Assembly: GCA_964016885.1 (NCBI GenBank)
Contig: OZ024742.1
Span: forward strand, 202,058,001 to 202,122,000
Length of the DNA: 64,000 nucleotides
Direction of reading: 5' to 3'
Source: Eledone cirrhosa
Lineage: Eukaryota
Under the pieces are notes generated by a model, which worked only from the letters and a program-made list of their open reading frames with translations, had not been told where the DNA came from and did not search any database. The position numbers and the translations under genes were made by a program. Position 1 is the stretch's first letter, and every line of letters begins with the position of its first letter. Shown one piece after another: positions 1 through 64,000 of this stretch.

Positions 1-625
1 GAAACAGTCCTGCACGCAATTGTACACTGCCTGGGCGTAACCGACCTGTAGAACTATGCAGAACAACTGCTGTCGCGTATGGGACAAATCCAGTTGACTG
101 CTGAGTCCATAGTAAGGATCAAAGCGCCAGCCTCTTTCAAAAACGAAAGAGAGGCGGTTTCCTCTGTACGGTGGCTATGGTGAAAGAAGTTATATGGTGG
201 AAGAGGTTGAGAGGACTGGGGACAGATGCCTTTCTCTCCGGACAACAATTGATTCCCTTCTTTAAGTATCACTTTAGAAGGAGAATCAGGGTGGAGAGAG
301 AGGCACTGCACCCCAGTAAATGTACTGAAAGGTGGGTGAATGAAGCGAAAATGGCCTGAGTGATTGGGCCTTCTCTGTTTATAAGCCTGTAGGTTGAAGA
401 AGAGAGCAAAAGGAAGAAAGGAGCACTTGCACAACATGCTCTTGGAGTTGAGGGTTGTTCTATCTACGGGGTATTAAACAACACATTTGTGGCGCCTCCC
501 CCTATTTGAAATTTCGATTGTTGTAATTGTTTGTTTTTATATTTTTTACACGACTGTATGTAAAATCCCCGGCATCTCTTTGTATTGTCCCATTTTCTTG
601 TGCGCCCTTGTGGCTAATAAAGAAA
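1..625 (+). mobile_element. 3' end of an L1/Tx1-clade LINE (degenerate ORF2 C-terminus plus 3' UTR)
   Basis: Frame +1 from base 1 reads ETVLHAIVHC..DL*NYAEQLL; after a frameshift it continues VAMVKEVIWWKR...ERWV* (ends 359), resembling the zinc-knuckle/C-terminal region of L1/Tx1 ORF2. AATAAA near 616 precedes a microsatellite. Confidence 0.7.
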
Positions 626-659
626 TATATCTATCTATCTATCCATCTCTCTGTCTCTG

Positions 660-758
<99 letters not shown>

Positions 759-776
759 ATATCCATATATATATTA

Positions 777-818
<42 letters not shown>

Positions 819-855
819 CGTGCGTACGTGTAAGTGTATCTGTGTATGTGTGTGT
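626..855. repeat. Compound microsatellite (TC)n-(TA)n-(TG)n, representative of dozens of such tracts in the window
   Basis: Direct reading. Confidence 0.95.
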
Positions 856-1300
856 TTCTACTATAAAAAGTATGTATACTTTGTAACACTTCATAAATTG
901 TATTGTGTATATTCTTTCTGCTAAGCGAACTATTTTGTATTTATTTCCATCTTACGATTTAAACAAGATTATGTAAAACTATGTCTTATTGCATAAAGGA
1001 TCGTAAAAACTTTGCCCAATACATGGTTGTGTGTTTAAGAATTGTTCAGTGTTCTGATAATTGTGGTTCCGTTTTTAAACACATTTTACAGCAGGTAAAT
1101 CGACACTAACTTATAACACCCTCTTGTTGGAAGTTTAGCAGTGGTGGCCATATAGCTGCCCATCTGCTTCTCGTAATATGTATTCATCACAAGCGTTCCT
1201 ATCAAAAAGCAGTTTGAAACAATTATAGATTATATCTAAAAGCATTTGCTAACACCAAGCCGAATGAAAGATTTTATCGGGCGGAAATAGTGTCAGATGG

Positions 1301-1346
<46 letters not shown>

Positions 1347-1352
1347 CTCTCA

Positions 1353-1389
<37 letters not shown>

Positions 1390-1393
1390 GCCC

Positions 1394-1448
<55 letters not shown>

Positions 1449-1564
1449 GCATACATATACATACATATATATATATATATACATACATACATGCAAACAT
1501 ATATATATATATATGTATATATATATATTTATATATATATATTTATATATATATATTTATATAT

Positions 1565-2245
1565 TCAGGTTTGAGGTTCACCACTGGATAGAGCTGGTCA
1601 ATTCCGTATGGTCAATCTTAATGTAATAATATGGAGAGTACTCAACGTAAAGCAGTTCAACCGTCTTCGTTTTTGTAGTTGGTGGTGCTATTACGGAGTT
1701 AAATATTATAATAAAATGACAGGAGGTTGGACTTGTGTAAATCCTTGACCGGGTCCGTATGAATCCGGTGATATCATCAGGTATTCGAAATATAATAAAT
1801 GAATGTAATAGATAAAATCGATGGGGCTGAAAATCCAAGATCGGAGGACGACCGACATCTAGCATCTTCCACTTTTGCCGGTCGCCCTCAAGTGAGGGGG
1901 CTAAACCTTATAGTGTGCTACTACCGGTCAAATATAGGAAAACAGAAAGGGAGAGGAAGATAAGTCAGCGTTAATATCATGCCACAAGAAAAAAGACACA
2001 CTATAAGCTTTAGCCCCCTCACTTGAGGGCGACCAGCAAAAGTTGAAGATGTTAGATGTCGGTCGTCCTCCGGTCTTTGATTTTCAGCCCCATCGATTTT
2101 ATCTATTACATTCATTTATTATATTTCGAATACCTGATGATATCACCGGATTCATACGGAACCCGATCATTGAAATGATCATAGTATAATAAACCTTTCA
2201 AGGATTTACACCAGTCCATCCTCCTGTTATTTTATTATAATTATA
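1565..2245. mobile_element. Fold-back HHR-bearing PLE-derived element between (TA)n tracts
   Basis: Inverted arms ~1705-1917 and ~1997-2241 with an ~80-bp spacer; left arm has an ~35-bp deletion and an extra tail to ~1565. Confidence 0.8.
2129..2188 (+). ncRNA. Minimal type I hammerhead ribozyme
   Basis: atac-CTGATGA(2134)-imperfect stem II-GAA-ATGATCAT-A-gtat; palindromic stem III, AUA site. Confidence 0.7.
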
Positions 2246-2265
2246 TATTTATATATATACATACA

Positions 2266-2357
<92 letters not shown>

Positions 2358-2819
2358 TGTGTGAGAGTGTATTCATATGTATAACGACGTATATGTTTAT
2401 ATGCATCTATATTATTAGTGTACTATCATTACTGATTTTACAAATATATACCAAGAGCTCCCTTTCATCGAAATGAGTTATGTACATTATGAAGAACGTG
2501 CATAAACATCTCCAGCGTGAACAGCTGCGTGAAAATACTCCCAACAAGATTTTCAGACCCTATTATTGCTATTTTCTGGAAAGTCCCTATGTCTGTCATA
2601 AGACGAAGTAATCGTCAATGTTCTGTAAACAATCAGCAGCGTATCACTTCATTTGTATGAATTAAATTATAAACCCACGTGTAACACAATATTTTACATT
2701 CTAGATTAATTTTGCGATCATGTTTTGAAAGTTTGGAGAAAATTTCTTTCAATTCGTTTGTATTATTTTAAAGAAAGCTGATTTTTTGGCTGATGTTTGA
2801 TTGAGAGGAAAACATTATG

Positions 2820-2905
2820 TTCAAATCCTTATGGGGTCGATAAAATAAAGTACCAGTAATACACTGGGTATTTGCTGGCTTTGTGCCAAAAGTAGAAACA
2901 ATTAT
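2820..2905 (+). mobile_element. tRNA-SINE, internally deleted 3' fragment
   Basis: ggggtcgataaaataaagtaccag...tgtgccaaaagtagaaacaattat matches the other copies. Confidence 0.85.
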
Positions 2906-3253
2906 GTTAAAGTATTTTTGTTAGTTGACATTCAACACAAAATGTCGGCGAGAAACACCTCCTTGAACAAAAGTTTTCTCAGATTCACAAACCCCACAAA
3001 AAAATATCGAATACAAGACAAGCATATTCCAAAAGTGATCCTAAACGTCTTGAAATAAAGAAAATAAAGAAGTTCCCGTGGTATTGCATACGAATGATGA
3101 GTCACTTAATCTCGTCAATAACAAGACACGGCTATGTACATGCACTTTTCAAATACTGCTTCCAATAAAGACGTTATAGATGTAGGCATGTCCAATCATA
3201 GAAGCAGATGTGACAAGAAGTGACATGTGAGACCAGTTTTCTTTGCTCTAGGA

Positions 3254-3531
3254 CAGTCAGGGGAAACCCGCCGCCCGCGAAGCTTTCTGAATGACTCGCC
3301 TAACTCACCTAAGTGAAATCTTTCTGATTTTTTAACCCCAACTTTTCAGTCGAAATTTATCTTTCTATCATTTTTACAATCGAGGAAAATAACGTGTACA
3401 AATTCTGAAGAAACAAATCAAAACAACCTGAGTTACCACCCTTTTTTAAATGTAAATTGGTGCTTGCGGCCCGCCTGAAGATGAAGCATATTTCGTGCGG
3501 CCCACTTCTCGAAAAAGGTTGCCCATGCCTG
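3254..3531. mobile_element. hAT (Charlie-like) MITE
   Basis: Imperfect TIRs CAGTCAGGGGAAACC / GGTTGCCCATGCCTG; 8-bp TSD ctctagga / ttctagga; subterminal GCGGCCC motifs. Confidence 0.8.
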
Positions 3532-3755
3532 TTCTAGGAATTTACCCAAGATCGAGCAAGGAGATGATTGATACACATCTACCTCACGAAGAGAACGACA
3601 TAGAGTGGGTACTTTATTTATCGAGCTAGAAGAGATGAAAGACAAAATTGGCCTCGTCCACATTTGAACTCAAAGTGCAGAAAAACAGAACGAATAACGC
3701 AATTTATTCTCATGACGTCTTCGCAACTCTGCCATTGTTCAGCCTTTAATATCTA

Positions 3756-4364
3756 TCTATATATTACTAAAAGTCTGTGATAGCTTGCTTGCTTGACTGA
3801 CTGTACAGCCAAATGGGCACATAATGGAAAACTACTTTGACAGGAAGTTAACCTTGAAATGGGAATACAAATGGAATAAAACAAGTTTCGCGTAAATCGA
3901 AGCACGTGTTCCCGAGATATGGGGTTTTCTGGGTACCTTCATAAACAGAGAGAGAGAAGGATAGAGAGAAACAGATAGCGGTTTTGAGAGAGTAGATTGA
4001 AAGAGAGACATAGAGAGAGGGAGAGGAGACAGAGAAGGAGACTGGAAGAGAGAGAGAGAGCTGGTGGTGTTGTTATCTATATACATGTGAGTGTGTGTGT
4101 ATATGAGTGTGTGTGTGTGTCTATGACCAGTGTATATTAATCACAGACACCCACATATATATACACACACACATATATATAAATTTGTATACACACACAT
4201 TTATACATACATACACACACGTATATATATGGGCCTTCCTGTTACATTTCACATTATCTATATGTCTGTGTATATTTTAATTATTTAAAAGTTATTTTTA
4301 AGTGAACATGATTTTTTAAAACTATTTTGAAGTGAACGTGACCCAACGTGTCACGGGTGTCTAG
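3756..4364 (+). mobile_element. Non-autonomous Helitron-like element
   Basis: 5' TCTATAT.. after A; 3' hairpin cgtgac-ccaacgt-gtcacg followed by CTAG|T; internal microsatellites. Confidence 0.7.
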
Positions 4365-4900
4365 TATATACTAAAAATGAAATAGAAAATTCGTATTTTG
4401 CTGGTATCGTATAAGAAGATTCTTGGGTGATAGTGGCTCTTATCATAAAAAGCAATGTGAAATGAAGAGTCTTGCTAAATGATCAGGAGTTTAACACTCT
4501 AACCACCAGGCCAGGCGCATTCAATGTTATTATAATCTACGTCTATTATAATAGCATATCAGTTCGTCTTGCTAAGGGATGGTAATCTATTAAATACTTA
4601 CTGAGTGAACATCTGTTGCCCGAGAAGATAGATTCTGTACAAACATTATTTGTTTATTCGGCAAAGAATAACACTTGTTTTCTCTTATGACGACGACAGA
4701 CTCTGTCTCTCCAGCCCCCACCGCATCCGCTAAACCCCTTTCTCTCCCACTCTCTACCTTTCTCTCTTCATGTCTTTGTTTCTCTCACCCCCCTCTCTCT
4801 CTCCCACTCTCTCTATCTATCTCTGCATATATTTAATTGTCATTCTCTCTCTCCCTCTGTCTGAATATGATTGTGTTTGTGATTGGGAATGCATAGGTGT

Positions 4901-4980
<80 letters not shown>

Positions 4981-5182
4981 TATATATATATAGGAGCATG
5001 TGCGATCCAATATAAGGTAAATTTTAGCGAATGTTTGCAAATGCTGAAAGTTCTCGAAATGAGATATTCATCCACACGTCTGGTTCAGTTCTCAACTGTG
5101 TACATGTGGGTACATATATTGATATACGCAAACACACACACACGTGTATATATATATATGTGTGTATGTACAAATGTATGTG

Positions 5183-5215
<33 letters not shown>

Positions 5216-5226
5216 ACAAGCACATG

Positions 5227-5276
<50 letters not shown>

Positions 5277-5525
5277 CATACATATAAGCATGTGCTAGTA
5301 TATATGTATACATATATATCAGCTGCATGTATGTATACATATAGATCAGCACATCTAAGATCAAAGGTGTTGAAGCTAATTATTATCACGCCCATTGTGG
5401 TAAGGTATAGTGTAACTAGGACTACATTATGATTGTGACGCACATATTTTCTCTCATATTTAAGAGATTAGTTACGATGATTATGGCCTTATTTATTGCA
5501 GGCGAAGTTTCCATCTATCTAACTA

Positions 5526-6600
<1,075 letters not shown>

Positions 6601-6601
6601 A

Positions 6602-6644
<43 letters not shown>

Positions 6645-6648
<4 letters not shown>

Positions 6649-6688
6649 AGAACTAGCTATTGAAACGTTTCAATAGCTAGTTCTGGAT
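6645..6688. repeat. Perfect 44-bp palindrome abutting a (TA)n tract
   Basis: atccagaactagctattgaaac|gtttcaatagctagttctggat. Confidence 0.95.
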
Positions 6689-6914
6689 CCTTTTTGTGAG
6701 CTGTGTCGTAGCACACAAAGACAATATGGGCTAGGACAGAACAAAGATGAGATATAAAATAACAACATACGTAGTCACTGAGGTGTTCAGAGAATGTGTG
6801 GCGAAAGATCTTCGATGACTACCATTAAGCTAACCGACTGGGAAACTATATTGATAAATTGAAGTGAAACCACCGTGTGTTTGTTATTGGCAGCATGACC
6901 CTCCCAAAGTTCAA

Positions 6915-6974
<60 letters not shown>

Positions 6975-8300
6975 GGATGCAACGTGAAGTTACCGTAGGT
7001 TCACTCATGTGACCACTAGATGCTTAGATTCATGTTTGTAACTAGGTGTGGAGCTAAACAGAGTATAATATATAATAACAAAAGGACGATTTGTTATGTC
7101 TTCATTAGGTATATTGTTTGGTGACGCTCATTTCGCTATTGATCAGCTAATGGTTCGATCTGTATCGATCTGGACCGACTCTGGAATAAAAGGTTCGACA
7201 GATCTCTGCTGTGTTAATGACAGAATGAACCATATATATATATATGCATATCATAACATAGCGGGATTATTAATATGTCGGCATATACGATATGTTTGCG
7301 CCCAATGAATGTTTTAAGCTGAGATCAGGCCATAGATATCTTAGTAAATGGTGAGAATGTCACACACATGTTTGTTTTATTTTGTATCTGTTATCAATGA
7401 CTTTATTTGGTACTGGAACATAAATAAGCTAAAACTCGTATGCCATTTTGTGTATGAAACATCGTCTGGTATTGTTCAATACCGACAAATAATCATATTG
7501 CTTTTGTGCTTACAAATCTATGCCAAAAGCGAATGCGTCTATAAGCATGACTATGTAGGGTTTTTACATATACAGGGTGGCATGTAGGTACTAAAAAATA
7601 CCAACAGTATAAATGTGTTATAAACAGACACTAGAAAAAATCTCGCAGATTGACGAAGCAACAATATTGAGGGATACGTGCTGTTAATCCTAACTATATA
7701 TTATCTCTTTATAATTATTGAAAGCAGCAGGAACTCTATAGATAATGAACACAACCACAAGGATATGGTCTGAACATGGAAGAGCCGAACTCCCACTCTC
7801 ATCGCCTCCATCGCCTTCCCCATTTCTCTGAGCAAATGGGGCCCCACGTGCTAGCCTCCCCACAGCCCCGGCGGACAGAAATCCACACGTTCAGAGAAGT
7901 TAAGTCTAATAGAGTGGATATTGGTATCAAGGACCACAACAAAGAGTAAATGATCCACTGATCAATGTATTTCTCTAAACAAGCGATATTGTATCAATAA
8001 AAAGGGGGTGAACTTATCTGGAATTAAAGATTAGCAAAATGTGAGCTTTGTAATAGAATAGAATAATAGGTGCCTAGTGAATGAAGAAAAAGGGTGCAGA
8101 CAATTAGATAAATACTCAGACTGCATGATGTAATATATCCACACAGTCAAGACATGTACTGACAATATAATAGAAAAATCTAAATCCAACACAAAACATT
8201 GTTCATATCCAATGTACACATTACTGCGCTCGATAGTGCAGCTAATGCACACAATTATGTTAACACTATTGTATATATGTATATATAATATATATATATA

Positions 8301-8377
<77 letters not shown>

Positions 8378-9100
8378 GTGTGTGTGTTTATGTGTATGTA
8401 TATGTGTGCGCATATGTGTCTCGTGTCTGCATGTATATACATATATATACGTGTGTGTGTATGTGTGTGAGTGCGTGTGTATACGACTGCCGATGTACAA
8501 GTATACATTACGTTTGAAAAAGCGCCAACGTATTCACATATTTGTTCAAATGTAAGATTATTATTACATAATTAATTAATTTTCAGTCTATGTACTCACA
8601 TACTAAGAATTGTATGTGAGTTACCGATTGTATGTGAGTTACCGAAATAACTATTTTCCTATACTATATATATATATATATATATGCCCCAATCTATTTT
8701 CATACGACACTCATGTTCAAATATCCGTTTGATCCGATCAAATAACTTTATATCTAATCGTTTCAAAGTTTTTCAATATACTAGTTTTTTTCCCTGTACA
8801 TAGAGATTATATATAACCTCTGAATGTAATATAGTTATGAACTTTCTGTATTTTTTTAAAAATATTATACTAACATTACACTACATATATCTTGTACCAT
8901 TACCCTATAATTTCGAGTCAGCATCTTGGCTTTCTGCCTTTTGCTTTCTCTATATTTTTTTCTTCATATTGTGACGTCAGGATTACTAACCAACGAAGGA
9001 GCTTGTAATTTTTTTCTCTTAATTTGCTAAAAATAGCAGCCAACTCTGCCTAAATAAAAAACCACAGTTATTATATAAAGACTCAATAAAGCACGACATA

Positions 9101-9529
9101 CGAGAATCGGCTGAAAAGTTCATAGTCTCACTGTGAAGGAGTGAGGTTTGAGCTGTGAATTCATGCGTGCATTAATTTTAACTCTTCTTATTATTAACGG
9201 CATTAGGGCGGTGGATTTGCAGTATCGGTAGAGAGTCGGACACCATGCTTTGCAACATAGAGTTACAGCTCTTTACGGTCTGAGTTCAAATCCCGCCATG
9301 GTTAACTTTGCCTTTCATCCTTACGGGGTCTATAAAATAAAGTACCAGTAATGTACTGTAGTCGATTTAATCGACTCCCCCCCCCAAAAAAAAAAAAATT
9401 ACTGGCCTTGTGCCTATATTATTATTAATGGCATTGTTTCTTTCCAGGAACTATGTCGAAAAATAAGCCTCATTTGGCCATTCCATGAAAGTGTCTTATT
9501 CAGCCTATGAACTTTTCAGCCGACCTTCG
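9101..9529. mobile_element. Mariner/Tc1-type MITE interrupted by a SINE
   Basis: TA-flanked ~29-bp TIRs cgagaatcggctgaaaagttcatagtct / agcctatgaacttttcagccgaccttcg. Confidence 0.85.
9205..9419 (+). mobile_element. Full-length tRNA-derived SINE with 16-bp TSD
   Basis: A-box-like TTGCAGTATCGG, B box GTTCAAATCC, core gcctttcatccttacggggtc; TSD tattattaaYggcatt at 9189-9204 and 9420-9435. Confidence 0.9.
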
Positions 9530-10037
9530 TATATGAAAAGAAATGTAAGTAGATAGACAACAGTAGCTACTATTGTTATACTTTGGGAGGGTCAGGCTGC
9601 TAATAAAAACACACGCATCTTTGTTTTCCCCTTACTTTATTGCAACATTCCAATAGGTTAGTTTAATCACAGGATGGTTGTATATTTGTTTATTGACAAA
9701 GCTCTTTCGTCATTGAAATGAAACCCATAGGTGTTGTTATTTTATTTGCAACATAACCTTCCCAATGTAAAACAATATCTGATTCAACACACGTTTTCAG
9801 ATAAGAAATCTTGCAAAGCAAATACAAAAGCGAACTATTTATTACATAATATGCTTATTCTATTATATCTGTGGTAAACTGATAGGTTATCAAAATATGT
9901 CCATTAAAGATTTGTCAACGTCATTGTTAAATCTAATGCAAAACGAGACAAATCTCTCTCAAATTGGATTCGACTGCTGTCTTAGACAAGCAGCGAGATG
10001 GAAACGTGGCCTTAGTGAGAAATAGAACGTTTTTTAG

Positions 10038-10095
<58 letters not shown>

Positions 10096-10841
10096 TGTGT
10101 GTGTGTGTGCTCGCGCGCGCGCATGTGTGTGTGTGCGTGTGTGCGTGCGCGCGCGCGTGTGTGTGCGTGTGTGTGCGTGTGTGTGTGTGTGTTCGTGGAT
10201 GGAATGTATGAGAGCTTATGTGATTGTGTGCGTATATATTGGTGTGTATTTTCATCATACGTAAATATATGCACATTCATATATTTATATATACCTCAGT
10301 ATAGATAATGTATGTATGTATGCGTGAATGTACATAATTTCTTTAACATTTGCCATCATAAGTAACATTCTGAACCTGATCGATTAACAACAAAAAGCAT
10401 TGATGTGTGACAGCTCCTATATATAGATCAGTAATCATTGATTAGTGACGTCATGTGTATCAGCTGGCGGTATTTTATACACACAACAAGCATTAAAGAT
10501 GTGAACAAGATGTCAAAGATATTGAATACACCTTTCAATGGACAGGTTTATCTCTATATGTCTATATATATGTGTATATTATATACTGTATATATATATA
10601 TGTGTGTGCGTGTGGGAGAGAGTATATAAATGCATACATACCTATACTCAGATAGACACACACACACAAACACACACACACGCACACACACACACGCACA
10701 CACACACATATATATATATATATATAAGCATTTCTATGTTAAAATCCACACATGAATAGAGAGTTATCTAGTAAAATATATACGCTCAAATATAAGCATA
10801 AAATATGTATGGGGAGAGAAATGAGGATGATCTATGCTAAA

Positions 10842-10882
<41 letters not shown>

Positions 10883-11223
10883 GGGGGGATATACTGAGAG
10901 TAAACGAAGGCGTACCCTGGAAAGAAGGAGAGGGAGAAGGATAGATGGTTGTGAGCTAAAATTAGAAATAGTGATAAGTGCGTACTAAAGAAAATGCAGT
11001 ATTAAACTCCATTTAATGGGATAAGAAAATAGTCCAGCTATGCATGATCTTTTAATTATCAGTATATATCTGGAGATACGAGGAAGTGCCTCGTATGAAT
11101 AGAATAGAAGTTCCTAGATATTTTTATCTAAAATATCGTATGAGTGTCTGTAAATGTAAAAGCTATACTTGATTTTTTTCTTTGTATAAAAGAACGAAAG
11201 CTACATTGTGATTTCCGTGCATA

Positions 11224-11264
<41 letters not shown>

Positions 11265-11307
11265 CTGATGATTTCTAATGAATGAAACAGTTCTAGTCCT
11301 GTAGAAT
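11265..11307 (+). ncRNA. Hammerhead ribozyme core in an ~80-bp insert between (TA)n tracts
   Basis: CTGATGA-tttc taat gaat-GAAAcag ttctagtc ctgTA; 5' strand of stem I largely lost. Confidence 0.6.
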
Positions 11308-11509
11308 CTCATCTATATTAAAACTATATTTATATATATATATATATATGCACGAAAATATGTATGTGTGTGTGTGTGTGTGCATGTGTGTGTGTGCATG
11401 TGTGTCAGTGTCTGTGTCTGAATGCGCGGGTGTGTGTGTGGCTGGTGTGTGTGTATATGTGTGTGTGTCAGTATCAGTGTCTGAGTCTGAATGCGCCTGT
11501 GTGTATCTG

Positions 11510-11558
<49 letters not shown>

Positions 11559-11811
11559 GTCGTTTAGAAATTGATGCAGGCTTTACGTTTTTATTTGCTT
11601 CAACATTTTAACGATTAAAACTCAAGCAAGTGTATAAAATTATGAATCATTTAAGAACTTATGTTACTTATTTTATGATCTCTCCTTCTACAGAATCCGT
11701 TTTAAATATAGATTATATTTTTATCAATATTTCAATTTAACATTTCAACAGTATTTTCATCAAATGTATTGCTATGAGTTTTAACTCGGTCACAGTACAG
11801 ATAGTTATAAA

Positions 11812-11966
11812 CAATAATTGTTTCTACTTTTGGCACAAGGCCAGCAAAACCCCAGTGCATTACTGGTACTTTATTTTATCGACCCCGTAAGGATGAAAGG
11901 CAAAGTTAACCTCGGCGGGATTTGAATTCAGAATAGCAAGGGCCGTAACTCTATGCGTCAAAGCAA
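11812..11966 (-). mobile_element. tRNA-SINE, 5'-truncated
   Basis: Reverse complement of the SINE consensus. Confidence 0.9.
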
Positions 11967-12221
11967 TTATAAACAATAATGAAGTTTGAGGTCAAAGAAG
12001 TGCTAATGGACAGACAATACAAATTTGGTTTTAAAACTTCTGTCGTGGTGAATTCACTCATGTATATAAGAAATATCTCGGACATCCTTCTATCATTGGT
12101 GAGGGATCAATTGGTTTTGGTGCAATCCTTGCATAATTCTTTCGGTGGTTTGCTGGAGTGCTAGATATAAGCTTTGGAAAATTTCCTGAAGATTTTAACT
12201 GAATTAGAAATCGAAGCAGTT

Positions 12222-12325
12222 AAAATATCCAGGTTAAAATACCCCCGGTTAAACGACCCCCGGTTAAAACACACCCCGGTTAAAATACCCTCGTTTGAAA
12301 TAACCCCGGCTAAATTACCCCCGGA
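12222..12325. repeat. Minisatellite of ~15-16-bp unit (aaaatacccccggtt), ~7 copies
   Basis: Direct reading. Confidence 0.85.
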
Positions 12326-12459
12326 GGCGGAAAAACGTGGGTAAAGATTTGAGATCAACTATGGTCGTCAGCGTGGGAAAGCACATATTAAAAATCCTAC
12401 TAACTCTCTAAGTTTCTTCTTTCAACTGAGTAGTTCACATTTCTAGATACAAGGGGTAA

Positions 12460-13201
12460 TCTATATATCTAAAACAGAGAATGTCTGTCTGACACCCTAA
12501 AACTCGAGAACCACTCAACCGATTGTTTTCAAACTTCAGATATGTAATATTTATGGTCCTGTGAGCTGTGAGTGTTTTGAGAAAAAACAATTTCAAACTT
12601 TCAATGACCTAGGGACCGCATTAGGCGATTTGGCGATCTCTCTCTATAACTCTTAGTCTTTCTTTTTAGATAGATACATAGATATAACGTTGCGCCTTTA
12701 TAATATCTGTCTGTATGCCTGGCTGTCTGCATTACGACATTATGACGCTATATATGTGCATGTGTGTATATATTATATATAGTGTGTGTGTATATATAGT
12801 GTGTAACGTTTTTCGAAATATTTACTTCTGCGTTCACAGATTGATTTTTTTTAGTTTCAGAAGATCCCGTTAAGGGTGAAAGCAGCGATTATTTGTTTAA
12901 ACTTTAATCTGTTATTTTAATATATATATATATATATATAATTATATATTCGTGTATAGATATTTTTGCATACACAATTACAAAATATAAACAAAAGTAT
13001 TTATTTTGCGATAAAGTATTGATTTTCTTCTCACGGAAGAAAATCCTGGTAATCTACGACGAATTTTTTTTTATAAGCACAAAATGTAGACACCATGCCG
13101 AGGCCGAGGTATTCCGTACTTCTCTGTACTGTTTAAGAAAGGAGGGATAAACATGCCAATCTATGTTTAGAAGCCCGAGCAACGCCGAGCCATTCTGCTA
13201 G
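12460..13201 (+). mobile_element. Non-autonomous Helitron-like element
   Basis: A|TCTATATAT start, GC-rich subterminal segment and CTAG|T end; 5' ~280 bp homologous to 58950-59233 (minus). Confidence 0.8.
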
Positions 13202-13493
13202 TATTTCCTAAAAAGACGGTATATGGGAGCAGCGGCTCATTAACGTTGTGATTAAGACAGTCTCTCAGATATGTAGGCATCGATGTCTAGCAGTCCTATA
13301 TATTCATATCTATTCCCCCAGGGTTACTTTACCCAATAGTTTCAACTAATATGTATAGTGATCGAGTTTTATTATGGTAATTTGAATTGTGAATCACATA
13401 TGTCAAATTTTGTTTTCCCAATGCTTCTTAACTCAGCTACTTAATGCACACTCACATACCCTCACATAGACTCACACAGAGGCACACCCACAA

Positions 13494-13536
<43 letters not shown>

Positions 13537-13627
13537 TATATAATCCATGTATATATTATATTTCTTATATATTTATCACTGATTAACAGACTACATATTT
13601 AGTTTATTGTTTCCTTACAAAAAATCC

Positions 13628-13823
13628 ATAGGCTGTGAAGTTTATCGGCTGACTAAAGCACTCTCAAGTATTGACTAAATGAGATTTAGTGTTCAACATA
13701 GTCGTTGGAAACAAACAACGTAGTTGTTAATAAGAAAAGTTGAGATTTAATGCATGCAAGATTTCACAGAACTAATATCAATCCTTCATAGCCAGTCTAT
13801 GAACTTCTCAGCTGAAGCTTGTA
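13628..13823. mobile_element. Degenerate copy of the mariner-type MITE at 9101
   Basis: ggctgtgaagtttatcggct...agtctatgaacttctcagctgaagcttgta; internal similarity in the opposite orientation. Confidence 0.6.
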
Positions 13824-14062
13824 CATACTTGCCTGTATAGCATGCTTGCCTACTTAGCTCCCTAACTATATACATACATATACACAAGCATATACACATA
13901 GACATACATACCTACCTACCTAAATACATACATACAATCACACATCTAGTCATACATACGTTTTATACATACATGCATTACACACATACATACATACATA
14001 CATACATACATACATACATACATACATACATACATACATACATACATACATACATACATACA

Positions 14063-14926
14063 TGGTGGCTGCCAACTCGTTTTCGAGTACGGCCACTACT
14101 TTATATGTAGGAGAACCCCTACCGATACGCTGAACGAGTGTGACTTTTTAGTCCAGCCAGCGACTTGAGAACTCTGGTACAAACACTACACTTGTGACAA
14201 TTATTGACACATAGTGCTGGGCCCGTGGTACCATGTGACAACAAGTGCAGAGAGATCTCCAGATATAAAGCAATGCCTGTGCTGTGAAGCTTTTATAGTG
14301 AGCAAAGGCACTGCACAAAGCCAGTCCCACTCTCTTAACCAAGATGATATTTACCAAAAAGAAGAACAAGTCAACATCATTGGATACCATCAGAGTTGCA
14401 GGTGTTATATCAGAGTTTTCCTTCTCCTAGAATTCTGACTCTTAAGAGCTCCTTTGCCCTTTGACATGTGTTGTTTTTAGTCCTGCAGGATGTCCAAAGT
14501 CACCCTCCTCACCAAGAAACCTTCGTGGGTTTAGTCGCCAACGACCCGACCATGGGACAGGTTGTACTGGAATAGATGTTAGCAGTAGCACCAACTGGTG
14601 ACCTGACATAGCGGAGGGACGTTTTCTCAGCGGGACGCCGCTCTGCGACTTGCGGACACCGCGCGCCATCCAGCTTAACGGGAACGGGTCGCAACGACGG
14701 ATCGAAGGGGAAGTGCGTCCGATGCCGACACCCCGCGAATCGTAACGCCGGCGAGGCGGTCGGCGGTCGACCCGTCGAAACGAGAGACCGCCGCCGACGC
14801 GATCACCGACGACGACAGTGACTTCACGCCTACGACGGCGCGGAAAAAAGAAGAAAAAACGAAAGCGACGATCGCCGATGCAGCCGACCACATGCCGTCT
14901 TCTCCCCCAACCCTGACGCCGCCGGC
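14063..14926 (-). mobile_element. GC-rich non-autonomous retroelement (RTE-like 5' region) within a (CATA)n tract
   Basis: Sharp boundaries with (CATA)n on both sides; CpG-rich 14620-14926; ttggcgactaaaccc and agaggaaggaaaactctga resemble RTE 5' UTR motifs. Confidence 0.5.
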
Positions 14927-15989
14927 ATACATACATACATATATACATACATACATACATATCTCAATACAAATCTTGAGAAGCTGGGCTTCACAGGAAC
15001 AGGCAGAACACAACTAGTTAGGAAATTACAAGTACAATCCATTAATGGAACAGTAAAAGTATGTAAAACATTCCAAAACTTTTGCATCTAATACTGCATA
15101 TACACATGTACAACTAAAAACATCCACATCCACACATACAATAACATCCACATCTACACATGCAGGCATGCATACATATCTATCTAGTTGATGTTGTGTA
15201 AATTCCAATGAGAGAGTCTTGTGTCTATGTTAGAAACCGAGTCTCTCTCTATTGGCAACTAATTGTGAAATTATAAAACCAGAACATACATATGCACATT
15301 ACATACATTTTGAATGTTTAACATGAGATATTCGTTTTAAACAATAAAAACAAACCAAACAATCACATACTTAATAGGAAAATTAACGGAAAGTTTATGC
15401 CAAAATGTCTATCTGACAATGAGGTTGTGTTGTTGATATCATGCATAATATGATGTGTAGGCTGACCATCAATTATCTTTATTTTGTTTTGACGATGAAT
15501 CTTATCACTAGATTATGACATCCATCTAGTAAGTTGGTTTATTTTTGTTGTTATTGTTTCTGACAAGACCAGACAAGGGCAGTTAATTCATAAGTAGAGA
15601 GACGATTGAGTCTGTTTTCTCAGACAGATGTTATTGAATATCCGTCTATATAAACATTCGATGACTCGTATGACTTTAGATCAAACAGTCGAGCCTCTAT
15701 CTATACTTACACAGCTTGTGTAATTCTAAATATAATTTTGGGCAGTAGATTTACATATTGGGTGAAATACTACATATACATACACGAGTAATGATGGTTA
15801 AGATGTTTGAAATAACCAACACTAAGCCTCTTAGTCTTAACGAACCGCAAACACAGTAGCGTGGCCCTGGCCTCATAGCTTTGTGCAGTTCTAAAATTTC
15901 CTTAAAATAAACCCTGGTCTGTATATGCTAAATTGAATGACTAGAATTAGCAGCCAAATAACAGAAACAGAAAAATTGAAGAAAAAAAA

Positions 15990-16210
15990 ATGATGGTTTC
16001 TGATATAAGCTGAAGGCCAATTATTTTGGGGAGTTTGAAGTCGATGAAATCAACCCCAGTGCATAACTGGTACTTTATTTTATCGACGCCGTAAGGATGA
16101 AAAGCAAAGCTAACCTCGGCGAAATGTGGAGTCAGAAGCGAAAGGGCCGTAACTCTATGCCGCAAAACATGTTGTCAGACGTTCTAAAGATACTGCCAAT
16201 CGACCGCCCT
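15990..16210 (-). mobile_element. tRNA-SINE, full length
   Basis: Matches consensus from head (agggcggtcgattggcagtat) to tail. Confidence 0.9.
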
Positions 16211-16211
16211 C

Positions 16212-16400
16212 AATTATGGCACAAGGCACAATCCAGCAATTCGAAAGGGAGGGGAAAGTAGATTAAATTGACCTTTCATCGAACCACCCCGTAAGGATGA
16301 AAGGCACAGTCAACTTCAGCGGGATTTGAACTCAGAACGTAAAGGGCCATACCTCTATGCCTCAGAGCATAGTGTCTGACGCTCTACCGATACTGCCAAT
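16212..16400 (-). mobile_element. tRNA-SINE
   Basis: Matches consensus with an internal deletion. Confidence 0.85.
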
Positions 16401-16499
16401 ATAATAATAATAACACTGAAAGAAAGTATTTCAGGGAAACGATGTCGATGAAATATTATCGCTCACCACTTCAAAAATGATAAAAAAAAACAAGAATAG

Positions 16500-16605
16500 T
16501 AATAATTGTTTCTAATTTTGGCACAAGGCCAGCAATTATCGCAGTGTATTACTGGTACTTTATTTTATCGACCCCTTAAGGCTGAAAGGCAAAGTTAAAC
16601 TCGGC
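16500..16605 (-). mobile_element. tRNA-SINE 3' half
   Basis: Matches consensus. Confidence 0.85.
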
Positions 16606-16919
16606 CAATGGAAAGACCAATGGAAACATTGTTTCCTCGGTCCGATTTGACGAAAGTCGATCGTTCCTGAATATATATATATATTTAACTACTAAATAGT
16701 GCTTACGCCGCATTTTCACTAAGTAAATTAGTCTATTAGTTGTGATTTAAAGAAAAACATTAAAATGGTAGCACATTGATCCGGCAAACCAAAGATGTGT
16801 GTTCATGTCCCTTGTACATCAATGTTCATCTTTTTTTCTATTCGGATGGGTTTTTTAAACACCGCCCCCCCCCCCCCAAATCCCCGCAAAAAAAACAACA
16901 GCATATATATATAAAATGA

Positions 16920-17112
16920 TAATAATTGTTTCTACTTTTGGCATAAGGCCATCAATTATCCCAGCGCATTACTGGTACTTTATTTTATTGACCCCTTCAG
17001 GATTAAAGGCAAAAGTAACCTCGGCGGGATTTGAACTGGATCCGTAAAGGGGCGTAACTCTATGTTGAAAGAATGGCGTCCAACCCTGTACCGATAATGC
17101 CAATCCACCAGC
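16920..17112 (-). mobile_element. tRNA-SINE, full length
   Basis: Matches consensus. Confidence 0.9.
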
Positions 17113-17289
17113 GATATAAAATGATAATAATGATAATAATAATATATAAGAATATATTGGGGATAAAAAAAATACTTTTTACCCTATATTAAAGTAAAAG
17201 CATCGTTTTGCTTGGCATTCTTAATTTACTTTACGCTAATTCTACTATAGTATATTCTCTTCGTATTGTACTGACTTTACAAATGCATT

Positions 17290-17356
<67 letters not shown>

Positions 17357-17468
17357 AAGGATACTATTATGGTTATGTATATACTAAAACCTTTTATAGT
17401 TATATATATTTTATATATATTCTCTTGTGTTGGAAAGGAGGTCATGTATGTAAACAATCATTGAAAAA

Positions 17469-17517
17469 TTGCTCCGAATACACCAAACCTCGGTTTGGAC
17501 GAAACAATTGTAAGCTA
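17469..17517 (+). ncRNA. Degenerate hammerhead ribozyme in a ~200-bp insert between (TA)n tracts
   Basis: gct-CCGAATA-ca-ccaaacc tc ggtttgg-ac-GAA-ACAATTGT-A-agc; core has 2 mismatches to CTGANGA. Confidence 0.55.
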
Positions 17518-17550
17518 ATAAATGGTTTGAACAGAACTTTGATTCATGTA

Positions 17551-17621
<71 letters not shown>

Positions 17622-17626
<5 letters not shown>

Positions 17627-17684
17627 AAAGAGTCAGGTCCCCGACGCTGAGCTGCGGGCGTTCCGACAGCTAGATCCGATTTAG

Positions 17685-17688
<4 letters not shown>
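17622..17688 (-). mobile_element. Family B pLTR fragment (HHR 3' half) between (TA)n tracts
   Basis: Similar to 27570-27625 and 42493-42548. Confidence 0.65.
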
Positions 17689-17736
<48 letters not shown>

Positions 17737-18410
17737 AGAATTGTAAGCTATCGCCGTATTTTGACTAAAGAAATTAAAGAAATTATTTAGCCTGATAGTG
17801 GGGTTAAGAATCCTCGAAGAAATGGAAAAAGATGAGTATTAAGGTAAATATTCTTACTCGATATATATATATATATATGGGGGTGGGGTTGAATGTATGT
17901 GTGCAAAATGTAAACCGAAGCAACGAAGATGTAGTAAGAAAGGTAGATTTACGTTTCAGACAGTAGACATTCATCAGAAGATAGGATTCGAAATGAAAGA
18001 TGAAATATAAAGATAAACTGATCTCAGTGGAACTTAGAATGCAATACACATTTTATTCTACGCTCCAACAACTACTCCAATTCATCTTCCACTTCAATAT
18101 TGTTTTTAATAGATACCGGATATAAACAATTAGAAACATTTCCTGCAGAATGTATACGAGACACCACGTGATGGAGAATTAATGGAGTTCATTTATTCTA
18201 ATGAAAATATCATTGTATCTGTCACAAAAAACGATTACTACATTGATTAATACAGCCAACGAGGTGGAGAGCCTTTGTGCAGTCTTTTGTCATATTTGAA
18301 ATGGCAGCCATTTATATCTCCATCAACTCACACAATATTATTTTGATTTAAAGAAGTATACATGTATACGCTGGTCAATATCCTCTGCGATATATATATA
18401 TATATATATA

Positions 18411-19159
18411 TATAAGGAATTTATATCTAGTAACATTTATATACATACAGATGCATATCAATGCTAGCAAATATATAGGTTTTGTCTTATTAACAATGTG
18501 GTTCAATGCATGGGGTTGCAGAACAATAATATGAGAGACGTAAAATAAGAAAATTATAAAATTAACTTACTTAGTAAGTTAATTATAAAATTAACTTACT
18601 AAGTAAGTTAATTTTATAATTTTCTTATTTTACGTCTCTCATATTATTGTTCTGCAACCCCATGCATTGAACCACATTGTTAATAAGACAAAACCTATAT
18701 ATTTGCTAGCATTGATATGCATCTGTATGTATATAAATGTTACTAGATATAAATTCCTTATAATTATCTCCAATTCATTTGTCGAGCAATATTTGGCCAT
18801 GACTGCTACTATGGTAGTAAGCTGGCCGCTGTCTTAATAACCACTCGCTTTCCACTGATTGACCTCGATGTCACGTGATTGATTCTTTTTGAATTTGCCA
18901 CAGACGAAGAGGCAGTGATTTTCTCAATGGCTTGGATTCCAGTCCACGCTTCGCTATTTCCATTCCACTGAATTATTTTTCTAATAAGTTTCCAGTGTCC
19001 TCGCTATGCCTGGAGACCTATACGGAAAAAGACTTTCCTGATGACGGAATGATTTTCCATATGATTCTTCGGAAAATATATTTACTCCAATCCAGAAACT
19101 AATTAGTTGGAAGTGATTTTTTAGTAAGTAAGTTAATTTTATAATTTTCTTATTTTACG

Positions 19160-19167
<8 letters not shown>
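18411..19167 (+). mobile_element. Retrozyme/pLTR-like element: 352-bp palindrome plus terminally redundant ~525-bp unit
   Basis: 18411-18584 is the reverse complement of 18589-18762; agtaagttaattttataattttcttattttacgtctctcata occurs at ~18602 and ~19127; (TA)n on both sides. Confidence 0.85.
19032..19114 (+). ncRNA. Type I hammerhead ribozyme
   Basis: actttc-CTGATGA(19038)-cgga...tcca-GAA-ACTAATTAGT-T-ggaagt; stem I pairs, palindromic stem III. Confidence 0.85.
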
Positions 19168-19221
<54 letters not shown>

Positions 19222-19227
<6 letters not shown>

Positions 19228-19546
19228 GAAAAAACGGGGAAGTTTCGTTTAGATGTGAAAAATATTTATTGCGTACTGTTACGTACGTTTCGCACAGGAT
19301 TGGCTCAAGGTGACCCATTGGAGTTATGAACCCGACTGCAGTATCGATCTGCTCCTCAGACTGGTGATGCGACAAAAGATATATTTGTCGCATCACCCGT
19401 TTGTGGAGCAGATATGAAAATGGAGTCGGGTCCATGACTCCTATAGGTCACCTTGAGCCAATCCTCTGCGAAACACACGTCACAACTCGATACGCAATAA
19501 ATATTTTTCATATCTAAACGAAACTTCCTCGTTTTTTTCTATTATA
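19222..19546. mobile_element. Diverged fold-back element (family D)
   Basis: ~155-bp imperfect inverted arms centred near 19380; gcGAAAcacacgTC resembles an HHR 3' half; related fragment at 57648-57750. Confidence 0.8.
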
Positions 19547-19640
19547 TACACTCTGTCTGTGCATAGAGTGCTTGATTTGATACCAACACCAGTATTTCAC
19601 TGTACTACCTACACTATATATATATATGTATGTTTGTATG

Positions 19641-19734
<94 letters not shown>

Positions 19735-20250
19735 TGTTTATATATATATATATATATATATGCATGGCGAAAGGACGCGTGTCTTTTCTCTCGACCAGTC
19801 GGTCTTGAACTTAAGTTCTATTATCGAGTAGTCTTGGATCTCCTACCTATAGTTGCTCGTTCATTGCTCGGTTTCTGTGGGTTTTTTTGCTGTTTCTGTT
19901 TTTACTGCTTCTCTTTTCTTCCCCTGTGCTTCCCTTCCCTCCTTCGTTCGTTTTCCCAATAGCTTATCCAGTTATTGACGCCCTGGGGTGAAGTGGTGTC
20001 ATGTCTTTAAAGCGTAGAAATATCCTAGACCCCAGTAGACAACTGATGAGGAAAACTCCCCTCCCCCTGTTCTTGCTTTCTTTGTATTACCACTGCATTT
20101 TAAGTTACCTTAAAAAGCATCTACACAGCCATTTCTATTCTCTCTCTATATATATATAACAAAGTAATTATGGTAAGGTACCAGATGGACCATAACGCAC
20201 CAGAGTACTCACTACTTAGGGTAGTAGAGTGGGAAATAGGAAAAAGTATG

Positions 20251-20346
20251 ACCCCGACGGCAGAGCTCAAGCCGTTTCGACGGCTATTTCTGGACTAAAT
20301 TAGAATTTTTAGCCTGGTGAATTTTTAGCCGAATTTTTCAGGGGGT
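20251..20346 (-). ncRNA. Hammerhead ribozyme of the family B pLTR (core G>A)
   Basis: Minus strand acccc-CTGAAAA-ttcggcta...tagccgtc-GAAAcggc..gccgTC-ggggt. Confidence 0.7.
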
Positions 20347-21019
20347 ACTTCCTTATATGGGAAGATTGTAGTTGTCAAGAGGATTGGTTAAAATTTGTTG
20401 TAAACACAAATAAGTCTATCATGGTATTTGGTGGGAGGTAGGGGTGGCTGAACTTGCCTGTAGAACAATAGGGGAGTGGGTGGAGCGGTCAAGCGTTGAA
20501 AGAGATATGTATACATCAGATTCTAAGGATAAGGTATGAAGTGGAGGAGGGAGGTTATAGAATAGGTAAATCGAATGAGAGTAGGAGAGAATAAAAGATA
20601 ATAGAAATAAATAAAAAAAAATAAATTAGATAGTGAGAAATGAACAAAAAAAATCACACTGCTATCTTACAATAACAGGTTAAAGGTTGAGAATAGAAAA
20701 TACTTGTAGAAATTGAGTAGGACCAGAACTGATACAGAATTAAGGGGGTTTAGCACGTCTGCTATAAGTAGTTAGTAAAACGTATTCGGCCAATTCTATC
20801 TTAAAATTACAGGGGTGGGGGAACTGATACTACAGAGGCCCGATGGGCTGCATCGGGGTAGGCGAAGAGGAAAAGCAGACGAGGAAGAAAATAGGGGGTG
20901 GAAGGAAGTGATAGGATGAGACAGGATGAAGAAGAAGACAAAGAGGAAAAGAAAAGAAAAGAGATACATCTACCTAAGCAAGCTGGGGTTTCCCCTAACT
21001 TAATCGTATCAGCCCTTGT

Positions 21020-22170
21020 CTACTCACCCGGGTCTTTATGGGGTTTGAGGGCGAGATAAGTCCTACGCAATCTGTGTTTGCATGCGGTTACCAGTTCCTC
21101 TTTCTTGCTTAGGAGTTGGTCCTTCGAAAACAGCATTTGTAATGTTTCCTCCGAGCATAAGTTACACGGACGGCGTCCTCCCGTGTAAGAGTTAGATTTG
21201 GACAGTAAACTCCAAGTGAGATTGTAGGTTATATTATTATCTTGGAGGTCCCAGATGTGGCCCGAAAGTCTAGTGGCATGTCGCCGGACCGGGTTTTGGA
21301 AAGTATATCGGTGTTGGTAGAGTCGGGTCTTGAAGTCACACGCGGTTAATCCTATATAAGCTTTGTTGGAGGTGTCCGTCTTCACGTTGCACTGGTAGAT
21401 CACGTTACGTTCTCGGCATTTGTTGTTGAGAGGGAACGTAGATCTATCAGGGCAGTTACACCTCCTGGTCGGCTCTCCACTGATGTCTAGGTTATTTCTT
21501 CCATAGGTGTTGAGTTTTTTTGTTGTTTGAGGAGATGATGTTTTGTGCGAAGTTAGGTGTGGTGCTGTAGGAGAGTTTGATGGTGTTTTTGTTGATTATG
21601 TTGTGGTAGCGGTGTTGTAGTGGAAAGTCTTTTTCGAGGAGTCTAAAGAAAATTTTCCTGACAGGTGTTGCCACCTCGGCATTATGGGGAGGATTGAACC
21701 ACGTTACGTTGCGTTAGAGGGGGCGTCGCCTGCTGGATCCGCTAAGGGAAGCTGGATAAAAGGATATTTACTCCCGGAAGCCACTCCGCTTGAGGGCCTG
21801 GTTGTAATGAGGCGCGTGTTCGTCGAATATTTGCTCATTAGCGGACAAACGAGATATGCGGAGGGAGATGTTTTTAACCAGGTTATTGGTGATGTTTCTA
21901 GGATAGTTAGAGCGGCGATGGATGTAGTGCAAGTAGTCGTTTGGTTTCCTGTATGGGTAGTACAGATCATTTTCGAGGCTAAGGGTAACGTCCAGGAAAT
22001 TGAGTCGGCTTAGGGACGTTTGTAGGGTGATTTTAAATCCCCAGTCCCGGAAGAAGTTGATTAGTTTTGTTGTACAGAGAAGGGCATCTCGCCTTAGAAA
22101 GGAGATACGCGAGGGGCACCATCATGATATTCATAGTATCTTGGGTACTTTGAACTTAGCAGACCCCATC
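21020..22170 (-). pseudogene. PLE reverse transcriptase-GIY-YIG endonuclease ORF remnant (stops and frameshifts)
   Basis: NFLDVTL, YRKPN, WFNPP, INKNTIKLSYS, CNC..PL..KC, VIYQC..AYIGLT..FKTRLYQH..CNLCSEE..CKH. Confidence 0.92.
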
Positions 22171-22722
22171 TCCTCTCCAGGTCAAATAATATCCTATTTC
22201 TTACAAAGAGCAAAGATAGTGAGAGGGATAAAAAGAGAGAGCAGGAAGGCTATCTTAGGCAAGGTTTGAACTCAGTGAGTATTGACAGCGGGAACGAATA
22301 TCACATTATATCGGACGTTTTAATGACCCTGCCAATTGTATGTGTGTATACAGAAATAAGAAGAAAGTTAGGTATTTTATACAAAACTAATAACTAGCTT
22401 AAGCTAACAGGATTAACTTAATCCATTTACAAGTTGTCTATTATTTAGAATAAATCAAAATATTTCACAGCAATTATAACGATGATATTGTTACAGAATC
22501 TTGAATGTACAGGGATAGACACACACACACACACAAACGCACACACACACACATACACACACACACACACACACACAAGCGCCGCGCGCAGTCATACACA
22601 CTAATACACGCGGAAATATAATTACTCTTCAATGTTTACAACAAACCAAGAAAGATTTCTTTCATATATATATGAAAAAAATATATATATATAAGAGAGA
22701 GAGAGAGGGGGGGAGGAGAAAG

Positions 22723-22803
<81 letters not shown>

Positions 22804-22924
22804 ATGAAACTATAAATATGTTTATGAATAGTAAACCTATATAGGTCTTGGTATGTTTTAAGCATTGATCACGCCCCAGCTTATACTACATTATCATCAG
22901 CAGGTATTTATACGCAAAATCAAT

Positions 22925-23090
22925 ACGTGTTTGCTGTGCAGCCCGTGGCAGTGGAGACTTCTGGTGTCGTTGGCCCTAGTGCCACCTCCCTGCTCACCAC
23001 CATCGGCACAGGGTTGTCGTCCCGCAGGTGTGAGCCTCGCGAGCTTGAATGGCTGTTCCAGTGCGTCCCCCTTACCATCCTCCCGTGCGA
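22925..23090 (+). mobile_element. CRE/R2-like (RLE-type) non-LTR retrotransposon C-terminal fragment
   Basis: FAVQPVAVETSGVVGPSATSLLTTIGTGLSSRRCEPRELEWLFQ resembles the PxAxETxGxxG...PRxxxxLxQ C-terminus of such elements. Confidence 0.7.
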
Positions 23091-23204
23091 AGGACTGGTG
23101 TCCTTTCTATGGGAAACTCTTGTGCTCTCAGTCGCCGCACGCCATGAAACCGGAATAAGCGCCAGCCAAATGAACGTTCTGGCTTAAGACAAACTTTAGA
23201 CTTT

Positions 23205-23281
<77 letters not shown>

Positions 23282-23384
23282 GTGTGTTGGTCTGTTTTTG
23301 TGCGTTTGTAAGCAATGGTTGACCTAAGTAGAATTGGAAACATTTGAAATATGTGCATCTCAGCGCCGATTATTATAATGATAA

Positions 23385-23535
23385 GGACGCCATGCTTTAC
23401 AGCCTAGAGTTACGGCCCTTTATGACCTGAGTTCAAATCCCACCGAGGTTAACTTTGCCTTTCATCCTTACGGGGTCGATAAAATAAAGTACATTGGAAT
23501 AATTGCTGGCCTTGTGCCAAAAGTAGAAACAATTA
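23385..23535 (+). mobile_element. tRNA-SINE, 5'-truncated
   Basis: Matches consensus. Confidence 0.9.
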
Positions 23536-23574
23536 TATTGATAATTATCAGAAATATTCGACGAACGTATTGAA

Positions 23575-23660
23575 AACGTTGCCAGATTCGCCTGATTGGA
23601 TTTGAACCCCGCATCTCCTGGAAGCCGAGCAAGTGCATTAACTACAACACTAACAAGCTG
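23575..23660 (-). mobile_element. tRNA-like head of a different SINE, or a tRNA pseudogene
   Basis: Minus strand tagtgttgtagttaatgcac...GGTTCAAATCC; no intact cloverleaf. Confidence 0.5.
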
Positions 23661-23785
23661 TAGATCATGAATTTCTTCAATTTTGAAGATTTAAGACTGT
23701 AACTCGAAGCGTAGAGAATAGTTGAGTGAAGACACATTAGAAACATTTGTAATTTGAAATATGCACGTCCCAATGGAAGTGAATA

Positions 23786-24006
23786 TAATGGTTTCTTATA
23801 TAGACACAAGGCCAGCAATTTTGCATGAGGGCAAAGTCGATTAAATCGACCCCAGTGTGTGACTGGTACTTTATTTTATCGACCCCGTAAGGATGAAAGG
23901 CAAAGTTTACCTCGGCGGGATTTGAACTCAGATCATAAAGGGCCATAACTCTATGCTGAAAAGCATGGTGTCCGACGCTCTACCGATTCTGCCAAACCAC
24001 CGCCCT
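23786..24006 (-). mobile_element. tRNA-SINE, full length
   Basis: A box TGGCAGAATCGG, B box GTTCAAATCC, core and tail. Confidence 0.92.
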
Positions 24007-24217
24007 TTATGGAAGTGAATATAATGATAATAGTCTACCACTATAATTTATAGTTGGGGAAATCGGGAAATAAAATTAGACAAAGGGGTTTGTGAAAATT
24101 TAGGCCTGTACGTTAACCAATTCTTTAAAACGCGGCTGCCCACTGTTTCCTTGTAAGAGATTGGTACACACATTTCCATCATACATTTCCACAAGCCTTT
24201 TAAGTCAAACGGTAGTT

Positions 24218-24640
<423 letters not shown>

Positions 24641-25179
24641 TTGCACACAAACACATACACAAACACACATATATATGTATATAAATATATAAACACATAT
24701 ACATATATGTATATATATATATATTATGTGTGTGAGTGTGAGTGCGCATATGTATATGTACATATAGATATACATGAATACACACATATATAAACATCCT
24801 TAAACATCCACACTTATATACATATACACATGTCCATTACTGTAGCGTACTCTATTTACATTGGATTATTCAATCCGTCATCATGTCGTACGTTTCCAAG
24901 TTACTAAGCGTTTCTAAGTCCTTGTTTAGAATAGAGATGTGTTCAGATATTTGCACAATATCCATACAGTAGATTTATCAATATCATTTCATTCTTTTCT
25001 CTCTGATTCCACCTTTTTTTTCCCTTTTACTGGTTTTAGTCATATGACTATGGCCATTCTGTGGCAATTTGTTGAAATGATTTTACCGATCATATCGACC
25101 CATATCTGGTAGTTATTTATCTATCTCTCATTGATGAACCACTAAGTTACAAAATATAAAACAAGCTCAAACATACATT

Positions 25180-25555
25180 CAAACACACACGTATACGGAC
25201 ACATACGCACACTTATACGCGCACACATACATACACAAATGCACACGGACACACACGCACACTAATACGCACGCACACACACACACACACAATTGCACAC
25301 GGACATGGACATATACTCAGATGCACACAAACACGGACACATACCCACACTAATACGCACACACGCGCATACTAACACTCACACGCGCGCACACACACAC
25401 ACACACACAAATGCACACGAGCACGGACATATACTCAGACGCACACAATCACGGACACATACCCACACTAATACGCACGCACACACACGTACACACACAA
25501 ATGCTTACGAACACGCACACACACGTGCATACACACACACGCACTCGCACATACA
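25180..25555. repeat. CA-rich minisatellite with an ~118-bp higher-order unit
   Basis: cggacatatactcaga..gcacacaa.cacggacacatacccacactaatacgcac repeated. Confidence 0.75.
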
Positions 25556-26368
25556 ATGGAACAGGCCAGTAAATTTTCCTTATGCTTTGTTACACAATAT
25601 GTAGTTCGTCAAATTGTTTTAACGTTCACAAGAATCCATATTGATTTTGTTTTTATTGTTACTGTTAATATCTTCCCTATAATGGCAGTACTGATAAAAA
25701 GGTCAACCTGTAGTGGCTTTTTCCTCATTAATATAAACAATAGAGTTTCATTACTTAAGATTAACGTAACAACAAATTTATTTATTTCGTCAAGGAATAA
25801 ATCTGTTTTCATTTTCCTTTCATTTTCTTACTTTTTTTTTTGTGAGAAAAACGAGTACAGACAAATGGACGATGCCAGTATATTTATTGAACAAACATGT
25901 TTGATTCAATTCGATCCGCTAAAATTATCAGCCGAATTCAGACAGATTTTTTCCCGTTTAGCCAAGTAGGAAAAGGCAGTGTAAAAGTCATATTTAACCA
26001 ATATGGCGTAAAGAGTGTTCACGTAGCTTTGTGAATATGTAATCCTCTGGGAAAACTACAATATTAGTCAAACATCGGGTGGTTATTCACTATTTTGTTG
26101 AGGGAAATATTTAATTTTGCCATATTTGTATATCTATATACTCAAAGTTTATGTAATTTACACATTCACACAGTTTCGATTAACCATGTACTGCATATGT
26201 ACAGATACGTATTTATCAGATATTTCATTTGTTTAAGCTATATTGAAATTTACTACCAATATAAACCTTAATAATATGCACATAAGCACAAATGGATGTG
26301 ATATTTTAGCCGTAGTCAAACGTAGAAATAATTATAATTTCCTATCCTTGACTTTTTTTTATAATTTT

Positions 26369-26431
26369 CATTAACCTAATATATCCCTTCCATATACTGT
26401 ACCGATTGTGTTGTTATTTCTGTTTACCTTT

Positions 26432-26436
<5 letters not shown>
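26369..26436 (+). mobile_element. Family A pLTR 3' tip
   Basis: taacctaatatatcccttccatatactgtaccgattgtgttg as at 6540-6600, 33405-33470 and 62315-62380. Confidence 0.8.
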
Positions 26437-26515
<79 letters not shown>

Positions 26516-26538
26516 ATTATATATATATGATATGATAT

Positions 26539-26569
<31 letters not shown>

Positions 26570-26706
26570 TAGAAAGTGAGGTTTTTTTTACAAAATGAAA
26601 AATAACCGAGGTGTCCTACACGAGTGAAAGTATAAAGAAAAAGAGATGAAATCGAAAATGCAACTGAAGTCTTATTTTTTTTTTAAATATATATATTTAT
26701 TTGGTT

Positions 26707-26744
26707 CCTTTACCGGTTTCGCAGTTCTTCTGCTTTTCAAAAGG
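26707..26744 (-). ncRNA. Degenerate minimal hammerhead ribozyme in a ~200-bp insert between (TA)n tracts
   Basis: Minus strand cctt-TTGAAAA-gcag aagaa ctgc-GAA-ACCGGT-A-aagg. Confidence 0.6.
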
Positions 26745-26766
26745 TGAGTTGAGATGGAGGGTCTGT

Positions 26767-26821
<55 letters not shown>

Positions 26822-26862
26822 GATATCATATATATATGATATTATATATATATATATATATA

Positions 26863-27375
26863 TAATATTAAATAAATGGAAACTATATTTATAAAACCAT
26901 ATTTATTCTATTATATATATTTCAAGGGTACCAAAACTTTGGTACCCTTTCATCAGATAAAATACGAAGTGTGTTTTATAAATTTTGACATAACCAAGAA
27001 AGATACCTTAACGGTTCAAGTTTTCCTATACATATGCTTGTATTTGAGAGTTTGTATGACGCTGCGTCTTCATATTCATATATTTTGAAGCAAGTAGTGT
27101 TAATTTTCTCGCATAAACCCGACTTGCCATTAGAAAAGATTATTTGGATATTGTCGTTCTGGTTATATTATGTTAAAATGAGGATTCATAAGGTTGTAGT
27201 AGCCTGTTCGGGTGCTGGTTGCTTACATATAGAAGAGAGGGTCAAGTCCGACAATTCTTGCATGGCGCAAAACTATGAATTACACTTAAACTTTAATGCA
27301 TCCAGAATAAAATATCCTAAATGTATTAAAGTTGGTCAATCTTAAAGATAGTCGAACCAAGTACACTATTTTATA
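26863..27375 (-). mobile_element. Family E-related pLTR fragment
   Basis: First ~110 bp match 43205-43320; flanked by TA-rich tracts. Confidence 0.7.
26904..26964 (-). ncRNA. Minimal type I hammerhead ribozyme (intact core)
   Basis: tattttat-CTGATGA-aagggtacc aaagtttt ggtaccctt-GAA-ATATATAT-A-atagaata. Confidence 0.88.
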
Positions 27376-27427
27376 TATATGTATGAGTGGGTGTGTATGG
27401 GTGTGTATGTGTGTATGTATGTGTACG

Positions 27428-27486
<59 letters not shown>

Positions 27487-27490
<4 letters not shown>

Positions 27491-27697
27491 CAAAGATGGT
27501 GCGGTAAAATACCAGATGCACTATAACACACCAGAGTACTCAATACTTAGGGTAGTAGAGTAGGTAATAGGAAAAGCGTCAGTACCCGGACGGTTGAGCT
27601 CCGCGCGTTTCGACAGCTAGATTGGAACGGATGTGTTCGGATCTAGTTGTTGGAACGGCCGGAGCTCAGGTGTCGGGCTCCTGACTCTTTTCCTCTA
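27487..27697. mobile_element. Family B fold-back pLTR fragment
   Basis: Long minus arm 27487-27623 and short diverged plus arm 27640-27697. Confidence 0.75.
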
Positions 27698-27743
27698 CAC
27701 AGACACATACACACACACAGAGCTTTCTCTGTTAATGTATTAA

Positions 27744-27875
<132 letters not shown>

Positions 27876-27974
27876 TTATAGAGGCCACTGGTTCACAGCC
27901 CTTAATTACGCTGTGACTTCTCTCTCCCACGTGTAGCCGGACGGTCGCTTTAAAAATTCTCTTAGTGTTGCCTT

Positions 27975-28053
27975 ACACACGCTGATGAACCGGGGTTATT
28001 TCATTTCTGTCAACAACTTACTGGCGAAACATCTTTTGGATTTGTACGTGTGT
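27975..28053 (+). ncRNA. Type I hammerhead ribozyme in an insert at ~27880-28305
   Basis: acacacg-CTGATGA-accgg...ctggc-GAAAca...tgTA-cgtgtgt; 7-bp perfect stem I. Confidence 0.82.
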
Positions 28054-28397
28054 TATATAGTTATGGAGGTATTTATTTACGCTTTAATTTATATTTTTAA
28101 TTATCGTGTCTATACTCTGCCTTTCATAGGTTATAGATTCCATACACTGGTGGTTTTTCCCTGTTTTATTGATAGCGCACTGTATCTCTCGCTAGTGTGT
28201 TACCTTTTCAACATATTGTATTTTAAAGAGCTCAGGATTTCCTCTACTTTGAGAACATTATTTACAGGGAATGACGAGGATCTATGGCTCCGTTAACGTA
28301 TCGTGATATATATATTTATATATATATATATATATGCATATATATATATGTGTGTATATATATACATATATATATATTTATTTATATATATATATAA

Positions 28398-28436
<39 letters not shown>

Positions 28437-28440
<4 letters not shown>

Positions 28441-28738
28441 TTATGGATAACGAGGAACCAGTGTTGCATCAAAAGACAATTTATTAACATAATATATATG
28501 TTTCTCTGGCGATCAACGCAAGTCAGAGTTAATTACAGATCGAACCTGACTCTGCATTCGCAAGGGCCTCATATATGTTTAGCGTCGGAGAAACATATGT
28601 AATATGTTAATAAATTGTGTTTTTGATGCATGACGGATTCCTCGATATCTATAATAATATACTCTGCTCTACTCGAGCATCGAGTGCTCGAAAGGCATAC
28701 CGCTTACGGACGCATTTATTGCAACCATACAATAACTA
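28437..28738. mobile_element. Fold-back element with HHR 3' half
   Basis: Arms ~28437-28511 / 28583-28658; GAA-ACATATGT-A; ACTC..GAGTGCT tail. Confidence 0.7.
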
Positions 28739-28753
28739 TATATATATACATAT

Positions 28754-28842
<89 letters not shown>

Positions 28843-29007
28843 ATATTGAGAAACACACAGATACATGCGGACACATACATATACATGAATATATCCACAT
28901 CCATCCTTGAGTTAATGGTGCCTACCTTAACCGATGTTGCTCTATGAATAACTGGGACAAACCAATCCGAATGGATTAGACTGAACCAGTATCAGAGCTA
29001 AAAGTAC

Positions 29008-29157
29008 ATTATGAAGAGAGAAGAAACATTTAGATATAATTAGTAATAAGATGTATCATACCTAAACTGCTTCTAGATTCCTAGTCGAGGAATCTAGAAG
29101 CAGTTTAGGTATGATACATCTTATTACTAATTATATCTAAATGTTACTTCTCTCTTC

Positions 29158-29162
<5 letters not shown>
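29008..29162. repeat. Near-perfect palindrome (75-bp arms, 5-bp spacer) abutting (TA)n
   Basis: 29008-29082 is the reverse complement of 29088-29162, 1 mismatch. Confidence 0.95.
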
Positions 29163-29227
<65 letters not shown>

Positions 29228-29256
29228 TATTAAAATAACAGATTAAAGTATATATA

Positions 29257-29465
29257 TAACAAAGGAATTGTGGTAAGGAACCAGATGGACAATAACGCAC
29301 CAGAGTACTCAATTCTTAGGGTAGTAGAGTGGGAAATAGGAAAAAGTATGAACCCACGGCAGAGCTCAAGCCGTTTCGATGGCTATTTCCGGACTATTTC
29401 TGCGTCCAGAAATAGCCGTCGAAACGGCTTGAGCTCTGCCGTCGGGGTCATATTTTTTTCTATGT
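29257..29465. mobile_element. Family B fold-back pLTR fragment
   Basis: Closely matches 20157-20295; inverted arms ~29337-29395 / 29404-29463. Confidence 0.85.
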
Positions 29466-29488
29466 ATATCTATATAATATAATATAAT

Positions 29489-29674
29489 ATAATTGTTTCT
29501 ACGTTAGGCACAAGGCCAGCAAATACCCAGTGTATTACTGGTACTTTATTTTATCGACCCCGTAAGGATTAAAGGCAAAGTTTACCTTGGCGGGATTTGA
29601 ACTCAGAATAGCAAGGGCCGTAACTCTATACGTCAAACATGGCGTCCGCCCCTCTACCAATACTGCCAATCCAC
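29489..29674 (-). mobile_element. tRNA-SINE
   Basis: Matches consensus. Confidence 0.9.
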
Positions 29675-29725
29675 ATTTTCCTATGTATATATATATATAT
29701 ATATATATAATATAATATAATATAA

Positions 29726-29896
29726 TATAATTGTTTCTACTTTTGGCACAAGACCAGCAATCCACCAGTACATTACTGGTACTTAATTTTATCGACCCCG
29801 AAGGCAAAGCTAACCTCGGCGGGATTTGAACTCAGATCATAAAGGGACGTAACTCTATGCTAGAAACCATGTCCGACCCTCTACCGATACTGCCAA
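29726..29896 (-). mobile_element. tRNA-SINE
   Basis: Matches consensus with a small deletion. Confidence 0.9.
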
Positions 29897-30298
29897 ATAA
29901 AATATAATATATATATAATAACACTTAAAGTATATTGATTTAGATAATTTAAGTCACCAGATAATAATATACGTAACATTTTACAAGGTGAAATAAGTGT
30001 TAATACAATGCAGACCACTAGAATATTCCTCTTCAAGACATGTAGTAGGCAGAGTAAGAGAATTGGGAAACAGATGAAACAGTATTCAAAGTACACAACA
30101 TGCATACAAATTGTTTTCATTCACAAATGCCAATTGGTCGTAGTTTTGTGGTGAATGCACACAAACAACAGATCAATGAATGTCATTACATGTCAAACAT
30201 TTCTATTACATACTAATAACCGTGTATGTGAACGTATATATGTTTAGATAGAATTATATATATATATATATGTGTGTGTGTATATATATATATATATG

Positions 30299-30329
<31 letters not shown>

Positions 30330-30334
<5 letters not shown>

Positions 30335-30432
30335 GATATATATATGTATATACGTAGATAGGCAGATATATATATGTATATACGTAGATAGACAGATATA
30401 TATATGTATATACGTAGATAGACAGATATATA
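30330..30432. repeat. 30-bp tandem repeat, ~3.4 copies
   Basis: agacagatatatatatgtatatacgtagat. Confidence 0.9.
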
Positions 30433-30935
30433 TGTTGTTTATATATATGTATAAATAAATATATTATATGCGTTTATATAAATGTATATGTATGTATATC
30501 TGCAAGTACATTGCGTTATACAAAAACAAGCGCAGAAGGGTAGACATTTCTATGGAACTAAGAAACAAGAAAAGCGGTGAAAGTGCAGGTGAGCAAACGT
30601 AGAAACGTATACAGTTACAGAGAACCAAACATACGTACATATACATAACATGTATATACATACAGAAAAACAAACATACTTACATATATGATATATTTAT
30701 ATATATCATATATCATATATATATATCATATAATATCATATATCATATATATATATATATATATACATATATAATATATGTGTGTACATATATATATACG
30801 TATATATCATATATATACATACAAACATACATATTTATATATATGTCATATACATATATATATATTATATTTATATATTTTCTCTATGAATATATGTGTT
30901 TATATATATATATATGTGTATGTATGTATATATAC

Positions 30936-30989
<54 letters not shown>

Positions 30990-31024
30990 TATATCATATA
31001 TATATGTGTATACACATATATATC

Positions 31025-31064
<40 letters not shown>

Positions 31065-31096
31065 ATATCATATACATATATATATATATATATCAT

Positions 31097-31157
<61 letters not shown>

Positions 31158-31264
31158 GTATATGTATATTATATATTTATATATTTTTCTATATATGTAT
31201 ATATGTGTTTATAACCCATGTGCAACGACGCAGTATTCGTTCTTCTCATGTTTATATATATATA

Positions 31265-31705
31265 TAGATATACGATATTAATAAATGGAAACAATATTTA
31301 TAAAACCATATTTATTTCATTATACATATTTCAGGGATACCAAATTAAATTATGGTATGCCTTCATCAGACAAAATACAATATATAACAGTTTTACAAAT
31401 TAGCTTTGACGTACCCTATTAAAATGCAACCATTATTTTTGGAAGCCATCCGGATAATGGTTGCATTTTAATAGGGTACGTCAAAGCTTATTTGTAAAAC
31501 TGTTATATATTGTATTTTGTCTGATGAAGGCATACCATAATTTAATTTGGTATCCCTGAAATATGTATAATGAAATAAATATGGTTTTATAAATATTGTT
31601 TCCATTTATTAATATCGTATATCTACTCCAAATACTTGTCGAGTGCTTTATATCAGTTATAAAAATATTTACTTGTTGTATCCCAACAATTTTAAATAGA
31701 ACTTT

Positions 31706-31710
<5 letters not shown>
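31265..31710. mobile_element. Family E fold-back pLTR element (172-bp arms)
   Basis: 31265-31436 is the reverse complement of 31454-31625 (1 mismatch seen); unique tail to 31710; (TA)n on both sides. Confidence 0.9.
31513..31577 (+). ncRNA. Minimal type I hammerhead ribozyme (mirror copy at 31313-31377, minus)
   Basis: tattttgt-CTGATGA-aggcatacca...tggtatccct-GAA-ATATGTAT-A-atgaaata. Confidence 0.85.
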
Positions 31711-31790
<80 letters not shown>

Positions 31791-31955
31791 ATATCCATAA
31801 GATACTAACATGAAATACATGCGGAAATAATGAATTCTTCAAATAATTATAAATATACATGAACTATTTTTATCTACACAATATACATGCACAAACAATT
31901 CGATACACATATATACATGTATATATCTGTATGTATGTGTGTGTATTTATACATA

Positions 31956-32039
<84 letters not shown>

Positions 32040-32061
32040 CACACACACACATATATATATA

Positions 32062-32479
32062 ATGTAGGAGGTGAGTTTTATTGTAGCACAATAAAGCAAT
32101 GCAAATATCGGATAAGAAGCACTCAACAGTTTATAGGACTGGAGTATAAATAATATAAGATCAAAAGATGGTTAAACGAGTTCCATGTATTTTATTATGC
32201 GCATTTCAAAAACAAATATCATCATGGGATGATATTTGCGTTCTCATCAGATAAAATATGGAGACATGATATGAAGCTTAAAAAACACTTACGAGCAGTG
32301 AAATGTTAAATCTACATATACGTAGATTTAACACTTCATTGCTCGCAAATTTTTTTAAAACTTCATATCATGTCTCCCTATTTTATCTGATGAGAACGCA
32401 AATATCATCCCATGATGATATTTGTTTTTGAAATGCGCATAATACAATACATGGAACTCTTTTAACCATATTTTGATCT

Positions 32480-32489
<10 letters not shown>
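32062..32489. mobile_element. Family F fold-back element with an HHR in both arms
   Basis: Arms ~32148-32315 / 32322-32489; unique tail 32062-32147. Confidence 0.88.
32379..32450 (+). ncRNA. Minimal type I hammerhead ribozyme (mirror copy at ~32197-32258, minus)
   Basis: tattttat-CTGATGA-gaacgcaaatatcatc ccat gatgatatttgttttt-GAA-ATGCGCAT-A-ata. Confidence 0.85.
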
Positions 32490-32544
<55 letters not shown>

Positions 32545-33299
32545 TATATAAATTTATTTACATCAGCAGTATTCGCCTGTCAGTTATTCCACTTGAAATT
32601 TTAACAGAATTCATTGTTCTTATAACTAAATATATTCTTTTTATTCAAATTAAAATACAATGGGCTACTATAGCCGGCATGTTATGGTCCAATGTTTCCC
32701 TTTGGTTTTTGTACAGCAAACGGCCGTCTATTTCAGCTCAATCTTTTATATAAAATATGCTATTTCTACAAATTTCAAAATTTCACAAAGCAGTAATGTG
32801 AAATGTTTAAATGATTGTGGCACTCTGATTTCAAATCTCGATGGAGTTCATTTTTAGATTCAATCTTTTATGGGTCTATATAATGTGGTTTCAGTATTTA
32901 ATCATTACTTAATTAAAAGGGTTACTTAATTAATTAAACGGGTTTGAATGATGTATTTGCAATGTCATATTTGATTTTCACAGAACCGGTAAGAAACATT
33001 TACATCCGGGTAAAAATATTCTCCATCTCTCTCTCTCTCACACACACACACACTCCTTCTCTCACTCTTACATCCTCTCCCTCTCTCGTTTGCAGAACTC
33101 TGATACCCACAGCTATATATCTATAAATATATATATTGATAGAGAGATAAATATACATAAACTATTTTTATTTACACAATATACATACACAAACATTTCG
33201 ATATATATCTGTATGTATGTGTGTGTATTTATATATATGTATATATACACACACACACATATATATATATATATAAATTTATTTATATCAGCAGTATAC

Positions 33300-33470
33300 G
33301 CCTACATCCCGCCCGTCCCCTTAATCTATTTTATTTCTCATTCTTTCTTCTAATGAAGGACTAGCGTCCGAAACGTTAAGACCTTCTTCCTCCTATATCA
33401 AGCGTTAACCTAATATATACCTTCCATATACTGTACCGAGTGTATTGTTATTTCTGTTAACCTTTTACAC
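33300..33470 (+). mobile_element. Family A pLTR fragment with HHR at 33346-33381 (CTAATGA variant)
   Basis: tctt-CTAATGA-aggactagcgtcc-GAAACGTT-aaga. Confidence 0.8.
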
Positions 33471-33597
33471 ACCTATATATATATATATACATGTATATAT
33501 GTGTGTATGTATGTATGTATGTATGTATGTATGTACCTATATAACTATATATATATATATGTGTGTGTGTGTATATATATATTTATATATATATACG

Positions 33598-33662
33598 TAT
33601 AAGGCGGTGCCCCAGCATGGTCTCAGCCCGTCGGTTGAAACATGTAAAACAGTAAAATAATA
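33598..33662 (+). mobile_element. 3' tail of a second SINE family
   Basis: gcggtgccccagcatgg...tgaaacatgtaaaa; degenerate relative at ~25020-25150 (minus). Confidence 0.5.
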
Positions 33663-34544
33663 AATGTGTATATGTGTGTCTGTGTGAGCGTATGTATGTG
33701 TGTTCAGACACGTGACTGAATTTACGCACATTTAAACACATTTCCATCATTTTATCACCTAAAATTATCCCACTCTCAGGTCTATTCTATTTTCCTCCTG
33801 CCCAATATATTTCACCTAGATAAATTATCAAGACTAATATTACAACCATCCTCTTTCCCTACAGTAATCAAAGGTTTTTTTCCTTATGTTCCACCCACAC
33901 ATATTGAATGGCTTCCAACAGCGGGTTTACATTATATATTGACAGTATGGCCCACAAAATTACGAACGCTCGCTGACTTCAAATGGTAAGATGCCATTTT
34001 AATGGCACCGAGAAGTTCAAAGCGTTATTATTTGCACTTCGTCTGGCAAAAACAATATGCGTAACAACAGATCTCAACATATTTACACACGGAAAATCGA
34101 AGAAATACGCCGTCGTGTCTAGCGAGAGATTTACACAGATAAAGACACACCAATAGATATACACATGAAAACCTTCTTATAGATAAACATTCACGCAGTG
34201 TTTGTAGTTAAGTAAAAGTTTGGTCCGACAAAGTGCAACTCATAAGAGAATACTTTTCTAGATCTCTATATAGACTCCCTACAGATATGTTTATTTTAAT
34301 GTATACACTCATACACGCATTCATATAAACATAGATACATACATTCATACATACATACACACATATACATACATACATACTTACATGCATATAGACATAC
34401 ATATTTATATACATACATAGATACATAAATTAATACAACTACGTACGTACGTACAATTATGTATATATGTATACAATTATGTACATATACATATAAACAT
34501 GCACATACATACATCCATATATATATATATGTATATGTATATAC

Positions 34545-34627
<83 letters not shown>

Positions 34628-35129
34628 CATATACATATATATATATATATGAATAGGGAACACACGCCACTACGCACACACTCGCAAACGCATGCTTGCG
34701 TGTGTACATATATACATACATGTATACATGCATTCATACATACATACACGTATACATGCATTCATACATACATACATACTTTACATACATACATGCATAT
34801 ATACATAGATCTAATGTTACATACACACATATATGTATCAAGAAGACATCTTAATATATAGAAAACTGTGACAAACCTATACTAAAGTGCACTTTACTAA
34901 TATCGGAGCCATAATCACAGTAAGAGATTGAGACGAAACGGTATTGTATAAGAAAAAATGTAGCAATGTGAATGTAGATTAGTCGAATGTTTATACAGTT
35001 CGCTACTTAATCTTAAAGTCCCAGTTTCAATCCTACTGGGAGGCAGAACCTCGTAGTTTCACCCATGGCTTGTGAGTCAAATTGAGTAGACGAAAGCTAT
35101 TCGGAATTTCATTAGATTTCCCACATTCT

Positions 35130-35495
35130 GTAGCGCTTAATCTCCCTAGGAATTACGTTACGTGTACACGTGCTTGTGGAAGGTTCAGCCACTTAGACGT
35201 TAATGTCATGAACCAGCTGTTCCATTGATGGAATAACTGGAACACTCATCGTTGAAACTGACAAAGGTCCATCCTATGAAACAATGAAGGCTTGATGGGA
35301 ATAATGTTGTGTTTGTGATCGTAAAGTCATGAATTCTGTGCCTCGGACCAATTGATGCGTTGTTACGCAATGTGTTATATTGAAGATCAATTCGAACTAC
35401 GTTAAGGGTACACGTCTATGTGAAATGCTCAGATAATTATACGTTAATTTCACTGTTCTGCTGATCACAAAACTGGAAAACTCATTGTCGGATCA
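35130..35495 (+). mobile_element. Two degenerate copies of another interspersed repeat (SINE-like)
   Basis: tacgttaagggtacacgtgtctgtggaatgctcagcca..cgttaatttca motif, also at 36820-36955 and 51920-52050. Confidence 0.65.
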
Positions 35496-36017
35496 CTTGT
35501 AATCCGTAAAACTATTACTAAATTCGGTGAGCTAATTTCAAATTTTGATGTAGTTTGTCGCATATAAAGCCTTTTATATTTTTATGGTTATTCTTATTGA
35601 ATAACCATCTAAGAGTGGGGAAAATTAGCAGGTTTGCGTGGTGAAGTTAATTTAGATATATAGGGTTCATTAGCAATCAAAAGATGGCGAACCACTACAC
35701 TGCATAGTCATGTTTGGAATCATTTTGGTAATACGTCTTCTATAAAAGGGTGTTAAATGCTGGTAGTTAAACATATACCTTCTAGAAAAAAGCCGAATTG
35801 GTACTAAAAATAACTACTGATATTTAATTAATAGAATTGGGCGGGGGTAACCATAAAAGGGAACTCCATGAGGATTTGAGATCTCGTTTTTCTGTTTCCT
35901 ATCCTGTTTGTATTGACATTTCAAGTGGTGAACTTTGACGTTTGATATACTGATGATGTTGAGGGGAACATTACATAGAGAGTATGTATACAAATTATAG
36001 AACTTAAAGACTCTCAC

Positions 36018-36062
36018 CTGTCGCAGCCAGACATTTGTTGTCATAATCTGATTTTTTTCATC
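36018..36062 (-). CDS. Internal 45-bp exon of a nicotinic acetylcholine receptor subunit (Cys-loop ligand-gated ion channel)
   Basis: Encodes DEKNQIMTTNVWLRQ; polypyrimidine tract + CAG acceptor and GTGAGA donor, phase 0/0; matches the conserved 45-nt exon of nAChR genes; paralog cannot be assigned. Confidence 0.95.
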
Positions 36063-36243
36063 CTGAAAAAACAAAAAAAGAAACATATTTATATTTAAAA
36101 TACAATTCATAACTTTTAAATCCCACAACTTTTAAATCCCACAAAAATGCACAAATGGTTAAAAAGGTCACTTCGCTATCATGGGATCCCTGATTTGAGA
36201 TTACTGCTTGGTATTTTTAGCCACTATTATTCACCCAATCCTT

Positions 36244-36462
36244 AGAGCGGTGGATTGGCAGAATCGGTAGAGTGTCGGACACCATGCGTAGCGGCATAGA
36301 GTTACGGACATTTACTTTGAGTTCAAATCCTGCCACGGTTAACTTTGTTTTTCATCCTTACAGGGTCGATGAAATAAAGCACCAGTAACGTACTGGAGTC
36401 GATTTAATCGACTTTCCCCTCCACCCAAATTACTGGCCTTGTGCCTATACTAGAAATCATTA
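36244..36462 (+). mobile_element. tRNA-SINE, full length
   Basis: A box TGGCAGAATCGG and B box GTTCAAATCC; attattcacccaatcctta / attatttacccaatcctta flanks look like a TSD. Confidence 0.92.
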
Positions 36463-38223
36463 TTTACCCAATCCTTATAAGGGAAAGCGATTAAACGGCA
36501 ATTGTATTGTTTGGAAGACCGTGGGAGGGATTATTACAGTAATTCAAAATGCCTTGCGAGACACTGTCACGCTGGTCCTGCCGTAGGACTATTTTAATGG
36601 AACACGTGTCTATAGGATACGCAGTCCATTTCATTATAATATAATACTGACCATACCTATGCTTTAACAATTCAGTGTTACCACACACTGTGTCCTGTAG
36701 TATCTCTACAAAAACTACGTTAAAAGTACACGTTCTGTGGCACACTCAGTCTTTATGACTATAAAACAAGATGGACTGGTTTTGTAATTAAAAAAGTCAG
36801 ATTTGTCATACTTCATCATGCTTAATCTCCTTGAGAACTACGTTAAGTGTACACGTGTCTGTGGAATGTCAGCCATGTACCCGTTACCTTTACAAGCAGA
36901 CTGTCGTGTTGATTGAATAACTACAACACTCAGCTTTAAAATCGTTGGAGGTCCATTCCATATCAATAACACAAATCTCGTCCCCTGCCTCTATACATTT
37001 TTCTTCCCTATCCTAATATCGATTCGTCATTAAGTTCCTATATTACAGTGGACCCCCAGAGGTCAGTACCAATACATTTACAACAGACTGGACTCTACTT
37101 AATCCAACTAAGCCCCCATGTAGTGGTGTTAAACTTGGCGGCGAATTAGAACTACCGCCAGCGAAATACAAACACAACACATCGAATTGACCACGGCAGG
37201 ATATTGACACAGAACATAAAGAGCCGGTATTAATACGACAATGCCTCTTCTTCAAAGCTTTAACTTTTCCGCCAATGATTCGTCCCTGAGTAGTATTATA
37301 TTTTAGCGACCCCGAAGGACAAGACTGAGCCTGGTGAAATTTAATCTAAGGACAGAACAAATCCAACGCAATTTTCTGTTCTAAACAAGGCAATTTTCTG
37401 TTCCAACACGCCGCACGAGATTCAATTTATTTCGGCGCAAGTTCATATTTCTTTTAGAAAGGCGGGGTGGAAAACTCGGTAAAGTATCCATCCATACATA
37501 CATGATGGCTGCCTCCTCGTTATCGAGTATAGCCATTGCACGATATAATATTATTAATATAACATTACCAATTAATGCTATCGTGCAATGCCTGTGCGTG
37601 AAGAATTTTTTAAAAGTGAGGAAAGACTGTGTACTGAGCCAATCCCACTCTCAGGGCGACAGTAGCTATAACCCGAAAAGAAGAAAAGATCAACAGCATC
37701 GGTAACTACTGAGATGCAGGTTTTATGCAGGAGTTATCCCAGCTTCCTGAGTTGTCTTCTCCTAGAAGAATGCCCTGTCAAAGGCTAGGGGTCCTTCACT
37801 CTCAGTGGTTTAACCGGGTGATCGGGTATCCAGCCCAATTATGTCTATGTACCCGCGCATATACATACATGTATACATATATACACATGTATATACATAT
37901 TGACACATTGTTGGATTGCTGTTGACTCTTATGAGTTCTTCCGCCCGTTGTCATACATACATACATACATACATACATACATACATACATACACATAGAC
38001 GTCCATCTATGTATGCATCCATCCAGCCATTCATACATACATCCGTACTTACATACCTACATACGCACCTGCATTCATACATACATATATACTTACATAC
38101 CCATATCCATCCATACAAACATACATACTTAAATATATACATACGTACATACTTAACATATATACATACATATGTACATTACGTACATATGATAAATACA
38201 TACACACATTCAAACATGCATAC

Positions 38224-38263
<40 letters not shown>

Positions 38264-38553
38264 GAGAGGTATAGAGATTGTTTTAGCAATATATATATAT
38301 ATATATATATAGCTGCATACGTTCTAACATATCACATTTCCATACTATCACTCCACACTCCACATCTCTCATCTCTTTATCTCCCTTCTTGGGGCCATTA
38401 ATGCGTAGATCTCGTCTATTATTCTGGATGTCAAAACACAATTCATTCAACCGAAAACTTTGCAATTAGATCCGAGCAGTGATACGATGTGTTCAGATTA
38501 GACTAAGATTATGTAAAATAGTTGCTCTAATATGTGGGTAGTGCTGACAGGGT

Positions 38554-41030
38554 TTGTTGTTGTTGTTAGTGTTGATGGTGGTGTCGGCGGTTGTCGTGGT
38601 TGTCGTGGTGATGGTGATGTTGGTGGTGGTAGTGGTGGTGGTGGTGGTGGTGTTGGCGGTTGTCGTGGTTGTCGTGGTGATGGTGATGTTGGTGGTGGTG
38701 GTGGTGGTGGTGGTGGTGGTGTTGGCGGTTGTCGTGGTTGTCGTGGTGATGGTGATGTTGGTGGTGGTGTTGCTGGTGTTCGTGGTTGTCGTGGTGGCGA
38801 TGGTTTTGGCGATGGTATTGGCGGTTGTGGCGGTAGCGATGGTGGTGTTGGTGGTTGTCGTGGTGGCGATGGTGTTGGCGATGGTGTTGGCGGTTGTGGC
38901 GGTAGCGATGGTGGTGTTGGTGGTTGTCGTGGTGGCGATGGTGGCGATGGTGTTGGCGGTTGTGGCGGTAGCGATGGTGGTGTTGGTGGTTGTCGTGGTG
39001 GCGATGGTGGCGATGGTGTTGGCGGTTGTGGCGGTGGCGATGGTGGTGTTGGTGGTTGTCGTGGTGGCGATGGTGGCGATGGTGTTGGCGGTTGTGGCGG
39101 TGGCGATGGTGGTGTTGGTGGTTGTCGTGGTGGCGATGGTGGTGGTGGTGTTGGCGGTTGTCGTGGTGGCGATGGTGGTGTTGGCGGTTGTCGTGGTGGC
39201 GATGGTGGTGTTGGTGGTTGTCGTGGTGGCGATGGTGGTGGTGGTGTTGGCGGTTGTGGCGGTGGCGATGGTGGTGTTGGTGGTTGTCGTGGTGGCGATG
39301 GTGGTGGTGGTGTTGGCGGTTGTGGCGGTGGCGATGGTGGTGTTGGTGGTTGTCGTGGTGGCGATGGTGGTGGTGGTGGTGGCGATGGTGGTGTTGGTGC
39401 TTGTCGTGGTGGCGATGGTGGTGGTGATGGTGTTGGCGGTTGTGGTGGTGGCAATGGTGGTGTTGGCGGTTGTCGTGGTGGCGATGGTGGTGGTGGTGGT
39501 TGTTGTTGTTATTGTTAGTGTTGATGGTGGTGTCGGTGGTTGTGGTGGCGGCGGTGATGGTGGTGGCGATGGTGGTGTTGGCGGTTGTGGTGGTGGCGAT
39601 GGTGGTGGTGGTGTTGGCGGTTGTGGTGGTGGCGATGGTGGTGTTGGTGGTTGTCGTGGTGGCGATGGTGGTGGTGGTGTTGGCGGTTGTGGTGGTGGCG
39701 ATGGTGGTGTTGGTGGTTGTCGTGGTGGCGATGGTGGTGGTGGTGGTTGTTGTTGTTATTGTTAGTGTTGATGGTGGTGTCGGTGGTTGTGGTGGCGGCG
39801 GTGATGGTGGTGGCGATGGTGGTGTTGGCGGTTGTGGTGGTGGCGATGGTGGTGGTGTTGTTGTTGTTGTTGTTAGTGGTGGCGGTGTTGGCGGTTGTGG
39901 TGGTGGTGGTGGTAGTGGTGGTGGTGGTGGTGGTTGTGGTGGTGGTGGTGGCGATGGTGGTGGTGATGATGGACGGTGGTGGTGGTGGTGGTGGTGGTGG
40001 CGATGGTGGTGGTGATGATGGACGGTGGTAGTGATGGTGGTTGTGGCGGTGGTGTTAGTAGTGGTGGTGGTGGTGATGGTGTTGGTGGTGATGATGGTGC
40101 TTGTGGTTGGTGGTGGCATAGGTAGTTGTGGTGGTCGTGGTGGTAGTGGTGGTTGTAGTGATGGTGGTGGTGGCGGTGGTGTTAGTAGTGGTGGTGGTGG
40201 TGATGGTGTTGGTGGTGATGATGGTGCTTGTGGTTGGTGGTGGCATAGGTGGTTGTGGTGGTGGTGGTGGTAGTGGTGGTTGTAGTGATGGTGGTGGTGG
40301 CGGTGGTGTTAGTAGTGGTGGTGGTGGTGATGGTGTTGGTGGTGGTGATGATGGTGCTTGTGGTTGGTGGTGGCATAGGTGGTTGTGGTTGTGGTGATGG
40401 CGGTGATTGGGGTGCTTGTGTTGGTGGTGGTTGTGTTGGTGGTGGTTGTGGTGGTGTTGGTGGTGGTGATGGTGGTGGCGGTGCTGTTGGTGGTGATGGT
40501 GGAGACGGTGATGATGGTTGTGGTGGTGTAGGTGGTTGTGCTGGTGGTGGTGGTTGCGGTGGTGGTGATGGTTTATGGTGATGGTTTATGGTGATGGTCG
40601 AGGTGGTGGTGGTTATGGCGGTGTTGGGTTGGTGGTGGTGATGGTGGTGATGGTGCTGGTGGTGGTGGAGACGGTGGTGATGGTTGTGGTGGTGGTGTAG
40701 GTGGTTGTGCTGGTGGTGGTGGTTGCGGTGGTGGTGATGGTGGTGGTGGTGATGGTGGAGGTGGTGGTGGTGGTTATGGTGGTGTTGGGTTGGTGGTGGT
40801 AATGGTGGTGGTGATGGTGGAGACGGTGGTTATGGTTGTGGTGGTGGTGTAGGTGGTTGTTCTGGTGGTGGTGGTTGCGGTGGTGGTGATGGTGGTGGTG
40901 GTGGTGATGGTGAAGGTGGTGCTGGTGGTGGTGATGGTTGAGATGTAGGTGGTTGCGGTGGTGGTGATGGTGGTGGTGGTGATGGTAGAGATGGTGGTGA
41001 TGCTGGTGGTGGTGGTGGTGGTGGTGGTCT
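38554..41030. repeat. 2.5-kb (GGT)n-derived triplet-periodic satellite with higher-order units
   Basis: Built from GGT/GGC/GAT/GTT/TGT/CGT triplets; recurring 24-57-bp, ~120-bp and ~249-bp units. Confidence 0.95.
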
Positions 41031-41274
41031 TGGAAATGTAACTATTGTATTATTTGTGTTGTTGTTGTTGTTGCTTTATTAATGTTAAATTGATATTTAG
41101 GTATAAATAAGTTCGCGATATTTATTTAATTTACAAATTGTGAATTAGAAATTTTTCCCGATATTTAACAACACATACACAAACACATACACCCATACAC
41201 CGATTAGCATACACACCGAGACACACTCACACATCCACACACCGACACACACATGCAAATACACACACACACAC

Positions 41275-41311
<37 letters not shown>

Positions 41312-41449
41312 AACACAATGATATTAAATTTAATATCATTGAATATTGTACTCCAGAAAATCTTTCGAGTACTCTGAATCAGTTATAAACATTTATATAC
41401 ATATATTTAATCAATGAAAATATCATGAAAAAAGTATTCATCTTCTATG

Positions 41450-41527
41450 TATTTTATCTGTGGAGGACATGTTTTGCTTTACGCTATACATAAAACTTGA
41501 CATCTTTGAAATATATATAATGAAATA
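41450..41527 (+). ncRNA. Degenerate hammerhead ribozyme (family E-like)
   Basis: tattttat-CTGTGGA...GAA-ATATATAT-A-atgaaata. Confidence 0.55.
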
Positions 41528-42385
41528 AATAGAGATGATATAAAGTATATATTTTTCGTTTATTACTATTATTATACATATGTTTATTCATATATATGCT
41601 TTTATGGATGTGTGTGTGTATGTGTTTATTGAGTGTGCGTATATAGGTAAGTAGGTACATAGATAAGATGTTACGAACAATGAATTGTAAGACCATTATT
41701 CAACTTAATACATTGCAGTTTAAGAAACATAGAGTGAAGATATTATGTAAAACATTTACGGTCTACGGTGAAGGAGAACAATTCATGGACACGAACCATC
41801 CATCCCTGACAAAACCAGTTGAAAACATTCTATATTTAAAGAAAAAATATCAAGCAAATAATTCAAATGAAGCGTCAGACCCACGTGGCTTCCGCTTGCA
41901 ATTGTTTAGATCAAGGTTTTCGGTACAAGGAAAACTTTTAACCTGCTTCCCTCCCACTAATCTCAGATGCTTTGTAAAAACTCATCAACACTGATCCTCC
42001 GACTCTTAACAAAACAGTAAATACAAAAACAAAACAAACAAAAAATGGCGTCAGCTGTCATGGCGGACATACGCAACATACCGTATACTTGTCTGGACAG
42101 GTTATCATGTCAGACAGCTGAACGAATGAATGTACACTAATTGAAACCAGGTCGGGTGGAAATGAGGTGGTGGAGGAGAGAATTAGTATAGATTAACATT
42201 ATTGTTAATCTATGGCTCTTTGTTGCATTTGATAATCAGCAAATTATATTTGCCACTACATGTCCTAACGGAGAAAATAACTGAAGATAAAGGAGAAGTT
42301 AAATATAGCCTTATATTTATGGGTATTTACGGTGGTTGTCTGTCGGTGTGCATGTCTATGCGGTATGTAATAAGCCTATATATAT

Positions 42386-42587
42386 CCCTTACCACACTTA
42401 CTTTGTTATATATAACAAGGAAAGTGTGGTAAGGGACCAGGTGGACCGTAACGCACCAGAATACTCGATACTTAAGGTAGTAGAGTGGGTATTAGGAAAA
42501 GCGTCAGGACCCTGACGGCTTCGCTCCGCCCATTTCGACAGCTAGATCCGGAGCTCAGCTTTCGGGGTCCTGACTCTTTTCCTATAA
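42386..42587. mobile_element. Family B pLTR fragment with two inversions
   Basis: Tail-to-tail palindrome 42386-42435 centred on TATATA; short inverted arm ~42550-42587. Confidence 0.75.
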
Positions 42588-43983
42588 AGAGACTGTTTAC
42601 ATAATTGCGAACGAATCGAATATTATTATTAATATTCGAAAAACTCAGAATACACACACACACACATATACACATATATTTATACATATACATATATATA
42701 TTTATACATATGTATAAGTTTGATATTGACAGTCACAAAAGTGAGAAGTACTCAATACGTCCTGTTACTTTAGAGTGTTTCCCCATGGTCGACAGAGAGA
42801 TTAAGAGAGCGTTTGTATGTTCACTATATGACTTCTCTGTGGCACATTTAACAATTTTTCATCTGAACTTCAATGTAGCAGAATCGAAAATCCTATAATA
42901 AAGTCTCATAGACACTCAAACAAACATATATTTATATATGTTTGGATGTGTGTATGTGTGTATGTAAGTGTACATGCACTTATATGCATGCACATATATG
43001 CACATATATGCATACATATGTATATATAAGTGTATATATAGATGCATATATAGGTAAGTGTGCATGTGAGTGTGTATGTGAATATGTGTGTGTACATGCA
43101 TGTATATATATATATGAATATTTATGTAAATATGTGTGTGTATTCCGAATGACACGATTCTAGGCTGTAGAAGCCATTTATATATATATATATATATATA
43201 TATACAATATTAAATAAATGGAAACTATATTTATAAAACCATATTTATTTCATTATATATATGTCAGGGATATCATATTAACAATATGCTATGCCTTCCT
43301 CAGACAAAATACAATATAAACAGTTTTATAGATAAATAGATTTGACATACCGTAACAACATCGACTTGTATTTGAAAAGTTGAATTGGCAGTGAAAAGAT
43401 TGTACACAGAGAGAAAGAAAGAGAGAAAAAAAGGAAAGAAAGACAGAAAACGAAGAAAAAGAAGAAAAAAGAAGAAATGCATGGAACAAAATAGAGAGAT
43501 GGAAAGATAGATAAAGAGAAGAACTTCATGTAAAGAAACAGAGAGAGATATATATATATAGAGAGAGAGGAAATAGAGATAGATACATATATATAGAAAA
43601 CCAGGTAGTGGGACGTCCGTTGAGTAAACGTATCAATGATACATTTATTTATTTATTTATTTATTTAGCTCTAGTATTAATGTAAGGGAGATATATGTGG
43701 TTAGGATAGAAACCAGCTGTTATATAGAGAGAAAAATAAAAAATAAAAAATAACCAGACATAGGCGAGGCATAAAAACCCTATGTTTTAATGTAGAGGTA
43801 TTAGTATGTATAAAATAAAAACCAGTCACTACATTGTAAATATCAGTATTCCTGAATGAGACATGTATCCACAATGTGTGAAAAGTAATGATCTTATGTT
43901 TAGTTTTTTTTTTAAATTCATATGTTTATATGATAACTACAAACATCTATGTGAATTTACATGATCAACTCTGCAAACCCTAA

Positions 43984-45358
43984 TTGACCTAACTAGCAAT
44001 GAAATGCATATTATATTATCGGCTAGGAAAACTTTGATAGAATTTAATGACCAACTATGGACCAGAGCAGATAGAGATAGCAATTTTGACATTACTATGG
44101 GATCATCCGACTCAGCTCAGGTAACTGACCTTGTGGGCTTATTTTTAATCAATTCGCTACATAGGAAAATACCTGGTACTACCGGAGGTTTATATAGAGA
44201 TGACATGCTTTTACTTATTGATAATAATAACTCTGAACTAAATAGAAAATGTAAACAAATTACACAATTTTTTAATTACTTTAATCTTAAAATAGAAATT
44301 GAGAACAACCATAGAATAGTCAATTTCCTAGATATAACATTAAATCTCAACACATGTCTTCACTATCCTTTTCACAAGTTGAATGAAAACTTAAACTATG
44401 TCAACTTTAACTCTAACCACCCCAGATCTGTCAAAAACACTATAGTAAACTCTGTTCAAAAACGTATCTCTAGGATCTCGTCGAATAGAAAGATTTTCGA
44501 CGAAAAAGCCCAATACTACAATGAAGCATTAGCTAGAGCAGGATATGCTGATAAGATTATGTACATAGATAATGATAGACAAACTAAACAAAATAACAAC
44601 TATTTTAATTACGGCAACAACCTTAACAACTATAATAGAAAGCATTACAATAATTCCAAAGGCCAAAAAAGAAATAGAACTAGGAACATAATTTGGTTTG
44701 CCCCCCCCCCCCGTTCTCACTAAACATTAAAACCCACATCGCTAAACTATTTTTTAAAGCTCTTGATAATCGCTTCCCTAGAACACATAGGTATCACTCA
44801 ATTTTCAATAGACATACAATAAAATTAACCTACTCATCCACCAAAAATTTAGCACAAAATATTAATAGAATAAATAATAGGAACTTAAAACCTAGTGATA
44901 ATAGCATAAATAATATACAAGTTAACAAATGTAACTGTAGAGATAGATCTAAATGTCCGTTAAATAACAACTGCTTAGTTAAAAATATAGTATACAATTG
45001 TAATGTTAAAACTGACTCTAATTCTTTTAACTACGTCGGTTCCACATCGACGGAATTTAAACTTCGCTATAATAACCACAAGAATTCTTTCACAGATCCA
45101 AGCAAAAAATCTTCAACGGCACTATCAGGCGTACTCTGGCAACTTAAGCTAGATAACGTTAGATATTCGACGGCTTGGAATATAGTCTCAAGAGGGATTC
45201 CTTTTAATTCATCCTCTGAGACATGTGACCTCTGCGCAGAGGAGATATTCTTTATACTAAAATCTAAAAATTCCCTTAATCTACGGACAAATTTATTCAG
45301 TTGCTGCAAACATAGATTAAACTCAACGTTTAAATATAAATTTAAATTTAAAATGTAG
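43984..45358 (+). pseudogene. PLE reverse transcriptase-GIY-YIG endonuclease, 5'-truncated, one frameshift in the C12 run at 44701-44712
   Basis: FDITMGSSD, GLYRDD, NFLDITL, SNHP, WFAPPF, CNCRDRSKCPLNNNC, IVY..YVGST..FKLRYNNH, CDLCAEE, CKH. Confidence 0.95.
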
Positions 45359-46742
45359 TATATTTAGTTTGATTTATAATTATATGGGAAACTAGCCGAT
45401 AAATCTTTGATTTCTTCTTTTTCTTCTTTTTATTTTTATTTTTATTTTTATTTAAACATTCTTCATGAAAAATTAAGCTACCCTAAAAGTTGATGCTCCA
45501 AATATTTCGAATAAACGTTACACTAGATAAACTTCTATATTAAATATAAGAACACATGTAGACCAAATGGGCATCCTAAACTTTTTGAAATGATCTTTGC
45601 TAGATGCGATTTGATAAATAATTTTTGGCTTTATCTGTTTTTCGACTCTGATGCTTATAATGAACTTGGCAATATATTGTCAATTAATTTTGAAGGGTTG
45701 ATCTTTGTGGTTTATTTTTATTATTGTAGTATTTTCTAATATTTTTATTTTTAATATTTTTAATATGTAATATTTTTAATATGTAATATTCTTTCGTAAT
45801 ATTTTTTAGTTTTCTATTTTATTATTACTTATTATTATTATTATTGTTATTTTTTATTTTTTGGTTTTGTTTCTGATATATATTTTTATGTTTTTATTAG
45901 TATATTGAAATCTGCTCTCTATTTCTGCTTGATAGATAATCTTGTAGAGTAAAGACAGGAATAGTAGTAATATTGACTCTATATATATCTGTGTGTATAT
46001 ATATACACATATATGTATACTTAAATTTTTATAGCACAATGAGAATGTTTTCCGTGAACTTAGGGTTTGCAGAGTTGATCATGTAAATTCACATAGATGT
46101 TTGTAGTTATCACATAAACATATGATTTTTTTAAAAAAACTAAACATAAGATCATTACTTTTCACACATTGTGGATACATGTCTCATTCAGGAATACTGA
46201 TATTTACAATGTAGTGACTGGTTTTTATTTTATACATACTAATACCTCTACATTAAAACATAGGGTTTTTATGCCTCGCCTATGTCTGGTTATTTTTTAT
46301 TTTTTATTTTTCTCTCTATATAACAGCTGGTTTCTATCCTAACCACATATATCTCCCTTACATTAATACTAGAGCTAAATAAATAAATAAATAAATAAAT
46401 GTATCATTGATACGTTTACTCAACGGACGTCCCACTACCTGGTTTTCTATATATATGTATCTATCTCTATTTCCTCTCTCTCTATATATATATATCTCTC
46501 TCTGTTTCTTTACATGAAGTTCTTCTCTTTATCTATCTTTCCATCTCTCTATTTTGTTCCATGCATTTCTTCTTTTTTCTTCTTTTTTTTCTTCTTTTTC
46601 TTCGTTTTCTGTCTTTCTTTCCTTTTTTCTCTCTTTCTTTCTCTCTGTGTACAATCTTTTCACTGCCAATTCAACTTTTCAAATACAAGTCGATGTTGTT
46701 ACGGTATGTCAAATCTATTTATCTATAAAACTGTTTATATTG

Positions 46743-46808
46743 TATTTTGTCTGAGGAAGGCATAGCATATTGTTAATATGATATCCCTGAAATATATATA
46801 ATGAAATA
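46743..46808 (+). ncRNA. Minimal type I hammerhead ribozyme in the 3' pLTR
   Basis: tattttgt-CTGAGGA-aggcatagcatatt gtt aatatgatatccct-GAA-ATATATAT-A-atgaaata; the inverted copy near 43246-43311 has GAAA>GACA. Confidence 0.85.
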
Positions 46809-46964
46809 AATATGGTTTTATAAATATAGTTTCCATTTATTTAATATTGTAAATATACTCCAAATACTTGTCGAGTGCTTTTATATCAGTTATAAATATT
46901 TACTAGTTGTAACCCAACAATTTAAATATAACTTTCCATATATATATATATATATATATACATG

Positions 46965-47108
46965 TATAATATAAGATCAAAAGATGGTTAAAAGAGTTAT
47001 AAGCATTTTATTATGCGCATTACAAAATCAAATATCGTCATGGGGTGATATCTGCATTCACATCAGATAAAATAGGGATACATGATATGAAGCTTAAAAA
47101 ACACTTGT
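46965..47108 (-). mobile_element. Family F pLTR fragment (degenerate HHR)
   Basis: Homologous to 32148-32292. Confidence 0.8.
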
Positions 47109-47200
47109 GAATAGTGTATATATATACTGAGAGAAAAGCACGAAAATATATTTTAGCTCTGGTTTCTTTATTTCCTTTCTTTGATTCGTCAAAGTAACAT

Positions 47201-47232
<32 letters not shown>

Positions 47233-47519
47233 GAGAAGAAAGAAGAATACTGCGTGGTTGCACATGGGTTACATATGATATATATATATATATAAACAAT
47301 TAAGTTAAAAATGTACATCTACATATGCATACTGAAATACTAGTATGCATATGAATACACACACGTATACATATGTAGATGTAACAAGTCTTTCACTGGT
47401 TACTTTACTGTGAGTAACCCAGCTATTCTGTATGTAAACACACAGACAAACCGGTTTTTAGAGTCATACTGGTTTTCGAGGAAACACCTTTCCTCTATTC
47501 TCCAGAAAGCCAGACAAGG

Positions 47520-47564
47520 AATATTGAACTAGTTTCGTTGTTGTTACAACTCATCAGCAATATT
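47520..47564 (-). ncRNA. Minimal type I hammerhead ribozyme
   Basis: Reverse complement of 48385-48429. Confidence 0.92.
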
Positions 47565-47986
47565 TACCTATCTACCGGCCTTTCTGGAGAATCGTAAAAG
47601 CACATATCGTTATATGCTTTTTCTATGAAAATTAGTAGTGGGCAGACTAATTTGCATAGAGTGTGAGTACGCACCGGTTCAGCGGAGACGATAAAAACAA
47701 ATAACGAAACGAAATTAAATTTCGTTTCGTTTCTAACTCACTTTTGTATGACTGACGCTTAAACAATTAAGTTAAAAATGTACATCTACATATGCATACT
47801 GAAATACTAGTATGCATATGAATACACACACGTATACATATGTAGATGTAACAAGTCTTTCACTGGTTACTTTACTGTGAGTAACCCAGCTATTCTGTAT
47901 GTAAACACACAGACAAACCGGTTTTTAGAGTCATACTGGTTTTCGAGGAAACACCTTTCCTCTATTCACCAGAAAGCCAGACAAGG

Positions 47987-48031
47987 AATATTGAACTAGT
48001 TTCGTTGTTGTTACAACTCATCAGCAATATT
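47987..48031 (-). ncRNA. Minimal type I hammerhead ribozyme
   Basis: Reverse complement of 48385-48429. Confidence 0.92.
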
Positions 48032-48384
48032 TACCTATCTACCAGCCTTTCTGGAGAATCGTAAAAGCACATATCGTTATATGCTTTTCTATGAAAATTA
48101 GTAGTGGGCAGACTAATTTGCATAGAGTTTGAGTACGCACCGGTTCAGCGGAGACGATAAAAACAAATAACGAAACGAAAATAAAGTTTAAGCGTCAGTC
48201 ATACAAAAGTGAGTTACAAACGAAACGAAATTTAATTTCGTTTCGTTATTTGTTTTTATCGTCTCCGCTGAACCGGTGCGTACTCAAACTCTATGCAAAT
48301 TAGTCTGCCCACTACTAATTTTCATAGAAAAGCATATAACGATATGTGCTTTTACGATTCTCCAGAAAGGCTGGTAGATAGGTA

Positions 48385-48429
48385 AATATTGCTGATGAGT
48401 TGTAACAACAACGAAACTAGTTCAATATT
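48385..48429 (+). ncRNA. Minimal type I hammerhead ribozyme
   Basis: aatattg-CTGATGA-gttgt aaca acaac-GAA-ACTAGT-T-caatatt; stems I and II perfectly paired. Confidence 0.93.
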
Positions 48430-48841
48430 CCTTGTCTGGCTTTCTGGTGAATAGAGGAAAGGTGTTTCCTCGAAAACCAGTATGACTCTAAAAACCGGTT
48501 TGTCTGTGTGTTTACATACAGAATAGCTGGGTTACTCACAGTAAAGTAACCAGTGAAAGACTTGTTACATCTACATATGTATACGTGTGTGTATTCATAT
48601 GCATACTAGTATTTCAGTATGCATATGTAGATGTACATTTTTAACTTAATTGTTTAAGCGTCAGTCATACAAAAGTGAGTTACAAACGAAACGAAATTTA
48701 ATTTCGTTTCGTTATTTGTTTTTATATATATATATATATATATATATACAGAGAGAGAGAGAGAGAGAGAGAGAGTGTGTGTGTGTGTCCGTATACATAT
48801 ACATATCTATCTATCTATCTATATATATATATGTATATATA

Positions 48842-49277
48842 TAACCAAAGATTAATATGGTTCATTGATTACTCAATGAATATAGTTTTACAATAGATTA
48901 AAAGCACTCTACATGAAGTTTTCTGGAGTTATTAATATTATTCAGAATATTAATAAATTAAGACATTCACATAATCAAAATATATGTTTTATTATATATA
49001 TTTTGAAGGTGCTGTGTTGTTTTTTTCAGTACGTCCTCGTCAGATAAAATACATAAATTGGTGTATGACATACCTCAACGGTCTTGATGGTTAAATTCCA
49101 GTATTGACTGCCAATACTGAAATTGAACCATCAAGACCGTTGAGGTATGTCATACATCAATTCATGTATTTTATCTGACGAGGACGAACTGAAAAAAACA
49201 ACACAGCACCTTCGAAATATATATAATAAAACATATATTTTTATTATGTAAATGTCTTCAGTTATTAATATTCTGAA

Positions 49278-49285
<8 letters not shown>
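48842..49285. mobile_element. Fold-back HHR element (174-bp arms)
   Basis: 48933-49106 is an imperfect reverse complement of 49112-49285; unique tail 48842-48932. Confidence 0.88.
49167..49233 (+). ncRNA. Minimal type I hammerhead ribozyme
   Basis: tattttat-CTGACGA-gga..ctg...cag..ttc-GAA-ATATATAT-A-ataaaaca. Confidence 0.78.
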
Positions 49286-49337
<52 letters not shown>

Positions 49338-49919
49338 TATATATATATATATATGAGTGTGTGCGTATATACTAACATCTATGTGTATATACAAATATAA
49401 TTACCACACGACTCACCGTATGTTTACGTCTGACGTCACTAAATATTATCGTCTTTTATTCTCCAGCTATTTTTTTACTAACACTTTATTGATTGTTTTC
49501 TAAGTAAATCTCTAAATCGCACCACTGTATGTCAACATGTCAATCAACTTTGTCTCTTTACATATAGCTGGAGAGATTCACAAGAATTTCGCTGAAACAC
49601 GCGTATCATAAATTAACTGTTTTAAACATTTAGTTGAATTACGAATCATTGGGAATATAGAATTTTGGAAATGTACGTTTCTGTTCATGTTTTTTCCATC
49701 TCCGGGATTATTTACTAGATTTCTTCAAATATCATATAGTGAACGATTTTTACTGTGACTTATTATAGACATTTGTTTTGTGCCGATTATAATTTCTTTC
49801 TTGGACTGATTTCCTGTTTGCATCACTGAGTCCAGATGCATCACTGATTTTTCGTTTTTTTATACTATATATATATATATATATATTCAATCTTATAAAT
49901 CACTGCGTGTATATGTGTA

Positions 49920-50037
49920 TAATTGTTCCTACTTTTGGCACAAGGCCAACAATAACCCAGTACATTACTGGTACTTTATTTTATCGACCCCGTAAGGATG
50001 ACAGGCAAAGTTGACCTCGGCGGGATTTGAACTCAGA
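49920..50037 (-). mobile_element. tRNA-SINE 3' part
   Basis: Matches consensus. Confidence 0.88.
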
Positions 50038-50204
50038 AATGTCTGTTCTGTGGTGTAAACCTGAATGACTATCTTTGTATTACGTGATGTTAGGCAGGTG
50101 TCCGCCATCATAACTTTACATCTGTCGGGTAAAATACTTTCAAATATTGATTATTATTGTAATTATGATTGACAGGAAGATCCCAGAAAGCCTGATTAAA
50201 TGAC

Positions 50205-50580
50205 AGATAGATAGATAGAGTGAGGGAGAGAGAGAGAGAAGAAGAAGAAGAAGAAGAAGAAGAAGAAGAAGAAGAAGAAGAAGGGCGAGGTGGATGGATT
50301 TGACGAGCGTTAGGTGGTGTTTGATGATGATGATGATGGGTGATGATGATGAGGATGATGGTGATGGCAATGATGGTGGTGATGATGGGGATGATGATGG
50401 TGAGGAGGAGGAGGAGGAGGAGGAGGAGGAGGAGGAGGAGGAGGAGGGTGAGGAGGAGGAGGAGGAAGAGGAGGAGGGTGAGGAGGAGGATGAGGAGGAG
50501 GAGGAGGGTGAGTAGGAGGAGAAGGAGGAATAAGAGGAGGAGGAGGAGGCGGAGGAGGAGTGGGGGAGGAGGGGGAGGTC
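50205..50580. repeat. Compound purine-rich microsatellite (GAA)n/(GAT)n/(GAG)n
   Basis: Direct reading. Confidence 0.95.
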
Positions 50581-52399
50581 TGAAAATCATTAATGAAAGA
50601 AACGAAAAAACGTGTGGAAGTAGGATTGTTTGTTTAGTAGGGGTGAAGAGAATGTTGACGACATGAACAATTCTGTGTTTGCAAGATGTTAGATTTCCAG
50701 AAAATTCTTTAAAATCTTTTTTCTTTTATCCTCCTCTAGCAGCGTCCGTAGTGTCATGAACATATTTCTTCAAATTATCGCCGTTCATTTTCATTGGACT
50801 AAGTAATCGATATATGTACATCGTGAAAAAAGAAAGTGAAAAAAATCACTCCACTCAAAAGCTGACAGGACAGCGCATCATTTCCAGCCATGGAAAGTGA
50901 AAGACATCCCAACATGTGACTGTGAAGTCTCCAACCTGGAATTGCCTCCTCAGACGTTTTTCCGTGGCCTGGAGGATATCCATAATGCTGCAAATGACAC
51001 CATGGTTAGTTTGTATGTCTCAACGTACTGATTTACCTACTGTGCATATGTCATTTGACGAGAAGATTGCAGTGAGTTCTACCAAGTAACATAATGTCTA
51101 GGCAGATTTTAGTGAGAATAAATTTAAGAGTTCGACTTGGAACAAACAGAATTGATTTTACTTTTATTAAAAACTGGTTTTTTGGTGTGGAAATTCCTGT
51201 AGCCGAAAATTAGGGGTGATAACCGTTTCACTTTTAATCGATGAAACATTCGACCTTTCTCTTATGGACAAGAGAATTTGGGTGTGGAAATAGTAGAAAG
51301 GTTAAGGAGAAGCTCAAGAATGATTATTTGAAAGGAAATATCAAACCAGTTTCGACCGGAATGGCACGGCACATGAAGAAATAAAAGGGACTGCTATTTC
51401 AGGAGAATAGAGAAAGATGTAGTGACTTCTCGAATAATGGAGTGGCGTTCATGCATTGCTTTAATAACTAAAATCAAAACTATAACGATCCAAAAAACGG
51501 GAAGTGCAGTACAATGAATAACCTTTTTTGTTATAGGATATAGGCGCCAAATATTTTAAGGCTTACAAATTTCACAAGGGATTTTGGGCGTCACATTCCG
51601 TAGCTTTGGGTCAAACAATGTTTGTTTAGGAATTTTGGTAGGAACTATTCAAATCCAGCCGGATTGAGTGTGTCTCCGCTTTAAAAGACTGTCACGATAA
51701 ATATCCCTGAAAATTATGATATGGTTGCCCTGTCTGAGTGAAGGCAGGTGTTTTAGTCATTAAGATATTCGGTCCACGATCATGAGTTCAATTACCGGCA
51801 CCACGTTATAACCTTGTACAAGAGAATTTATTTCACTTCAGAACAATCGACTCAGCTAGAAACATTAGTTGCACTTGTAATTCAAAGGACAAGCTTTGCA
51901 TAACGATGTGTCACATTGAAACTCTCCGAGAGCTATGCAAAAGTTTCACGTGTCTATGAAATGTTCTGTCATCTGCACGTTAATTTCACTAGAAGATTCT
52001 CAAGTTCCGTTGTTCAAACAACTGAAAAAGTCATCGTAAATCTGACGCAGGCCAATTGCATTATAGATTGTTCGCATTCTACGGTAAATTTACAGATAAA
52101 TCGATATTTTTGGTAAAGCGAATGTCAAACAGAAATATATTGTTGTTGACAGTCATTTGTAATGGCTAGTTCTATTGTTATGTGGGTGGTTTGCCATATT
52201 TTACTTTTGCATTTCGTAAGTACCTAATTTTCATTTTTTTTTCTTTCAAACGGCGCTTAAGCGAGGCGGGGGTTAGAAAATATGTATCTGTGTATGTAAG
52301 TACGTACATACACACAGACACACACATATATATATATACATGCATATACATAAACAAACACAAACACATATATAGATATATAGAGATAGATAGATTGTT

Positions 52400-52464
<65 letters not shown>

Positions 52465-52684
52465 TATATATATATAAGTATGCGTACATACATATATGTA
52501 TACAGACGTACAGTAGTATGTATATACACACATACATGCACACATATATATATGTACGTATGGGTTTACCGAACATTTATTATAATGTTCGGTTTGTTTG
52601 TAAACAAACAGCTCGATTTATACATACTTATATTTAAGAACCAGCCGTACTAAGAGTGATAAATGAAATTTCACTTTTTCCATT

Positions 52685-52747
<63 letters not shown>

Positions 52748-52772
52748 TGTGTGTGTGTGTTTGTGTGTGTGC

Positions 52773-52818
<46 letters not shown>

Positions 52819-52843
52819 TGTGTGTGTGTGTTTGTGTGTGTGC

Positions 52844-52882
<39 letters not shown>

Positions 52883-52885
<3 letters not shown>

Positions 52886-52970
52886 GGTGTCCCAACAAAT
52901 GTATACGCCATTCTAATAAATATTGATTGTACAGATAATCAAAGTCTGTATACATTTTTTGGGACACCTT
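52883..52970. mobile_element. ~90-bp Tc1/mariner-type MITE
   Basis: TA-flanked TIRs cacggtgtcccaacaaatgtatac / gtatacattttttgggacacctt. Confidence 0.7.
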
Positions 52971-52979
52971 TATATGTAT

Positions 52980-54340
52980 ATAATTATTAAGACCAGTTAC
53001 TACAACTATACCAGACACGTACGTTTCGTTAGCCATGAGGACCAACTTGTTCAACCAGTGTTGATGAAAATGAAACAGAAAATGTTTACTCAAAAAGGAA
53101 CATGTAGAATAATATTGAAAGAAAGAAGAGATCCAAATCAAGGGCAGATTATTTGGATGAACTAGGTGAGACAATTTGATGTGGGAAATGTGATCAAATG
53201 TTAAATTAGCTAGAGAAAACTCTGGATACAGACACAACCTATAGTCTTCAAAATTTTAGTTTAAAATATTAGTATGCTCTTCTTTAACATTTCTTCTAAC
53301 CATTTTCGATAGGCAAACCCCCTAATGTAATACAGCTTTACGCATTAACGGTGTCTCCGGGAATATTTCCTACCCTCCAGGTCACTCCCCAAATGCTAAT
53401 AGGCAAAAAAGCCAATAAATAAATTAAAAATTGATTCTTTCCTCCCTTCTCGTTAAAGGTCAAATCTAATGTCGGAAATAAGGTTTTAGCCCTCATAGAT
53501 ACACACCTCCCCTAGGACACAAATACCCCCAGATCCTTAACCGTCATTCGGTCAAAATTGGATACTCCTTTGCCAGAAAGATGAAATTACACTTACATAA
53601 ACAATAGAGCACCGAATTATATGAAGGTTCGTGTAGAAAACTTCAGTTGTACCAGCTGGAACACCCCCAGCGATAATATACGATGCTGAAATCTCACCAT
53701 TGAATCAACATAACCAAAAGGAATCCTGGAAACACGTCGGAATGCCAGAAAGTTGGTATAAAATCATTTCCTTTAACACGAAACGAACTTGAGATACCCA
53801 AATAAAAGAAATACCACGAAACATGGCAACTCAAAGACAAGAAAATAAACTTCTCCATCAAATGGATGACACTAGAAAAATCTCGACCATATATAAATGG
53901 GTTCAGGGCTTGCAGATTGTGCGACGACGTGGTGTGGTGGATATTAAATAATCACCACAACAATAACAAACTACTTAACACACGCACAGAATTCTTCTCG
54001 CGATGCTCTCATGTTTCTAAGAACTTTTTAAAGCACTGACCACATTAATATTGATTTATATCTTTCTTAATCTATTAATTTTGTTTCTAGGCCCCGCATA
54101 ATTATTAGCTAATTTACCGTTTATTCGCACTTTTTTCAGTCAAATTGTCTTCCAACCAGATAATCTGTCCTTGGTTTGGCGACTCTTCTCTCTTTCTCTA
54201 AGATTCTGTATTTCCTTTCTGCGTAAACAGTTTCCGATTCATTTTCATCGGCGCACGGTGAACAAGTTGGTCTTCAGTGCTAAAGAAACGTACGCACCTA
54301 GTATAGCACCGTTGTATTAACTGGTCTTATAATTATATTC
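52980..54340 (+). mobile_element. Old Penelope-like element with diverged inverted pLTRs
   Basis: 52980-53212 resembles the reverse complement of 54103-54337; internal translation FFPPFSLKVKSNVGNKVLALIDTH..ILNRHSVKIGYS (~53436-53568) is homologous to the other PLE linkers; GAAACGTACG HHR relics. Confidence 0.8.
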
Positions 54341-54397
54341 AAACCCACCCTACAGACCTATATATCTATATGGATATTTTTACCTACCTATTATTAC

Positions 54398-54448
<51 letters not shown>

Positions 54449-54975
54449 CGTTAGTCTTCAGAGAAAGTGTTGTTGGAAACGGTATTATTAGCGTTCCTGC
54501 TGCTACTGCAAGTGTAGCAGCTGCAGGTGCTGTTTTAAATCAGAATGAAAAACGTAAATTGTCGCATTAAATGTGACGTTGGCCATGCTGTTTGTCGGTA
54601 ATCCTCACATAATGAAAATGGTCATGGGCAACTGTTGACAACTTTTGCATGAGATCGATGAAAATTGCACAAATAAAACACAACTCATTCAGAAATGATT
54701 TGTAAATGTATTTCGTGAGGAAGTTGGTTTTATAAATATTGTATTTAGACTAGAGAAATATATATTATATTATATTGTATAATATTTATGAGATTGTGCT
54801 CTGTTGCCCACTATATGTTTTGTGGATGGCAAACGAAACATAGAACAGAAAGAGAAAGATATCTCTGGGGTATAATAAATATATAAGACTCCCTACATTA
54901 GCTTTTAGTACTTTTTCCTCATTTTGTACTCCCAAATTTACAGATACGCGCACTCCACACCCATATATATACGCA

Positions 54976-55527
<552 letters not shown>

Positions 55528-55617
55528 GTGTGTGTGTGTGTATAATTCAAGACACGTATTTAAATATTACTCATAATATGTATACTAAATCTTTTATATC
55601 TTATTTGAAGGAGAGTG

Positions 55618-55752
<135 letters not shown>

Positions 55753-56056
55753 GTGTGTGTGTGTGTATGCAACCCAGAGCTCGATTAGTAGTTTATTTAT
55801 CGACTACGAAAGAGTAACAGACAAAGTTTACCTGGTATTTGAATTATAAGCGCAGAAATCCAGGACAAATATTGGAGGATACCCAACTCCCTCCACCGAA
55901 ATGTTCGCCTTTTCATGTTTAATATGGAATAGCAAAAGAAAAGAAAAACACCCTCTGCCATAGAAAAGGTGGAGAGAGAGAGGGGAGAGAGAGAAAGGCA
56001 GAGAGAAAAAAGAAGGCGGAGAGAAAGTGACAGAGAGATAGACTGTGAGAGAGAGT

Positions 56057-56165
<109 letters not shown>

Positions 56166-56412
56166 GAGAACGAGAGAGAGAGAGTGTGTGTGTGTGTGTG
56201 AATGAGAAAGAGAATGTCAAAAACGAAAAGTGTTTGTTGGGAAGATGTCGGTGGGTAATGGTGAAAATGTCAAGGAAAACCCGGTAGAACAGAGGATAAA
56301 GTGTGGAAAATTGAATTGTTGACATAAAATTAAACAGACAACTGTGAATACTGAGAAATGGAAAAGTAAGAATGGTGCAGACAAACGCACGCACGGTCAC
56401 ATATATAGACAT

Positions 56413-56450
<38 letters not shown>

Positions 56451-56455
<5 letters not shown>

Positions 56456-57008
56456 TGTATGTATAGTATATTTGGTAATATACTGTATGTTTAATTAAAA
56501 ACATTTTGAAGACCTTGCACCATTGTTTTAAAGTAGTGACTATGTCACTAACTACTTTTTTTCCATAGTCACTACTTTAAAACAATAGCGTAAGGTCTTC
56601 AAAATGTTTTTAATTACACATACAGTATATTACCAAATATACTATACATACATTCATGTATACATCGCAATTTCAGAGCACGAATCCTAATTTTTTTATT
56701 TTTGCTGGACCGGCAACGCTCTGTATAATCAGTTCCTGATTATTACTGCAATTCTATAAGAATCCAGGCTCTATAATTTTCAGCAGAGCTCAATGAGTGC
56801 TAGGCTCTTTGGAACACCAACAGTGTGAAACAGCTCTGTCAGCTTATCTCCCTTCCTTTGCTGAAAAAATAAGTAAGTGATATAGTCACTACTTTTAAAA
56901 CAATAGCGCAAGGTCTTCAAAATGTTTTTAATTAAACATACAGTATATTACCAAATATACTATACATACATTCATGTATACATCGCTATTTCAGAGCACC
57001 AATCCTAA
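56451..57008 (+). mobile_element. Inverted + partial-tandem element (317-bp period), pLTR/retrozyme-like
   Basis: 56451-56544 is the reverse complement of 56564-56657; 56565-56690 directly repeated at 56882-57008; decayed HHR-like ctgaaaa..agtga tatag tcact..aaaac; (TA)n on both sides. Confidence 0.8.
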
Positions 57009-57296
57009 TATATATATATATATATATATATACATACATATATGTTAATATGATATATTATGTTGTTATATTTGCGGAGGGGTCGTATTGTTATAATGTT
57101 GCCAGAAATAATAATAAATCACACGCACTGTTTAGATTTTATTTTCGCTTCTGTATCTTTTAAATATCCATAGTTAATTTATCTGGCAATCAATGTTTAT
57201 CATTGATTGACCAACGGTTAAAAGTACAGATATAAATATATATAAATCGTCTAAGAAAGTTCTTTCGTCACACATCTGTGTCATCATCAGTGGTAC

Positions 57297-57395
57297 TATT
57301 ATGCCGTTCCGACAGCTAATGCCAGGCTTGCTCTGAAATTAGCTGCCGAAATGGCATAATCATACTCTACTATCACAAGTATCGAGTATTCTGTT
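57297..57395. mobile_element. Small fold-back related to family B
   Basis: attatgccgttccgacagctaat / attagctgccgaaatggcataat followed by actctacta..gagtattctg. Confidence 0.65.
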
Positions 57396-57459
57396 GAATA
57401 ATGTTCTTACAAGTTTAATACTGGTTTACTCCATATATATGTGTGTGTGTGTATATATA

Positions 57460-57507
<48 letters not shown>

Positions 57508-57512
57508 TGCGC

Positions 57513-57555
<43 letters not shown>

Positions 57556-58279
57556 TTGTGTGGTCATTAAGTATAAAATATTCGATTTTCTTAAGCACTT
57601 TCAATTCGGAATCGAACATTTCACACCTAATGACCTGATATATATATAAGAAAAAATGATGATGTTTCGTTTAGATATACTTATATTTTTATTGTGTAAT
57701 CGATTGGTTACGCGCGTTTCACAGAAGATTAGCCCGTGTTCACCCATGAATACATTCATATGATCTGGTATAATACAATATAATATAAATAATATAATGT
57801 AATATAATATAGAAGTATATTATTTTATATTATATTATATTATATATATACTCATTAATCTTCTATTCAATTAAGGTGGGACTTATAAACCTTTTAGATA
57901 TTGATGTAGAATTGATGTGGATATCCCATCAAAGCAAAGCGAAATTTGATTTTAGGAAAACGTCGTAACTTATTACGAATTCAGTATTATAAAACTAGAG
58001 ATTAAGAAATATAATGTTGAACAATGAAATAAAATGTCTAGGTTTATTATTTAATTAATCCAGTTATGCAACTCCATCCATAAGATTTCCGAAGAAAGAT
58101 GGCAGAATAGCTGTATTTCATAGAGGCTAATTCTATGGAGTAGCTTTTCTATCGATTAGTCATTATATCGTTAAAAGTGTTATTCTTTTGCCCTCTGAAA
58201 CAATCGTAAGATAATCGATCGTTAAGGGCTAAACTTCGTTTTGTGTGTTTCAGTGTTCAATTATATATATATAGAGAGA

Positions 58280-58400
58280 GAAGTAGTCGCCACAACAGTT
58301 AATTCTCGGAAATGGTGAATTAACTGTTGTGGAACTACTTCTGCCAAACTCGTCCCATGGACTGAGTGCTCTACTACTACGGATATAACCTACCAGTGTT
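58280..58400. mobile_element. Small fold-back with ACTC..GAGTGCT tail
   Basis: agtagtcgccacaacagttaattc / gaattaactgttgtggaactact. Confidence 0.55.
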
Positions 58401-58413
58401 CTACTAATATATA

Positions 58414-58853
58414 CTAGCAGTGGTACCCGGCGTTGCACGGGATAAGGTATTTTGGAACGCGGGCCGCCAACAGACCTAATTGTGGAAAAACTGCATGCCT
58501 GGACAATATGTAAAGAAAATAAACCGAATACTCTGATGGCTGGATAATCTTTACGATTTTACTCGATGAAGCAGGAAAAATGCAGGTTTTCATCTAATGC
58601 GGGGCCTAGGGGATCAAGAAAATGAATTTTTTTATGTGCATAATATGCCTTGAAATTTCAGGAAAATCGGATAGACGTAACGACTCAAAAAACCCCTAAA
58701 AAACCTGAAAAAAACGCAGTTTTTTCAACTAATGCGCGCCCTAGGGATCAAAAAGTTGAATTTTTATGTGCATAACTCTCCCTGAAACATAAGTAATACA
58801 CGTAAAGTTTTAAAAGAGTGGGTTGGGTACTTTTCGAGTTTTAGGGATTCAAA

Positions 58854-58928
<75 letters not shown>

Positions 58929-59233
58929 GACATCCTCAGGGAAGTGACGTAATGCAGACAGTCAGGTATACAGACAGATATTATAAGGGCGCGACGTTAT
59001 ATGTATGTATCTATCTTAAAAGAGAAAGACTAAGAATTATAGAGAGAGATCGCTAAATGACCTAATGCGGTCCCTAGGACATTGAAAATTTGAAATTTGT
59101 TTTGCTCAGAACACTCCCTGAGACATAAGTATTACATGTGTAAAGTTTGAAAACAGTCGGTTGTGTTGTTCTGGAGTTGTATGGATACAAACTCTCACAC
59201 ACACAGACAGACATCCTCAGATTTATATATAGT
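58414..59233 (-). mobile_element. Non-autonomous Helitron-like element (same family as 12460)
   Basis: Minus-strand 3' end cccgtgcaacgccggg..CTAG; 5' part homologous to 12460-12740; internal partial duplications. Confidence 0.8.
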
Positions 59234-59949
59234 GTCGATATTAATCAGTGATATGTTTTGTCTTGCTGTGAGTATTTTAGTTACCTTAGTTTTATTACAC
59301 GAATAAGGGATGCAGTCATTCCATGTTAGTATTCGTTAACATAATTCCAGCTGCTAAGACAATATTGTCATAGGGATTTTGTGAAGAAATTGTTATCTTT
59401 TTAAAAGTATTTATATATAGTGTGGGGCTTCAGCGTCGAGTATTAAAACAGCGATAGCACTATCGCTGTATCGTTCACAGTACAGTTTATTTCAATACAT
59501 TTGCAATGTTTACGTATATTAAACATATATTTAGTGTTGGTGTGAATATTTCAAACTGTGATCATAACTTAGCTACATCAGCATTCGTTTAACAGCGCTG
59601 TATTTCAGGATGTTTGTGCATCTTCACTAAACGCCTACCTACGACGGGGTTGTAAAGTACAGAAAATATCCTCTTGTATAGATTTTATATTAAAAAAAAG
59701 GATTTTATTGATAGTTTATTTACATATAGAGCAGGCTTGAGAGGTTAGTAGTAGTTAGAGAAGCAATGACACAGCGTGATTTAGAATAAAGGCGTAAATA
59801 AACCCTTAAACTTTAGACTTACCTATAGTAAGCATATACATTGTCTCATTCTATTATGCATCTATCGTGTCTACTATGTATTCGAAATGCTGTGTTTGCA
59901 ATCATGCCATTTTTATGTTCAAACAGTAAGCTAATTGTGCCCTCAACCC

Positions 59950-60022
<73 letters not shown>

Positions 60023-61352
60023 TGTAAATATACTTTAGTTTGTGGATGTGTATATGCGTGTTTGTATGTGTAAATAGATATTTTTTGTACTGAATGTTAC
60101 TATAATACATGAGACACTGCTCGGGTTTAACTAACAACTGTAGCATACTTATATCTCTCTCAAACATCTCCCATTTCGTATTTCACCCATGTACCGTATG
60201 GCTTGTTTCTATGCTACTAGCATAGTTTCATACGAAAGTAGATATTGAAATAGACCGAAAATAAAAAAAAGAAAAGACACCAAAGCAAAACAGCTAATTT
60301 TAATTGAAGTATGCTCTGAAACATGTAAAAAACATTTGTATAGGAATTGTTATATTCTACACCAGAAGTTTCCAGCCTTTTTTGCGTCATCACCCACTTT
60401 CACGTGGAAACATTTTCCGCCACCCACCTGTATAGTAAATATTCAAATAAATATTCTGCATAGTAAATATTTAAAAGCATACAAAGAATGTTTGATAAAA
60501 GTTTGTTACTGCCTCATTATTCCCATTTAGCCTCCTGTTTCTTTTTTGTTTTTTATACAAGTTCTTTGCATATACCTTGTGAATATATATCTTTTTTTAT
60601 TCGGGTAACATATGTTGAAATACCTTCTTAATACACAAAATTCTATATGTTCAGTTGCTTATCGCACACCCAACAGTTGAAATTGCCCAAGCTGGGAAAT
60701 TCTGATCTAGTCTAATCGTCTACTGCTTTCTTTAACTATACGAACCCAAAATATTACGGAGACACTTATTAAATAACCCTTAATTATGATATTTTACGAT
60801 ACGAACTCAAACTATTACTAAGAGACTTAAATATGATACTACACTATACCATTTCACGAAAGAATATAATATTAAAGTAGAAGATACTGAATATCTTGAA
60901 ATTCGTGTAATATTCTCAAACATTACTGACAAACTATGTAGGTCGTCCAGATTATTTTAGTTAAGACTTTGAGCTCTGATAAACTCAGATTAATGACTTT
61001 ATGATCTTGTCTTGTGTTTCCCGAACTATGTTTTGTGAGTTCGATTCCCGCAGCAGTTAGTGTGTTATGTCCTTTTGCAAGACACTTTAGTTCACTTTGC
61101 CCAAGTCTAATCAGATGTAAAATGTGTTCAACCGACACTAGTACCAGACGCTATTGACTTTTGTCTTTCTTCGGTGTCGGAGAGGTGGGAAACATTCATG
61201 CCTGAATGACTGCTAATCTTCCACAAATTACCTTGCCCATTTCAGTGATTCGGAGGAACAAAACCATTGCCAGTAACTCATGATAGCAAAATTGTTGGCC
61301 TTGTGCCAAAAATAGAAATAGTTATTATTATGTAATTATTATATATGTGAAT

Positions 61353-61500
61353 AGGGTGGTGGATTGGTAGAATCGGACAGCATGCTTTGGAGCATATAGT
61401 ACGGCCGTTTATGATCTGAGTTCAAATCCTGCCGAGGTTAGCTTTGCCTTTCATCCTTACGTGGTCGATAAAATAATATACCAGTAACGTACTTGGGTCT
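61353..61500 (+). mobile_element. tRNA-SINE
   Basis: Matches consensus; older relatives at ~61290-61325 and ~61555-61750. Confidence 0.85.
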
Positions 61501-61902
61501 ATTTTCGTCTTTCTGCTTTGACTTTGTGATAAGTTAGAAAGGATCATTATTAATTTTGTGGATGGGTGGAATCATTAGAGTGTCTCACAAAATCGTTTAA
61601 GGTATTTTGTACGGGTTTTTATGTTCTCGGTTTAGATCCCACTGATGTCAACGTTGCCTTTCACGGTTCAGTGGTGGCAACAGTCAAGTCCTGCTGTAGA
61701 TTTAATCAAGCCTTCCTCCACGCCGAAACGTGTCCTTGAGCCAAAATTAAAATTCGTTGAGCTACACAGAAAGACCAGTCTAGTACACTAGAAAGACCAG
61801 TCCAATACAGAGGTTGATCTAATCCACATTTCCAGTTTCTACATTGCTTGCCTTGTGCTTAAATTAAAAATCAGTATTATTTTGTACTATTCGTTCTCTG
61901 TA

Positions 61903-62118
61903 AAGGCGGTGGATTGGCATTATCGGCAGACCGTCAGACACCATGCTTTGCAGCATAGAGTTATGGCTTTTTACGTTCTGAGTTCAAATCCCGCCGAGGT
62001 TAGCTTTGCCTTTCATCCTTACGTGGTCGATGAAATAAAGCACCAGTAATGCACTTGGGTCGATTTAATGGACTTTCGCCTCCCCAAAAATTGCTGGCAT
62101 TGTACCTATAGTAGAAAT
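61903..62118 (+). mobile_element. tRNA-SINE, full length
   Basis: A and B boxes, core and tail. Confidence 0.92.
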
Positions 62119-62194
62119 CCCTATTAGTTCTCTGTATTTACTCGAATGTATTAATGTATCTTTATATATATATATATACATGTCAAGTTGAATT

Positions 62195-62380
62195 GAATAG
62201 ACCTGTTATTTTTATCTAAAGACATTTTTTCCAATTTCACCCCATTTCCACTATTTCTACTGATGAAGGACTAGCGTCCAAAACGTTATGACCCTCTTCC
62301 AGCTATTTCAAGCGTAAACCTACTACATCCCTTCCATATGCTGGACCGATTGTGTTGTTATTTCTGTTTACTTTTTACAT
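62195..62380 (+). mobile_element. Family A pLTR fragment with HHR at 62256-62291 (GAAA>AAAA)
   Basis: CTGATGA-aggactagcgtcc-AAAACGTT; homologous to 6395-6600. Confidence 0.8.
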
Positions 62381-62382
62381 AC

Positions 62383-62422
<40 letters not shown>

Positions 62423-64000
62423 GGGGGGGGGGCTATATATATATGTATATATATATACATATATATGTATAGACACACACACTTTCTCCTTGCCGGATGC
62501 CAACCAACCTCCCTATTTTAGTCTCTTGTTAGAAACATTAATTTCCTGATCCACGAAATTTTCAGGACGGAATGAAGAATTCTTGGAATGAAAAACAAGT
62601 TCCTGCTATACACCCTCTGACCTGACCTAATTCTTCCGTGCAGACCATCGTTAGAGGGCGGGGCGGCGAAGCCGAACAATTGTTGTATAAAAGGAGGTTG
62701 GGTTATTTATAGTGCCAGTTGTATTGTACTTGATAATTGTTGTTGTTATTGTGGTAGTGTTGGTGGGGATTGAGGTTGTACTGAGGTAATTATTTCTACT
62801 CTCTATCCCACTCACTTTCTCTCTTTTTCTGGCATAAATCATCTGTGTCCAAACCTGGGAAGGGATTGGTTCAGCCAGGTTTAAATAATGTAGACGTATA
62901 TATCGAAGGTACATCTACAATCTGTCAAGAATCTGAAGGCCAGCAAATGGCTGCAATGTATGGAGCTGTAGTAGATGCGTGTGTGTGAGGGGGGGGGGGG
63001 CTCATGACATGGGGCGTACTTTAGGCATTTAAGGTAGGTGGAGCCCATCCTTCTCCAGGTCAAACAGAGCCGATTTTTTTCAGAGAGAGAAAGAGAGAGC
63101 GAGTAGGGAAGAATCAAACTTAATACTACAATGGAAAAATGAAAGGCAGAGCTCACCGCATCTGGATTTGAACTTAGGACGCAGATAGCCGGAACTGTTG
63201 CCGCTAAACATTCTGACCTACGTTCTTACGACTCTGACATTTTGCTGACTTTTTGGATGGATTGATAAATATACAGACAATGAATTTGAAGAGGCGTTAA
63301 AGTCTAGGACAAAGTATGTTGTAGTAATCATTCTATTTTAAAAACTTCGTGTTACCACCCATCAATTTTAACTTGCCTACAGTGAGGGAATCTTTAATCG
63401 CATTCATATTAATCCCTGGTACCAGTTTGAAACTAATTTCAAGTTAACCCCATAACTTTTCACATTTCCTACCTCCTTGATTTAGCTGAAATCATATTCT
63501 AACGCTTACAACTATATATTTATTGCATAGAATACATGAAATATATAAAATTTGCAACATACAAAACATGGCCGAATTTTGAAGAATTTCACTTCGCAAT
63601 AGTTATGTTCCAGATTCGCTCCCATGTCGTAGCATCTTGGGAAAGTGGTCGTTATTAAAGCTTCGGCTTGGCCCCTGCCTTGAGAGTGAAATTGTGCAGA
63701 CAGAAACTGTTTGGAAGCCTGTCGGATGGAATGAACTGTACCTGGAATTCAAAGAGCCAGCCTTGTCCCACACTTTGTCACTCAAAAAGACGCACTAATA
63801 TGAACGAGATAAGGTCGGCCCGAGCTTCAGCGAACCAGGAAACGTACGATTTCATAGAGAACTGCATAACTAGTCAGTATGCTCTACAAATGACACAGAC
63901 ATCAAGAAACAATCATCATCTGTTTACCGTATATCATCATAGTTTCAACATCTTTGGACAGAAAATTTCGGTCGTGGTCAATAGAGATAAAAAGTAGATT

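Follow-up and report, generated by a model that had tools for sequence, protein, structure and literature searches.

The metazoan non-LTR retrozymes are an established class, with members in coral, mussel, salamanders and numerous further animals (PMC7229834), so one more such element is not by itself surprising. As portrayed in the accessible parts of two reports (PMC7229834; bioRxiv 10.64898/2026.07.22.740005), these elements are non-coding tandem repeats with a GC content below 50%, carry one type I hammerhead ribozyme per unit, are highly self-paired and co-occur with Penelope-like elements (PLEs). Their mobilization by PLEs has been proposed, and in the text available from these sources the argument has so far been one of co-occurrence and sequence kinship (PMC7229834; PMC7761336; bioRxiv 10.64898/2026.07.22.740005). 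Among PLEs, the Hydra clade inserts in (TA)n (PMC8557442), and a PLE protein studied in vitro nicks and extends both strands with uncleaved RNA, two start sites bounding the tail (PMC11167929).

Here we describe an insertion in the octopod Eledone cirrhosa that lies in a stretch of 64,000 nucleotides, the whole of which was analyzed and is called the window. We consider it likely that this is a real, relatively young retrozyme-type insertion, likely non-autonomous and likely moved by a PLE into a TA microsatellite. A sequence-only reading of the window had already proposed a retrozyme-type element, which the anatomy and the relatives described below support; the PLE-type tail and the TA target had no place in that reading. 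In the open-licence literature we found no description of a cephalopod retrozyme, nor of tails or inversions in retrozymes; supplementary files may list the family.

Anatomy of the insertion

The repeat unit (U) was taken as the 466 nt of the direct full copy, with the ribozyme sense on the plus strand (Table 1). Measured against it, the minus-strand block (47293-48185) amounts to 1.91 units and the plus-strand block (48186-48725) to 1.16 units, in line with the earlier description of a non-coding unit of ~467 bp present ~1.9 times on minus and ~1.15 times on plus; the exact lengths are 466 and 467 nt. As had also been claimed, few differences separate the copies: the outer copy departs from U at five sites, and the inner minus copy is the same as U over U46-U466 save for one base beside the inversion point. 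The two arms make up an inverted repeat of 498 bp at 99%. The label "very young" can be retained in a relative sense only, the copies differing by at most ~1%.

The longest ATG-initiated ORF in a trimer of the unit has 30 aa on the plus strand and 22 aa on the minus strand, and no RT-endonuclease ORF lies between the repeats at the insertion. The unit has 35% GC and neither a Pol III box A nor a box B. We saw no LTR-type layout at the insertion and no tRNA gene within the 64-kb window, and a target-site duplication is not discernible, with (TA)n on both flanks. A 13-bp A/C-rich hairpin, which we regard as a candidate priming or protein-binding site, had been ascribed to each copy; it is complete in three places (Table 1) but breaks off at its apex in the inner minus copy.

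Table 1. Features of the insertion and of the neighboring coding PLE, in window coordinates.
Feature	Position	Strand	Details
5'-truncated Hydra-clade-like PLE	43205..46937	+	RT 43965-44723; linker and endonuclease 44684-45358; frameshifted
Two-armed insertion, whole	47293..48725	.	between (TA)n runs 47279-47292 and 48723-48748
Outer copy, type B	47293..47764	-	467-nt unit 47298-47764 plus U1-U5; outer end is the "short" end
Inner inverted copy, type A	47765..48185	-	U46-U466; 5' truncation at apex of 13-bp hairpin
Direct full unit, type A	48186..48651	+	U1-U466; 5' end within ~5 nt of the inverted arm's short end
Start of next unit, U1-U74	48652..48725	+	one-sided tail ~48656-48725, 67-70 nt
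13-bp A/C-rich hairpin	48219..48247	+	inside tail region; complete also at 47703-47731 and 48685-48713
Type I hammerhead	48385..48429	+	predicted cut after 48422 (GUU); core 48392-48398
Same hammerhead	47987..48031	-	predicted cut after 47994
Same hammerhead	47520..47564	-	predicted cut after 47527
Predicted monomer between minus-strand cut sites	47527..47993	-	467 nt

At the level of its letters, the locus appears to have the features of metazoan non-LTR retrozymes: a tandem unit, hammerheads, no coding capacity, a fitting GC content and predicted self-pairing. Its 466 nt exceed the 170-400 nt of the tested retrozymes and lie just above a range of 150-450 bp, but inside the 51-972 bp of predicted families, as sizes are given in the accessible text (PMC7229834; bioRxiv 10.64898/2026.07.22.740005). 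It differs from the elements described there in its GUU cut site, inverted arm, fixed tail and TA target. The non-autonomous Chlamys PLEs such as MRC1 are likewise non-coding and form head-to-tail multicopy insertions; however, in the consulted part of PMC8557442 their 3' end resembles that of an autonomous partner and they are mostly without hammerheads.

The hammerhead ribozyme

The 45-nt hammerhead is letter-identical at all three places, of which two follow one another on the minus strand with a spacing of 467 nt and the third lies on the plus strand. It comprises a stem I of 7 bp, a stem II of 5 bp (or 4 bp with a 6-nt loop), the GAA and a helix III built from a 6-nt palindrome, that is, 1-2 bp with a palindromic loop. 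Stem I of the plus-strand motif extends over ~48357-48452. The Rfam model Hammerhead_HH9 matched each hammerhead with 38.6 bits (E 1.1e-7), short of its gathering score of 52, and a scan of the window at gathering level returned no Rfam match. Our structural scan for type I hammerheads gave nine matches in the real window, whereas 60 shuffled windows and 5000 shuffled units yielded no match at all. The exact ribozyme pattern had no match in the metagenome and viral contigs searched. Rfam microRNA matches were under cut-off and were dismissed as artefacts of long hairpins.

The predicted minus-strand cut sites, 47994 and 47527, are spaced 467 nt apart, as the sequence-only reading had stated. 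That reading spoke of three perfect hammerheads; three identical motifs are indeed present, but "perfect" overlooks the GUU triplet. Hammerheads cut GUU more slowly than GUC or GUA. The triplet is nonetheless a cleavable one (PMC3138052). The reading had also called the ribozyme minimal, which does not stand under the definitions of canonical and minimal metazoan forms in PMC4209133: because there is no extra base after A9, the motif is, by its sequence, of the canonical metazoan type I form, and it is predicted to need a second copy to cut well. As far as the available part of that paper describes them, minimal PLE hammerheads share with the unit the type I arrangement, the palindromic 15.2-16.2 positions, a predicted dimer dependence and the G10.1-C11.1 pair. 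The unit differs from them in having no unpaired base between 9 and 10.1, in a helix II of 4-5 bp compared with 7-8 and in a helix I of 7 bp plus a long extension compared with 4-5 bp (PMC4209133). The short palindromic helix III is shared with axolotl HHR_Amex1 (PMC7229834).

A PLE-type integration footprint

The insertion follows the PLE-type plan, with an inverted 5'-truncated copy beside a partial tandem, a tail at one end and a (TA)n target. The same combination of partial tandem and inverted 5'-truncated copy, one-end tail, (TA)n target and a stem-loop between the two end points is found in the portions of PMC8557442 and PMC11167929 that treat endonuclease-bearing Hydra-clade PLEs. Unlike those PLEs, the unit is without RT and endonuclease, and its tail is ~70 nt long compared with their 30-40 bp.

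A coding PLE 4 kb upstream, separate from the insertion, served as an in-window control. It has an inverted arm (43205-43983, 97.5% alike), an 88-nt one-sided tail and TA flanks, and its frameshift lies in a C run near 44700. Its protein shows a C-terminal endonuclease, a CxCX5C linker and the CxxC and CxH motifs of the Hydra clade; from these motifs and the (TA)n target we assigned it as Hydra-clade-like. N-terminal DKT and RW(K/R) motifs are found in its homologues P0002-P0004, the window copy being 5'-truncated. The best named homologue, at 41%, is from Argonauta hians, and a TA-targeting Hydra family is catalogued for Octopus bimaculoides (PMC8557442). Pfam scans of this PLE gave no match, nor did any of 13 further queries (11 other window ORFs, one more and P0001), and a PDB sequence search was uninformative. 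Hammerhead-like motifs occur in this PLE at 46751 (+) and 43303 (-).

We examined eight other two-armed insertions of the window, the coding PLE included; in five of them a tail could be measured, 72-91 nt long and followed by (TA)n at its end, and the remaining three showed no TA run within range. The ends of the window PLEs bear no sequence similarity to the unit. Nor is the tail of the unit similar to six others (summed p 0.56); one pair was similar when taken alone (p 0.026), and homology to PLE tails was rejected on the six-tail sum. Since the tail is unrelated to the others, the link to PLEs rests on plan and not on homology. Because the layout matches that of the neighboring Hydra-clade-like PLE and of the other window insertions, a PLE probably mobilized the unit.

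The window is rich in repeats of related appearance. Seven near-equal-armed palindromes stand beside (TA)n (31265-31708, 32145-32492, 48933-49285, 19219-19548, 18411-18762, 29005-29165 and 1705-2241), several of them with hammerhead-like motifs that have a long stem II and a palindromic helix III, and a start motif is common to the tail of the coding PLE and several palindrome tails. The arms are 83-96% alike in four of the other palindromes and 99% alike in two. Further isolated fragments of PLE ends, or motifs like the hammerhead core, belong to at least two families and were seen at 26956 (-), 46974-47106, 55124-55239, 55446 (-), 17977 (-) and 57290 (-). A SINE-like family, which we take to resemble an octopus repeat, is abundant (49918-50038 and ~15 other places, for example 9203-9421, 11814-11965, 29489-29674 and 61902-62125). 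A (TGG)n-like array of ~2.45 kb spans 38576-41028 (812 copies, 69% match).

Relatives in public sequencing runs

Relatives 95-97% identical to the unit were found in contigs, of unrecorded library kind, from four of 24 listed runs belonging to three studies; the listing named no RNA run, and we gave this no weight. Sixteen of 20 rows were left out, namely 14 with further organism labels at shares of 0.14-0.32 and two more runs of sample S1. The best run, X1, contains 0.63 of the sequence words and is without two of the window's letters, so that it did not give rise to the window. From X1, 1107 contigs cover all 30 bins, and the share running on into unlike sequence is 0; in runs X4 and X6, a small number of ends trail off into unlike sequence. 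Five X1 contigs stop at U74 and continue as (TA)n, which is the same long end as in the window copy. In run X5, one 496-nt contig turns back on itself after 466 nt, a closure that would fit a tandem array or a circle alike. None of the listed pieces spans the stretch so as to confirm the inversion junction and the flanks of this locus.

At four of its five differences, the outer copy (type B) has the letter that is common in the relatives. None of 34 listed variant sites falls inside the 45-nt ribozyme (P ~0.016), and predicted pairs are broken by 8 listed variants compared with 13 expected (P 0.023); both are weak tests, pooled over related runs with U1-U74 excluded. Among relatives, three predicted pairs of one hairpin (48531-48550) show changes in both partners that would be compatible with compensation.

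Several further observations concern single runs. One X1 contig has a 2-base insertion at the inversion point that can be read as spill-over of the tandem junction; we did not count it. A depth-9 record in X1, joining 48177 to 48639, gives no more than a hint of a second inversion junction, whose break points would lie within ~13 nt of those in the window. The unit occurs at a depth of ~4-15 in X5 and X6, runs labeled as two other organisms, and its words are nearly absent from four further runs that share their samples or studies; for X5 and X6 we regard trace DNA of a high-copy host as more probable than true residence. Summed contig depth does not equal copy number.

Predicted folding and release of the monomer

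The circular unit is predicted to fold with -148.1 kcal/mol (z -8.7 compared with 60 shuffles), and a 467-nt stretch one base off the monomer register with -158.1 kcal/mol (z -10.9). Forcing the active ribozyme fold in the circular unit costs 1.5 kcal/mol above the minimum; ribozyme-compatible stable folding is similarly reported, in the accessible text, for metazoan retrozyme circles (PMC7229834). The four type-A letters together cost 10 kcal/mol, compared with 5.0 +/- 4.6 for four random changes (n 60). This cost is not clearly greater than that of the random changes, and we therefore claim no decay.

Release of the monomer from read-through RNA of this locus is doubtful because the 498-bp inverted repeat would pair the inner ribozymes. 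With two ribozymes buried in the hairpin of a read-through transcript, only RNA begun within the inner copy would be able to free the monomer here. For comparison, eight of nine predicted dimer retrozymes of Xenopus showed no cleavage and one was cleaved, according to the portion of the preprint available (bioRxiv 10.64898/2026.07.22.740005).

Allele order and end points as a possible record of the template

With identical inner arms and an outer copy that differs at five sites, the allele order along the template is A-B-A. The direct arm starts at U1, which lies within ~5 nt of where the inverted arm has its outer end, a coincidence with a post hoc chance of ~2%; the other limit of the inverted arm is U46, at the apex of the hairpin. 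A template of two units, perhaps a circular one, may have left these end points and this allele order as its footprint. The earlier proposal of a multimeric or circular template had relied on the tandem junction repeated in both orientations; such a junction is expected of any tandem, and the support for the proposal comes instead from the arm end points and the allele order.

A monomer circle alone cannot give A-B-A without later arm-to-arm conversion, and gene conversion as the source of the identical inner arms is disfavored by the four palindromes whose arms have remained less alike. The order can come from a period-two linear array, from two RNAs of one A-B source or from a circular A+B dimer. 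One version, in which the insertion is a fossil of rolling-circle retrotransposition, with one circular A+B RNA of 933 nt primed twice by a PLE enzyme, is possible but on balance doubtful. It would let one molecule account for the A-B-A order, for the stop of the direct arm at the priming point of the inverted arm and for the ~40 nt by which the inverted arm falls short of a full turn, and it needs strand displacement.

Alternative explanations

It is unlikely that the unit belongs to a coding PLE residing elsewhere, as its pLTR or 3' end, and that the insertion is a short, 5'-truncated, two-armed copy of that PLE. Such an origin is suggested by the layout, which is that of PLE insertions, by the short palindromic PLE stubs common in the window and by the few loose ends in X4 and X6; moreover, resemblance to the ends of PLEs or of related repeats is recorded for 24 of 57 retrozyme families of Xenopus in the accessible part of bioRxiv 10.64898/2026.07.22.740005. 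However, the unit-to-unit junction occurs twice without an ORF between, the X5 contig closes as a 466-nt loop, none of the 1107 X1 contigs runs on, and the unit combines a canonical, not minimal, ribozyme with no match to the window PLEs. We rate it quite unlikely that the unit is instead a satellite-like descendant of a PLE end, moved by a PLE or spread by unequal crossing-over, with an inactive or irrelevant ribozyme and no circular RNA. The uncleaved Xenopus dimers, the GUU triplet and the three uncut ribozyme sites spanned by the arms speak for such a descendant, as does the finding that PLE insertion in vitro was unaffected by ribozyme mutants and left no RNA ends at the cut site in the assays as accessible (PMC11167929). 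Set against this are the variant-free ribozyme and the deficit of pair-breaking variants (both weak), the very stable predicted fold, and the coral, mussel and axolotl elements, which make circles when tested, as reported in the part of PMC7229834 consulted.

It is very unlikely that the tandem repeat alone is real and that misassembly or chimeric reads produced its inverted part. The inner arms are identical over ~420 nt and no listed piece confirms the junction, as an artefact would have it, but the inverted repeat ends at the element ends without duplicating the flanks, the right end is the same as in independent copies, and the layout recurs within the window with arms 83-99% alike.

Proposed mechanism and meaning

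For a retrozyme insertion moved by a PLE, we propose that tandem copies would be transcribed into multimers, that the hammerheads would cut after GUU mainly as dimers, and that circles would be formed from monomers, and from some dimers, by a ligase of the host. The RT-endonuclease of a PLE, with the TA-targeting Hydra clade as its most plausible source, would then nick both (TA)n strands and prime reverse transcription on each of them, the two priming sites being fixed and lying ~70 nt from each other. The template, whether a linear multimer or a circle of two units, would have contained at least the two different units A and B and would have been uncut at the three ribozyme sites crossed. 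Joining of the two cDNAs tail to tail via 2-3 nt of microhomology would give the inverted and direct arms.

A retrozyme with a PLE tail, an inverted arm and a TA target would be an integration scar that bears directly on the mobilization of retrozymes by PLEs. The family is young and apparently abundant, and in it circular and linear templates could be distinguished by counting. If the circular-dimer account were true, the insertion would provide evidence, from a genome, for the reverse transcription of circular ribozyme RNAs by PLEs, and the arm lengths and allele periods across the many copies of the family would make the model countable.
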